From NCBI GenBank assembly GCA_016839515.1, contig JAEOUE010000121.1, positions 1-58,542 on the forward strand: a stretch of 58,542 nt of DNA, in the 5' to 3' direction. A model generated the notes under the pieces. The model was not told where the DNA came from. It did no database searches and saw only the letters and a list, made by a program, of their open reading frames with translations. The position numbers and the translations under genes are program-made. The DNA is from Candidatus Hodarchaeum mangrovi. GTDB taxonomy: Archaea; Asgardarchaeota; Heimdallarchaeia; Hodarchaeales; Hodarchaeaceae. This document shows, piece after piece, positions 1 through 58,542 of the stretch (its first letter is position 1; each line of letters opens with the position of its first letter).

Positions 1-806
1 TGACTGGACATACAACAATTGAGGATTTTCGGAATAGTTTTCTTTTTTCAAATAGAATAGATCCAATATTAAGCCCATATCTTCGGAAATACTATTCCTA
101 TGCTGATTATCTTATTGCTGTCAGTGATTACAATAAAAAGATTCTACTTGGATATGGTTATGATCCTTCTAGAATCAAAATAATCTCAAATGGAATTGAT
201 CTTTTAAAAGTAAGAAAAAAGCTTGATTTGAGAAAAAAAACGCGTAAATTTCTTGGAATTAATGAAAAACAACTCTTAGTTGTTACAGTAGGCATATGTA
301 TATATCGAAAAGCCCCTGATATATTTATTGATGTTGCTAGGACTATTCCAGAACAACAATTTCTATGGATTGGAAAATATCTTCCTTTAGGGACAATCGC
401 TCACTCAAATTATTTACGCAAAAAATTTGAGCTCTCCAGACAGCTGAAAAACATGCAATTTACTGGATATGTGTCTAAGTTTACCCTGGAAGGACTTTTA
501 AACGCGGCAGATGTTTTTCTTTATGTAAGTCGGGAAGAGAATCAAGGAATCGCGCTTTTAGAAGCTATCGCTTATGGATTAGTCCCTGTAGTTCATGACC
601 ATCCTGTATTCAGCTGGCTAACCCATGAAATAGATTGTTTAAAAGGAAAATCAGTCCAAGATTATTCAGAACAGATCAATCGATTATTAAATGATTATAA
701 TCTCCGACAAATACTACAAAAAAAAGGAGAACAGACATTAAAAGACCATGATATTAATTATTCAATCAATCAATTAGCTGATCTTTATTCATATCTTGAA
801 TCATAA
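1..806 (+). CDS. GT4 (GT-B) glycosyltransferase, 5'-partial; resembles CpoA-type glycolipid glycosyltransferases
   Basis: Frame is open from base 3 (TGHTTIEDFRNSF...AVSDYNK...ISNGID), so the gene starts before the window. GT4 motifs RK..D.F and EENQGIALLEA. Confidence 0.85.
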   Translation, partial: TGHTTIEDFRNSFLFSNRIDPILSPYLRKYYSYADYLIAVSDYNKKILLGYGYDPSRIKIISNGIDLLKVRKKLDLRKKTRKFLGINEKQLLVVTVGICIYRKAPDIFIDVARTIPEQQFLWIGKYLPLGTIAHSNYLRKKFELSRQLKNMQFTGYVSKFTLEGLLNAADVFLYVSREENQGIALLEAIAYGLVPVVHDHPVFSWLTHEIDCLKGKSVQDYSEQINRLLNDYNLRQILQKKGEQTLKDHDINYSINQLADLYSYLES

Positions 807-846
807 AAAAAGGAAAAAGAAGTAAAGAAAGAACTAATATAAACGT

Positions 847-3726
847 TTATAGTCCTTTATTTACTCGAAACATCCCAAATACAATTATAACAGCAACAAG
901 AGCAAAAAAACCAAAGCCAAGAAGGGAAATAATAATATCTAGACCTGAATCTTGATCAGAACCAGTTGTAGTTTTTTCAATTATTTTAAAATTAATAGTA
1001 CCAATGGGATCTAACCGTTTGTCCAAAAATAAATCAATGATGTAGGTTGCTGGTGGTGAATCAAGATCGATTGATAGATCAATTTTATAAACACCATCCT
1101 CTTCATAGGCAATAAACCTGCCGGAAGTAAGATTTCCTGAAACACGACATGATAAATCTAACCCACCAATCTTTTTTCCTGTTTCTAATAATCGAACTGT
1201 AAAATTAATAGTTTTAGAATCTCCCTGTTTTATTTCGGGAATATCTAAAGAGATAATTTCAAATGTACCACTGATTGTAATTTGATGGAGACTCATATTC
1301 AAATAAGCTTGATCTTGAATATCGAATATATGAGGAGTACTCCAACGGACTTTGAAACTATAGTTTCCAGGCATGAGTGCTGGATTAACAGGATCTAACC
1401 AAAGTACTGTTTGCTCAATAAAGTGAAAATGAAATGTCTGTTTTATTTCTACTTCAGGAGTAGCTGTTTCATCCAGAAAGAAGATAAGGTCGAGATCTGT
1501 CATAGGAATTTCTAGTTCTGATGTAATATTTCGATTAGGATAATTCACTTCAAGTGTATCATTGTAGTTTAAAAATTTTAAAGTTAAATTACCACCTAAT
1601 AATTCTGTAATATAATAACTTGTTCTAGGTAAATTTTCTTCAACAACAACAGTTCTAAACCTAACTGTAGGAATATCAATAGGTATTACAATTTTTACTG
1701 GAGCACCTCCACTAGTTGATGTCACAGTTATAGTTAAGTTAGCAGTTATATTACCAAAAATACCTCTCTTAGGAATTTCAAAATTTAATCCCATGGTATT
1801 AACCCTTGAAAAAGGATCGCTAAAATTCCCATCTAATATTGTTTCTCCTTCACTATTATAAGGAATAAAACCAAAAGTTTTCCAAGTGATGTTCTCACGA
1901 GAGGTCCATTTACTATTCCATATATAAACTACCTCTGCAGAACTAATAATAAGATAATCTAAAGAATAAAACTCTCCTTGAGACGAATTAGCTTCAAGGT
2001 AGCCTAGAAGGGTAATATTATCACCTGGTGAAATTGTTTGAAGATCAGTTTCCTGTTCATAATAGATACGATAATCTGAAGTGTTATCAGGAGCAGTCTG
2101 ATTCGTAGACCCGCGTAATATATAGAGATCCTGTTTGACATAATTCATCTCATCTTTTATTACATAGGTTATGTTCACGGTTTTATCGTCGATAAAATCA
2201 CCTTGTGAGTCTGCACGATGGATAATAAAAACAAAGGTCCATGTTCCAAAGTACACCTGATGTGTAGGCAATTGTAACTCGATTGTAGCAGTACTATCTC
2301 CACCCACAGAAGTATTTACAGCCTCTTCAGCTTTTATACGATATTTACTTTCTAATGTCTCATTATAGCCTTGATGAAACCAGGTAGAATAAACGCTTCC
2401 AGTTTTTAAGGGAGCTCCTGGATCAATAATAGTTGTTTTTTCAGCTATTACTGCATAATTCACAATAAAATTATCAATGAACCAATATGAAGTTTGATTA
2501 TTTGAATAGGAGTTTGTATCTGGTAAGATTAATCTAAACGTTTTGGTAATAGGTGTAGAGGTTGCCTCTGTATCAACTGGAAAGGTAATAGAATTCCATT
2601 TGTGATTGCCTACACCTACGTCAGGAATTGTTTCATTTTTCCAAGATGTTCCTTTCCAGTATGAAAATGTCAATCTAGGAGGTACAATTGCCAAATAACA
2701 ATCATCTAACCATCCAGTATATAAAGTATCAGCTGCAGCTCCAGCGTCAATTCCCCAAAAGACCACCCGTAAGTAACTTGAATTTATTGGTGTTGTCCAA
2801 CGTAGAATCATATTATAGATATAACCTAGGTCATCTTCTACTAAAGTTCTCGAATCAGTAGAATCTATTTGGCCAATGTTAAATCCACTAGCATTATATG
2901 CCTCAATTCTTAGTTTCCAATAATTTGCCTCTGTTTTTCCAGTAGCTTTAGCAGAAAGAGAAATAGTCCGTCCTCCTGCAATTGTAATGTTTTGTGTTAC
3001 TAAAAAGCCTTCAGTTCCATTTATTTTTGCATAATTGGAACCATCAGCTGCATTATCTGGATCAGATACGATTTGAACAAAAGATGAATTTACATCCCAG
3101 CCAGTTGTGTCACCAGTTTCAAAGCTTGGGTTTAGTAAAAGATTTTCTCCCTTTGACATGTAATCAAATGAAACATAATAACGACTTGAATTTAAGAGAG
3201 TTGTTTCATTATAAAAGATTTCTGCAGCAATCTTATCTGCATCCATCCCTTCTGTTAACGTAAGATATCCCTCAGAGGTAGTTACAGAATCAAAATTAGC
3301 ATTATACCAATCAGGAACGGATAAATTATCGAAATAAGGATCTTTTAAGATATTCTGATAATTACTCCTGAAATCAAAAGCAACCTCATCAATTGGGGAT
3401 TCTAGTTGCCATTCTAATGATCCGTTCATCTCAGAATATTTACTATCAGCAGTGATTTCTAACCATTCACCCGGAGCATAAATATCTTTATTAGTAGTTA
3501 ATGTTGTTAATCCAGATGTCACAGAAGTCCCTATTCTTGATTGAATCATTGGTTCGTTATTATTTTCTGCTGAATAAGTTTCTTTTAGCGTATTTTGTCT
3601 CGAATAAGAAATTGTTTGGGAATTCTGGTAAATTATTAAGGAACTTGGAATACTAAATATTATTATTGTAAGAATGCTTAGAATTAATAAATTTCGAATT
3701 ATGTTCATATGGCTCACCGTAATCAA
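847..3726 (-). CDS. Secreted, C-terminally membrane-anchored surface glycoprotein with CBM4/9-like and Ig-like domains
   Basis: N-terminal hydrophobic signal, NLLLNPSFETGDTTGW CBM-like start, many N-x-S/T sequons, C-terminal TM helix plus short basic tail. Confidence 0.75.
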   Translation of the reverse strand: MITVSHMNIIRNLLILSILTIIIFSIPSSLIIYQNSQTISYSRQNTLKETYSAENNNEPMIQSRIGTSVTSGLTTLTTNKDIYAPGEWLEITADSKYSEMNGSLEWQLESPIDEVAFDFRSNYQNILKDPYFDNLSVPDWYNANFDSVTTSEGYLTLTEGMDADKIAAEIFYNETTLLNSSRYYVSFDYMSKGENLLLNPSFETGDTTGWDVNSSFVQIVSDPDNAADGSNYAKINGTEGFLVTQNITIAGGRTISLSAKATGKTEANYWKLRIEAYNASGFNIGQIDSTDSRTLVEDDLGYIYNMILRWTTPINSSYLRVVFWGIDAGAAADTLYTGWLDDCYLAIVPPRLTFSYWKGTSWKNETIPDVGVGNHKWNSITFPVDTEATSTPITKTFRLILPDTNSYSNNQTSYWFIDNFIVNYAVIAEKTTIIDPGAPLKTGSVYSTWFHQGYNETLESKYRIKAEEAVNTSVGGDSTATIELQLPTHQVYFGTWTFVFIIHRADSQGDFIDDKTVNITYVIKDEMNYVKQDLYILRGSTNQTAPDNTSDYRIYYEQETDLQTISPGDNITLLGYLEANSSQGEFYSLDYLIISSAEVVYIWNSKWTSRENITWKTFGFIPYNSEGETILDGNFSDPFSRVNTMGLNFEIPKRGIFGNITANLTITVTSTSGGAPVKIVIPIDIPTVRFRTVVVEENLPRTSYYITELLGGNLTLKFLNYNDTLEVNYPNRNITSELEIPMTDLDLIFFLDETATPEVEIKQTFHFHFIEQTVLWLDPVNPALMPGNYSFKVRWSTPHIFDIQDQAYLNMSLHQITISGTFEIISLDIPEIKQGDSKTINFTVRLLETGKKIGGLDLSCRVSGNLTSGRFIAYEEDGVYKIDLSIDLDSPPATYIIDLFLDKRLDPIGTINFKIIEKTTTGSDQDSGLDIIISLLGFGFFALVAVIIVFGMFRVNKGL

Positions 3727-3891
3727 GGTTTCTTAGATAGATTAATTTTTCTTTTAGAAAATCTCTATAAATAGTTGTATTATATCCTAAATCTCCATTG
3801 TGGGGTCTGATTGGTTTGATCCAACCTTATTTTTTTAAGTTTATTAAACGCTTAGTTGGCAAAAAATTAAAGACATTTATTCTGTACAAAA

Positions 3892-5793
3892 ATGAAAAAA
3901 TACGAAAGCTTTAATTTATTGGTGATCTTTAGATTAAATGATAACATGATAGGTCTTAGAGAACAGTTAGGGCAGCGAATTCAAGAAGGAAAACTAGCAA
4001 TTAGTAACGAAGATTATTCTTTAGCTATCTTTTCCTTCCAAAAAGCTATAAAACTAGCTTCAGACCAATCTCCAGTTCTCAATAATATTATTGGGGTTTC
4101 TTATGCATATTTAGCTCTTTCTTTTTTCTATAAAGGGGATGAAATGCAAGCTCGTACCAATATAGATAAGATTGAACCATTTTTTGACCATAAACCAATT
4201 AATACTCAAGGATATGCTGCAATTTTATTGAGTATTGGACTGGATTTTCAACGTTTAAAGGCATATGAATTCTCAATAATTCCAATGAAAGTGGCTTTAA
4301 AACTTACTAGAGAAAGTTCTTTAACTGAAGACTTAGAAGCAATTTCAATAATCTCACGAAATCTCGCATATTCTTACTATAAAATGCAAAAACAGACAGC
4401 TGCTGCTAAGTTGTTTAGAATAGCAGGTGATCTAGAAGAAAATCCGAAAATAGCGATTGAACTATATCAAAATTCGTCTTATCTTTATTATCAAGAAAAT
4501 ATGAAAGAAGAGGCTCTTAATATTCTTGAAACAGCTTTTAATAAAGTTGACATTGCAGAAAACTCAGGTTTAATTAATTATCCTTTAAAACTAAAGAAAG
4601 AAATTGCTCATTTTCAAGCAATAATCGCATACGAAATTTATCAACATTATATTTCTTATAACGATCTTAATCAATCCTTAGATTACATAAACCTTAGTCA
4701 ATCAAAATTTTCTTTTATTGATAAGGAGTTTTGGCCAACTAAAACACTTTATGAAGAAGCCATGATTTATAATAAATTAGACAAAATTAATAAACGTGAC
4801 AAATTACTTGAAAAGGTAGTAGAACATAAATACACCGAAGATACTAACATTTTCATCATAAGAGCAGGACTTCTTCTTTTAATATCTTCTCTCGAAAAAA
4901 ATAACTTCCCAAAAGTTGGGTATTATCTTCAAATTCTTTCAAATATAGAAATGGAGTATTTAAATCCTTCAATAGCTAATATAATTTCACAGATTCGAGA
5001 AATTTCGAGAAAATCATTAAAGAGAGGGCAAATTCAAACAAATCTTCGATTTACATTAAAAGATCTAGATTTACCAGTTGAAAAGTTAATAGAACAAAAC
5101 GAGTCTCTCTTCGAGGAAAGATCATTAACATTTACTCAATTCAAAGAGAAATCTCAGAAAGAAATTGATCATTCTATTGGTTTAACTGGAAAAATGTCTC
5201 AGTTTTCTGGAAAATTAAAACCCCCCTCTCTTGAGAGATTACAGGAATTATTTGAGGTAAAAGAAACAACAATTGAACCAAAAATGGAAGAAAGAGAAGC
5301 AATTCCCGAAACTATTCCAACAACTCAGGAAGAGTATGAGGAGGGACGTATTTCCCCCTCAGCTGAAACACTAAGTAATTTATTCCGTGAACACCGTATC
5401 CTCCAAGAAGAAGATAATATAAGCGAAATTAATATAACTACAGCAGAAGATACAGAAAATAAAGAAATTCAAGAAAGAATATCATTAGAAAACATTCCTA
5501 CTCAAGCGGGAAGGTACTTTCAAAGAGCAGGATGGACTGTTCGATTTAACTTAACAACAGGACAACGTAGAGGAGCAGAACCAGATATAATAGCTGAAAA
5601 AGGGTTAATTCGGAGAAGAAAAAAATTAATCTTTTTTGCAGAGAATCCTACTGATGCGGAAATTTGTGGTTTTCTCCTTCAATCGAGCTTAGAAGAAGGA
5701 GAAAAACTAGTTTTTTTAATGAGTGGAGACCCACGAACCGTGAAGCTCTCACGAAAAGTAAAGCTCATAACTCACATTGATCAATTATTTTAA
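3892..5793 (+). CDS. TPR-repeat protein with acidic linker and C-terminal degenerate PD-(D/E)xK (Mrr/Hjc-like) domain
   Basis: Helical TPR-like N-half; C-terminal YFQRAGWTV...EPDIIAEKG. True start may be the later Met (MIGLREQ). Confidence 0.6.
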   Translation: MKKYESFNLLVIFRLNDNMIGLREQLGQRIQEGKLAISNEDYSLAIFSFQKAIKLASDQSPVLNNIIGVSYAYLALSFFYKGDEMQARTNIDKIEPFFDHKPINTQGYAAILLSIGLDFQRLKAYEFSIIPMKVALKLTRESSLTEDLEAISIISRNLAYSYYKMQKQTAAAKLFRIAGDLEENPKIAIELYQNSSYLYYQENMKEEALNILETAFNKVDIAENSGLINYPLKLKKEIAHFQAIIAYEIYQHYISYNDLNQSLDYINLSQSKFSFIDKEFWPTKTLYEEAMIYNKLDKINKRDKLLEKVVEHKYTEDTNIFIIRAGLLLLISSLEKNNFPKVGYYLQILSNIEMEYLNPSIANIISQIREISRKSLKRGQIQTNLRFTLKDLDLPVEKLIEQNESLFEERSLTFTQFKEKSQKEIDHSIGLTGKMSQFSGKLKPPSLERLQELFEVKETTIEPKMEEREAIPETIPTTQEEYEEGRISPSAETLSNLFREHRILQEEDNISEINITTAEDTENKEIQERISLENIPTQAGRYFQRAGWTVRFNLTTGQRRGAEPDIIAEKGLIRRRKKLIFFAENPTDAEICGFLLQSSLEEGEKLVFLMSGDPRTVKLSRKVKLITHIDQLF

Positions 5794-5807
5794 TTTATCG
5801 AAAAGCT

Positions 5808-6455
5808 CTAATAAAAAGTCTCTTTAAGTAATGATTCGACTTTTAGTCTCATCATATCTATTGTACTATCACTCACTAAAGTTCTTAATTTTCCTTTCTT
5901 TAAAAAATACTCAATTAAAGGTTTAGTTTGAGTCTCATAAGTCTTAAGTCTTTTTTTAACTGTTTCTTCAGTATCATCATCACGTTGATACAATTCTCCA
6001 GAACAATTATTACAAAGTGCTTTTCTCTTTGGAGGACTGTAAATAATGTGATAGATTGCTCCACATGTTTTACATGTTCGACGACCAGTTATTCTTTCAA
6101 CTAGCAGATTAAAATCCACTTCTATATTTATAACTAAATCGATCTCAGTTATTCTTTCTAAGTCTGTAGCTTGAGCGATATTCCGTGGGTAACCGTCAAG
6201 AATAAACCCAGCTTCACAATCTGGTTCAGCTAAACGAGCTTCCAGAAGTTCAAGAACTAATTTGTCAGGAACTAATTTCCCCTCATCCATGAAAACCTTA
6301 GCCTTTTTTCCCACCTCAGTTTGGTCTTTAACAGCATTACGTAGAAGATCTCCTGTAGAAATCTGGGGAATATTGTATTTTTCTGTAATAAATTTTGCCT
6401 GTGTTCCTTTTCCTGATCCAGGAGCACCTAGCAAAATTAATTTAATTTGAGTCAA
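5808..6455 (-). CDS. adk: Adenylate kinase, long type with Zn-binding LID
   Basis: GAPGSGKGT, ISTGDLLR, GFILDGYPR, LID CKTC...CNNC, QRDDD. Probable TTG start at 6455 after an AGGTGG ribosome-binding site (ORF track extends to 6488). Confidence 0.95.
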   Translation of the reverse strand: MTQIKLILLGAPGSGKGTQAKFITEKYNIPQISTGDLLRNAVKDQTEVGKKAKVFMDEGKLVPDKLVLELLEARLAEPDCEAGFILDGYPRNIAQATDLERITEIDLVINIEVDFNLLVERITGRRTCKTCGAIYHIIYSPPKRKALCNNCSGELYQRDDDTEETVKKRLKTYETQTKPLIEYFLKKGKLRTLVSDSTIDMMRLKVESLLKETFY

Positions 6456-6468
6456 AAGATTCCACCTT

Positions 6469-7233
6469 TTAGCTCTTTTGAATATCATTATTTAACTTAA
6501 GAAGTATATCTCTAGCTTTTGATGCATTTTGTTCATTAATAACAAATATGAGTTGAAGATGGTCTGAATGATGTGATACTAATGTATCATAAAGAGAAAT
6601 CGCTTGGTCTGCTAATAAAGAAGAGACATGTGCAAGAATTCCAGGGATTTGTTGAGCTTGTCGAGGTAAAATAAGTTTCAATAAACTCAAAGAATCTTGG
6701 AGTTTAAGAACATCAAGTCCCTTGTATCCATTTATTTTATCTAAGAATTTATTTTCAGCCATTTTTTTTACATATAATCCCAAATTATTCTGATTTAGAT
6801 ATGCTGAACTGATGTCCTTTGTATTTAATAAGTCTAATATTGCTTTAACAACAATAAATGGATCAGCATCTTCGTGAAATTGAATTTTATAATGTTTCAA
6901 ACCATCTGTAACCTCAGTGGTTCCCTTCTTTAATATATCCTGAACTCTTTTTACTCCAAGTATTTCTTCTTGTTGCTCCCGCATTTTTTTAAGGTATCGA
7001 GTTATAGCAACAGCAACATTACCCTCTAACTTAAGTGGATCCTTATCAGAAAATTGACCACCTTGTAACAATTTATTTTTTATCTCTTTGGCAATTTCAC
7101 GCTGAGCTGTTTTACGTTGTTGGAGTTCATGGACAAGAGATGGATCTTGATCTAACATTTCACGAACGAATTTCGAAACGGATTTAGAATCGGGTTTATC
7201 ATCACTCATATATCTTCTTCCTCTAGCTATCAC
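6469..7233 (-). CDS. Archaeal ACT-domain regulatory protein
   Basis: C-terminal ACT-like PGILAHVSSLLADQAISL...LIFVINE; helical N-terminus. Probable start at Met 7209. Confidence 0.65.
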   Translation of the reverse strand: MIARGRRYMSDDKPDSKSVSKFVREMLDQDPSLVHELQQRKTAQREIAKEIKNKLLQGGQFSDKDPLKLEGNVAVAITRYLKKMREQQEEILGVKRVQDILKKGTTEVTDGLKHYKIQFHEDADPFIVVKAILDLLNTKDISSAYLNQNNLGLYVKKMAENKFLDKINGYKGLDVLKLQDSLSLLKLILPRQAQQIPGILAHVSSLLADQAISLYDTLVSHHSDHLQLIFVINEQNASKARDILLKLNNDIQKS

Positions 7234-7567
7234 TTTTATCGTATTTAAAAACCGGTATAAATACAGAGTTGATCATTAATAATTAAAATGATTTACAAGA
7301 GTTTCAAATGAAAAGCCTGAAGCATCTTCAAAGTGAAGAGCACAATTCAAACTCAATAATCTACTTTTATCTAACTTTTTTATAATTATGTAATTCAAAT
7401 TGAAACATTGAAAATTATGACGATTAATGAAGTATTTAAGAAAAATTTGTATTATATCAATTCGTTAATTAGTGTATTTTAAAACAATTTATATTTAGAA
7501 GGGAAAAAAGTCTATTAAAGCTCGGATAAACAATAAAAGACCAAGTTAAATGTATATGTGAGATGTT

Positions 7568-8311
7568 TTGATAACAAATGACCTTATAATTCTGATCCCC
7601 TCATTTAATGAAGAAGAAAATCTATCAGATATCCTATCTAAGGTTATGAAGTTTGTACCACGAGAACAAATCATCCTTGCAGATGATGGTTCAACAGATT
7701 GTACAATGCAAATAGCGAAAGAGTATCAGATTCGGATTATTAGATCAAAAATAAATGTGGGAAAGGGCTACATACTTAAAAATGCCTTTAAAGCGATTAT
7801 AAAGTACTTACCACATTATAAATGGATTATAACACTTGATGCTGATGGTCAACATAATCCTAAAGACCTAATATCATTCTTTAAATCCAAAAAGAATGAT
7901 GAGAACGTAAGTATCTTCGTAGGAAGTAGGGACTTTAGGAAAATGCCTAAATCTAATTATATATCTAATATTTTAACCTCAAATTGGTGTAAATTCTGGT
8001 TAAAATGGGAATTGGAAGATTTACAGTGTGGATACCGTTGTTACAATACAAAGAGATTAAAACAGTTACTACAATACGGATTGTCCAAAAAAAACTTTGA
8101 TTTTGAAACAGAAATATTATTTGTAGCATGGTTCTTAGATATGAAGATAAAAGAATTACCCATTCAAACAGTTTATTTCTTTCGACATAGGAAATCCCGA
8201 GTTCTTCCATCTATAGACACTTTGCGTTGGATTTGGTTAATTATATCTTTTGGACTGAATACTCAATTCATGCGTAAAATTCTCTTGAAAAAAGGTTTTA
8301 TTAGATCATAA
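7568..8311 (+). CDS. GT2 glycosyltransferase (DPM1/polyprenol-phosphate glycosyltransferase-like)
   Basis: IPSFNEE, DDGSTD, NVGKG, LDADGQH, DLQCGYR, FDFETE. Confidence 0.9.
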   Translation: MITNDLIILIPSFNEEENLSDILSKVMKFVPREQIILADDGSTDCTMQIAKEYQIRIIRSKINVGKGYILKNAFKAIIKYLPHYKWIITLDADGQHNPKDLISFFKSKKNDENVSIFVGSRDFRKMPKSNYISNILTSNWCKFWLKWELEDLQCGYRCYNTKRLKQLLQYGLSKKNFDFETEILFVAWFLDMKIKELPIQTVYFFRHRKSRVLPSIDTLRWIWLIISFGLNTQFMRKILLKKGFIRS

Positions 8312-8539
8312 ATTCAAAATATCTTTAGAATATTTCTTTCTAGGGAAAATAAAAAATCTAATAATCTATTATGGAGCTTAAAAGAATTAGGAAGGACTTT
8401 TTATCATTTATACTTGCTGCCAAACAACTTAAATGTTCAATTTCGAAAGAGAATTAAAGAACCTTTAAATTAGTTTATTCATCAAAACCAGAAGGAAGCG
8501 AAAAGAATTAGCTATAAAGCTGGATCCGGTGTCCAACTA

Positions 8540-9088
8540 ATGAAACAAAAATTAGTACTTAAATTAGTCCTCCTAGGTGATCCTGGTGTGGGAAAAACAA
8601 GTTTAATTAGTCAGTTTGTACACTCACGGTTTAGACATTCGTATCAATTGACTGTGGGTCTTGATATTTCTTCAAAACAAGTCAAACTTAAAGATGGAAG
8701 AACTGTTACCCTCTCTATAAATGATATAGGAGGACAAGCAAGATTTGCTGCTATTCGACATATGTTTTTTAAAGGTGCTCATTTAGCTATGTTTGTTTAT
8801 GATGTCACCCGTTCTGAGACTCTAAGCAATATCAAAAGTCCTTGGTATAGTGAATTAATGGAATTTTGCTCACAACCTGATACTACTAAATCTGCAATCA
8901 AAACTATACTCGTTGGAAATAAAGCTGACCTAGAAGATTATCGTATGATTGAAGAAGATGAGGGGGAAGCTTTAGCAAAAGAAATTCAAGCTATAGATCA
9001 TATTTCTGCTTCAGCTAAAGAGAATCATCATGTAAACGAGGCATTCCATAAACTAGCACAAAGTTTTTTTGACGAAATCGAACATTAA
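8540..9088 (+). CDS. Rab-like small GTPase (Ras superfamily)
   Basis: G1 GDPGVGKTS, G2 TVGLD, G3 DIGGQ, G4 NKAD, G5 SAK; no C-terminal Cys. Confidence 0.92.
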   Translation: MKQKLVLKLVLLGDPGVGKTSLISQFVHSRFRHSYQLTVGLDISSKQVKLKDGRTVTLSINDIGGQARFAAIRHMFFKGAHLAMFVYDVTRSETLSNIKSPWYSELMEFCSQPDTTKSAIKTILVGNKADLEDYRMIEEDEGEALAKEIQAIDHISASAKENHHVNEAFHKLAQSFFDEIEH

Positions 9089-9120
9089 GAAATTTTTCAC
9101 CTGAATAACAGGAGATATTC

Positions 9121-9993
9121 TTGTTGAGTATTGAGATAGATTATGAAGTGCTTGCAAACATTCCCAGTTCTTTATTCCAACGGTTAATTGAACAATGGCA
9201 AAATAATATTGTGAACCTTGAACCTTCAAATATATTTTCGTCTGCAAATGAAGGAACAACCAAATCTATCCTCGCTACACTACCCCAGGCAAAACTACGA
9301 AATTTACAAAAACTTGGTAGGATACTAGAAATAAAAGATATATGGTGGGAATCTTATTTAGTTCCCAAAATTAAATCATTTTCTAATTTTGAAGGAAGAA
9401 TTAAGACCTTTGAAGTTGATAAATATATAGATACAAGTGGATCAAAAGCTAAAGCGTTCCTAAATGTTATAGAGCTAAGTAGAAATGCATTATTGGTATT
9501 AATTGAATTTTCTTCACGTTCTCCTAGTTTAAGAAGAATTTATCGATATATTTTCTTTCCAGCTGTTAAAATAATTCTTCTTGAACCTCAGGAGTATGCT
9601 GTTGAATTATTCCAAGATCAGGTTTTGCCCTTTATTTCAAATGAAAGTCAAATCACACTCAAACCGGTCCGTGCTAAATTAATAAAACAATTTACAAAAA
9701 TAAGTGATAATAAAGAAGCCTCCATTATTCTCACACATTTAAAGATACGAATTTCCCTTGAAACCTCAGGAATAGAAGGTTTAAGTCAGATAATAATCGA
9801 AGGAAAAGACGTTATAAGAGGAGCTGAAACTCTAGAACAACGTCATGAAATTTCTCTTAAATTCATGCAATCAGGGCCTTGGGTCGGAGCTGGAACAGAT
9901 GATTTTATTATTGAAGTCGGAAAAGGTATCCAGATCATTCAGATTGAAGAACAATCTCTTAAGAACATTGCTACAGTGCTAAGCTGGTTATAA
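9121..9993 (+). CDS. Hypothetical alpha/beta protein
   Basis: 290-aa ORF, TTG start after GGAG, co-oriented between the GTPase and the subtilase. Confidence 0.7.
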   Translation: MLSIEIDYEVLANIPSSLFQRLIEQWQNNIVNLEPSNIFSSANEGTTKSILATLPQAKLRNLQKLGRILEIKDIWWESYLVPKIKSFSNFEGRIKTFEVDKYIDTSGSKAKAFLNVIELSRNALLVLIEFSSRSPSLRRIYRYIFFPAVKIILLEPQEYAVELFQDQVLPFISNESQITLKPVRAKLIKQFTKISDNKEASIILTHLKIRISLETSGIEGLSQIIIEGKDVIRGAETLEQRHEISLKFMQSGPWVGAGTDDFIIEVGKGIQIIQIEEQSLKNIATVLSWL

Positions 9994-10014
9994 TTTCCTT
10001 TTTGAGGCGAAAAA

Positions 10015-12504
10015 ATGTTTAATCTAAATTTTCTAAAATCAAAAATATTTTTTCTAAGCTTAATTTTCCTTTTATGTACCATAGTCATTCCTTTGCAGAC
10101 AAACTTAGAAATTGGGTATTTAACTTCCCAAAATAGCACAAAAATCATCAATGGGAATTATCCTATAAATTCAAACTTTTTAGTTTTTTTTAAAACAAAA
10201 GTTCCAGGATTAAAAAATTATGAAAATAATCTCATTAAACGATACAAGACTTTTCCAGCTATTTATATTAATTTTCAAGAAAAATCCAGTATGGAAACTT
10301 TCCTCACCTCCTTTAAAGATGAAATAATAGAAATTGAGTTAAATAAAGCAATAAGAACGTCTTTAGCTAGTGTAAAAGAAACCTATCCCCCAAATTTAGC
10401 TGCAACAAGTCCTGAGCTAAGGAGTTATACAGGTACTTCATATCTTCATCAAATTGGGCTTACAGGATTCGGTGTCAAAATAGGAATCATTGATTCAGGA
10501 GTAACAAATCATTCAGAATTTGGAAATAGAATTATAGAAAGAGCTTCTTTTGTTTCACAAGAAAATGGATATTCCCAAGATATTTCTAGTGTTTCTGATG
10601 ATTATCTTACTTCAGGACATGGTACTCAAATCGCAGGGATTGCAGCAGGATCATCAACAGGTATTGCTCCCCAAGCAGAAATATATAGCGCAAAAATTAT
10701 TCATAATCCAACGGTATTGGGAGCAGGTGGGGGGGGTGGAGAAGAAACTACTGCAGGAATACTAGATGCGATTGATTTTTTGGTTAATAAGTCAATTGAC
10801 ATTATAAATTTATCTATTGGACAATATCACAACCTCCCTGGAGGTATAAGGGATGAAGTGATAAATTTTATCTCAGAGGCATATGATATATTAGTCACAG
10901 TTTCTGCTGGTAATTCAGGATCTTCGTATGGAGATAGAGGAACCCTCCATAATCCAGGAACGGCCTTGGAATGCATATCAGTTGCTGCAAGTGATGTAAC
11001 AGGTACCTCTATGGCAAGTTTTTCTTCTAGTGGACTCAAAGTTGATTATTCATTAAAACCAGACCTTTCAGCACCAGGAATTTCTATTCCAGGACCTAAT
11101 GGAGATGGTTCGGGTTATGTAACCAAATCAGGAACATCAATTGCAGCACCTGTTGTAGCAGGCGGAGCTGCTTTACTAATTGAATATCTTCGAGATCATG
11201 GAATAAGCTATACAAGTGGGACTTTGAAAGCTGCTCTCCTTGAAGGAGCCCAAGAAATGAATGCTCCTGTTTGGAAAAGAGGTGCAGGTTTCTTAAATCT
11301 TACAAAATCATTAAATGTTTTAAATTCGTCTAAAATAGTAGAGAATTATCCAGAATTAATAATAGCTCATCCAAAACGCTTACCGATAGACCCATATGAA
11401 GTTTTGTTTACAGGAAGCTCAATAGAATTTAATCTAACAGTTATAAGCAGTAGAAAGACAGAATATGCCTTGGAAATATCAGAACCCTTACAGAATTTTG
11501 TGAAAATAAAACCAAACAATATTCTAATTAATGGATCTTCTTTACTTCCAATAAATTTCACAATCCCGAATAATACTGTCCCTAGGTTTATAAATGATAC
11601 TATTAATATTGGAAACTCTAAATTACAGGTTCAATTTGAAATTAGAAAACCTTTGGCTAGAATATTATTTGATGAGAGCCTTAATAGTATAGTACGACAC
11701 GGATATGGTACAGGAATGTATGATACACAAGGAGATTCTTCAAACACAGTAGGAATGTATTCTTCTTTCACTAAGTTTTTAGTAGAGAACAATTACTGTG
11801 TGATTCCGCATTTAAGCAGAGAATTTTCTCTTTCTGAATTAATTAAATATGATGTTCTTGTTTTAGCAAATCCATTCTCTTTAATTTCTGATATTTATAT
11901 GGATTGGGTTATAGATCCTGGAAAAGACTATTTTTCACTAACTGAATCCTCTTTAACCTCAATTCTCCAATTTTTTGAACTTGGAGGAGGCATTTTAATC
12001 TTAAGTTCGGTTGTAGATTATTATAATATAACAGAATTTAATGTTTTTTTAGCATATTTTGGTCTAGCTATAGACGAGACGGTGTCTTATGGGGTACAAC
12101 AATCCATCATCAATAATCCACAAAAATTTACAAAAGAAATAACAGAGTTCCCCTTTCGAGGTAACTATTTGAAAGTTCTTGTACCTTCGAATCAAACCAA
12201 GATTATAGCAGATGTGGAAGGTAAACCAACACTGATTAGTCACGAGGGAATATCGGGAGGAAGAATTTTATTATTTGCCACTGATTTAATATTTGATAAT
12301 ATTGGATTTTCTAGCTTTGCTTATGGAGGAAATTCCGAGTTTAATCGTATCTTGGCTTTTAATTCAGTTGCATGGTTAGTAGAAGGTGAATTCAAGGAAA
12401 CATCTACTATTCCAGAATATCCTGAATTATTCTTCTTCTTTCTTCTTATCATCTGTGTTTTTGCATTATTTATAATTTACACTCAATTTTTAAAGAAAAA
12501 CTAG
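10015..12504 (+). CDS. Membrane-anchored S8 subtilisin-family protease, site-1 protease (MBTPS1)-like architecture
   Basis: Signal peptide; triad IIDSG / GHGT / SGTSIAAP; oxyanion AGNSG; Ig-like region, flavodoxin/GATase-like region and C-terminal TM. Confidence 0.9.
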   Translation: MFNLNFLKSKIFFLSLIFLLCTIVIPLQTNLEIGYLTSQNSTKIINGNYPINSNFLVFFKTKVPGLKNYENNLIKRYKTFPAIYINFQEKSSMETFLTSFKDEIIEIELNKAIRTSLASVKETYPPNLAATSPELRSYTGTSYLHQIGLTGFGVKIGIIDSGVTNHSEFGNRIIERASFVSQENGYSQDISSVSDDYLTSGHGTQIAGIAAGSSTGIAPQAEIYSAKIIHNPTVLGAGGGGGEETTAGILDAIDFLVNKSIDIINLSIGQYHNLPGGIRDEVINFISEAYDILVTVSAGNSGSSYGDRGTLHNPGTALECISVAASDVTGTSMASFSSSGLKVDYSLKPDLSAPGISIPGPNGDGSGYVTKSGTSIAAPVVAGGAALLIEYLRDHGISYTSGTLKAALLEGAQEMNAPVWKRGAGFLNLTKSLNVLNSSKIVENYPELIIAHPKRLPIDPYEVLFTGSSIEFNLTVISSRKTEYALEISEPLQNFVKIKPNNILINGSSLLPINFTIPNNTVPRFINDTINIGNSKLQVQFEIRKPLARILFDESLNSIVRHGYGTGMYDTQGDSSNTVGMYSSFTKFLVENNYCVIPHLSREFSLSELIKYDVLVLANPFSLISDIYMDWVIDPGKDYFSLTESSLTSILQFFELGGGILILSSVVDYYNITEFNVFLAYFGLAIDETVSYGVQQSIINNPQKFTKEITEFPFRGNYLKVLVPSNQTKIIADVEGKPTLISHEGISGGRILLFATDLIFDNIGFSSFAYGGNSEFNRILAFNSVAWLVEGEFKETSTIPEYPELFFFFLLIICVFALFIIYTQFLKKN

Positions 12505-13043
12505 ATTTGAGGATCATTCAATCCAATATATCTACTTTTAGGTCGATCATCATAACCAACGGTTGCAGGAGAAGAAAGGCGATGATAGATTATTTGAATT
12601 ATTGGCATCCCTGGAATTAATTCTACTGGAGAGTTTGCTTGATGAGCGATTTCTAGAGTTAAAGTTGTGGGGTCATTTAGTCCTGTTCCTGGATTTACTA
12701 ATCCTGCTGCTTGGACAACTATACCCAATCGTGCTATGGAGGATTTTCCTTCTAATGTTGCTGCATATTTCTTTGAAATTGATATTTTTTCTAACGTAGA
12801 GGCTAAAACAAACTGATTGGGAGATAATACGAAAGGTTCATCATCAACTCGAATTATTTCAGTATTTTTATGAATTGCTGTTCGATCATTTGGTCTAAAC
12901 ATTCTTCCATGACGAAAAACCAAAAATGTATTACCTAGTTTTAGATCTACTGAACAAGGTCCAATTGCATTTTCATCAAGCGGATTTATTGATATTTCTT
13001 TTTCCTTTATAGCAGTAATAATGTCCTGATTAGACAGAATCAT
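12501..13043 (-). CDS. dcd: dCTP deaminase
   Basis: MILSNQDI, PCSVDLKLG, EGKSSIARLG, TLE, GMPIIQI, Y. Stop overlaps the convergent subtilase stop at CTAG 12501-12504. Confidence 0.9.
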   Translation of the reverse strand: MILSNQDIITAIKEKEISINPLDENAIGPCSVDLKLGNTFLVFRHGRMFRPNDRTAIHKNTEIIRVDDEPFVLSPNQFVLASTLEKISISKKYAATLEGKSSIARLGIVVQAAGLVNPGTGLNDPTTLTLEIAHQANSPVELIPGMPIIQIIYHRLSSPATVGYDDRPKSRYIGLNDPQI

Positions 13044-13174
13044 GCTTTTTATTGCTCCTGATGCATTAATTTTGCTTTGAATAGACTAATTACAGATTAT
13101 CCATAAACTTTTCAATTGATTGATTGAATTAGATTTATGAAGTAACATAAGGTCTTATTTTTAGGAAGATTTTT

Positions 13175-14236
13175 ATGCAAGATGAACGTAATTCTCGTCT
13201 TCAAAAAGTATTAATGGGAATTATTGAAGGATTTTCCGATTATTTTGTGTCTGTTTTAACAAAATATCATGGAAGAGCACCCTCTAAAATTGAAGTTAGT
13301 AATATTACTGTTGAAAAGCGATTAGGTGCCACAGGTATTCATATAGTTAAGGTCCTCTTAGAGTCAGATCTAGGTAGTGACGAGGCTAGTATTGCTGTAA
13401 AAATATATGAAGAAAATTCCCAAGCAACAACTGTAGTAAAAAAAATTAATTTCTTAGAAAAGAGAATTATGCCATATAAGAAATTGGGGATATTTTCAGC
13501 TTCAGTTATCTTTTTTTCAGGAAGTGTTGTAATAATGGAGGGTATTCAGGGTGACGATTTCCGTGATTCTAAAATTCCAAAACCTCAAAAATATCGATAT
13601 GCGGGTAAGTGCTTATCAGCATTCCATAGTACATCGATCACCAAACCATGGTTTGATAAATATAAACTATTAAGTAATAGAAGTATTGAAGAAATCCCTG
13701 TGGATGATTATACAAGGCAAAAAATTAAGGAAATGTTTAATTCACAAATACCCATGGTGGAAAAGAACTCCATAAATTCAGGATCAGTTAGTTTTGGTGA
13801 TTTTCATCCTGGTAATCTAATCTTTGATGTAAAAATTGGGCAAAAACCAATGATTCAAACATATATAATTGATCCTGAATTTTTAGATATTAATAGTGAA
13901 CATGATCGACTTGAAGACATAGCGAATTTTTTTACAGTCGAGGCAGTAGATCAGTATCGATTAGATAAGTCATTAAGCAGATTAACTACAAATATGAAAT
14001 CATTTTTAAGTGGTTATAATGAAATTCTTGCACTTGAGCAACTATCTTTAAATTCGCTTTATCCCTCAGATTATATCCCTTTAAATTTTCATCTAGCTCT
14101 TATGATACTAATGAGTATCCTAAATATTCAAGGGATGCTAGATATATTTGATACAGAGTTGGCAATGGCCAATGAGATATCACTTCGATGCGAACTTATT
14201 CAAAAGCTCCTTGAATGGCAAACATTCCCTGATTAG
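13175..14236 (+). CDS. APH/choline-kinase-like (protein kinase-like fold) phosphotransferase
   Basis: IAVKIY (VAIK-like), GDFHPGNLIF (Brenner motif), IIDPE. Confidence 0.8.
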   Translation: MQDERNSRLQKVLMGIIEGFSDYFVSVLTKYHGRAPSKIEVSNITVEKRLGATGIHIVKVLLESDLGSDEASIAVKIYEENSQATTVVKKINFLEKRIMPYKKLGIFSASVIFFSGSVVIMEGIQGDDFRDSKIPKPQKYRYAGKCLSAFHSTSITKPWFDKYKLLSNRSIEEIPVDDYTRQKIKEMFNSQIPMVEKNSINSGSVSFGDFHPGNLIFDVKIGQKPMIQTYIIDPEFLDINSEHDRLEDIANFFTVEAVDQYRLDKSLSRLTTNMKSFLSGYNEILALEQLSLNSLYPSDYIPLNFHLALMILMSILNIQGMLDIFDTELAMANEISLRCELIQKLLEWQTFPD

Positions 14237-14250
14237 GTATTGTAATAAAA

Positions 14251-14937
14251 ATGAAACATCAGCTCCTTTTTTCTTCTGCTGGTATTGCAACCCAAATCTT
14301 AATTTCTAGCGAAAAAGACACTATTCTACTAGATATTGGGGATGGAATTATACGAGATCTCTTAAAAACAGAAATTAATTTTTCAAAAAGTCAATCGTGG
14401 CACATTTTTATTAGTCATGGGCACTATGATCATTGTGGAGGATTATTTTCGTTCTTAGGGTTTTTACGCATGTTAGGATTACCATCTAATATCAATATTT
14501 ACTACCCCAGTGAGAGTATTGAGGTGGAATCTTTATTAGATGTATTTACATCAATCTATAAGGATTCGTTACCTTTTAAGCTAAAAAATCGTCCCCTTAA
14601 AAACAATGAAACAGTAAGAATTTCCCGGAGTATTTATGTGAAATCTTATCCAATGGTTCACTATGGATCAATTGTAAACCAAGGCCTCTTAGCGAGAGTA
14701 CCAACCTATGGTTATGCCATATTTCACAACAAAATTAAATATTTAGCTTTTACAGGAGATACAGGCATAAATAATAATTTAGTCGATCTTGTAAAAGACG
14801 CAGAATATGCCTTTATAGAAGCTACAAATCCTGAGGATATAAGCTCGAAAAATCATCTCAATGAAGAGGAAGCTCTCAATTTAGGAAAACTTGCTAAAAG
14901 ATTTTTATTAATTCATACTAAATACGATTCTCGATAG
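14251..14937 (+). CDS. Metallo-beta-lactamase fold hydrolase, RNase Z/BN-like
   Basis: LLDIGDG, SHGHYDHCGG, VH, FTGDTG, EAT, H, LIH. Confidence 0.8.
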   Translation: MKHQLLFSSAGIATQILISSEKDTILLDIGDGIIRDLLKTEINFSKSQSWHIFISHGHYDHCGGLFSFLGFLRMLGLPSNINIYYPSESIEVESLLDVFTSIYKDSLPFKLKNRPLKNNETVRISRSIYVKSYPMVHYGSIVNQGLLARVPTYGYAIFHNKIKYLAFTGDTGINNNLVDLVKDAEYAFIEATNPEDISSKNHLNEEEALNLGKLAKRFLLIHTKYDSR

Positions 14938-15119
14938 TTAAAACACATAAAATCTTACCATCTTAATGGATATGAATTATCAAATCGGCAATTTGACTAG
15001 TATTAAACAATAGGTTGATAATTGAACAGCTTTCTTGGTTAGAAAGTAGTTAATAAAACTGTAAATGAAAAATAACACTTACGAATTATAATTATTAAAT
15101 ATTTAAGGAACTTAAGAGT

Positions 15120-16115
15120 TTGTTATCTAAAATATTTATGAAATCAGTTGAAACCATCAACAATGATACTCAAAATGGTGCAACGCAAATCGCAGAGGAC
15201 AGCCTTCGTGCCTTAAAAAGAGAATGTCTAAGAATTGGAACCCAACTTGATGAATCAATACTGAAAACAGCTATTCAACTCCTTCTAGATACTCATCCCA
15301 TGGCTACTATCGAAAATGCTCTACTACCTATATACATTAGACTGGTTGATCTAATAGATTCAGAAGGATTGAAATCAGGAAACGCAAAAGCATCAATCGA
15401 AATGATTTTTGCAACTCGGAAAGAACAGATGCGGGTTGGTGAAATAAATACAATTAATCGTCTAGTAGAAGAGTTAAGAGAAAAAAAATCGATATTAACA
15501 TTTTCTCACTCTTCTACTGTTATAAAAGCATTATTACAGTTAGCTAAAGATGGCTTTAATGATAAGGAAATATACGTCCTAGAATCGAGACCTTTAAAAG
15601 AAGGAGAAAGAACAGCTCATTCACTAGCTAATGCTGGGTATAGAAAAACTCATCTAGGTATTGATTTCTCAATAAATGAATTTTCAGAATTAGCAGAAAC
15701 CGCTGTTATTGGAGCTGACATGGTTCATTTTGATGGCCATATCTTAAATAAGATTGGTTCAGCTACAATTGCTAAACTTTTTCACTCACAAACAAAGGAA
15801 GTTATTGTAGGCGCTTCACTATCAAAAATTTGTCTTCGTGGGATTATAAATCAAAAGAAAGACTGGAATCCACTTATTCCTAACAGAAATCCCAAAGAAG
15901 TAAGTTCTATCTCCAATCCTAATTTAAAAATTTGTAATAAGTACTTTGAAATAATTGAGCCAAAATTTATTTCCACATTAATAATGGATAAAAATAAGTT
16001 TTCACGTCCTATTTCTTCGACATTGAAAGAATTTATTCTTAAAAATCCAGCAATAACAAAACAAGTGAGGGCTCTTCACAAATTATGGTATAATGTTAAT
16101 TTTATTATGGTTTAA
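15120..16115 (+). CDS. eIF2B alpha/beta/delta family protein (aIF2B-like)
   Basis: D...GATQIA, LTFSHSSTV, ESRPLKEG, IGAD, NKIGS, NKYFE. Confidence 0.85.
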   Translation: MLSKIFMKSVETINNDTQNGATQIAEDSLRALKRECLRIGTQLDESILKTAIQLLLDTHPMATIENALLPIYIRLVDLIDSEGLKSGNAKASIEMIFATRKEQMRVGEINTINRLVEELREKKSILTFSHSSTVIKALLQLAKDGFNDKEIYVLESRPLKEGERTAHSLANAGYRKTHLGIDFSINEFSELAETAVIGADMVHFDGHILNKIGSATIAKLFHSQTKEVIVGASLSKICLRGIINQKKDWNPLIPNRNPKEVSSISNPNLKICNKYFEIIEPKFISTLIMDKNKFSRPISSTLKEFILKNPAITKQVRALHKLWYNVNFIMV

Positions 16116-16122
16116 TTTTTTT

Positions 16123-17925
16123 TTACCATGGTTTGATCATTTCAGGTTGAATTGCAGGATTATGAAAGATGATTGTACCTCTGAAGATTTGACCTTTTTT
16201 TGCAGGTCTAATGTCTTTAATTGTACCTGATGTAATTTTGATCTTTACACTCTCTTCTAATGCTGGCTTATAAGCAGCATCTAAAACTAAATTCCAAGTA
16301 GAATTATTTCCTTCATTCCATACTATTGCATTTAATTCATCACGATCATGAACTTCCTTAATATCTAAAATATGATAGAATCCCTTGAACTCCTCATTTG
16401 GTCCTTTGTCCTCTGCAGGAGATAATTCTATTGGAAGATTATTTCTTAAGGCTGTAGAAATTCCTATCTTCGTGTTATCTTGGGAGTCCTTTCTTAATTT
16501 TTGTTTAAAGATCTTTTGAACTTTAAGATCTAAATCAACAAGATCTGTTCTTAACCTTGTTAATATAAATAATCTTTTTATAGATCTTTCAATTTCCTCT
16601 CTGTCTGTATAATTCTTTACAATAAATTTTAATATTTCTATGGCTAGTTCACGTTGATCATGTGAATATAAATCATTTGCATAGGTATGCATTGAAATTA
16701 ACATGCCATCTAAATGAGTTCGATGTTTATTTAACAGAAAAAATGCTTCGTTGAGCTGTTTATTAGCTATCAAAGATATAGTAAGTCCTAATAACTGTGT
16801 AGTCGAAATTTCATTATCTTGTGGTAGTACTCTTTTAAATAGACTGAGAGCTTGCTCATAACGTCCAAGTAATAAATATAAAAGCCCTTGCAATGAAATT
16901 AAATTTTCAATTGCTTCTTTTCCAACCGATATAAAGTTCATATAGACACGACAAGCTTCAGCATGCACCAAAGCTTCAATAATTTGATTATGTGTTAACT
17001 TAAAATCAAGTAACCATGAGTGATGTTCAAAAAGTTCAGATCGAAGCATACGTTCAACAATTACCCGTTGTTCTAGTCCATCAATCTTATAAATAAGTTC
17101 AGAGCTTTTTAATAGAATCTCTAAAACCATATTCTCCGCTTCTTGAAGATTGAATTTATCACGAGATTCCCGTGCTTTTATTATAAGCTGTTGGGCAATA
17201 ATCAGGGTATCTTCAGGTTGTATTATCTCAAGTTCCTTCTTAGGGGATAATATTCCAGAAGACGCAGTATCACTTCCTACTTGAGCTGCAGACCTAACAA
17301 ATCGGGCTGTATCGGTAAGATCATCAATAAGCATGGCAACATCAATATATCTACGAGTTTTTTTCTTATAACTCCAAGAAGCTTTAAACACACGCTCTAC
17401 TGTATCATCTAGGATCTTTCGCATTCCAATATCAGAAACAGAGGCAGCTAAAACAGAAACAAAAGATCCACAAGAGAGATGTTCAATTGAATTAAATTGT
17501 TTATTTTCTTTGATGATACGTGCAACACCTTCATCATCAGAAACTAAAGCCACACGATGGTTATTTCGAAGACTAAATTTCTTTGCGAGTATTACAATAT
17601 CAATATCAGCAGGATCCTCATTCACACGAACCATTCTTTCGTGAATTGCATATCTTGCAGTATTTTTCCAAAGCTTTGAATCACGATTTACTGGTTCCAT
17701 TTGGATATACTTTGGTACCAAGGTTCTAAGCTCTCTGTACTTCCCTGGAATATCTGACTTCGGAATTTCTTCGGGAATCATCACAGTCATACCCACAGAA
17801 CTAGCAATATCAGTCAAATTCGGAAGAAGCGACTCAATAACTCCAGCGTTTAACAAAGAAATGAAGAAATTTGTATCGATAACAACTACATCGAATAATT
17901 GAGTAGACATTAATTCAAACTCCAT
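16123..17925 (-). CDS. PIN-domain nuclease fused to TPR repeats and a C-terminal beta domain
   Basis: VVIDTNFFI, DPADIDIVILA and LVSDDEGV PIN acidic motifs; TPR-like GLLYLLLGRYEQALSLFKR. Confidence 0.75.
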   Translation of the reverse strand: MEFELMSTQLFDVVVIDTNFFISLLNAGVIESLLPNLTDIASSVGMTVMIPEEIPKSDIPGKYRELRTLVPKYIQMEPVNRDSKLWKNTARYAIHERMVRVNEDPADIDIVILAKKFSLRNNHRVALVSDDEGVARIIKENKQFNSIEHLSCGSFVSVLAASVSDIGMRKILDDTVERVFKASWSYKKKTRRYIDVAMLIDDLTDTARFVRSAAQVGSDTASSGILSPKKELEIIQPEDTLIIAQQLIIKARESRDKFNLQEAENMVLEILLKSSELIYKIDGLEQRVIVERMLRSELFEHHSWLLDFKLTHNQIIEALVHAEACRVYMNFISVGKEAIENLISLQGLLYLLLGRYEQALSLFKRVLPQDNEISTTQLLGLTISLIANKQLNEAFFLLNKHRTHLDGMLISMHTYANDLYSHDQRELAIEILKFIVKNYTDREEIERSIKRLFILTRLRTDLVDLDLKVQKIFKQKLRKDSQDNTKIGISTALRNNLPIELSPAEDKGPNEEFKGFYHILDIKEVHDRDELNAIVWNEGNNSTWNLVLDAAYKPALEESVKIKITSGTIKDIRPAKKGQIFRGTIIFHNPAIQPEMIKPW

Positions 17926-18007
17926 AAATGCAATATGTTCTCTCTTTTTAATACTCTTTTAAAAAAATATAGTTTAAAAAATTTCAAGATTTAGTGGAAA
18001 AGAGGAG

Positions 18008-18109
18008 AGCGGAGGGTGCGATTTGAACGCACGTAATACGGCTATCTAGAAGGAAATAGAACTTATTTCCTTCTTGCAGGCCGCTCCATAGCCACTTTGG
18101 TACCTCCGC
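18008..18109 (-). tRNA. tRNA-Cys(GCA) with 30-nt intron at 37/38 (intron 18044-18073); CCA not encoded
   Basis: Reverse complement folds: acceptor GCGGAGG/CCTCCGC, U73 discriminator (Cys identity), anticodon stem GCGGC/GCCGT with CT-GCA-A, T arm GTGCG-TTCAAAT-CGCAC. Intron hairpin GAAGGAAATA/TATTTCCTTC. Confidence 0.95.
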
Positions 18110-18582
18110 TTAGGATTTAAGGTTCTTTTAACTTTCATATACTCAATAAACATTGTAGAGAATAGTGGTTATCTATTTATCACTTTAATTCTTCAATTTT
18201 TTAAAGTTTATTTATATAGTTTAAATTACCATGTTATTGTTTCCTATTTATGATTATCACAATTATTATATTTTAAAATTTCTAAATCAAATTGTATTTG
18301 ACAGAAAAATATTCAAAAAGGTAAATTATAACAGTAAGTATTAATCGTTTAAATTCTAATTCATGTATCATAAGTTTTCTACTTTTTAAGCAAACTTCTT
18401 TTACCATATTTTTTAATATAAATTGTATTATCTGATAGGATAGCTCTTTTTATAAATTTCTTCAGAATTTTGACTTTTTATTTGCAAACCTTAAATAAGT
18501 ACACATTTCATTGTCTTTTTGTAAAAATTCTACGTAGTTTTCCTTTTAATAAACTGTATGAACCTCAAAAGTAGGGATATAA

Positions 18583-19446
18583 ATGGACTCACAACGTGCT
18601 TATGCTTTTATGCCATCCCCAGACGGGGAATACATCCCAGTAAAATTTAAGTCTCCAAAAGATCTTAAAGAAACCGAAGTAATTATTTTTCTTGATGAAG
18701 AAGATCGTCAGATATTTATTTGGACTGGTTCAAAATCAAATGTCCGTAAGCGATTTATTTCTAGTCAAATTGCACGTCAAATGCGATTAGAAAAAGGTTT
18801 AACACATAGAATATCTACAGAAGATCAGGGGAATGAAACCTCAAAATTTCTAGAATTTATTAATATAGTATCTGAGAAAGGTCTATTATCTGCGAATACA
18901 CTATTAGAAGTTACTCCTACTTCCTCATTTGACGTAATTGATGAAAAAGATATGAAAAACAAAAAGACTATTCCAGAGTCTATAATCCCTAAATTAGCCC
19001 CAGAGACCCCCCAAACGTCAATCACGAAAATTCCATTTGATACTATTAATAAATCAAAAACTATAGAAGCGGAGAAAGAATCTATTAGTTTGGAGAGAGA
19101 GGAGATTGAAGAATTTGAGGATGTTCAATATTTCTCCTCTGATAATGTTGAAGAAGTTTTGGATTCAAAAGCAAAACTACTTTCACCTCCAAGCGAAAAA
19201 GATCTTATTTTTACTAATTTAATTCTGTCCTCAGCTTCTTTAGGAGGAAAGCTTTCATTCTATTGTGCACCAAAGGATTCTAAAATTCTAGATTGCAAGT
19301 CTCAAGCACCAATTTTAGCGATATATATTCAAAAAAACTCATCCACCATTGAACTTGATGATCTTTTTATACCAATTCCTAAAGGGAATTCTATTTATTT
19401 TTCAAGTCCTGCTTCCACATTTATTGGAATTAACCTAACAAGCTAG
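18583..19446 (+). CDS. Gelsolin-like domain protein with acidic linker and unknown C-terminal beta domain
   Basis: LKETEVIIFLD...QIFIWTGSKSN...QGNETSKF matches the gelsolin repeat consensus (L....V.ILD...I..W.G..S...QG.E...F). Confidence 0.8.
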   Translation: MDSQRAYAFMPSPDGEYIPVKFKSPKDLKETEVIIFLDEEDRQIFIWTGSKSNVRKRFISSQIARQMRLEKGLTHRISTEDQGNETSKFLEFINIVSEKGLLSANTLLEVTPTSSFDVIDEKDMKNKKTIPESIIPKLAPETPQTSITKIPFDTINKSKTIEAEKESISLEREEIEEFEDVQYFSSDNVEEVLDSKAKLLSPPSEKDLIFTNLILSSASLGGKLSFYCAPKDSKILDCKSQAPILAIYIQKNSSTIELDDLFIPIPKGNSIYFSSPASTFIGINLTS

Positions 19447-19624
19447 TTAGAATTCTATTAGAAGTATATAAACTACCTGTTTATGTAATTAGGATAGATC
19501 TTATCATTTTAAAATCTCGATTTCAAGAAATTTTCAACTAAAAGAAATATTAAGAGTGATCCTTTTATGATTTTATAATCAATTAAGAATAATTTTATTC
19601 TAGGATTTTGATTTAGGTGGATAA

Positions 19625-20938
19625 ATGATGAATAAAAGAAAAATTAATTCAAGAATTACAGGATTTTTTAAAAAAAATGTAGAAGAAAGGCAAAAATTAA
19701 TGAAGGAACTATGTAATCTGAGTTCAGACGAATTACAATGTCTTAAAGATTCTACATCTATCCTAGACAAAGCAGGACATGGTCATTATATTGAAAATAC
19801 AATTGGAGTGATGCAAATCCCTTTAGGAATTGCAACAAACTTTACAATTAACAAAAAGGATTATTTAATTCCTATGGCGGTTGAAGAAGCTTCTGTAGTG
19901 GCAGCTGCCACAAATAGTGCAAAAGTGGCAAGAGAAAGCGGTGGGTTTTTTACAAGTAATACCGCACCTATAATGATTGGTCAAATTCAACTAACAGATA
20001 TTCCTGATCCTTTTAATGCACGAAATAAGCTTCTAGAAAAGGAAAAAGAGATAATTGAGATAGCCAATCTACAAGATCCTATACTCTTGAAATTTGGAGG
20101 AGGTTGTAAAGGAATTATGGTTAAAGTTCTTCCAGATACCCCACAGGGAGCTATGGTTATTCTAGAGCTGTTAGTTGATGTACGTGATGCAATGGGAGCT
20201 AATGCAGTTAATACAATGAATGAATCAGTTTCTATCTTAGCTCAGGAAATTACAGGAGGAAAAGCTCTCCTAAGAATAATATCAAATCTTGCTGATAAAC
20301 GAATAGTGCGTGCAAGAGCAATTTTTAAAAAGGATGATCTAGCGACAAAGGAATTTCGTGGAGAGGAAGTTGTTGATGGTATATTAAAAGCTTATGCGTT
20401 TGCAGAAGCTGATCCTTATCGCTGTGCAACACACAATAAAGGTATAATGAATGGTATCGATGCGGTTGCACTTGCTACAGCTCAAGATTGGAGAGCGATT
20501 GAAGCAGGTGCACATACTTATGCAGCTACAAAAATACCTGAAAAATATTCTTCATTAACAACATGGGAAAAAAATAATACGGGAGATCTTGTTGGTACAA
20601 TTGAGCTACCTTTAGCTGTAGGTTTAGTAGGAGGAGTTGCTCGTATTCATCCTATAGCTCAAATTTCCTTCAAAATCCTTAACCTTAGCATTCCTGGTGG
20701 TGCTCTGGAATTGGCTGAAATAATGGCTGCTGTTGGATTAGCACAGAATTTTGGGGCTTTAAGAGCATTAGCTACGGTTGGAATACAAACAGGCCATATG
20801 AAACTTCATGCAAGGAACTTAGCTGCCTCTTTAGGGGCTAAAGGAGAAATGATTGAAAAAATTCTTAGTTTAGTGGAAGAAAGAAATCTAAAAGTTACCT
20901 TTGATAATATAAAAGAAATCTATGAGGAATTAAAGTAA
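19625..20938 (+). CDS. mvaA: Hydroxymethylglutaryl-CoA reductase, class II
   Basis: IENTIG, PMAVEEASVVAA, DAMGANAVN, THNKGIMNGIDAV, GHMKLHARN. Confidence 0.95.
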   Translation: MMNKRKINSRITGFFKKNVEERQKLMKELCNLSSDELQCLKDSTSILDKAGHGHYIENTIGVMQIPLGIATNFTINKKDYLIPMAVEEASVVAAATNSAKVARESGGFFTSNTAPIMIGQIQLTDIPDPFNARNKLLEKEKEIIEIANLQDPILLKFGGGCKGIMVKVLPDTPQGAMVILELLVDVRDAMGANAVNTMNESVSILAQEITGGKALLRIISNLADKRIVRARAIFKKDDLATKEFRGEEVVDGILKAYAFAEADPYRCATHNKGIMNGIDAVALATAQDWRAIEAGAHTYAATKIPEKYSSLTTWEKNNTGDLVGTIELPLAVGLVGGVARIHPIAQISFKILNLSIPGGALELAEIMAAVGLAQNFGALRALATVGIQTGHMKLHARNLAASLGAKGEMIEKILSLVEERNLKVTFDNIKEIYEELK

Positions 20939-20955
20939 TTTAAATTTCCTTTTCA

Positions 20956-21642
20956 TTATTCTAATTCAAGAGGATATGTTGAATAAAGAGACTTATCATT
21001 GGTTTCCCTTAATATCCAAGAATCATGTTTCATTAGATTAATCTTGCATCCAATGTCAAGTTTCTTTAATAGATTAAATAAATTAACTAATATTCTACCA
21101 GTAGCTCCCCAAATAATTTCTTCTTGGAAATTAAAGAATGGAACATGAAATTTAATTCTGTTTTTATAGGTAACTTCCTTAAAAGAGAAATACTTAGGTT
21201 GGTTCAAAACATTTAGAGGTGCTTCTATAACATAATTTGTTTCTGCTAAATCAAAGCATTTTCGATCCAGTTCTTCGTTTGCTTGGATGAATCCTATCAC
21301 TGGAGTTACAACATATTTACTAATAGTGAAAATATCATCAATTATCCCAAGAATGTCGATTGTTTTTACTCCGATTTCTTCAAATGCTTCTCTTAAAGCC
21401 GTATCAACAAGATCTTTATCTTTATCGGGTTCATATCGTCCTCCTGGAAAAGAAATTTCGTTTTTATGATTAGTTACGATTTCTGTACGACGAATGAATA
21501 TAAGTTTCCATTCTTTATTTCTTAGAAAAAAAGGTACTAAAACCGAGGCTCGTTGAAACCCTTTAGGTAAATTAATAATAGTTCTGGTATAGCTTGAAAG
21601 TAAAAAATGTAATTTTTGAAGACATAATGGTCGTTGAATCAC
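20956..21642 (-). CDS. Nudix hydrolase, CoA pyrophosphatase (NudL/PCD1-like)
   Basis: ISFPGG, TALREAFEEIG Nudix box, VTPVIG, IWGATGRIL. Confidence 0.9.
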   Translation of the reverse strand: MIQRPLCLQKLHFLLSSYTRTIINLPKGFQRASVLVPFFLRNKEWKLIFIRRTEIVTNHKNEISFPGGRYEPDKDKDLVDTALREAFEEIGVKTIDILGIIDDIFTISKYVVTPVIGFIQANEELDRKCFDLAETNYVIEAPLNVLNQPKYFSFKEVTYKNRIKFHVPFFNFQEEIIWGATGRILVNLFNLLKKLDIGCKINLMKHDSWILRETNDKSLYSTYPLELE

Positions 21643-21744
21643 TTAATAACCTCATTACAATTATTAAAGGAATTTACGGTTTTATGTTTGTTTAGCTAGG
21701 TATTTAATAAATTTCCAGTGTTATTTTTTATGAGGATTCCCTAA

Positions 21745-22128
21745 GTGCCATTCATAAATATCTCCTTTGCTGAAGCTAAGAATTCCTTAGAAGATTCAAA
21801 TATAATACTTGAACTTCTGAAAAGTAAAAAAATTAATCCTAAGGAAGGAGATTTGTTAGAAAGGCTTGGTGAGTATTCTCGTAATCAATCAGAAGAAATT
21901 ATAAACGATATAAAAGAAATGTGTTATTTATATTTCGGTGAAGATGGAAAAGACGCATTTGAAAAACTTTCAAGATTTATTGAAAGTGAAAATAAACGTG
22001 TCTCTTGGGTTATTTTTTCAAGACACTACCAATCAGTAAAATATGATTATAGTGATCCACTGGCTAGCTACACACCAAGAATCACTGAAGTTCTCACAAT
22101 TAAATCAAAATATCGGCTAATTGAATAA
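21745..22128 (+). CDS. Hypothetical protein
   Basis: 127-aa ORF, GTG start after GAGG, first gene of a co-oriented trio. Confidence 0.6.
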   Translation: MPFINISFAEAKNSLEDSNIILELLKSKKINPKEGDLLERLGEYSRNQSEEIINDIKEMCYLYFGEDGKDAFEKLSRFIESENKRVSWVIFSRHYQSVKYDYSDPLASYTPRITEVLTIKSKYRLIE

Positions 22129-22144
22129 TTCGTTGGTCAATTAA

Positions 22145-23905
22145 ATGCTAAAAAATTCTAGATGTGACGAATTAGCAAAAAATGGATTAGCTGCAGCTAA
22201 AAATAACTTAGAATTAGCCGCAAGTATTTTGGAAGAAACAGCTAGCTGTTTTGATAGCTCTGGAAACAGAAAAAAAGCTGGACAATATTTAACTTTGGCT
22301 GGCGATTTCCATATGGATCTTAATGATCTAGAAAAAGCAGCTAGCTGTTATGGAAAGGCAATATTAAGATATTTAATGATTGAAGATTTCGATACAGCTC
22401 AATTATTACTCAAAAAAGGCAAAGAATATGGATTTACTTCTTCCTTTCATCAATTCAGTATTGCTCAAGATGCAATAGAGAGAAAATTTGCTACAACACA
22501 AGATAATCAACTAAAAAAAACTGATGAAAAAGAGGTGCAAGAAGAGGTATTTGACATTGATATCGTCCCACTTGAATCTGAACACACAATTGTATCTATA
22601 AAATTTGATGAAATTCATGAAAATGATGAAGTCATTCAAGATACAAAAGACTATATAATTCCTCAATTACAGGAAAGCAAAACTAAGTTAGATACTTTTA
22701 ATGTTATGACTGCTGTTTCTAAAGCGACAAGACAGAAGAAAAAGACAAATTTTCAAGCCAATGCAGTTTTTAGAGATAAAAAAGGGGAAACACGATTAAC
22801 GGAACCTTTTACGACTTTAAATCGTGGTAAAAGAACAAATAAGGAATTAAAAATTGTTGATCTTATCAATGAAGATAATATAGAGCTAGAAAAAGAGAAT
22901 GAACAATTTTTAATGGATTTTTCAGAACCAGATATATTAGACCTAAATTATACAGCACGAACTGAATTTATCAACGAATATGAAGAAGAATTAGCTGATA
23001 TTGAGCTTGTGGATACTATACCATTTCAATGGCAGGTTATTGATGTAAAATCAGACTTTAATCTAGAAACAAAAGAACCAACGCAAACTGGAATGGTTTT
23101 TACATGGAAAGCAGATAAAATCGACCCTGGTTCAAAGCTTGCAGTAGAATATGTCCTTAGAAAAAGAGTAGAAAGATCAATTCTATTAAGAAGAGAAACC
23201 CAAGTCTCGGTTATCACGACCTATCATTCTATAAAACAAGATTTACAAGCAAACCTAGATTTTGTGAATACAACGGGGAAAATCTATAATGAAATCTTAA
23301 TAGAAGATGTTATTCCTCCAGAACTAATTGTGACTGATTTTAAGTCATCTCAAAATCTCAAACCATATACAATTCCCACTCATGATTCCACATTATTTAG
23401 ATGGACCTTTAATACATTTAATCCTGGTGATAACTTTCAAATTTTATATAAATTCCGGGAAAAACCGATAACGAGACATTATATTGAGGAAATTATAACT
23501 AATACTGGTTTAATCAAAATAGAAAAAATTTCTCAACCTCTACATGACTCCATAACTTATGATTATATTTGGTATTATTCAATAAAGAACTCTTCTGATA
23601 ATAAATTCATCTTAACTGATCGAATACCACCGGAATTTGATATAGAATTAATAGATCCTATTTATCTAAAACCATCATTGAAAAAGGAAAAAAATCAAAA
23701 AATTCTCAAATGGAATTTTTTAGATAAAAAAGAACATCATTCGTTTATCATTTTGCGAATCAGAGGAAGTGAATCTTTTACTCCAGTTGGACCAACAATT
23801 ATTGTTCCAGGAAAAGAGGAACTCTTTTTATTAGAAAGAAATTCAATTTCAGAGAAGAAGCTTATAGATTTAAGAAAGTTGAAGAAAATAGAAGAGACAG
23901 AATAA
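22145..23905 (+). CDS. Alpha-SNAP-like TPR N-terminus, acidic linker, three Ig-like beta-sandwich repeats
   Basis: AASILEETASCF...KAGQYL.LAG...KAASCYGKA; repeats D.IP...W....PG....Y (DTIPFQW, DVIPPEL, DRIPPEF). No signal peptide. Confidence 0.6.
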   Translation: MLKNSRCDELAKNGLAAAKNNLELAASILEETASCFDSSGNRKKAGQYLTLAGDFHMDLNDLEKAASCYGKAILRYLMIEDFDTAQLLLKKGKEYGFTSSFHQFSIAQDAIERKFATTQDNQLKKTDEKEVQEEVFDIDIVPLESEHTIVSIKFDEIHENDEVIQDTKDYIIPQLQESKTKLDTFNVMTAVSKATRQKKKTNFQANAVFRDKKGETRLTEPFTTLNRGKRTNKELKIVDLINEDNIELEKENEQFLMDFSEPDILDLNYTARTEFINEYEEELADIELVDTIPFQWQVIDVKSDFNLETKEPTQTGMVFTWKADKIDPGSKLAVEYVLRKRVERSILLRRETQVSVITTYHSIKQDLQANLDFVNTTGKIYNEILIEDVIPPELIVTDFKSSQNLKPYTIPTHDSTLFRWTFNTFNPGDNFQILYKFREKPITRHYIEEIITNTGLIKIEKISQPLHDSITYDYIWYYSIKNSSDNKFILTDRIPPEFDIELIDPIYLKPSLKKEKNQKILKWNFLDKKEHHSFIILRIRGSESFTPVGPTIIVPGKEELFLLERNSISEKKLIDLRKLKKIEETE

Positions 23906-25848
23906 TGATTGATCCTTTAAACTTAGGTGTGAGCATTCTCGCAGTTAGATGGGATGATATTACTGGTCCGTCAATAATTTCTCTTTTTCCTCCTACTGAA
24001 CTTGTTGATCCCGAGTCTATCGCCCTTCAAATATATCTTGCATCAGTTACAGTATTTGGTCAACATGGTCAATCTCAAAGAACAGAATTTTCCGTTCCTA
24101 TGTTAAGCTTAGGACATGGAGTTACAGCTAGAGTAGCTTTTGATGCGTGGCCAGATCAAAACCTTCGTGGAAAGGAACGACCATTCTTTTTAGCTTTCAT
24201 CCTTGAACAAGAGACTGAAAAATATCTTCATGAACATCTGGATCTCTTCATATTTAATTATCTTGATATTTTAAAAATTAAGGAAGATGAATTTAATTCT
24301 CAAGAAATTTGGAATAAACTTATTGAGACTTTTACTACTCATGAAGATAAGAAATATACTAAATTAGATGAAAACAACCTCAATATTGAGTATTCAATTC
24401 CTCGTGCAACTCAAGATGTTGATTTAGCCTATCATGCTTGGACAAAGACACACGACCGTAATCAATTATGGACCGCTTTAAAGGCAGCAAATAGACTAGA
24501 GCACGTAAATGATAACAAGGCGGGGGAGGCATTTAAGCTTGCAGGACATATATTCTTTGAGGGAAGAAACTATCACGACGCAAAAGATGCATATGAAAAA
24601 GGATCAAATGCATTTGCTAGAGCAAGAACTTTCGAAATGGCTGGAGAATGTTCTGCGTTAGCAGGAAGATGTGCTTATCTCCTTCAAGAATATCAAAAGG
24701 CTATAGAACTATTACAAGCGGGATCTTTATGGATCAATGATTCGAGTAATACCGCAGCTCTAAACTATGACATGGGTATAGTTCTTCACGAGCAAAATCG
24801 ATTTGAAGAAGCATATTCCTGTTTTGAAAAGGCAATTAAGCTTATTTCTGAACTGGACGCTTTAAATGCAGCAAAATATTCAGCTACATTTGCCAGTAAA
24901 TTGTTCATTCACTCTGAAACGGAAAAAAAAGAGAATATTGACTATTCCTTAAGTTTATTAAGAAGATCAGCAGCTCAAAGAGAAAAAGTAGCTAAATTTC
25001 TACTCAAAATTGATGGAAAGATAAAAAATGCTGCTAGCTCTTTAATTCTAGCAACATCATCTTATTTTGCTTTAGGGGAATATAATAAAGCTATTGAGCT
25101 TCTTGAAGAATCAACTCGTCTTTTTATAGAGATTGAAGATTATACTTCTGCTTCAAAATCATTATATGAAGGTGCAAGAGCTGTAAAAAATGATTTAGAA
25201 AGTTCTTTAAGATTGTTAAATCAAGCCACGAGTTTGGTTAATAAAATGGAGGAAGGAATTCATAAATTCAGACTATTAGGGTCAATATTTTTTGAGATTG
25301 GACAAATTGAGAGAAAAAAAAATAGAACTCTTCCTGCTTTCAATGCTTTCAAATCTGCTCTAGAGAACTTAAAAAAATCATCTGCTGCAGAAGTAGACTT
25401 AATCCCTGTTCACATCCAAATTGCTAATTATTATTTTGCCTTTGAAGAATTTGAAGAAGCAGCAAGATTTTTCTTAGAAGCGAACGAATTGTTAAAATCA
25501 TTACCTGAAGATCAGATACAAAATTTCCAGCAAGAAAAAGTAATTCTAAACGCGGCAATAAGTTTAAGGAGAGCAAGTAATGCTTATCATTATGCTGCAT
25601 TCATTGTACTCAAAACAGGGGATGAATTAAAATCAATTGACCTTTTTACTCGTTCAATTGCATTATTACTTGAATGGAGAGAATTAGCCATTCATAAATC
25701 TCCTGAAGAAGTAATTAAAGTATTTAATGATAGAATTTCAGTACTTTCGATAAAAAAAGACTTTTTATTACTCGCTGAATCAAAATATAAAGTTGAAACA
25801 TTGATAAATAGCTTAAAGATTGCCCAGGTATTAACTGACGAAAATTAA
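23905..25848 (+). CDS. Longin/uDENN-like N-terminal domain plus long SNAP/TPR alpha-solenoid
   Basis: N-terminal LAVRWDDITGPSIISLFP; many TPR-like repeats; start overlaps the upstream stop (TAATG). Confidence 0.65.
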   Translation: MIDPLNLGVSILAVRWDDITGPSIISLFPPTELVDPESIALQIYLASVTVFGQHGQSQRTEFSVPMLSLGHGVTARVAFDAWPDQNLRGKERPFFLAFILEQETEKYLHEHLDLFIFNYLDILKIKEDEFNSQEIWNKLIETFTTHEDKKYTKLDENNLNIEYSIPRATQDVDLAYHAWTKTHDRNQLWTALKAANRLEHVNDNKAGEAFKLAGHIFFEGRNYHDAKDAYEKGSNAFARARTFEMAGECSALAGRCAYLLQEYQKAIELLQAGSLWINDSSNTAALNYDMGIVLHEQNRFEEAYSCFEKAIKLISELDALNAAKYSATFASKLFIHSETEKKENIDYSLSLLRRSAAQREKVAKFLLKIDGKIKNAASSLILATSSYFALGEYNKAIELLEESTRLFIEIEDYTSASKSLYEGARAVKNDLESSLRLLNQATSLVNKMEEGIHKFRLLGSIFFEIGQIERKKNRTLPAFNAFKSALENLKKSSAAEVDLIPVHIQIANYYFAFEEFEEAARFFLEANELLKSLPEDQIQNFQQEKVILNAAISLRRASNAYHYAAFIVLKTGDELKSIDLFTRSIALLLEWRELAIHKSPEEVIKVFNDRISVLSIKKDFLLLAESKYKVETLINSLKIAQVLTDEN

Positions 25849-25869
25849 GTGGTTATTAACAGAATTATT

Positions 25870-28029
25870 CTATAAATATTCCTTTTGTTCTTTAATTTTG
25901 TATAATTTATCTAAGAGCTGAGATTTTCTTTCCTCTAATCTTGTAACTATCTCTGTATGTTTATTTTCAGAGATTTGCATTGATAGAAATTTATCATCAG
26001 CCTCATTAATTAATGATTCAACCTGATATATTTCTTTTTCAATATCTTCAATCGCTATCTTTTTATTATCCTGAACCGTTCCAATTACTATTTTTTTACC
26101 AACTACTAATGTTTTACTTTCATCGATTTTTGGCCTAGACCGAAGAGGTTTAGGAGGAGGAGGAGGAGAAGGAGGAGGAAGAATTTTACTAGGTTGTAAT
26201 TGTTCTGCAGAACTATCATTGAGCAAGCTATCTTCTCCAACTAGGAATCCTAGTCGCTCTCCTTTTGATTCAGTTAATAGAAGTTGAGGATTAGTCTCAA
26301 ATAATCTCTCCAATCGGGCCGTAAATAATTGATTAAATTTAGAGTGATCGGTAATGATTTTCTCACGAAATTCAGCTAAATCAATTTTTTCTCCATCCTG
26401 AATGTCGATTCCAAAAACTCTTACCATTTCACCTTTTGGTGTGTCTATTACTGAAACAACAGGAGTTTGTACAAATGTATAATCTCCTTTCTCTATTACG
26501 GTTACAATTCCTCCTAATATTTGTACATACGTACCTATTTCTTTTATTTCAATCACTTTAACTACTCCACCTAAAATATTAACCAATTCAAATTGTTTCG
26601 ACTCGAAAACCTGTATACCAGGTAAACGAACTGAAGTATAATCCTTGGTCTCAGTTATAGCATATTTAGAAGGGGTAGGATCAAAAAAGGAGTTAAATAT
26701 ACCTTGGGGCCCTTTCCAATTTTTAAGAGTATTAAACGCGCTTTCTGCTTTAGCTGAAAGTTCATTCTTCGTGTTGATTCCTACTTGCAAAAGTTCAGAT
26801 TCAGATATAGTTGATAAATTTTTTATAGTGAGCTGATTTTTAATTTTAGCCCACTCTTCGGGATTTAACCAAATAGTTGTAGTACCATCAATTTCCTTTG
26901 CTTCGTGCTTGTTTGAATCATCTGTTGTCTCCATTTCAGACTTTCCGACTAAAACAAGAGCTGTTCCCTTATCAGTAACTGTCGGAATAGCTATTGCTCC
27001 TTTATTTGCCTTAAGTATTGTCTTTCCTTTATCAAGTAAAGTAACTTTATCATCTGATATGGTATAAATCGTTTCAGGCTTTTGAAAAGATGTTTGCTGA
27101 ATTGTTTTAACAAAATTGTGGACTCGCGATCCTAAATCGCTATTGGGATCGAAACTGCCCCCTGATAAGGAACCTAAGAAATTTTTTACTCCGTTTTGTT
27201 CTTTAGGAGCAAAGATAAAGACAAAACCAAGGATTAAACTAATCACAGCTATATAAGAAAAGAAACTCTGATTTTCTGGTTGAATCCACCCTAGTACATT
27301 TAGAATAATGATAATAATCCCACTTATAAGAAAAACATCTCTTACTCTCTCTCCTGGAGACTGGAATGCTTGGTATTGTTCAAGAATTGTTTCAGCAGAA
27401 ATTTTAACCTTTTTTCGAGAAATTGGTAAAAAACTACTGAAAACATATAAAATATAAGCGATGAACAAAACTATGTCAAAATTAAATGGGATATTAGTTG
27501 GAGGTATAAAAATGTTTAATCCTTTGAAGATAAAAATAATTATAAGAGCTTTCCAAAATGACCTTAAGATCTGACTTAAGTAATAGAAATATCCCAAATT
27601 TAATGATTCAAGTGAAAAAGATTTTAAAATAACAACAAAAGGTATAATAAAACAGATAATAAACCGTTCAATTTCTGCATATGTAAGAATAAATAGATTA
27701 TCAAATTCAGAGAATATTGGTGTTTGGGGAGAGGTTAATTGAATAAATATAAAAAAAATTACGAGTTTAATTGCTCGATTCATCATACTAGCCGAAGATT
27801 TTTCAGGTTTCCAAAGCATCATATAAATTGGTGTAAAGAAAAAAATCGTTAACACTACAAAAAATAAAGTTGAGCGTATATATGAATTAAAAGCAAAGAG
27901 CCACCATAGAATTAAAAATAGAGTATAAATTAAATCAAGGAAAGTACGCGGTTTCATGAATTTTTCAGTTTGATCTAAAGCTATACTCTCAAGAGAACGA
28001 AAATTAGGAAATAAACCTTGATTTGTCAC
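25870..28029 (-). CDS. Polytopic membrane protein with soluble beta-hairpin repeats, polyproline tract and C-terminal coiled coil
   Basis: About 8 hydrophobic segments in aa 25-275; repeats V.ILGG.V.VIE; PPPSPPPPPKP. Confidence 0.7.
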   Translation of the reverse strand: MTNQGLFPNFRSLESIALDQTEKFMKPRTFLDLIYTLFLILWWLFAFNSYIRSTLFFVVLTIFFFTPIYMMLWKPEKSSASMMNRAIKLVIFFIFIQLTSPQTPIFSEFDNLFILTYAEIERFIICFIIPFVVILKSFSLESLNLGYFYYLSQILRSFWKALIIIFIFKGLNIFIPPTNIPFNFDIVLFIAYILYVFSSFLPISRKKVKISAETILEQYQAFQSPGERVRDVFLISGIIIIILNVLGWIQPENQSFFSYIAVISLILGFVFIFAPKEQNGVKNFLGSLSGGSFDPNSDLGSRVHNFVKTIQQTSFQKPETIYTISDDKVTLLDKGKTILKANKGAIAIPTVTDKGTALVLVGKSEMETTDDSNKHEAKEIDGTTTIWLNPEEWAKIKNQLTIKNLSTISESELLQVGINTKNELSAKAESAFNTLKNWKGPQGIFNSFFDPTPSKYAITETKDYTSVRLPGIQVFESKQFELVNILGGVVKVIEIKEIGTYVQILGGIVTVIEKGDYTFVQTPVVSVIDTPKGEMVRVFGIDIQDGEKIDLAEFREKIITDHSKFNQLFTARLERLFETNPQLLLTESKGERLGFLVGEDSLLNDSSAEQLQPSKILPPPSPPPPPKPLRSRPKIDESKTLVVGKKIVIGTVQDNKKIAIEDIEKEIYQVESLINEADDKFLSMQISENKHTEIVTRLEERKSQLLDKLYKIKEQKEYL

Positions 28030-28243
28030 TTTAAGTGCTTCCTTTTAAAATAGTATTATTAGATCACTTCTTGAATTATTATGACCTCTTTTGAGGAATT
28101 ATCTGAGATTTCAAGGTGAAATTTAACAATATTAGGTGTGATTTTTGTAAATTCCTATCCATTTAATAATAGATAGTACTTGTAATTTTCTTACATTTTT
28201 TTGTAAAGATGTTTTTATGGTTATCTATTACGGTAGGGAAATA

Positions 28244-31200
28244 TTATATTTTCCTCTCTCCACAAAAAGGACAACCCGTTGGTAAGAGGTCATTAATATT
28301 TATTAGGGTTCCACATTCAGAACAGAACATTTTAAAGTCATCAGAAGGCTGATTTGATTCTTTGTCAATCCTTAATAAATTTACTCCTTTGGTAAATAAA
28401 TTTTCGCTTTCCAATTCAGATATTTCAGAGGATGATAATTCTAATTCCTCAATCATCGATGCTTCTTGCTTCATATCATTTTTTTCTAGAATGTTAATTC
28501 CTAGCATTTGATCTAAACCAACATGCTTTATTCCAGATTTTTTACTTTTTTGGCTTTTCTTATCTACTTTTATTTGGTGAGGAGTACTCTCTCTGATTTT
28601 CGATTCTTCAATAATTAAATTTTCCTCTTGACTAATTATTGAATCATTAGATACTTCCGTTTCAATTTCAAAAGATGATTCAACATAGTCTAAATCAGAA
28701 AATTCTAATTCTTTTTGTTCTTCAATTATTGCTTGTTGTATTTCCATTGGGTATTTTATCATGCGATCAAATATTCTAGAGGGACCAAAAATCTCTTTTA
28801 TATACTGATTTACATCGATCAGACTTTTTACATCAGCTACAGTCTTAAATGAGTCTATCTCGAAACTCAATCTGGCAATATCATGATTCATCAAAATACG
28901 TTTAATAGTTGAAAAGTCAAAATCAAAGACTTGCTTTGGAATGACACGATTTCCTTTTATATTAAGCATCTGAACTCTTGTACCTAGATCAACGGAAAAA
29001 CCTAAATCAATTAGTATCTTCGCTGCGTCTACTTGTGGTAATTTAGATTTATAGTCTGTTAATGATTTGTTAATGGCTTTGGGTTTTACTAAATAAGAGA
29101 TATCAATTTCTCCATTAGTTATTTCAGAATGAATACGATCAGAAACCTTATTTGCTTCTTGATATAGTTGAGAAAGACTCAGAGGAGAATCAGGATTATA
29201 ATTCTCTAAATATGCCCTAATAATTTCTTCTTGAAAGTATTTTTGTAATTCTGAAAAGTCAGCTCGTTTTGACTCTAGTCCAGTAAGCTCCTTTTCTTCC
29301 CAACTCTTATTATCTTTATCGTAATTATAAACAATATACTTCTTTTTTCCCATGACAAATTGAAAATCATAGGGACCATCCTGCTCAAATCCTATAAGCG
29401 AATTACTTGTTCTTTTGATTGTTTTACCGTCATTTATCCAATAATTATCATTTTGTGAGACGCATTTAACTTTACTATTAAGAATACTATCAATTAGGTT
29501 AATTTCCATGTTTAAAATTTCCTTTTTACCTCCTGATGGATATGAAACTGAAACAGGAAAATCATGGGGAAAATCTTTTGGTATCCAGAGCCATATACCA
29601 TCTGTGTCTAATTCAGTCACCAAACCTATTTTTTCTAATTCTTCTGCTGCCCAATGAATTAAATCTGCAGATAACTTCGTAGTTATTCCTGCACATGGGG
29701 TACTGGCGTTTCTAACTCCAGCCTTCATTCCTAAAAGACCATAAATACTATTAAGAGGTACTTTCATTCCTAATTGTGTACTATCATGGAATTTCTGTTG
29801 ACGAATTAATTCAGCGGGAACTTCTTGATTTAAAGTATTTCTGTGAGTTATTATAGAGTAAAGTCTTTTAGCTTCAACCTTATGACGAACTCTTTTTTCA
29901 AAAAACTCATCCATTATTCGAGCAACAAAATTGTACGATTTTTGACATACTCGAGAATAAACAGAGAGAAGTACTGTTATATTTTTCTTCCGAACATCAA
30001 CACTCATGAAAATTTTCTGTGGTAAGGTAATACTAGCTGGTAAATCGTCAAAAATATCAAAATGATTTTGATCCAAAGTTGCAATAATTTGTGCTCCCTC
30101 GATCGAATCCCGAATCCATTTTTGGAGTACTGAATAAGGATCTTTCGTCATTATGGATCCAAGATAAGTTTTATTTAGGGGAACTTTTCTAATTTTATTT
30201 CTTTTTATTTTATAAGCTTCAGTAGTGACCCCATCATTCGTGAAAATTTCCTGTGACCGTGTTATTCCATTTAATAATGGTTCATATTTTTTACATTTAA
30301 CTTCATCTTGATTCCTACATTTGGAGGGATCACATGGCCCCGAACTCACTTGTTTGTGACGACATGGACGAAGAGCAGTTAGTTTAACGACCCAATCCTT
30401 TTCAATAAAGCAGCTTTTGTCCGATTCATAATGTTCACACCTACCACAACGACTAAGTGGAATAATAGCTGATGGTTGAAGCTTGTATTGCCGGATTTGT
30501 GAGGGATACATTGATGTAACGTCTACATGAATCCCCTTTAGTTGAGTTTCATCTTTTAACTCACTGATTTTATTGAGTTTGTCAATAACATCATTAATTG
30601 TCTCATTTTCTCCGAAAATCTGGAATTTTGATAAATCTTCAAGAATATTACTAACAAGAGATAAAGACCCCTTGAGAGCATCACTAGATATACCATTTCG
30701 TAAAAATTCTCTTTCTACTTCATGTAAAATATAGGGTGAATTAGTAGAAAGATCTATTCCATCTAATTCTATTCGTGTTCCAAGATCTTGAAGAACCCTC
30801 TTGTCGAATTCCTCTTTGATAATTTTTTTTAGATAATTTTCACTTTCATTTCTAATTATTTGTGGTAATAACTCTTTTAAATCATCTAATGCCTTTTTAT
30901 TTGGATTGTATTTATAAAAAAGATCACTTCGCCAGATACCAGGTCTTTTAGCTTCTACTAGCCCTCCAGTATATGCCAATGATTTTACATTTATATTTGA
31001 GGAGAAATTATCAATGGATTCCTTTTCAATACGTCTTTTGGACACTATATTATTAATAAAGCCCTCTGCATCAATTAATAGGTCATCTAGAGACCCTGCT
31101 CTACGTGTAAGTATCTCACTTGAGGGTACGGGAAACATTTGACCTATTGAAATGAAAAAATCGAGTACAATTTCTCGTACATACTTCCAAGTAATTAAAC

Positions 31201-32566
31201 CATCACAACTAGCATATGCTGCTGCATTTACTGGATCGTCTTTAATAGCAAATAATGCTTCTCTTCCTATTGGAATAATTTTGAGTTTTTTTTCTACACT
31301 TGGTTTTAAACCTAGATCTTTTTTGGGAAGATAACTATATTTTTCATTGAAAAGATAAGCATCGAGGTGGATCACTCCTCCTCCTTTGACATGATCAATA
31401 CTCCCAGGAGAATATCGTTGTTCAGTTGTTTCCAGATGCTTAGACTTACTTCCTTTGTATTTTATAATAAACCCTGTCTCTTTTTCCCATGAAAATCCAT
31501 GTCTTTGCGATCTGTATGCAAGGAATGGAATATCAAATTGACTACCAAAAAAATCAGCGATTACATCTGGTTTATAATCTATTAAAAATTTATAAAAAAT
31601 TTGTAGAAGTTCTTTCTCATTCCTTGAGATATAAACTTTAACAGTGTGTCTTTCTATAATATCTTTAGGTGATTTTAGAGAATCTAAATAAATCCAGTCA
31701 ATCCATGGTTTGGAATGTTCATCATCATTCTTCCTTATAAGAATCTCCATATCCTGCATATCTTTGGCTTCAACCTCCTCAGAATTAATTATTAATAAAT
31801 TTTTATAACCTGTAAACAGTGATATCATGGTTATCGAATCTTTTTCGGGATTTGGATCTCTAGTTTGCTCAAAAACTGTTTCAATATCGAAAGCAAGAAT
31901 TTTTAAATCGGGTGGTGCTTTGTTTGGAATCAATTCTAAATTCTGAATTTCACAATTTCGTATTTGAGCTTTGTACCAATATCCTACATGTAGTTGATGA
32001 TCAATTGCCGTTCGGTGATGAAAAAGAACATCAGCTTCTCTCCACTCTACAACTCCTAGGATTTCTTCGCAATTTTTTCTTAATTCAGGTACGGATCCAG
32101 GATGATTTACGGTTATTTTTAAAAAAAATTTCTTACGTAAAAAAGTTAAATCTGCAGCATCATAACTAAGCTGATTCTCAATTTTTGTGACACGATATCC
32201 TCCAATGTTTTGAATTTGAGTTATAATGTTCCCTATTTCGTATTTACTTAAATCATCACGAAGTAGTAGATAAAAATACGGATCGTGACGTAAAAAGGCT
32301 TTATGTTTTTCATGGTTTTCATCTAGGAAATACACTTGAACACCATTGACTCTTTTTGAGCGACGTCGATACTCATTCTCATAATCAGGAGATTCAAGAG
32401 TATTATCATCTAAATGATTCGTTTCATCATCCTTACTATCAGTTTCATAATCTAAAATGAAAATTAAGAATTCTCCTCTTTCTTTATTAGTATAGGAAGC
32501 GAACCAAGAACGATATCCGAGATTTGAAGTTATTTTAATATCTAAAGTTGACATTATATCGACCAT
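28244..32566 (-). CDS. polB: Family B DNA polymerase, eukaryotic Pol epsilon (Pol2 catalytic half)-like, with C-terminal Zn ribbon
   Basis: ExoI AFDIET, ExoII FDIPF, ExoIII YASCD; PolA HVDVTSMYPS, PolB K..LNSIYG, PolC ELDTDGIW; epsilon-specific YLP, GG.VE...G..RSD, LQP, CxxCx8C...VCQ; C-terminal CSEC...CPFC. Confidence 0.93.
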   Translation of the reverse strand: MVDIMSTLDIKITSNLGYRSWFASYTNKERGEFLIFILDYETDSKDDETNHLDDNTLESPDYENEYRRRSKRVNGVQVYFLDENHEKHKAFLRHDPYFYLLLRDDLSKYEIGNIITQIQNIGGYRVTKIENQLSYDAADLTFLRKKFFLKITVNHPGSVPELRKNCEEILGVVEWREADVLFHHRTAIDHQLHVGYWYKAQIRNCEIQNLELIPNKAPPDLKILAFDIETVFEQTRDPNPEKDSITMISLFTGYKNLLIINSEEVEAKDMQDMEILIRKNDDEHSKPWIDWIYLDSLKSPKDIIERHTVKVYISRNEKELLQIFYKFLIDYKPDVIADFFGSQFDIPFLAYRSQRHGFSWEKETGFIIKYKGSKSKHLETTEQRYSPGSIDHVKGGGVIHLDAYLFNEKYSYLPKKDLGLKPSVEKKLKIIPIGREALFAIKDDPVNAAAYASCDGLITWKYVREIVLDFFISIGQMFPVPSSEILTRRAGSLDDLLIDAEGFINNIVSKRRIEKESIDNFSSNINVKSLAYTGGLVEAKRPGIWRSDLFYKYNPNKKALDDLKELLPQIIRNESENYLKKIIKEEFDKRVLQDLGTRIELDGIDLSTNSPYILHEVEREFLRNGISSDALKGSLSLVSNILEDLSKFQIFGENETINDVIDKLNKISELKDETQLKGIHVDVTSMYPSQIRQYKLQPSAIIPLSRCGRCEHYESDKSCFIEKDWVVKLTALRPCRHKQVSSGPCDPSKCRNQDEVKCKKYEPLLNGITRSQEIFTNDGVTTEAYKIKRNKIRKVPLNKTYLGSIMTKDPYSVLQKWIRDSIEGAQIIATLDQNHFDIFDDLPASITLPQKIFMSVDVRKKNITVLLSVYSRVCQKSYNFVARIMDEFFEKRVRHKVEAKRLYSIITHRNTLNQEVPAELIRQQKFHDSTQLGMKVPLNSIYGLLGMKAGVRNASTPCAGITTKLSADLIHWAAEELEKIGLVTELDTDGIWLWIPKDFPHDFPVSVSYPSGGKKEILNMEINLIDSILNSKVKCVSQNDNYWINDGKTIKRTSNSLIGFEQDGPYDFQFVMGKKKYIVYNYDKDNKSWEEKELTGLESKRADFSELQKYFQEEIIRAYLENYNPDSPLSLSQLYQEANKVSDRIHSEITNGEIDISYLVKPKAINKSLTDYKSKLPQVDAAKILIDLGFSVDLGTRVQMLNIKGNRVIPKQVFDFDFSTIKRILMNHDIARLSFEIDSFKTVADVKSLIDVNQYIKEIFGPSRIFDRMIKYPMEIQQAIIEEQKELEFSDLDYVESSFEIETEVSNDSIISQEENLIIEESKIRESTPHQIKVDKKSQKSKKSGIKHVGLDQMLGINILEKNDMKQEASMIEELELSSSEISELESENLFTKGVNLLRIDKESNQPSDDFKMFCSECGTLININDLLPTGCPFCGERKI

Positions 32567-33144
32567 AAAGATTTCAATAAGTTTTAATCTTTTTATTACG
32601 TTTGGAATACCTTTCTTTAAATTTAATAACTATTTTTTCTCTTTTCAATTATTTAAAACCGTTTATGAAAAATTATTGTAATTTTCAACTTTACTGTAAG
32701 TAGAAAATAAATATAGAGAATAATCATTGACAGAAGGGTTTTGAGATCAGGTGAAAGACAGATAAACCACCATCTAATTATATTATAAAAATATATCTCT
32801 GATTTTTAATACCCTAGAAGTACTTTATAAGTAGTACATGTTTATTAACTAATGAATTACGTGATACCGGCTTTTATAAATAAAATCCTTTTCCTTTATA
32901 AAGACTTATAGAAATTCTTTTAGATCAAGGGATTAATTACATTAACATTCTAAAGTTTGAATAATTCAAACTTCCTAAGACAAAATGTCGGATTAAATTA
33001 ACTTTTAATAAGAAAGAAGATAAAATATTAATAATTATCTTTAAACAATCATTAGATCTAATATGTACGAATAAACCTTTGAGGCAAAAGATTATTCACA
33101 AAATGAATATAGCTCTAAAAATATAATCAAGAGGATTGACGATT

Positions 33145-33405
33145 ATGGCATTTCAAAGATTAGGTGAGTTTAAAACCGAATTTGTGGCAACCTTGATCGC
33201 TATCATATTTATTATTGCAGGTTTAATGATACCAGAAATTTTACCTGATACATTTCCATTCGCAGTTCCAGGTTTTCAAGACACAACTTGGTTTAAGACT
33301 ATAATCTCAGTATTATTAATTGGGATGGGAGTTGTAGCCTTCGTTTGGCTTGTTGTTATTCACAGGTTTATTTTAAGAAAATCAAAGAAAGATTATATGT
33401 ATTAA
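33145..33405 (+). CDS. Small two-TM membrane protein
   Basis: Two hydrophobic helices and a basic tail; GAGG upstream; ATG at 33145 (ORF track starts 33136). Confidence 0.65.
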   Translation: MAFQRLGEFKTEFVATLIAIIFIIAGLMIPEILPDTFPFAVPGFQDTTWFKTIISVLLIGMGVVAFVWLVVIHRFILRKSKKDYMY

Positions 33406-33425
33406 TTTTAGGAATTGAGAATTCG

Positions 33426-33803
33426 ATGAGTAAGAAAGTTAAAGTAACAGAACCACTTAGAGTCTCCTCAACGGTTTGGAAAACCTTACTAGAAATTGAA
33501 GCGTTAAGAACTCGGGAACGAAAAATAATTCGCAATCTCTGGCGCGATTTAAAAGAATATAAAACTCAGACAATCCACCAACTTGTATTTGAACAAGCGA
33601 TGTCCTCAAGTTCAGCATTTCCATCAGTCTCCAAGAAAGAATTAGAAGATTGGATTATTGAAAATATTTCAACCGTAATTATCACACTAATCGAACAAGG
33701 AGATATCATAGTCTTAGAACAAGAACCAAATAGGACAGTGAAATGGTTGAAGAACCAATTAACGAAGATAACTGAACGTAAAGAAGAGAAAAAAGCCGAA
33801 TAA
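33426..33803 (+). CDS. Hypothetical protein, possibly winged-helix DNA-binding
   Basis: Likely start MSKKVKV at 33426 (ORF track 33345); helical with a terminal beta hairpin (LIEQGDIIV...TVKW). Confidence 0.55.
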   Translation: MSKKVKVTEPLRVSSTVWKTLLEIEALRTRERKIIRNLWRDLKEYKTQTIHQLVFEQAMSSSSAFPSVSKKELEDWIIENISTVIITLIEQGDIIVLEQEPNRTVKWLKNQLTKITERKEEKKAE

Positions 33804-33813
33804 TTTGATAATT

Positions 33814-36282
33814 TTATCTTTTTGCTTTTTCTAAACGATTCTGTACCATTTTATTAAAATCAATAAGTAAATCTGAGACAATATTATTTTCAATATTTAA
33901 AATTTCATTCAATTTAAAACTAAGTTTCCAAACTGGGGAAGTTTCATTGATTTTAATTATAGGTTCAATTGGATATAGGAAGATGTCATTGAACAGTTTA
34001 TTAATTCTTGGATCTTGATTTAATACGCTAAGTACTTTGATGGGAATTTTAAGAAGACCATACTCATACACCTTAATATCTAATCCCCCTTCTCCAAGAT
34101 TAACTCGCCCAAGCAATTCTAATTGTATAAAGGTAAAAATTGAATTAAGATATAGAAATAATATCTGATAATTCGTTTTAAAGTCTTTTTGTAACCTGAT
34201 ACCATAAAATCGAGCATCAAAATAAAGGTTTAAAGGATTATTAAAGAATATAAACCTATTATTGATGGTCATCAAACACAAAAAATCAAAAGTATTATTA
34301 TTAAAAGAAGGTAGCTCAAACCAAGAACTACGAGTCTTACATGTTGATCTCTCGTAATAAGGTTTTCCATTAATAGGTTTCCATGATTCACCCCATTTTA
34401 TGTATTCTAAGATACCAGACTTAAGTAATAATCCATTATTTACTAGAAGAACAACGAATTGAGTATCTTTTTCTAATATGTTAATGAAATGGAGGTTTTT
34501 TGGGGATTTAATTAGGTAATTAGGAATCCATTTAATACCCTCTGGATCGGTAAATGAAATCTCCCAGTTATAATTGTTAGATTTCTTTATTGGATGCATC
34601 CAATATTCCTTTTCAATTACAAAATTTGGTGAATTTGATCCTAATTGTTCGACAAATAATTCTATGGTTTGATCATCTTTGACGGTTAAAATCAGATCTC
34701 CATTATTTGGATTCCATTCAGATCGAAAGTATTTATTAGAAAAACCTGGTTTACCTAAATAAAAGAAGTCATTAGCTCCAGTAGTAAAACCTCTTTTTAA
34801 CACAGAAATTTCTGAAAGTTCCACATTCCCTAAATCGAGAATTTTATGGAATAAATAATAATTATAGGGGGCTCTAAAATACTTTCCCCATTTATTATCA
34901 TTCATTAGTATTCTAGATTTTATAACATTTGATTCAATAGTCTTATCTCTTTTATTTAGGTTTTCTAATAAAGATTTATCTGTGAATAAAGTTTTTAATC
35001 CAGCTTCACCAATTATAGAAGTAAATTGAATATCATATATTATACTAGGAATTGTTGGATTACACCTTTTCAGTGAAACAATTACTGTATTTACATCAAC
35101 TGAGGGAATTAATCTCTCATACTCACTTATTACCAAAGATTTAATCTGATAAAATCTTAGAAGAAAATTCTGTATCATTCGTCCATAATCAACATCTAAC
35201 CATGAATTAGGGATAATAACACCCATTGTATCATCTGTTTTTAGAAAAATCGTTGCATGAATTATAAAATATATATAAAAACTGATTCTCTTTGATAATA
35301 GATTAAAACTGGCAGAATAATCCAATGTCTGAAGATCTTGTTTAATTGTGTTTATTACAGCAGATTTATAGTCTTTTGGGATTTTTTCATGTCTTGTGTA
35401 AGGAGGATTCATCAGTATAGTAGTTTTATGAAATTTTAAATAAGATAAAACGTTTTTTGGAGTGCATTTAAAGAAGTCTGTTCTAATAATTTGTACATCC
35501 ACATTTTTTGAATTTTTTAAGCTCAATCGGAAATTTAATGCACTCTCTGCAATATCTGCTAGGAACTCATCATTCTCGATTCCCAGTAATATAACCTTGT
35601 TTGATTGAGAAATAATCTGTTCTAATGCAGTTAATAAGAGTATACCCGAGCCACAACAAGGATCTATAATTTGAGACGAATTTTTTATAATATTTTCTTG
35701 ACATAAGAATCTAGAAACATTTAATGGTGTAAAAACTTGTCCAGTAGTCTGTTTACGATAATCAGGTATAAAATTGTCCACTAAATATGGCAAAACTAAA
35801 CTATCTATTTCTTCTTTTCCTATTCGTTTTAAATATTTATTAATTTCCAAAAGTATTTTAAAATCAGATAATAGATAACTTATAACTTTATATAAGGCGA
35901 ACTCAGGTGCTAAAATGGTAAAATATGTACTTTCATCGTAAATACTTGACCATATATTTGTTAAATAAGTTGAAAAGCTAGAAAAATCCTTTATCGAAAT
36001 CATATATGTCAAATCTGAAGAGATTTTATGAAACTCAGATGAAGACATTGACTTCATTCGTAGAATAGTTAGTTTATCAAATAAATATACAGTTATCAAT
36101 CTTGATAAATTATAAAGAGAGAAATCTTCTTTGTTGTAACAAACATTCCATTTTAATTGGTTAAGAACAGATTGAATGGTCTTTTGCCCATTAACAGACG
36201 TTAAAGTTTTCTTAAGAATAATCTGAATCCTAGAAATAATTACTGACTCAAATTCTAAATACTTACTTACCAGAGAGTTCAT
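33814..36282 (-). CDS. Amino (N6-adenine) DNA methyltransferase with target-recognition region, Eco57I/type IIG-like; no evident nuclease domain
   Basis: GQVFTP, motif I IIDPCCGSG, motif IV NPPY, IIPNSWLDVDYG, RGFTTGANDFF. Confidence 0.85.
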   Translation of the reverse strand: MNSLVSKYLEFESVIISRIQIILKKTLTSVNGQKTIQSVLNQLKWNVCYNKEDFSLYNLSRLITVYLFDKLTILRMKSMSSSEFHKISSDLTYMISIKDFSSFSTYLTNIWSSIYDESTYFTILAPEFALYKVISYLLSDFKILLEINKYLKRIGKEEIDSLVLPYLVDNFIPDYRKQTTGQVFTPLNVSRFLCQENIIKNSSQIIDPCCGSGILLLTALEQIISQSNKVILLGIENDEFLADIAESALNFRLSLKNSKNVDVQIIRTDFFKCTPKNVLSYLKFHKTTILMNPPYTRHEKIPKDYKSAVINTIKQDLQTLDYSASFNLLSKRISFYIYFIIHATIFLKTDDTMGVIIPNSWLDVDYGRMIQNFLLRFYQIKSLVISEYERLIPSVDVNTVIVSLKRCNPTIPSIIYDIQFTSIIGEAGLKTLFTDKSLLENLNKRDKTIESNVIKSRILMNDNKWGKYFRAPYNYYLFHKILDLGNVELSEISVLKRGFTTGANDFFYLGKPGFSNKYFRSEWNPNNGDLILTVKDDQTIELFVEQLGSNSPNFVIEKEYWMHPIKKSNNYNWEISFTDPEGIKWIPNYLIKSPKNLHFINILEKDTQFVVLLVNNGLLLKSGILEYIKWGESWKPINGKPYYERSTCKTRSSWFELPSFNNNTFDFLCLMTINNRFIFFNNPLNLYFDARFYGIRLQKDFKTNYQILFLYLNSIFTFIQLELLGRVNLGEGGLDIKVYEYGLLKIPIKVLSVLNQDPRINKLFNDIFLYPIEPIIKINETSPVWKLSFKLNEILNIENNIVSDLLIDFNKMVQNRLEKAKR

Positions 36283-36373
36283 TTTTATTCAGATAAGGTG
36301 ATTTTGTTTTATAGATTTACTAGAAACTACTTGAATAAATATAATGATTAAAATTTCCTTGTAAATTTATCAA

Positions 36374-37132
36374 TTAATTATTAAAAAAATTATCTAAAGG
36401 AATTATTTTAGGAACGACTTGATTATAATACTTACAAAAATCCTTCATCGGGCAAATCAGGCACTTTGGATTTTTTGAAATGCAGATGAGAGCTCCCAAA
36501 TCCATTATGCCTTGATTTATTTCCCAAACATTTTTTTCATCAAGCATATCTTCCGAGAGTCTCCATATTATCTTATTAAAGTTGGAATTCTTTTCTAAAT
36601 CCCATACCCCAAAAACACGACTTAAAACTCGTTCTACATTAACATCAACTATAGCTGCTGTTCGTTCATTTACCCCAAAGGCAAAACTCAAAATTGCACC
36701 TGCAGTATATCGACCTATACCTTTAAGGGAAAGAAGACCCTCTAAAGTTTTCGGAAATTCACCATTAAAGTCATCCATTATCTGTTTAGCAATTCGATGT
36801 AAATATTCCCCTCTTTTTTTGTATCCTAGCTGGTCAGTTAATATTTTAACTTGTGATAAGGGAGCTTGTGATAAGGTTTGTAAAGTAGGAAATTTTTTTA
36901 TAAATTTTAAATAAATTGGAATCACTATTCCAACATTAGTCTGTTGTAACATTATTTCACTAACTAAAATGTGATAAGGATCTCTAGTATGTCTCCAAGG
37001 TAAATCACGACCTTCCTTACTAAACCATGAGATGAGAGATGTTCTAAAACGATCCATTAAAATATTATTATCTTCAGATGAGGAATTCATTGAGTCTTTC
37101 TCAACGGTTTTAATTTTTAATTTATCATTCAT
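36374..37132 (-). CDS. mutY: A/G-specific adenine glycosylase, short MutY (HhH-GPD, 4Fe-4S)
   Basis: LPWR, SEIMLQQT, LKGIGRYTAGA, VDVNVERVLSR, C-x6-C-x2-C-x5-C; lacks the C-terminal 8-oxoG domain. Confidence 0.85.
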   Translation of the reverse strand: MNDKLKIKTVEKDSMNSSSEDNNILMDRFRTSLISWFSKEGRDLPWRHTRDPYHILVSEIMLQQTNVGIVIPIYLKFIKKFPTLQTLSQAPLSQVKILTDQLGYKKRGEYLHRIAKQIMDDFNGEFPKTLEGLLSLKGIGRYTAGAILSFAFGVNERTAAIVDVNVERVLSRVFGVWDLEKNSNFNKIIWRLSEDMLDEKNVWEINQGIMDLGALICISKNPKCLICPMKDFCKYYNQVVPKIIPLDNFFNN

Positions 37133-37387
37133 TTATATTACCATTTAAGAAATCAAGCTACTAGGTACTTGAGTTAGTTTATTAGTCCTTTATAATGACA
37201 TCCAAAATTCAAAAGGATGTAATGTGATGATTTTATTTCAATTAAAAGCGAGCTTTTTCATAACGATATATAGATTCCATGGGTCAAAAAGAGATCTTAT
37301 TAAAACTCATTTTCATTCACCCTCAAATGAACACTTAAATAGGTTTACTCCCAACAATAAAGAAAATCACTAGGAATTGAGTGGAAG

Positions 37388-38203
37388 ATGAGTGAGAAGA
37401 AAGAAAGTACTACAAAAAAATTAGGCCGATATATTGGTAAGAAAGCTGTCGATGCTAGTCGTCTTATTGACCATGAAATGAGAAAAGCAGGAAGAATAGC
37501 AAGAGAAGAGTTGAAAGATCTTGATATTGGAAATATTATAGTTGAGCCAATAAAAAGACCTAAAAATGAATCTAGAATCCAATTTACGAATCGGACACGA
37601 CCTACAAAGACTTATACTCAAGCAAATAAAACTTTACAATTCTTTAGCAGGAATCCAGAAAAAGAAGTGATGAATCCAGGAATTGATGGATTGGTGAGCT
37701 TTTCCTTATTAATCGCCCCTTTTGCTGCATTTGTCGGAATTCTAATTCTTGTACTTGAATTCCCAAAAACAATTGCAATCTTACTCCTATTTCTATATAC
37801 TCTTCTTATTGCCATACCTGGAGCTTATTTAGGTGTAGATGCAATTTTAGCTGGGGCTCGTTCAGTTATAGTAGGTAGTACAACTACTATTATGATGATA
37901 CTACGTGGATTTGGAGAATTCATCTTTTTAATGGCTAAAGGATTTGTAGAATTATGCGTTCTTCTGTTGACGAATATATTTGGCTTTGCACGAGGTGCAT
38001 TTGAGACAATTACAGATTATATCGCATTTATCTTAGTTTATGGAATATTTACTGTCGGGTTATGGATTTTACTCCTAAATATAGGACTCGAGACAAGCGA
38101 TTTTATCATTATCAGTTTTATAGTCCTACTACCTGCTCTCCTACCAGCGAGTATTGCTCATAGGTATTGGGTCTTATGGAGAATGAATAGAAGGAGTAAT
38201 TAA
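37388..38203 (+). CDS. Membrane protein of unknown function
   Basis: Basic soluble N-terminus followed by several TM segments. Confidence 0.7.
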   Translation: MSEKKESTTKKLGRYIGKKAVDASRLIDHEMRKAGRIAREELKDLDIGNIIVEPIKRPKNESRIQFTNRTRPTKTYTQANKTLQFFSRNPEKEVMNPGIDGLVSFSLLIAPFAAFVGILILVLEFPKTIAILLLFLYTLLIAIPGAYLGVDAILAGARSVIVGSTTTIMMILRGFGEFIFLMAKGFVELCVLLLTNIFGFARGAFETITDYIAFILVYGIFTVGLWILLLNIGLETSDFIIISFIVLLPALLPASIAHRYWVLWRMNRRSN

Positions 38204-38249
38204 CTATTCTTACTATTCTTATACCAGAAATAAACAGGATTTATAACTC

Positions 38250-38711
38250 ATGAAATTTGATACTATTGATACACAAGATACCACAATAATCCGCTTACTA
38301 AGTAAAGATGGCAAGACTACATATCAAGAAATTGCAAGTCTTCTGAATTTCTCGCCACAAACAATATCCGATCGTGTTGATAAATTAGTCAAAAAAGGAA
38401 TTATAAAACGTTTTACTATAGAAGTAGATCCTGAAACAATTGGGTATGAAATAGAATTCATCTGTGAGCTAGATATTGATGCTAGTGTCATGGAAGAAGT
38501 ACTTGAAGTGCTACAAAAGATACCCGAAATCCACATGATAAGAATCACTACAGGGATTCATGACATCTTATGCATTGGCAATGCTTCTTCGATACAGAAT
38601 CTTCATGATGTGGTAGAAAAGAAAATTTCAACCATAAAGGGAGTGAGAAAAACTTATACCTCAATAACACTCCGAAAAGTAAAAACTAGTCAAGTGATGA
38701 ATCTGGTTTAA
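38250..38711 (+). CDS. Lrp/AsnC family transcriptional regulator
   Basis: D..D..II..L..DG..TY.EIA HTH, GIIKRFT, TGIHD, GVRKTYTSI RAM domain. Confidence 0.92.
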   Translation: MKFDTIDTQDTTIIRLLSKDGKTTYQEIASLLNFSPQTISDRVDKLVKKGIIKRFTIEVDPETIGYEIEFICELDIDASVMEEVLEVLQKIPEIHMIRITTGIHDILCIGNASSIQNLHDVVEKKISTIKGVRKTYTSITLRKVKTSQVMNLV

Positions 38712-38930
38712 GGATAAAAAGTAACTAATATTACTTGTTGACTATGAATATATAGATGAATTTACACTTCTGATTCAACATGAACTATTACGTTTTCTTC
38801 ATATCCTATCACACTTTCTAGAGTGGTGGATCTTATTATCTCCACTTTTTAAACTGAGAAAGGTCAGAGCGGGATTAATTGTTTTATTTAGGTCTAAGAA
38901 TATAAAAAGGAGACTAAAGAAGGAAAAAGT

Positions 38931-39932
38931 ATGCTTGAAAGTAGAAGACTTTATCAGGAGATCCAAAAGACAGTTCCCGAAACAACTTCCATACTGGAAA
39001 ACTATGTCCTGATCACCGCCAACGGAGAATTCTATAAATGTTATTTACACCCCACAGCAGTCGAAAGCTACCCTCAATTCTATGGAGGTTATGAGAATAT
39101 CCATACACAAGATTCTGAACCATTTCCAGACCCATTAGTAGACCATATCTATGGAATAGAAACAAATACAGGGAAAAATTTGTTACTAGACCGATATGGA
39201 ACGGTTTTTTGTACAATAGAGGAGGTAAGGCAAGCAAAAGAGCGAATCCATCCAGAATATCAACAATATATTGAAATATTTTCTTTAAAAGATTTTTCAG
39301 ATCGAGGTTGGTATGATGAAAATGAAATTTTCTTTCATAGAGCACGGTGGTCTTACCTCTGGTATAAATACCAAGTCACTAAAACAATCCTAATGGATTC
39401 TACGATAAGTTATGGATTATTTCTGCCTAATAACATTTTTCACGCTCTATGGGAACGAAAAGTAAGAAAATCTCTTCCTATTAAATCAGTGGAGCATTTT
39501 TCTAGGGATGTTTTCGGATATCGAGTAAATAACACCATCTATCTGGATTTCGAGGAGATAGAAAAAATCGAATTGAAAAAATTGGTGAAATTAATTCCTT
39601 ATGGGTTTAGTAATATTGGAAAACCCCCTTTGATATTTGATTCGGTAGAGGAAGCATTAAAATTCGAAAATATCCCAGAATATTTCAACCTTGACAAATA
39701 TAAAGAAGAATATGCTGAAAGAATAGAACTTGATAGAGAATATGACCAACATCCGATTTTAGGAAGAATTACACTCACTAAAGAAGATCCAACGCTGAAA
39801 ACAAATAAACTGACGGTATTTCCCCATACCTTGATCCTGTTTCGGTTTCTAGGCTTTCCAGCAGAGAAAATGATCATCCCTTCAGATCTGGAGAAAAAAA
39901 TGTTAACTCCGTGTCATCGGATTAATATATAA
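38931..39932 (+). CDS. Hypothetical protein (orphan-like)
   Basis: 333-aa ORF with AGGAG/AAGGA upstream; no recognisable motif. Confidence 0.65.
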   Translation: MLESRRLYQEIQKTVPETTSILENYVLITANGEFYKCYLHPTAVESYPQFYGGYENIHTQDSEPFPDPLVDHIYGIETNTGKNLLLDRYGTVFCTIEEVRQAKERIHPEYQQYIEIFSLKDFSDRGWYDENEIFFHRARWSYLWYKYQVTKTILMDSTISYGLFLPNNIFHALWERKVRKSLPIKSVEHFSRDVFGYRVNNTIYLDFEEIEKIELKKLVKLIPYGFSNIGKPPLIFDSVEEALKFENIPEYFNLDKYKEEYAERIELDREYDQHPILGRITLTKEDPTLKTNKLTVFPHTLILFRFLGFPAEKMIIPSDLEKKMLTPCHRINI

Positions 39933-40308
39933 GACTAGTAAGGTTTACGTAGAAGCAAATCAGATTATGCTTCAAGCAGAATCAGTATAACTATCAGAAT
40001 GAGTGTAAAAATCGACGTAATGGGACCTTGAATGGAATCGGAAGAATAGAAGGGGAAAAAAATTACCTCTAAACTTCATTAGACACCGTTTCAAGTAATT
40101 ATAAGTAAAGGATGGAATACCTTAAAAGAAACCTTTCCTTATTTGATCAAGTAATAAAGCAAATATTCGAATTAGTTGTATTTATTTCGTATCTATTTTT
40201 AAACTCCTTTTCTGGAAAAATTTATATCTCTTCTTGATTTTATTATAGTTTGAAGGTTATTTTATTCTCCAAATCTATTTTGGTATGTTTCTTAAGATGT
40301 GATCATAT

Positions 40309-41508
40309 TTGTATACTTCTCGTGACTATATTAATATCGATGAGCAATTTGGTGCCCATAATTATCATCCCATTGCTGTTGTGATAGCCAAGGCCAAGGG
40401 CCCCTGGGTTTGGGATGTGGAAGGGAAAAAATATCTTGATTGTCTTTCTGCTTACTCTGCGGTTAATCAGGGTCATCTTCATCCTAAAATTGTCAAAGCC
40501 TTAACTGATCAATTATCCCGTGTCGCTCTTACTTCTCGTGCTTTTCATAATGATCGTATGGGTCTCTATCTTAAGCGTCTTTTAGCGGTATGTGGTGAAG
40601 GCTTTGATATGGCTTTGCCTATGAATACGGGGGCTGAGGCGGTTGAAACTGCTATTAAGATGGCCCGTCGATGGGGTTATGAAATTAAGGGGGTTGAGAA
40701 GGACAAAGCTGAAATCATTGTCTGTAATGATAACTTTCATGGTCGCACCACTACTATTGTTGGTTTTTCCACTGATCCTGATGCCTTTACTAATTATGGC
40801 CCTTATACTCCTGGTTTTAAATTGATTCCTTTTAATGATATTCCCGCTCTTGAACAAGCTATTACCAAAAATACTGTGGCTTTTCTCGTGGAGCCTATTC
40901 AAGGTGAAGCAGGGGTAATTGTTCCTTCTCTTGGTTATTTAAAGAAAATCAGGGAAATTTGTACTCAAAATAATATTTTATTGATTTTAGATGAAATTCA
41001 AACTGGTTTCTGTCGTACAGGTAAAATGTTTTGTCATCAACATGAGGGGATTGTGCCCGATGTGATGACTCTAGGAAAAGCATTGGGAGGTGGACTTCTT
41101 CCAGTTTCGGCAGTTGTTTCACGAAAAGAAATAATGAAAGTTTTTACTCCTGGAAGCCATGGTTCAACTTTTGGTGGATTTCCACTAGCCTGTGCTGTCG
41201 GAGAAGCAGCTTTAGAAGTTTTAATTGAGGAAAAACTAGCTGACAGAGCTTTACAACTCGGAGAATTTTTTATTTCAGAACTTAAAAAAATCAGGCATCC
41301 CCGAATAAAAGAAATTAGGGGTAAAGGTCTGTTGGTTGCGGTCGAATTGCATGAAAAATCACGACCTTTTACCGAACAATTAATTAAACGGGGTATTTTA
41401 GCTAAAGAAACGCATGATTATACAATTCGATTTGCCCCTCCGCTTGTAGTTCAAAAAGAAGATCTTGCTTGGGCTCTTGAACATATAAAGGAAGTTTTAG
41501 GCTCATAG
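40309..41508 (+). CDS. rocD: Ornithine--oxo-acid aminotransferase (class III PLP)
   Basis: GAHNYHP, DCLSAYSAVNQGH, MNTGAEAVETAIK, FHGRT, EPIQGEAG, DEIQTG, LGKALGGG, HGSTFGG. Confidence 0.95.
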   Translation: MYTSRDYINIDEQFGAHNYHPIAVVIAKAKGPWVWDVEGKKYLDCLSAYSAVNQGHLHPKIVKALTDQLSRVALTSRAFHNDRMGLYLKRLLAVCGEGFDMALPMNTGAEAVETAIKMARRWGYEIKGVEKDKAEIIVCNDNFHGRTTTIVGFSTDPDAFTNYGPYTPGFKLIPFNDIPALEQAITKNTVAFLVEPIQGEAGVIVPSLGYLKKIREICTQNNILLILDEIQTGFCRTGKMFCHQHEGIVPDVMTLGKALGGGLLPVSAVVSRKEIMKVFTPGSHGSTFGGFPLACAVGEAALEVLIEEKLADRALQLGEFFISELKKIRHPRIKEIRGKGLLVAVELHEKSRPFTEQLIKRGILAKETHDYTIRFAPPLVVQKEDLAWALEHIKEVLGS

Positions 41509-41528
41509 GCTGGACGAATATTTAGATC

Positions 41529-42182
41529 CTACCATTGATAGATTACTAAAAGAAGTATAGCCAATAAACTGGCTAGTATTCCATTGAAAAATAACCACCA
41601 GCGTGAAACATTTAAGGAAAAAGTCCTTCTAGATTCCCATTTACTTCCTTTCTTTTCACTTTTTACCTTCATTTTAAAGGGAAGATGAATTAAGTAAGTC
41701 CCTTTAAGAGCTTTAATCGTTTCTACACCTGTAAGTCCCGAAAGAAATCCTTTTAACAACAACGCTGTAGTATGAGTAATTCCTCCTTTCTTCATCTCTT
41801 TTTCAGGATTAATATTTGGAAATAGATCGAGTAAAAGATGAGAAGAAAATCCGAATAGAAGGGGCGAAAAGATTAATGTCAAGAATAGACTAGGATCATC
41901 AGGAGTAAGAAATTTCTGAACTATAAATGCGCCTGTAATAAAAAGAGGAATTAAAATGGAATGTGTGATTATGTCACGATGTTGTAACCAATTTAATAAT
42001 AAATCCCAATCAGGAGCCTCAGATCCAATTAATGTTAATAAAAAAGCTGTAATTAGTAACACAGGAGTTAGTTCAGGTAAATTAAAATAGTTAGAGTTAT
42101 CGAATAACCAGTATAGTAAGATATAAACCAAAAATACAGGAATAGATGCAAATAAATGCCATTTTCGTGAAGCCAATTTCAA
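41529..42182 (-). CDS. YdjM-like membrane metal-dependent hydrolase
   Basis: H, PDWD, HRDIITHS and SHLLLD motifs within TM segments. Confidence 0.75.
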   Translation of the reverse strand: MKLASRKWHLFASIPVFLVYILLYWLFDNSNYFNLPELTPVLLITAFLLTLIGSEAPDWDLLLNWLQHRDIITHSILIPLFITGAFIVQKFLTPDDPSLFLTLIFSPLLFGFSSHLLLDLFPNINPEKEMKKGGITHTTALLLKGFLSGLTGVETIKALKGTYLIHLPFKMKVKSEKKGSKWESRRTFSLNVSRWWLFFNGILASLLAILLLVIYQW

Positions 42183-42338
42183 ATCACTTCTTGTTACTAT
42201 GTAAATTCAAGTGCAATGTATTACTCTTTAATTAATTTCTCAAGTATCACTAAATCGGAAAGGCTCCTTCAAAATTATTTTAAATAATAAAAAAAGGATT
42301 TCAAATTAATGAATGAAATCAAATAAGGATGACAACTC

Positions 42339-42758
42339 ATGGAAATTAAGATCAAAAAAATACATCCAAACGCCAAAATACCTACTAAACACGACCAAAA
42401 TGACGCAGGATATGATATATATTCAGTTGAAAGCAAAACAATTAAGCCAAAAGAAACAGTTGTTGTGCATACAGGTATTTGTATGGAAATTAAGCAAGGT
42501 TATTATGGACAAATTGAAACACGAAGTTCAATGGCTATAAAGGGTATTTTCACCACTGGTGGAGTAGTAGACGCAGGATACCGCCATGAGATCCTTATCA
42601 TTCTAAATAATATAACAAATTCTTCATATTCAGTCAATATAGGGGATAGAATTGCTCAAATCATCTTTCATAAAGTTAATTTTTTAAATTTAGTCGAAGT
42701 TAAATCTCTAGATATTGATTCGGATAGAAAAGGAGGGTTTGGGAGTAGTGGGGAATAA
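42339..42758 (+). CDS. dut: Trimeric dUTP diphosphatase
   Basis: AGYDI, RSS, GVVDAGYR, GDRIAQ, RKGGFGSSG (all five motifs). Confidence 0.95.
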   Translation: MEIKIKKIHPNAKIPTKHDQNDAGYDIYSVESKTIKPKETVVVHTGICMEIKQGYYGQIETRSSMAIKGIFTTGGVVDAGYRHEILIILNNITNSSYSVNIGDRIAQIIFHKVNFLNLVEVKSLDIDSDRKGGFGSSGE

Positions 42759-42766
42759 ATTTAGGA

Positions 42767-43069
42767 TCAAGCAAGGGTTATCCGAAAATTTTGAGGATCT
42801 ATCCGCTCTGAATGACATTTTGGGCACTTATGTGGATCAGAGATTCTTGTTCTCCCGATGAAGATATAATTACAAGCTTTGCATTTAGCAGGTTGAACCT
42901 CAATTTGTTTGCCCTCTGATCGAATTGTTTTTCTCACAGAATCTAGATCTTGAGTAACAGTCTTTACTGGAAGATTTAATATATCAGCCATTTCTTTAAT
43001 AGACATGGAATGTTCTTCTAACATTTGGATAATTAGTTCTCTTCTCGTTTTCAAGGTTTTATCCTCCAT
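42767..43069 (-). CDS. HTH plus Zn-ribbon transcriptional regulator (archaeal COG3357-like)
   Basis: TRRELII...DL, PAKCKACNY.F...PHKCPKCHSERI; likely start Met at 43069 (ORF track 43243). Confidence 0.8.
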   Translation of the reverse strand: MEDKTLKTRRELIIQMLEEHSMSIKEMADILNLPVKTVTQDLDSVRKTIRSEGKQIEVQPAKCKACNYIFIGRTRISDPHKCPKCHSERIDPQNFRITLA

Positions 43070-43288
43070 TGAATATTTAACATCGTTTAAAAGAAATATT
43101 TTTAATCTAAGAGATTTTAGGTTCTTAGCGGCTTCAATGAAGCATATTATTCTTACTCGTAAAACGCTTTTTAGTAGGTTAATTTTTTGATTTATATAGT
43201 GGATAAATCCCTGAATTCCCTTAAAGCAAGATTTGTAATACATTTTCTAATTTCTTAAGATTACGAAAGTGAATTAAAAGAGTTTTGA

Positions 43289-44650
43289 ATGGTTCTGACT
43301 ATGCTTGAAACAATTGTTATTGGCATTGCATTATTTATCATCTTTTATATTATATTTTTTTGGTTTTATTCAACAGTTAAATCTGAAAAAGATTTTGCAA
43401 ACCAGGTTTATTGGTATTTGGTAAGGCGTTATAAAGAAACAACAATTGTAGATTATGGAGGGATTTCAACTGACCCTATAATTCAATGCAGAAATGCAGG
43501 ACCTTTTAATATAATCGAAGTGAAAGTTGTTACTGACAAAAGCAAAAATAAAATTGATCAAGATATAATAATTAGGGGAGAGGTAGATGGAACTAAATAT
43601 CAGAGAGGATCTTATCCTTCTACAAATCTCAATCTACATCTTGCAAGTAGTTATGTTGGTTATACAAATAAAATCCCATTAGGAGCCGGTATGGAGGATT
43701 TTGATCAGAGGTTCCTCATCTTATCCGATGATCATATTTTCAACAGTCAATTACTTTATAAAACTCATTTGAGTGATTTAATGATGAAAACATTTGATTT
43801 AGAGGGTTATAGTATCAGATGGGAATTAGATGGATCCCCAACAATACAAATTCGGATGGAAACTATGAGCTCGAATAGTTTTATGCAAGCTTTTAACATT
43901 TTACTCGGAACTGTAGGATTATTAACTGAAAAAGGGTTTATTTCTAGACTAGATTCAGGTATCCAATTAAAAGAGGTTAAAATTCCCACCTCAAAAGAAT
44001 TACCTGTATATGAGGATAAAAAAATTGTTATTCCATCAGCAAAATGGGATGTATCGGATGAAAAACAAACAAAATATTCCCAAACTAGTATAGAAAGGCA
44101 ATTGATTACCAATTCTATACCTTCTCATAATGAATCTCAGAGTTATACCGTTAATAATAAGTTAAGCGAATCTTTATCGATAGAAAAAACGCATAGAGAA
44201 TTATTTAACTCTCTTAAATATCAAGCAAAGGATATTATCTATGAAGAAAATCAAGTAAGAGTATTAGGATATTCAAGTACGGTTAAGGAATTTATTTTCA
44301 CCTTTCCAGGATTTGATACAATTCAGATAAATGCATTATCAAATCGACCTCCTACTCAATCATTCGAATTAAAGATTGATTTAAATCAACGTCAAAAAAG
44401 CAGGAACTGGAGTGATCCATGGTCTGGTATAGAAATTAAAGGATCTCCAGAGCTTCTTGAAAAACTTCGGATACGATCAAGTATAGCAAATCGAATACAA
44501 GAGTTTGAAAAGCTTTCCATTAAAGTCCAAGGATTGGCACATCAAAATGTTGATTTTGTATTAACTATTCCACGTAATAAAGAAGGAGTAAACGGTGGGT
44601 ACTCTATTCTAAAGGATCTTATTTGGTTTATAGAAATGAGTTCCTTTTAA
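43289..44650 (+). CDS. Single-pass membrane protein with two similar soluble alpha/beta domains
   Basis: N-terminal TM; two domains separated by a low-complexity linker, each ending in a similar helix. Confidence 0.65.
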   Translation: MVLTMLETIVIGIALFIIFYIIFFWFYSTVKSEKDFANQVYWYLVRRYKETTIVDYGGISTDPIIQCRNAGPFNIIEVKVVTDKSKNKIDQDIIIRGEVDGTKYQRGSYPSTNLNLHLASSYVGYTNKIPLGAGMEDFDQRFLILSDDHIFNSQLLYKTHLSDLMMKTFDLEGYSIRWELDGSPTIQIRMETMSSNSFMQAFNILLGTVGLLTEKGFISRLDSGIQLKEVKIPTSKELPVYEDKKIVIPSAKWDVSDEKQTKYSQTSIERQLITNSIPSHNESQSYTVNNKLSESLSIEKTHRELFNSLKYQAKDIIYEENQVRVLGYSSTVKEFIFTFPGFDTIQINALSNRPPTQSFELKIDLNQRQKSRNWSDPWSGIEIKGSPELLEKLRIRSSIANRIQEFEKLSIKVQGLAHQNVDFVLTIPRNKEGVNGGYSILKDLIWFIEMSSF

Positions 44651-44828
44651 GTAATTAATCGTAACCTAACAAAAGTAAAATTCTTAAACTTCTCTAATTT
44701 CGTCTTTTGTCTTCCAATTGAAACTGTTTTGAATTTTTAAAGGATAAGTTAAATCTTTAGAATTCTTAATAATGTTTACTTTTGGTGTAAATAGATTAAT
44801 TTACTTTTAGTTATTTGGTGAATAGAAT

Positions 44829-46253
44829 TTGAACAATAATATAACAGTGAGAGATACAGGATCTTTACGTTATACTTTACTCATTGGATTAGGTTTCATG
44901 ACTACTGGATTAAGTTGGAGCATGTATAATACTTATGTACCATATATGTTAGAGACAACTTGGTTTCTAAAAGGTCAAACTTACTTCCTCCTCCCAGCTC
45001 TTCTTATTATTGGCTTTATTATGACTTTAGACAATATAGCAGCATGGATTATTCAGCCTTGGATAGGAGCAAGAAGTGATAATACATGGTATCCTCGTTG
45101 GGGTCGTAGAATGCCCTATTTATTAGTTGGTATCCCTATTTCTGCGTTAGCTTTTATATTAATCCCAATATTCTGGTGGTTTTTTCCAGGAGAAGAATTT
45201 TCTCTAGTATTGGGCTCACTACTTCCACTTTTCCTATTCATGATCGTGATTAATATTTTTAATATCTTTATGGCATTTTATCGATCTCCTGTTGTTGCTT
45301 TAATGCCTGATTTAATCCCCCCGAGAGATCGAACTAAAGCCAATGGAGCAATAAATTTGATGGGAGGATTGGGATCAGTAATTGCTTTTTTTGGTGGTCG
45401 TATTATTGTTGGAATTGGTCGTTCAATTGGTGATCCACATGGAACAAATCAGCTTCTAGGAGATCAAGTTGGGTTTTCTTTTGGATTCTTTGTAACAGCA
45501 ATAATTATGGTATTAGCTTTGATCCTCTTACGACTGACAATTCATGAACCGAAAACTCCTTTTGAACATGAAATTAAGGAAGAAGTGAAACTAGCCAAGG
45601 CCTTTAATGAGGTTTTTTCTTCACAAGATAAATCTGGTGTTTTTATTCTGCTTGCTATTTTCCTTTGGTTCACAGGATATCAAGCAATGGAAACATTTTT
45701 CTCTTTGTATGGTGTTTATACTTTAGGGTTTGAAAATGTTGAAGATGTAGCGTTCTATTTAAACGCATTTGCTATTCCTTTTTTATTGGCTGCAGTACCA
45801 GCTGGTTTAATTGCCAATCGTTTCGGTAGAGCCAATACAATTAAAGTTGGATTGATTGGAATCCTTTTAGCTTTATCTCCTATCGCTTTACTTCCAATGA
45901 GGGATATTGCACTAACTAATCAAAATTCTGCCCTTTTTATCATAATCATTTGTCTAGCTATTGGAGGTACTAGCTGGGCTTTAGTAAATATCAATTCTAT
46001 TGTAATAGTTTGGGAAATAGGTGGTGAAAAGCGAGGTGCATACACAGGACTTTATTATTTCTTCTCAATGATGGCAGCTGTACTTGGACCGCCTCTTGTT
46101 GGAATGTTATTGACTATCACGAATAGTTTAATAGGCGGACCTGGTCGTGAAATGGATAATTTGTTTCTAGTTTCAATAATATTCCTGTTCCTTGCATTTC
46201 TAGCCATGTTTAAAGTGAAAGCTGGTGAACTTGGACAACAATTAAAGAAATAG
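44829..46253 (+). CDS. MFS transporter (sugar/GPH-SLC45-like)
   Basis: IGARSDNT...GRRMPY, ALMPDL, about 12 TMs. Confidence 0.9.
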   Translation: MNNNITVRDTGSLRYTLLIGLGFMTTGLSWSMYNTYVPYMLETTWFLKGQTYFLLPALLIIGFIMTLDNIAAWIIQPWIGARSDNTWYPRWGRRMPYLLVGIPISALAFILIPIFWWFFPGEEFSLVLGSLLPLFLFMIVINIFNIFMAFYRSPVVALMPDLIPPRDRTKANGAINLMGGLGSVIAFFGGRIIVGIGRSIGDPHGTNQLLGDQVGFSFGFFVTAIIMVLALILLRLTIHEPKTPFEHEIKEEVKLAKAFNEVFSSQDKSGVFILLAIFLWFTGYQAMETFFSLYGVYTLGFENVEDVAFYLNAFAIPFLLAAVPAGLIANRFGRANTIKVGLIGILLALSPIALLPMRDIALTNQNSALFIIIICLAIGGTSWALVNINSIVIVWEIGGEKRGAYTGLYYFFSMMAAVLGPPLVGMLLTITNSLIGGPGREMDNLFLVSIIFLFLAFLAMFKVKAGELGQQLKK

Positions 46254-46403
46254 ATTAATAATTTATTATGATGAAAAAAGTTTTATTCTCCTCTCCTTCA
46301 TTATATATATAACTATTAAAAAGGAAATTTATCTTAAAAATTATATTACAAATAACCCTTTCTACAGTAAAACTTCATTAAAGATAAATCTATTAAGATT
46401 CAA

Positions 46404-46497
46404 TGTGTGTTGTTTAGCTAATATTACAGGTTATTAAGTAAATTTATGTATTTCAAATAAACTATATTTAAATATAAAAGAGATTGTGTGTTGTTTA
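46404..46497. repeat. 13-bp direct repeat TGTGTGTTGTTTA (46404-46416, 46485-46497) upstream of a Rab-like GTPase
   Basis: Two exact copies 81 bp apart, flanking the palindrome TATATTTAAATATA (46463-46476). Confidence 0.5.
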
Positions 46498-46640
46498 AGC
46501 CTTTAATAAAGATAAATTCGGATTTGACTAAATTTTTTCGAAGAAATTCACTAGAGAAAAGAGCAAACTCTCTAGGAAGTTTTATTAAAATGTCCAACAT
46601 AGATTAAATAAGTAGTAACTAGAATTAAGAGAGGAATTCC

Positions 46641-47252
46641 TTGACAGTTTTAAAAATTGTTCTCATTGGTGATGGAGGCGTAGGAAAGACGGCCATTCGG
46701 GAAAGATATCTTGGAAAGGGATTCAAAGCACAATATCTTCTTACTATCGGCGCAGATTTTGCAATGCGTGATGATCAAGCGAGTGGTATGCCAATTAGAT
46801 ATCAAATTTGGGACTTGGCAGGTCAACAGCGGTTTGATGCCGTACGTGAAGTATATTACAAGGGATGTGTTGGAGCGTTATTAGTTTATGATGTAACACG
46901 CCCTGATTCATATTTTAATACCCCAAAATGGATTAATGAGCTATGGACCAATAATGGTCGTGGAAGAGTACCTCTTGTAGTTGTTGCAAATAAGATAGAC
47001 ATGCGTGAACTATCTGATGATACTGTTTCAGAAGAACAAGGAAGAATTTTTACAGATCGATTAAGCAAACTTACTAAGCCTGAAGGATTTATCTGTAACT
47101 ACATTGAAACATCTGCCAAAACAGGAGTGAATATTCAAAAGGCATTTACTTTACTTGGGGATAACATCATGAAATTTGTGGATAATCAAAGAAAAACTAG
47201 CCGTGCTACAAGTAGATTATCTACCACTTCTCCACAACAACGTCAAATCTAA
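46641..47252 (+). CDS. Rab-like small GTPase with basic Ser/Thr-rich tail
   Basis: GDGGVGKT, TIGADF, WDLAGQQRF, YYKG, NKID, ETSAKTG; TTG start after GAGG. Confidence 0.95.
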   Translation: MTVLKIVLIGDGGVGKTAIRERYLGKGFKAQYLLTIGADFAMRDDQASGMPIRYQIWDLAGQQRFDAVREVYYKGCVGALLVYDVTRPDSYFNTPKWINELWTNNGRGRVPLVVVANKIDMRELSDDTVSEEQGRIFTDRLSKLTKPEGFICNYIETSAKTGVNIQKAFTLLGDNIMKFVDNQRKTSRATSRLSTTSPQQRQI

Positions 47253-47267
47253 TATTTCAGTTTAATT

Positions 47268-47975
47268 TTAGAACAAAGATCGGAAAAATATTCTAATTTG
47301 TTTCATCCCAATTTTTGATTCTCCAAATTTTCTAACATTAAATACATAAGAGAATTCACCTATTGGTGTGTCTCCAGGAAGAACTTTTAATAGGTCGAAA
47401 AGCAATTTATATCCTCTAGGGGAGATAGTCTGAGGATGATTATTTATTAAATTACTAATGAATAATGTTTCTCCTCCAAAATAACCACTCATTATATCTC
47501 TCGGTCGTTGACGTCGCCTGAAAAATAGAGAAAGTTTTCCAAGTGTTGTAGCTCCCCAAGATATTATTTTTCGTTTCAAACTCCATCCTTCAACGCTAGA
47601 CCGAGTTCCAATAACAAGTTTGTTTCCTGCTATTAATAATTTAAACCCTTCAGCGATTTTATCTGGTGGATGCTGAAAATCACAATCAAGAATAAAAAAG
47701 TATTTTGTTTTTACCTCTTTTAAAGCATCAACCACCGAAATCGTTAAACCCTTGATTAGTTTATCTTTTCGATTAAGTAAATAAATGGATGGATTTTTTC
47801 TATTCCATTCAGCTACAATCTCTACAGTTCCATCCGTTGACCCGTCATCAGCTACTATGATCGATATTGGAGGGTAAAATTTAAGCAATTGCTCTATTAA
47901 TTTTCCAATATTACTACTTTCATTTAATGTTGGTGTGATAACTGTTAATTCGGATAATGAAGATAAGTTATTCAT
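47268..47975 (-). CDS. Dolichol-phosphate mannosyltransferase-like GT2
   Basis: PTLNE, DDGSTDGT, DCDFQHPP, DIMSGYF, GYKLL, R..GESK. Confidence 0.88.
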   Translation of the reverse strand: MNNLSSLSELTVITPTLNESSNIGKLIEQLLKFYPPISIIVADDGSTDGTVEIVAEWNRKNPSIYLLNRKDKLIKGLTISVVDALKEVKTKYFFILDCDFQHPPDKIAEGFKLLIAGNKLVIGTRSSVEGWSLKRKIISWGATTLGKLSLFFRRRQRPRDIMSGYFGGETLFISNLINNHPQTISPRGYKLLFDLLKVLPGDTPIGEFSYVFNVRKFGESKIGMKQIRIFFRSLF

Positions 47976-48099
47976 AAATAAGAATAATAAAATTGTTATA
48001 TTTAGACCTTTTTACAATATCTCATAAATAGCATTCTTTAAGAGTTAGATCCATATTTTTTAGCTAAATAATTTTTAGTTTTGGTTTTTGGGATTTTTT

Positions 48100-48525
48100 A
48101 TGAGTTTGAAAGAACTTCTAGAGAAGTTTGCCACAGGATTTTCTGTAAAAGGAATTTATCTTCAAACATCTCAAGAATTAATACCAATTGTTCAGGAATC
48201 ATCAGAACTTTTATTAATGCTTAAAAGACACCCGAATTTACCTGACGGTATTATAAATCTTTTATATGAAGAACAAGAAATTGGAACTCTTGTAGAAACT
48301 CTTGAAAATGGCATTAAACTCATAATATTAACAGATTTTAAGCATATTCAAGAAGTTTCAGCAAATTGGAAACGTTTTACCCCAATAATTAAAAAACAAA
48401 TGGATATTGAGCAGTTCTTGAACCAAGAAAGTGTTGAAACACGTTTAATCAATCGTTTAGAAGATATTAGGATATCGATTGAGAAATCCATAAGCATACT
48501 CAAGGAGAAAATTAATCATGGCTGA
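48100..48525 (+). CDS. Putative divergent Roadblock/LC7 (LAMTOR/MglB-like) domain protein with C-terminal helix
   Basis: Apparent alpha-beta-beta-alpha-beta-beta-beta-alpha pattern (VKGIYLQT, LIPIV, GTLVETL, KLIILTD). ATG at 48100 (ORF track 48088). Fold call is inference. Confidence 0.5.
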   Translation: MSLKELLEKFATGFSVKGIYLQTSQELIPIVQESSELLLMLKRHPNLPDGIINLLYEEQEIGTLVETLENGIKLIILTDFKHIQEVSANWKRFTPIIKKQMDIEQFLNQESVETRLINRLEDIRISIEKSISILKEKINHG

Positions 48526-49861
48526 AATACCACCAGCAGCAGCAGAAGAAGAAGAAGAATTAAAACTAGCTAAACGTATATTTGACTTAAATAAGATAAT
48601 TGAAGAGAATTCTTCCTTATTAATGAATTTAAAAGCAGAGCTATCAGAAATCAGAACTGATCATCAAAAATGGATTAAAAAAATTGAAGATTTGGATGTA
48701 AGACTGGATTCAAAGTTTTCTGAAATAACAAATGAATTTAATGAAATAAATAACAATTACTCTATTGAAACTAGAAGAATTGAAGAGAAAATCAATACAA
48801 AAGTTCTAGAACTAGAACCAAAAATCCAAGAACTTTCTGAAAAAGCATCAAATAATTATTCGGAAATTTCTGAAAGGATTACAGCAATTCAAGAAGAGTT
48901 AAATAAAAAAGTAACTTCCGATACTTTTGAAGACATAAAAAATGGATTTTCAGAAAGAATAAATGATCTAAATCAAAAAATTGAAGCCTTAGAGAACAAT
49001 CTAAACTTTAAATACAATACTATAGAAACTGTAATAGGGGAAAAAGAACAAAAAATAATATCATCCTATGATGAGAAATTCCTTGGGATTCGGAAGGATT
49101 TTGATGAAGAAAATTCAAAAATCTCAAATGAATTGAATTTGGTCTCTGAAACACTGCAGATGTTGGTTGAATCAGTTCAAAATATCAATAAAGTAAATGA
49201 AAATCATAATGATGTTCTGGATTCATATCAATCTGCATTTTCTGATCTTAAAGATACTATTAAGGAAATCATTAGTATTTCAAAAGAAGATCAAAAGGAA
49301 CTTTTTGATAGTTTTTCTACTATCATGGAGAGTAATAATGAAGATATAAGAACTGAAATAACAGTTACGACACAAACACTTCTAGATAGTGATAAAAATA
49401 TTATCGACAAATCTAAAGAACTTTTTATGCAGAAAAAATCAGGTGATGAACTTAAACAAACAATAATTGAATTAGCAGGAGAAATACGGTCAGAATCTCA
49501 AAAAACTCGTGATGATCTCTTGAAAGGTCTTCAATCTAATGTCGAGGAGTATGAAAAAGTGATTACAGAACAAAATATAAACATCAAATCCTTTCAAGAG
49601 GAATTAGAGCTATTCAAAAAAGAAATACATGCAATAATTGATCGAAAGGTAAATGAAAAATATGAAGTTGTTTACAAGCTTCTAGGAAGAGTATTAACAC
49701 TCTCTGAAGAGCATGCACTTCTATTAAAAGCGTCAGAGATAAAATTACCTTTAAAATCGAAAAGATTACCAGAAATCACTACTAACCTTTCACAAAGCGA
49801 AGATGAAGCTTCCTCTTCTGACTCCTTAGAGGATGAGGATGAAAAAGAAAAAGGAATATAA
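48518..49861 (+). CDS. Long coiled-coil/helical-repeat protein with acidic tail
   Basis: E/K/I/L-rich amphipathic helices throughout; 8-bp overlap with the upstream ORF. Confidence 0.75.
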   Translation: MAEIPPAAAEEEEELKLAKRIFDLNKIIEENSSLLMNLKAELSEIRTDHQKWIKKIEDLDVRLDSKFSEITNEFNEINNNYSIETRRIEEKINTKVLELEPKIQELSEKASNNYSEISERITAIQEELNKKVTSDTFEDIKNGFSERINDLNQKIEALENNLNFKYNTIETVIGEKEQKIISSYDEKFLGIRKDFDEENSKISNELNLVSETLQMLVESVQNINKVNENHNDVLDSYQSAFSDLKDTIKEIISISKEDQKELFDSFSTIMESNNEDIRTEITVTTQTLLDSDKNIIDKSKELFMQKKSGDELKQTIIELAGEIRSESQKTRDDLLKGLQSNVEEYEKVITEQNINIKSFQEELELFKKEIHAIIDRKVNEKYEVVYKLLGRVLTLSEEHALLLKASEIKLPLKSKRLPEITTNLSQSEDEASSSDSLEDEDEKEKGI

Positions 49862-49913
49862 AGAAGGAATAGTATGTAACGTTATTTGAGACAAACGCGA
49901 AGGGAAATTAATA

Positions 49914-50429
49914 TTGTCATTAGATAGCCCATTAAAAATTGTTATTGCAGGAGAAAAGCATGTGGGAAAGTCTTCTCTTGTACATAGGTTTATTTATGAA
50001 CAATTTCCCTTAAAAGGGCTCTATTCCACGGTAGGATTCGATTTTACGCTAAAGACTATCATTCTTGATAACAATACAAATGTAGTTATTCATATTTATG
50101 ATTTTGGAGGAGAACCACGATTTAGGATGATTTTTCCTCAATATGCTTCAGATTGTGATGGACTTATTCTAGCTTTTGATCCAACGCGAGAAGAGACATT
50201 TAATGCTTTGAATGAATGGATTGAAGTTTACGGTCGTAAAGAGGAGACTATTAATTTCTTAATATCAACAAAAGCTGATTTAGGAATTTCTACCTCCCCA
50301 TTAAAAATAAATGACTTCAGAAACAAGCATAATATTTCAAGGTACTTTCAAACAAGTGCTGTGACGGGTGAGAATACGCAAGAATTATTTAAAATAATAG
50401 CAGGAGAAATAATTCAAAAGAAATTATAA
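49914..50429 (+). CDS. Rab-like small GTPase, atypical
   Basis: GEKHVGKSS, TVGFDF, DFGGE (Q to E), TKAD (N to T), TSA. Confidence 0.88.
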   Translation: MSLDSPLKIVIAGEKHVGKSSLVHRFIYEQFPLKGLYSTVGFDFTLKTIILDNNTNVVIHIYDFGGEPRFRMIFPQYASDCDGLILAFDPTREETFNALNEWIEVYGRKEETINFLISTKADLGISTSPLKINDFRNKHNISRYFQTSAVTGENTQELFKIIAGEIIQKKL

Positions 50430-50442
50430 AAACTAAGTTATC

Positions 50443-51021
50443 ATGGGACAGGTTTTTCGAATGGGTGAATCAAAGTTCTTTGTAGACTCGAATATTCTAA
50501 CTGTAAAAGTCATTGTAGCTGGACCTGGAGGGGTAGGTAAAACAACATTACTAAAACGCTATGAAACAAATAATTACATCCCTGCAATTTCAACAATAGG
50601 GATTAACTTCCTAGTAAGAGATATTGAAGTAGGGGATTCAATTTTACGTATAGCTTATTGGGATTATGCAGGAGAGGATAGATTCAAAATATTGTTTCCA
50701 GGTTATTGTCAAGGTTCATCGGGTGCAATATTAGCATTTGATACCTCTCGAATGCAAACTTTATCAGAACTCCCTGAATGGTTAAAAGTGATCCGAACAC
50801 ATAATGATCCAGAAATCCCTATAATCCTGCTAGGAAATAAGATCGATGCAATTTCCGAGGAAAAAAGGGATTTAGCTAGAGAATCTGCAAATATCTTTGC
50901 TAAAGAATTTCAATTATCAGGATATTATTTCTGTTCTGCAAAAGAAGGAGATGGTATTGAAGCTCCCTTCTCTCACCTAGGTATATTAATAAGTGAAAGA
51001 AATAAAAAGAGAAGGAAATAA
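50443..51021 (+). CDS. Rab-like small GTPase with polybasic C-terminus
   Basis: GPGGVGKTT, TIGINF, WDYAGE (Q to E), NKID, CSAK; ends NKKRRK. Confidence 0.9.
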   Translation: MGQVFRMGESKFFVDSNILTVKVIVAGPGGVGKTTLLKRYETNNYIPAISTIGINFLVRDIEVGDSILRIAYWDYAGEDRFKILFPGYCQGSSGAILAFDTSRMQTLSELPEWLKVIRTHNDPEIPIILLGNKIDAISEEKRDLARESANIFAKEFQLSGYYFCSAKEGDGIEAPFSHLGILISERNKKRRK

Positions 51022-51030
51022 TTTCTCTTT

Positions 51031-52515
51031 TTATAATATTGAATCCACAAAGCTATCGATCTTTTTCTCAAAGAAACCTTTTGTCGCTAGATAACGATGA
51101 TAGAACTTTTGATATTCCTCCTTCATCATCTTCTCATAAGAAATTAAGAATAACAATCCTGTCGCAATAAATGAGGAGATGGTTGCTAATAAAAATAGAA
51201 TAGCGGTTGCAGAATATTCCCATGAGCTAAACGTTGAAATTATCATTCCACCTAGAATAGAAACTATTGGTTGAGTCCAAGTAGATCCAAATTTATTTAT
51301 TCCCATGAATTGAGCCTCTTTCCCCTCTGGTACTAAATCTGCTGGTAAAGAGACTCTTACCGATTCAATAAAGACAGCTCCTAGCCCTCCAAGAGCTGCA
51401 ATGGGGATTAAAAAACCATAATAATCGCCAATCTCCATTCCACTCATTAAAAGAGCAAAAAAAGCATATATTATTGATCCAACAATAGCAGTCCTTACTT
51501 TTCCAAATTTCTGAATAAAAAAGCCAGCAGGAATCGCCATAATAACAGAGACAATGCCTGTTACCATTAACACTGCAGGTACTTCTTCAGGTAAGATTCC
51601 CATGGGAGTTGTTAAATGGATCACCAAATAAATAGCAATAATTTCACTTGAGAATCCCCAAAACGATTGTACAAAAAACATTTTCCCAAAATCGGATCCA
51701 GAAATATTCAAAAGATAATTGGGAGTTTGAAGAATATCTGTAACGGGGGAATCAATAGGAGGAAAAGGAGGATTTGCTTTTTCGACTAGAAAGAAGATTA
51801 AGATCCCAACAACAGTAATAATAAGTGCTGGAAATAAAAAAAACCCTACTTCAATCAAGATACTTAGACTAAACAACGTTGCAAGTTCTAAAAGAAAATT
51901 CGAAATAGGGGAAAAAAATAGCAGACCAATCATACTACCTAGTGTAGTAAAACCAGCTAATATTAAACCAACCCATCCTCGCTGTTCCTTCGTAAATAAT
52001 TCAGAAAGTAATGCCCCATAAGGAGAAGAAGCCAATCCTAAACCAACATAAATTAAGAAAAAACAAACTGGGAAGAGTACAACCATCAACTCACCAGGGG
52101 CTCCACCAGCAAAAATTGGAGTCATAATTAGCATAAATCCAGCTATCAAACATCCACTTAAAATATAAGGAGCTCGTGCCCCATATTTTGATCGATAGTC
52201 GTCTGAAAAGGCCCCACCTATAATAACAGTTATAAGATAAGCAATAGAACCAGCAGCAACTGAAAATGAGAAAATTGTATCAGCAGTTTCATTTGTAATA
52301 GTGTGTTCAAGATCAACTAAATATCCATGCAAGTAAGAGAGATTAAAATGAGTAATAATGAAATTTACAATAATTGCATTTGCCATAGCAAAAAGTCCAA
52401 GTGCGATAATATTTCGATATTTTTGTACTGCTTCTCGTTCCTCTCGCAGCTCTCTTGTTGTTAAAAATTTAAATTTTCCTCTTATTTTTTGCCTATGTTC
52501 TGATCCAGTTGCCAA
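51031..52515 (-). CDS. MFS transporter
   Basis: GAFSDDYRSKYGARAPY, LLSELF, ADLVPEG, about 12 TMs. Confidence 0.88.
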   Translation of the reverse strand: MATGSEHRQKIRGKFKFLTTRELREEREAVQKYRNIIALGLFAMANAIIVNFIITHFNLSYLHGYLVDLEHTITNETADTIFSFSVAAGSIAYLITVIIGGAFSDDYRSKYGARAPYILSGCLIAGFMLIMTPIFAGGAPGELMVVLFPVCFFLIYVGLGLASSPYGALLSELFTKEQRGWVGLILAGFTTLGSMIGLLFFSPISNFLLELATLFSLSILIEVGFFLFPALIITVVGILIFFLVEKANPPFPPIDSPVTDILQTPNYLLNISGSDFGKMFFVQSFWGFSSEIIAIYLVIHLTTPMGILPEEVPAVLMVTGIVSVIMAIPAGFFIQKFGKVRTAIVGSIIYAFFALLMSGMEIGDYYGFLIPIAALGGLGAVFIESVRVSLPADLVPEGKEAQFMGINKFGSTWTQPIVSILGGMIISTFSSWEYSATAILFLLATISSFIATGLLFLISYEKMMKEEYQKFYHRYLATKGFFEKKIDSFVDSIL

Positions 52516-53017
52516 TTTTGATCACTCATCTTTTATTTAGCGAATGGATTTGCTTAAATTATCAAAGTACTTTACTTTTTTTTCTCTCAAAACTTGCCTT
52601 TTTAACTTTTAACTGCTCAATTAAACATACAACCACTATAAATATGTATAGTTTCAATTTAGTCTTTTTGGTATTTAAATCGTGAATCTAGCATTCTACC
52701 AAAATTTTTGATAACAAAAACCTTTTTTTACAGCTCTACGCTTAAAAAGTACTATAAATTTTTTTGTTAATGCAGGATTACCATTTAGATAATCTCGGAA
52801 TTCAATTATCTACTATTAAAATAATTCTTGTTTAAAAAAATTGTAAAATAAGAGAATATCAGTTAATTTACATTGTTGGAATATATTTATTAATAATTGG
52901 TTTGAACAAAATTAACAAGTAAGAAGGATTTTGAAATACACCCATTCCTTTATTGAGAGAAAAGATCGTTAGATAACTGTAATTTTGGAGTAATGCTCAT
53001 TTCTTAGAGGTATTAGC

Positions 53018-56000
53018 TTGGTTCATATTAAAGAAATACGTATGACTGGATGGAAAAGTTATGGCTCGGGTACAGTCCGAATGCCTTTAGCTAAAGGATT
53101 TACTGTCATAGTAGGACCAAATGGGAGTGGTAAATCTAATTCAATTGATGGGGTAAATTTCTGTTTAGGAACCCTTTCCACTAAGAGTATGCGAGCAGAA
53201 AAAATGGTAGGATTAATTTATAATGGAATTGGCGGACAGAAACCTGCAGAAAGAGCCAATGTTGAAATTGTTTTTGATAATTCAGATTATGCTATTCCTC
53301 TAAAGGAAGCAGAAGTAATTGTGAGTAGAGAATTAAAGCGAAACGGTTCAACAACATATCGTTTGAATGGAAAAAGAACAACACGAACTGATATTCTTGA
53401 TAAATTGCGTATTGCAGGTATTGATGTTATTAATAGTTATAATATAATCGCCCAAGGGCAAGTAGGGGAAATAGTTGGGATGAATCCGATCCAAAGACGC
53501 CAGCTAATGGAAAACTTAGCTGGTGTTGGTCAATTTGATGAAAAGAAAAAATCAGCACTTTCAGAACTTGATGAAGCTAATAGAAGAATGGATGAGCTTC
53601 AATTATTAGTGAATGAGGTCTCGAAACGAGTTGATTCCCTTCGCAGGGAAAAAGATGATGCTGAGCGATGGACTTTATTAGATCAAGAAGTGAATCAACT
53701 CCGAGCATTATTAATATCATACAATTTTCACAATTTCACAGAGAAAATTTCTACTTTTGATGAAGAAATAACAAAAATTAGATCAGAACAAGATTCTCTC
53801 ATCAATGAACGAGACGAAAAAAGTATTAAGATCGATGAGGTTACCCTAAAAATTCGTGAATTAGAGAATCAGCTTATTCAACTAGAGACTGAAATTAAAG
53901 AAATAAGAACCTCCTCTGAAGAGAAGAATATTGAAAAAACAAAAGTTGAAGAAAAGATTGAATATAATAAAAAAACAATAAACTCTAATGAGAATAGAAT
54001 AACTCAACTAACAACACGAATAGAGCAAATCCAAGAAAAACGTGAGGAGGATATCCAAACAAAAGATAAACTCGAAGAAGCAAAAAAAGAACTTTTAATA
54101 AAAATTGAAGAGATTAAAGAAGATAAGAAAACAATAGAAAATGAATTAGAAGAAAAAAATCAACAATATGATGAAATTAAAAATGAATTTGATGATACAG
54201 AAAGAAGATATAAAGTAGAAAATGATCGTTTAACAAAAACACAGGTTCAATTTGAAGTATCTCAAAATATGGTTACTGCATTTGAAAATAATGTGAAAGA
54301 ATATGAAAAACGAAAGGATGAGATGAACGAGCAAATTTCAGCTTCTAAAGAAAAGTCAATTAACCTACAAGAATTAATAAACGATGAATCTAGGCAGCTT
54401 GAGGAAGCAAAGAGTAAAATAGGAGATGTAGAAGAAAAAAAACAAAATATTGAATCTCGTATCCAAGATTTAGAGATTCAAAACAGAGAATTAAATGATA
54501 AGTATTTAGTTCAAAAAGCACGAATAGAAACAATTTCATCATTTTTAAAAGCTGAATCCGGAAAAGAGAATCCAGCGGTTTCATTTATTAATAGCAAAAA
54601 AAATAGTGGAGAACTAACAGGAATTTTAGGGGAATTTCAAAATCTTTCTGTTGGGGGTCAACATCTTCCTTCTGAAGTAGGTCATCTCTCAGATGCTATT
54701 ATTACAGTGTCCATTTCTGATTCCTTACGATGTATCCATCTCTTAAAAGAACAGGCTATTGGAGCTGCAAATTTTATCCCATTAGAAAAGTTTAAACTCA
54801 AATCTGATGAGAAATTTGATAAAATTGTCAATAAAATTAGGGAACAAAATGAAATTGTCTCAAATCTATCTGAAGCAGCTGAAATCTGGAAAAAGAATAA
54901 TCAAACAGTTTCTACTAATGATGGAGATGTTTTTTATTCCAATGGAATTATTTATGGAGGTTTTCACCTTGTTTCTGCTCAGGAATCCGTCGACAAATTA
55001 ACTACAGAGATGGAAACTACAAAAGAAAATTTAAATAATGTTAAACAGAAATTGAAGGAAGAAGAAGAAAACAAAAAACGATTAATACAACTTGAGAAAG
55101 TGATCACGGAGTCAATAAATAAATTAGAGAAAAATATTAGAGATGCTTCTATTGAACTTACTCAGCAGGAAAATGAGGTAAAATTATACCAAGATAATTT
55201 AGAAAAGATAATTCAGGAATTGACACCTCTCAAAAGCCAATTAGAAGAAAGAATGAAATCAAGAGAAGTACAACGAAATGAAATGGAATTTTATGAAAAA
55301 AATCTAGAAAAAATCGCTATTGAAATGACAGAAGTAGAAAAACACCTAGAAGCTGCTGATACACGTCCTATTTTAGAGAAAATGAACCAAGTTGAACAAC
55401 AATTAGGCCAAATACAAGGGAAGCTCACTGGAATTGAATCACGAATTGAAGGATTGATTACAAGAAAAGATGAAAAAGAACAAAGATTAATAGAAACTAA
55501 AGATGAAATAAATAGTGTAGAAATCGAAACAGCTAATCTTAAAGGAGAGATTCAAATACTTGAGGGTCAGTTAACCCAACTTGAAAGTCAATTAGTTAAA
55601 ATTATTGAAAAAGAGGAAGAGGTGTCTACGAAAACAAAGGACGTAAGATCTGACCTTTCAACCCAGAAAAAATATCAAGGACAAATGGTAAAAGATAAGG
55701 AAAAATTAAATGAAAAAATATCAATTTATGAAGAACAGATCACTGATATTAAGCTCCAAAGAGAACGATTTGCAGTAGAACTTGAAAAAATACAAAATGA
55801 ATCTTTAGAAAATAATATAACAATTATAGCAGCAGATTCGGAAGAATTGAAAAATATAAACGAAAGAAAAATCAACAATGACATCAATGGAAAGAGTGAG
55901 GAAAAGAAAAGACTTGAACCAGTCAATATGCGAGCTTTAAAAGAATTTCAAGAAGAAAATGCACGATTTATTGAACTATTAGACCGTAGAGATATTTTAA

Positions 56001-56596
56001 TTGAGGAACGACAAATTATTCTGGATTTTATTGAGGATATCGAGACAGAGAAATATTCAGTCTTCATGAAAGTGTTCAATGGAGTCAATAAACATTTTGG
56101 TTCTATCTTCAACGAACTGTCAGGAGGAAGTGCACGTCTGATATTAGAGAAGGATCCAAAGAAAGGAGAAGATATCTTTGAAGGTGGAATGTTTATTGAA
56201 GCACACCCTGCAGGGAAAAAAGTAGCCTCAATAGAAGCAATGTCAGGAGGAGAAAAAGCTCTAACTGCGTTAGCTTTCATATTCGCTGTTCAAACAGTTG
56301 ATGCGCAGCCATTCTATATATTAGATGAAATTGACGCGGCTTTAGATCCAATGAATGTTCGGAGAGTCGCTAAATTACTTCATAGAATGAGTAGAACGGT
56401 GGGCCAAGATGAAGAAGGAATTAAGAAAACTAAATCATCATCTCCTGGAGCTCAATTCCTTGTAATCAGTCATCGTGATATTTTAATGGCATGGGCAGAT
56501 CGTTTATATGGTTGTACAAATGTTAAGGGACTAAGCTCTGTATTTTCGATTCAAATGAGTGAAGATAAACAACTCGAAAGGGCTGAAAGCTTCTAA
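53018..56596 (+). CDS. smc: Chromosome segregation protein SMC
   Basis: Walker A GPNGSGKSN, Q-loop AQG, hinge G-x6-G-x3-GG, signature MSGGEK, Walker B/D-loop LDEIDAALD, ISH. Confidence 0.97.
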   Translation: MVHIKEIRMTGWKSYGSGTVRMPLAKGFTVIVGPNGSGKSNSIDGVNFCLGTLSTKSMRAEKMVGLIYNGIGGQKPAERANVEIVFDNSDYAIPLKEAEVIVSRELKRNGSTTYRLNGKRTTRTDILDKLRIAGIDVINSYNIIAQGQVGEIVGMNPIQRRQLMENLAGVGQFDEKKKSALSELDEANRRMDELQLLVNEVSKRVDSLRREKDDAERWTLLDQEVNQLRALLISYNFHNFTEKISTFDEEITKIRSEQDSLINERDEKSIKIDEVTLKIRELENQLIQLETEIKEIRTSSEEKNIEKTKVEEKIEYNKKTINSNENRITQLTTRIEQIQEKREEDIQTKDKLEEAKKELLIKIEEIKEDKKTIENELEEKNQQYDEIKNEFDDTERRYKVENDRLTKTQVQFEVSQNMVTAFENNVKEYEKRKDEMNEQISASKEKSINLQELINDESRQLEEAKSKIGDVEEKKQNIESRIQDLEIQNRELNDKYLVQKARIETISSFLKAESGKENPAVSFINSKKNSGELTGILGEFQNLSVGGQHLPSEVGHLSDAIITVSISDSLRCIHLLKEQAIGAANFIPLEKFKLKSDEKFDKIVNKIREQNEIVSNLSEAAEIWKKNNQTVSTNDGDVFYSNGIIYGGFHLVSAQESVDKLTTEMETTKENLNNVKQKLKEEEENKKRLIQLEKVITESINKLEKNIRDASIELTQQENEVKLYQDNLEKIIQELTPLKSQLEERMKSREVQRNEMEFYEKNLEKIAIEMTEVEKHLEAADTRPILEKMNQVEQQLGQIQGKLTGIESRIEGLITRKDEKEQRLIETKDEINSVEIETANLKGEIQILEGQLTQLESQLVKIIEKEEEVSTKTKDVRSDLSTQKKYQGQMVKDKEKLNEKISIYEEQITDIKLQRERFAVELEKIQNESLENNITIIAADSEELKNINERKINNDINGKSEEKKRLEPVNMRALKEFQEENARFIELLDRRDILIEERQIILDFIEDIETEKYSVFMKVFNGVNKHFGSIFNELSGGSARLILEKDPKKGEDIFEGGMFIEAHPAGKKVASIEAMSGGEKALTALAFIFAVQTVDAQPFYILDEIDAALDPMNVRRVAKLLHRMSRTVGQDEEGIKKTKSSSPGAQFLVISHRDILMAWADRLYGCTNVKGLSSVFSIQMSEDKQLERAESF

Positions 56597-56611
56597 AAAG
56601 GAGTTGAGTTC

Positions 56612-57481
56612 ATGAATGAGCCTGAAAACGATCAATCTGAGACTTTTGACGAAGAAGATGATTCTGATGAAGATGACTATATCCGTATGTTCAGTCATTC
56701 AGGCCAATTTTTCTTAGACGAACCTTATGTTTATTTAATAAATCCCGATTTATTTCCCGAGAGAGTAGCCTATATAAAGGATTTTAAATTGAAGGAGATA
56801 CTACCCGAGTTCTATAAAAAACTCCTTGAACAAGGACTTGATTTTCGGATTTTGGGACAATCAATTTATTCTGCTGCCCGAATTCATAAAAAGAAGGTAA
56901 GTATGGCTATTCAATATGAAAAAAAGCAAGAGGAGAAAATTGCTATACGAGCAAAAAGAAGAGAATTTCAATTTAAAATACCCCTTGAGAATTTTGTAAC
57001 ACGAGATTTATTATCCCTTGCAGAGTCTGCAAATCCTGAATCTTTTTATGCAGAGCTCCTTTTAGCTCTTCAAGAAGAGGATGAAAAAAGGAAATTAGAA
57101 AAAATAAAAGAAGAAAAGAAGAAACAAGAGAAAAAAGGAGATGAGAAAGCTCGTCGTCGAAGACTTGAATTAGCAGATTTTGAAAACTTTCAATATGAAC
57201 TTGATTTGGACAGAGTAGCAATTGAAGAGGTCGTGGAAAAAACATTTGAGGTTATCAAGCAAATTGCGAAGAAAGATAAGAACAAAGAAGCTGAATTTTC
57301 TAAAGTTGTAACTCAAATGGAAAAAAAATTCAAATCCGACGAAGAACGACGGTTATCAAGAGCAAGAGTTCTCATCTCCTGTCTATATCTATTCAGAGAT
57401 GAACTAATAACCGCAGAACAAGAACTAAATCCGCCCTATGAGATTTATATCCAAGTCATTAAAGAAAAAAAGAATAAATAA
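56612..57481 (+). CDS. scpA: Kleisin ScpA
   Basis: 15 bp downstream of smc; N-terminal DFRILGQSIYSAARIHKKK and C-terminal winged helix LISCLYL...AEQE...YEIYI. Confidence 0.75.
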   Translation: MNEPENDQSETFDEEDDSDEDDYIRMFSHSGQFFLDEPYVYLINPDLFPERVAYIKDFKLKEILPEFYKKLLEQGLDFRILGQSIYSAARIHKKKVSMAIQYEKKQEEKIAIRAKRREFQFKIPLENFVTRDLLSLAESANPESFYAELLLALQEEDEKRKLEKIKEEKKKQEKKGDEKARRRRLELADFENFQYELDLDRVAIEEVVEKTFEVIKQIAKKDKNKEAEFSKVVTQMEKKFKSDEERRLSRARVLISCLYLFRDELITAEQELNPPYEIYIQVIKEKKNK

Positions 57482-57498
57482 AAATGGATCAGGATGTT

Positions 57499-58542
57499 TT
57501 ACATCCCAACCTCTGCACGAGTTATTTCTTGAGATCTTGCTAAGAAGTAATCCCCTAATACTATCTTTCCCATCAAATTGATAAAGGCATCTGCAAGGCT
57601 AGCAATAGCGACAACTTCTCCTTGATCCTCTTTAACAGCAACAAGAACTTCCTCTCCATCACGATCTGCAGCAATATAGTTCTCAACTCCAACAAACTTA
57701 GCAGCATCAACACTACGAACCCTAACATTTGGTTTTTGGAATAATTTCTTCAAGAGATCACGATGTGCAGTAGGATCTATAATTGTGACTAAATTTACTC
57801 TTTGATGACTCTTCGTCTGCAAAATCTCTTGGATAGGTATGTCTGCTAATACAGGCAACAAAAGGGTAATCCCACCCTTCATCCGTGCCATCATTTCCCT
57901 GATATAAATTAATGTTGCATTTTTAGATACAATTGGAGCTGTTTGTACTGGGGGCTGTTTTGTATCCTTCACTAGAGAAGCTATTTTATCTAATGAATAA
58001 AGGTAATTCTTGAAAATTTCCTCATTCTTAGCTGTTACATCTTTAAACTTTGTTGAGTAATCTGATAATTCTTTCTCTAGAGTTGCTATTTCAGTTTGAA
58101 AACTGGATTGAATGATTTCATTGGTTGCATCTAGGTGTTCGATAGATGTTTTATGAAGTTCATCTACAACAGAGAAGATTTTCGTCTGAAATTCTCGTGT
58201 TTGACTTATTAAATGTTCAGAACTTTTAACTAATTCTCCTGAAATCGTACTGTGAAAATTAGAATCATAAGATTGAAATTGAGAAGTTAAATTGGAAATT
58301 AAATTGTCAATTTCAGATTTTAATATTGTGATCTCTTCTGAAATTACTTTCTCATTTTCTGCTTTTTTTGTAATAATTGAGGATTTCAGTTCGCTAATTA
58401 AAGCATTAAAATTGCTCATAGATTGGTTTTGCATGTCATTAAAGAATTGCTTAAACCTTTGAAGGATTTCATTAAGCTCTTCCTCTTGAGGAACGAGAGT
58501 AGAATTGAACTCATTTATCTGCGATTCTAATTCCTTTTTCAA
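57499..58542 (-). CDS. 5'-partial long helical/coiled-coil protein with C-terminal TrmB-effector/PLD-like alpha/beta domain
   Basis: Frame is open to the window edge; C-terminal SKNATLIYIREMMAR...ITLLLP...AADRDGEEVLVA. Confidence 0.6.
   Translation of the reverse strand: MKKELESQINEFNSTLVPQEEELNEILQRFKQFFNDMQNQSMSNFNALISELKSSIITKKAENEKVISEEITILKSEIDNLISNLTSQFQSYDSNFHSTISGELVKSSEHLISQTREFQTKIFSVVDELHKTSIEHLDATNEIIQSSFQTEIATLEKELSDYSTKFKDVTAKNEEIFKNYLYSLDKIASLVKDTKQPPVQTAPIVSKNATLIYIREMMARMKGGITLLLPVLADIPIQEILQTKSHQRVNLVTIIDPTAHRDLLKKLFQKPNVRVRSVDAAKFVGVENYIAADRDGEEVLVAVKEDQGEVVAIASLADAFINLMGKIVLGDYFLARSQEITRAEVGM

Follow-up and report, generated by a model that had tools for sequence, protein, structure and literature searches.

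A four-gene cassette in the genome of Candidatus Hodarchaeum mangrovi may well encode a Hodarchaeales-specific GTPase module, made up of a small protein with a predicted Roadblock-type fold (RBL), a helical rod (CC) and two Rab-like GTPases (G1 and G2). We hold this reading with about even confidence, and we infer both the contacts between the four proteins and the direction of regulation. The cassette probably represents a lineage-specific form of the known Roadblock-plus-GTPase switch. It lies on the forward strand of contig JAEOUE010000121.1, within the 58,542-nt stretch of DNA analyzed here (the window).

Results

Layout of the cassette

RBL (48100..48525) is a 141-aa open reading frame (ORF) starting from an ATG, followed by CC (48518..49861; 447 aa), G1 (49914..50429; 171 aa) and G2 (50443..51021; 192 aa), all on the + strand. 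An alternative TTG start at 48088 would give an RBL of 145 aa; its homologues have 141–146 aa. The RBL and CC ORFs overlap by 8 bp, CC is separated from G1 by 52 bp (49862..49913, + strand; 74–188 bp in orthologues) and G1 from G2 by 13 bp, exactly the arrangement of four co-oriented genes read by the first-pass annotation. The RBL/CC overlap recurs in all 16 same-genus orthologue loci in which it was measured (4–32 bp) and in G023, a genome of a second family (13 bp). Since the two genes overlap, their translation is probably coupled.

The CC–G1 spacer contains no T-run, and a purine-rich, GTGA-containing block located 8–12 nt 5' of the G1 start, conserved in 10 aligned orthologue spacers, looks like a putative ribosome-binding site of an internal cistron; together these features fit a single transcript. 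Two metatranscriptome runs were searched, one of which gave a single weak contig of 257 nt (49643–49899) and the other none, and this contig does not establish an operon transcript. A canonical Rab-like GTPase gene (DLAGQ; 46641..47252, + strand) upstream of the cassette is a possible associate. It is 81–90% identical throughout the genus, and in G022, also of the second family, its orthologue lies directly 3' of the G1-like gene.

RBL has a predicted Roadblock-type fold

The Roadblock fold runs in the order helix, two strands, helix, three strands and helix, with a five-stranded sheet sandwiched by one helix and a terminal helix pair. The AlphaFold2 model of RBL (pLDDT 83.3) contains a helix (3–13), strands 16–22 and 27–32, a short helix (35–42), strands 50–56, 59–67 and 73–79, a helix (80–100) and an extra long C-terminal helix (103–140), a predicted order that fits the Roadblock fold. 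When the model was compared with solved structures by VIA-align, for which a best Z of 7–8 is common for unrelated models, the top 25 rows had Z 8.1–10.7 and 23 of them were Roadblock- or longin-platform domains by title (Rag C-terminal domains, LAMTOR/MP1-p14, MglB/MglC, Roadblock/LC7, Mon1-Ccz1, CPLANE and BLOC-3). The top match was the Roadblock C-terminal domain of a Lokiarchaeal RagA-like GTPase (8yl2, Z 10.7), and other matches included further Rag/LAMTOR structures (3cpt, Z 9.5; 6u62, 8.9; 6ehr, 8.5), the Roadblock entries 3leq (Z 9.1) and 3kye (Z 8.3), MglB (6hjm, Z 8.6; 3t1r, 7.7), MglC (7cy1, Z 8.4) and solved Asgard Roadblock structures (9jue, Z 8.4; 8yqk, 8.4; 9jq8, 7.9; 7f8m, 7.2). 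Foldseek against the PDB, in contrast, returned zero rows at E ≤ 0.001, and its weak rows mixed Roadblock/LAMTOR domains with Cache/GAF/PAS domains and outer-arm dynein chains.

At the sequence level, profile searches gave RBL no Pfam or NCBIfam family. The Roadblock/LC7 profile (PF03259) did not match it at E ≤ 1 and matched none of the 16 RBL family representatives scanned, while seven other genes of the genome score above the cut-off of the same profile. Alignment of the RBL profile with the seven Roadblock proteins of its own genome (hhalign) gave a probability of 0.09%, which is not significant. RBL is predicted to have a Roadblock-type fold but has no detectable sequence relatives, and the earlier description "Roadblock-like" stands for the fold but not for the sequence. 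Profile searches of the genome found no second RBL or CC.

The Roadblock/LC7 dimer uses the central helix plus an edge strand. In the RBL model this helix (35–42) has just 8 residues, which weighs against a canonical Roadblock protein, a class described in passages of PMC10933270 as dimerising via the central helix. The N-terminal helix (3–13) of the model corresponds to the Roadblock rather than the longin arrangement, the latter topology having no N-terminal helix as outlined in PMC12290439; the longin-type Mon1-Ccz1 domains nevertheless matched RBL with Z 8.2–10.2 in VIA-align. In the family alignment, W90 and R92 ('HWKR') are invariant throughout the whole RBL family.

CC is an all-helical rod with a conserved C-terminal domain

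In CC, a conserved helix at the N-terminus and a middle part that is variable and rich in repeats are followed by a C-terminal domain, again conserved (residues 219–418 from alignments; 49172..49771, + strand), and a disordered acidic tail (408–447). The AlphaFold2 model (pLDDT 74, pTM 0.23) has helices at 7–131, 137–302 and 309–406. Taking a hydrophobic period of 3.5 residues over long helices as the criterion for a canonical heptad coiled coil, we found a period of 3.57–3.60 for CC, compared with 3.51 for the SMC arm encoded in the same window. The peak at 3.57–3.60 is present in the CC of the window and in 15 of 18 orthologues, and many orthologues contain 25-residue repeats. On the basis of this period and these repeats, we rejected a golgin- or SMC-like heptad coiled coil; the protein that had been taken for a long golgin-like coiled coil is entirely helical and rod-shaped, with a non-heptad period.

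The C-terminal domain carries the signature IIDRKVNEKYEVV and is the sole part retained in the 224–231-aa short forms of the second family. The short form of G022 aligns to this domain, and that of G023 matches across the signature with an hhalign E of 6.3e-5. Foldseek with the CC model found nothing, and when the C-terminal domain was searched against the ESM Atlas, no score reached 0.9.

G1 and G2 are Rab-like GTPases with Glu in switch II

Both GTPases match the Pfam Ras profile (PF00071; cut-off 21.6 bits), G1 with E 3.3e-27 and 95.5 bits and G2 with E 6.8e-33 and 114 bits, and their closest solved relatives are Rab18 and Rab6 for G1 and Rab18, Rab12 and Rab11 for G2, in agreement with the Rab-like pair first proposed. 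G1 has the P-loop GEKHVGKS, the switch I T39, G3 DFGGE, G4 TKAD and G5 SAV; G2, which has an N-terminal extension of ~18 aa, has the P-loop GPGGVGKT, G3 DYAGE, G4 NKID and G5 SAK. The hallmarks of eukaryotic Rabs are a C-terminal Cys prenylation motif and the RabF3/F4 signature of switch II and helix 2. In the YYRGA region G1 has FPQYASD and G2 has FPGYCQG, and neither carries the RabF3/F4 signature; the two share instead an altered switch II, GE-x-RF..FP-x-Y. Their C-terminal tails, IIQKKL in G1 and the polybasic ERNKKRRK in G2, contain no C-terminal Cys, a residue given as a feature of eukaryotic Rabs in the relevant passages of PMC10933270. The TKAD of the first GTPase and the terminal NKKRRK of the second, both pointed out previously, can be read in the ORF translations.

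DFGGE of G1 and DYAGE of G2 align with DTAGQ of Rab18, placing Glu at the position of the catalytic Gln, as had been noticed from the sequence of the window. This Glu is present in 18/18 G1 and 19/19 G2 sequences, whereas the same column in the 49 small-GTPase-like ORFs of the genome has Glu in 4 and Gln in 40. Since the residue is invariant in the orthologues of G1 and G2 and rare in the genome (4/49), its occurrence is not a matter of chance. The G1 motifs are invariant in 17–18 sequences, and the P-loop, the switch I Thr, the G3 Asp (DxxG), the G4 (N/T)KxD and the G5 SA(K/V) are invariant in the orthologues of both proteins, as would be expected if G1 and G2 still bind, and probably hydrolyse, GTP. 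For Ras Q61E, increased intrinsic GTPase activity is reported in passages of PMC2987813 and PMC10515638; a Glu at this position is thus compatible with an active switch.

G1 and G2 are old paralogues, and in a tree of the GTPases of the genome they are sisters with an SH-like support of 0.765. The genome has a third Glu-type GTPase on contig C23, where the whole-genome search found no ORF matching the RBL or the CC-domain profile.

Gene order and phyletic range

Among same-genus loci covering a sufficient stretch, the order RBL-CC-G1-G2 is retained in 17 of 17, while the downstream MFS neighbour is retained in just 10 of them. The whole neighbourhood is syntenic within the genus, so gene order there is weak evidence. 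The loci of the second family have different flanking genes. In G023 the gene order is unchanged, with RBL followed by a short CC and then a G1-like GTPase (FDFGGE, STKND). In G022, where CC is again short and follows RBL, a G2-like GTPase (DYAGE) is found 2.5 kb further downstream behind three intervening genes and the G1-like gene on a separate contig, both GTPase genes being detached from RBL-CC. In all three genera RBL and CC are adjacent, forming the only overlapping pair, and a Glu GTPase of the G1 or G2 type lies <3 kb from them. The synteny check envisaged by the first-pass annotation thus came out in its favor, with the order conserved within the genus and RBL-CC linked to a cognate Glu GTPase in the second family. 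Weighing against a module, the CC-domain paralogues of three other genomes adjoin CheB-like genes and have neither RBL nor a GTPase gene nearby. Moreover, the evidence as a whole is drawn from one order and may amount to one evolutionary event.

RBL occurs in 22 of the 24 Hodarchaeales genomes, and a search of 376 further Asgard genomes yielded no credible match; among 1.84 billion proteins, RBL gave 19 representative clusters, none of them a credible eukaryotic relative. A phylum search with a profile of the divergent RBL clade (P0020–P0033) returned the same 22 genomes only; from this clade, P0027 gave one spurious bacterial match against genome contigs, and P0028 and P0020 gave nothing against metagenome contigs. 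Members of the clade are carried on contigs of 62, 59 and 54 kb. Strong matches to the CC C-terminal domain were limited to 19 same-genus genomes, our own included, plus G022, and the domain was absent from the 376 other Asgard genomes. G2 orthologues of the genus scored >330 bits and those of the second family 271 and 213 bits; generic Asgard Rab-like genes reached at most 165 bits. As judged by these sequence searches, RBL, the rod domain and the G2 subfamily are confined to one order, Hodarchaeales. Literature searches found no description of the cassette, which could still be listed in supplementary tables.

Discussion

In the module that we propose, RBL would dock on the C-terminal domain of CC, either by the Roadblock core or by the additional helix at the C-terminus of RBL. 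The variable repeats of CC would serve as a spacer, and G1 and G2 would bind the RBL/CC platform in a nucleotide-dependent manner. RBL may act as a regulator or an adaptor, as Roadblock/longin domains do for the MglA, Rag and Rab GTPases, and the basic C-terminal tails may keep G1 and G2 at the membrane. Roadblock/longin domains are described as established small-GTPase platforms, Asgard archaea included, in passages of PMC10933270. A complex prediction with G1, G2, CC residues 225–415 and RBL as partner, run as one job without folded controls, gave a score of 0.01 (mark 0.32), a result that carries no weight on either side of the binding question. A more elaborate reading, which we consider unlikely, takes the cassette as a self-contained membrane-positioning or tethering machine that arose within Hodarchaeales, with a catalytic or clamping role for RBL W90/R92, an obligate Glu-switch pair and a rod adjustable in length by its 25-residue repeats. 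Trp90 and Arg92 would then act as the arginine finger does in longin GAPs, which carry it together with a GP motif in the account of PMC12290439. If true, such a machine would be a functional analogue, built from separate parts, of Rag-Ragulator or of coiled-coil/Rab-like assemblies, and would use catalytic chemistry not described for Rab-type GTPases.

LC7/Roadblock clamps or dimerises the dynein intermediate chain, and this serves as a model for a different, rather less probable reading, in which RBL and CC make up a structural unit of two proteins that operates independently of the GTPases, RBL being an adaptor that clamps or dimerises the rod and G1 and G2 being neighbours by descent only. 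Such a unit would account for the restriction of the overlap to RBL-CC, the sole pair adjacent in all three genera, for a CC–G1 spacer of 52–188 bp and for the dispersed GTPase genes of G022, and truncated Roadblock proteins are known to bind partner helices from passages of PMC10933270. It does not explain why a Glu GTPase stays within 3 kb of RBL-CC in three genera despite different flanks, or why RBL, the CC domain and the G2 subfamily have a common narrow phyletic range, and the ribosome-binding-like block before G1 and the missing T-run, fitting one transcript, also speak for the four-protein module. Alternatively, G1 and G2 may not cycle, being constitutively fast hydrolysers or nucleotide-locked subunits of a CC assembly, with RBL as an adaptor and not a GAP or GEF. 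The invariant Gln-to-Glu change, the altered switch II and RabF3/F4 region (FP-x-Y for YYRGA) of both paralogues, and the altered intrinsic hydrolysis of Ras Q61E (in passages of PMC2987813 and PMC10515638) would suit this idea, but no variation is seen in the P-loop, switch I Thr, G3 Asp, G4 or G5, and we regard it as improbable.

Least likely of all, and disfavored here, is that eukaryotic Ragulator-Rag or golgin/Rab tethering has in this cassette its direct evolutionary precursor or a homologue. The resemblance lies in the parts list, two GTPases plus one helical protein as in Rag plus Ragulator, and in the fold of RBL, whose best match is the Lokiarchaeal RagA-like C-terminal domain, followed by LAMTOR and Rag C-terminal domains. 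However, the GTPases are Rab-like single domains (171 and 192 aa) that lack a C-terminal Roadblock domain, and they score below the cut-off of 22 bits with the Gtr1_RagA profile (PF04670; G1, 15.9 bits, E 0.0091; G2, 12 bits, E 0.14), so the Rag-type pair of the first-pass annotation is not supported. CC is not a heptad coiled coil, no credible eukaryotic RBL relative was found among the 1.84 billion representatives, and the 376 other Asgard genomes have neither RBL nor the CC domain; the idea of a forerunner of tethering or Rag signalling in eukaryotes, also put forward in that annotation, finds no backing in these results.

Among known systems, MglA-MglB of Myxococcus xanthus and Thermus thermophilus and its prokaryotic relatives likewise have a small Roadblock-fold protein encoded with a Ras-superfamily GTPase. 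Compared with MglB, RBL falls outside the Roadblock/LC7 profile, its central helix is short and a further helix follows at the C-terminus; the cassette includes two GTPases, which are Rab-like and not MglA-like and have Glu for Gln. In an operon of the MglA-MglB type, the Roadblock gene and its GTPase gene are neighbours and co-conserved. The genes of the cassette share a strand and a conserved order, but the rod gene CC stands between the regulator and the GTPases, and the linkage extends over three genera of one order. Ragulator (LAMTOR1-5)-RagA/C and the yeast EGO-Gtr complex likewise combine a platform of Roadblock fold with a helical scaffold and a pair of GTPases. Rag GTPases are of the Arf/Rag type and have their own Roadblock domains, and Ragulator has four or five Roadblock subunits. 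The cassette, in contrast, has a single RBL gene and single-domain Rab-like GTPases, and no sequence homology was found. Many Rab-like GTPases and stand-alone or fused Roadblock/longin domains are described for Asgard genomes in passages of Tran et al. 2024 (PMC10933270); against this repertoire, the RBL family is a sequence orphan of one order. LC7/Roadblock on the dynein intermediate-chain helix is a plausible model, by analogy, for RBL with CC, although there is no dynein or microtubule system here and the putative RBL-CC contact is deduced from gene overlap and co-conservation.

The order Hodarchaeales has been proposed to be closely related to eukaryotes. The cassette says little directly on the origin of eukaryotes, since it is a lineage-restricted family without detectable eukaryotic descendants, and our sequence and structure comparisons linked it neither to eukaryotic tethers nor to Rag signalling. 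Asgard genomes encode dozens of small GTPases and many Roadblock/longin proteins, and which regulator pairs with which GTPase is rarely clear. The cassette provides a candidate matched set in Hodarchaeales, consisting of a single Roadblock-fold protein, a scaffold and a pair of GTPases, and its conserved Gln-to-Glu change poses a biochemical question, that of a self-activating GTPase versus a different kind of GAP.

Organization of the four-gene cassette

The forward strand encodes in close succession the small Roadblock-fold-like protein RBL (48100-48525, 141 aa from ATG), the rod protein CC (48518-49861, 447 aa) and two Rab-like GTPases, G1 (49914-50429, 171 aa) and G2 (50443-51021, 192 aa). 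RBL and CC overlap by 8 bp, and gaps of 52 bp and 13 bp separate CC from G1 and G1 from G2, respectively, which bears out the four co-oriented, tightly spaced genes of the first-pass annotation. The genome belongs to the Hodarchaeales, and the closest homologues of RBL carry the NCBI names "Candidatus Hodarchaeum mangrovi" and "Hodarchaeales archaeon". Upstream on the same strand lie a 453-aa ORF with an N-terminal hydrophobic segment (43289-44650), which had no Pfam match at E <= 1, an MFS transporter gene (44829-46253) and a canonical Rab-like GTPase gene (46641-47252; DLAGQ, NKID). These are followed on the reverse strand by a GT2 glycosyltransferase gene (47268-47975; PF00535, E 1.2e-23), which is divergent from RBL and keeps this position in same-genus loci. 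Downstream, a second MFS transporter gene (51031-52515, reverse strand) converges with G2 at a distance of 9 bp.

The CC-G1 spacer of the window contains no T-run. A GTGA-containing block is conserved before the G1 start in 10 aligned orthologue spacers and may be the ribosome-binding site of an internal cistron. One 257-nt metatranscriptome contig, from one run, covers 49643-49899 and spans the CC stop codon; it is weak evidence of a transcript and may be DNA carry-over.

RBL has a predicted Roadblock-type fold

RBL matched no Pfam or NCBIfam family. The Roadblock/LC7 profile detected seven genes above cut-off elsewhere in the genome and none at the RBL locus, and profile-profile comparison of RBL with the genome's own Roadblock proteins was not significant (probability 0.09%). 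The AlphaFold2 model (7-row alignment, mean pLDDT 83.3) has the order helix, two strands, helix, three strands, helix, with an extra long helix from 103 to 140. Foldseek of this model against the PDB returned weak rows only, with none at E <= 0.001. In a VIA-align comparison with 48,161 chains, the best match (Z 10.7, rmsd 2.3 Å, 96 residues aligned) was the Roadblock C-terminal domain of a Lokiarchaeal RagA-like GTPase. Judged by title, 23 of the best 25 rows (Z 8.1-10.7) were Roadblock or longin platform domains, comprising Rag C-terminal domains, LAMTOR/MP1-p14, MglB, MglC, bacterial and Asgard Roadblock/LC7 proteins, Mon1-Ccz1, CPLANE and BLOC-3; GAF domains, profilins and adaptin longin domains appeared at Z < 8. 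Since a top Z of 7-8 is common with this method, it is the topology, together with the consistency of the top rows, that supports a Roadblock fold. The model has the N-terminal helix by which the scheme in PMC10933270 tells Roadblock from longin folds, and the predicted fold is therefore of the Roadblock rather than the longin type. RBL departs from canonical Roadblock proteins, in which the central helix makes the dimer, in having a central helix of just 8 residues (35-42) followed by a conserved loop, KRHPNL. The Roadblock-like character proposed earlier thus holds at the level of the predicted fold and fails by sequence.

CC is an elongated helical rod

The AlphaFold2 model of CC (20-row alignment, pLDDT 74, pTM 0.23) consists of long helices at 7-131, 137-302 and 309-406 plus an acidic disordered tail. 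In the orthologue alignment, the N-terminal helix is conserved, the middle varies in length, the C-terminal domain (residues about 219-418, signature IIDRKVNEKYEVV) is strongly conserved and the tail is variable. Each helix has its hydrophobic periodicity peak at 3.57-3.60, as do 15 of 18 orthologues, against 3.51 for an SMC arm in the same window; in several orthologues the middle is built from 25-residue tandem repeats whose self-identity reaches 49% (25/7 = 3.57). The period and the repeats rule out the canonical heptad type for the long coiled coil of the first-pass annotation; CC is instead a rod with an expandable spacer. An Apolipoprotein match in Pfam (27.5 bits, below the cut-off of 90) was rejected as composition, which other weak helical Pfam matches reflect too.

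Three other species of the genus encode paralogues of the CC C-terminal domain, 258-349 aa long (L088 5261-6310 in G005, L089 3630-4445 in G014 and L090 5608-6384 in G004). Each is next to, and divergent from, a gene for a CheB-like response regulator, and neither RBL nor a GTPase gene is nearby. The window's genome has no such paralogue.

G1 and G2 share an invariant Glu at the catalytic position

Both GTPases match the Pfam Ras family (E 3.3e-27 for G1, 6.8e-33 for G2), and their nearest solved relatives are Rab18, Rab6, Rab12 and Rab11. As first noted, the Glu of DFGGE (G1) and DYAGE (G2) aligns with the catalytic Gln of DTAGQ in the solved Rabs; the G4 motif TKAD in G1 and the polybasic NKKRRK at the G2 C-terminus were also confirmed by sequence, and G2 has NKID as G4. 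The Glu is invariant (18/18 G1 and 19/19 G2 aligned sequences), as are the P-loop, switch I Thr, G3 Asp, G4 and G5. An HMM made from G1, G2 and the Rab-like gene upstream of the cassette matched 49 of the 4,687 stop-to-stop ORFs (>=90 aa) in the window's genome, and the catalytic column of these 49 held Gln in 40 and Glu in four. The four are G1, G2, a Ras-like gene located on a different contig and an alignment that is doubtful. Increased intrinsic GTPase activity is stated for Ras Q61E in PMC2987813 and PMC10515638, so the Glu need not kill catalysis in G1 and G2.

Switch II has the same derived form in G1 and G2, GE-x-RF..FP-x-Y, and the two are sisters in a FastTree phylogeny of 42 GTPase domains (SH-like support 0.765); because the branches are long, this tree is only moderate evidence for a putative old tandem duplication. 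A 178-aa pseudo-GTPase of the same genome (contig C106, ORF start 2800, forward strand), GTPase-like but without a P-loop or DxxG, groups with G1 and G2 in a quick tree (support 0.867), a placement possibly due to long-branch attraction. A third Glu-type small GTPase of this genome, Ras/Rap-like with MDTAGE and the G4 motif SKSD, lies on contig C23 (27672-28203, reverse strand), among whose ORFs the whole-genome search gave no match to the RBL or CC-domain profile. The window holds a further small GTPase gene at about 8474-9088 (forward strand; NDIGGQ, NKAD).

Gene linkage and phyletic distribution

The main rival explanation is that RBL and CC form a structural pair unrelated to the GTPases. 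Among 20 loci sampled around RBL matches, the order RBL-CC-G1-G2 was found in all 17 same-genus loci reaching far enough, and two further loci stop inside CC. RBL and CC overlap by 4-32 bp in 16/16 same-genus loci measured, with spacings of 74-188 bp for CC-G1 and 7-35 bp for G1-G2. The genus is broadly syntenic, so conserved order within it alone proves little; the upstream Rab-like and GT2 genes are kept as well, and the downstream MFS gene in just 10/17 loci. The second family of the order (G022 and G023) is informative for linkage, as its flanking genes differ. In G022, an RBL-like gene (27% identity) is directly followed by a 231-aa protein corresponding to the CC C-terminal domain alone, with a G2-like GTPase (DYAGE) 2.5 kb downstream. 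In G023, the end of RBL overlaps by 13 bp a 224-aa short form of CC (hhalign E 6.3e-5 over the signature), and a G1-like GTPase (FDFGGE, STKND) follows 132 bp downstream; the G2-like gene (DYAGE) is on a 2.8-kb contig. Taken with the genus loci, these show that the RBL-CC pair, on which the rival builds, is constant, and that a Glu-type GTPase lies within 3 kb of it in three genera; the gene order is thus conserved to this extent. In G2's place, G023 has a 426-aa translational-type GTPase (L094 1632-2912, reverse strand; AGNVDAGKST, EF-Tu/GTPBP-like), convergent with the G1-like gene. The upstream Rab-like GTPase, the neighbourhood's most conserved gene (81-90% identity across the genus), may belong functionally with the cassette, because its G022 orthologue is directly 3' of the G1-like Glu-type GTPase (L095 345-917; FDFGGE, STKHD), on another contig than RBL.

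Of the 24 genomes in the order, 22 carry a single copy of RBL by profile search. RBL was missed in G009, whose assembly is interrupted by a 100-N gap precisely at the expected RBL and CC site, and in G012, which is 74% complete and lacks the G2 orthologue too. Across 400 sampled genomes of the phylum, just two further matches appeared, both interrupted by in-frame stops (E 0.006-0.008). Searched exhaustively by HMM, 1.84 billion representatives yielded 19 clusters at E <= 0.001, two of them spurious repeat proteins. A divergent RBL clade of 138-149 aa (P0024-P0033), known only from metagenome contigs up to 62 kb, shares the invariant W90 and R92 (HWKR-type motif); one of its clusters carries NCBI names of Promethearchaeota and Hermodarchaeota MAGs, and the 400 sampled Asgard genomes contained no member. 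Strong matches to the CC C-terminal domain were confined to 19 same-genus genomes (own included) and G022; those elsewhere (E 1e-3 to 2e-5, in 750-1070-aa proteins) are read as helical noise. G2 orthologues score >330 bits within the genus; those of the second family reach 271 and 213 bits, and generic Asgard Rab-like genes <=165 bits.

Proposed function

PMC10933270 and PMC12290439 describe Roadblock and longin domains that serve MglA, Rag and Rab GTPases as GAPs, GEFs or scaffolds, and we propose the cassette as a candidate lineage-specific version of this Roadblock-plus-small-GTPase theme. Translation and assembly of RBL and CC are probably coupled. RBL and the CC C-terminal domain would form a platform through a putative contact, and G1 and G2, with nucleotide binding retained, would associate with it through another; their basic tails could offer membrane attachment without prenylation.

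The closest known systems are MglA-MglB, Ragulator-Rag and the Asgard Roadblock/longin-GTPase repertoire. The cassette differs from these families in that RBL falls outside Roadblock/LC7 by sequence, the GTPases have neither the Rag architecture nor the Rab prenylation motif, and the rod does not match a heptad coiled coil. Literature searches, at the level of main articles, turned up no description of the cassette. For the suggested precursor of eukaryotic tethering or Rag signalling, no evidence of direct ancestry was found. The cassette offers a candidate set of matched partners that can be tested, with an unusual residue at the catalytic position, in an order that has been proposed to be closely related to eukaryotes.
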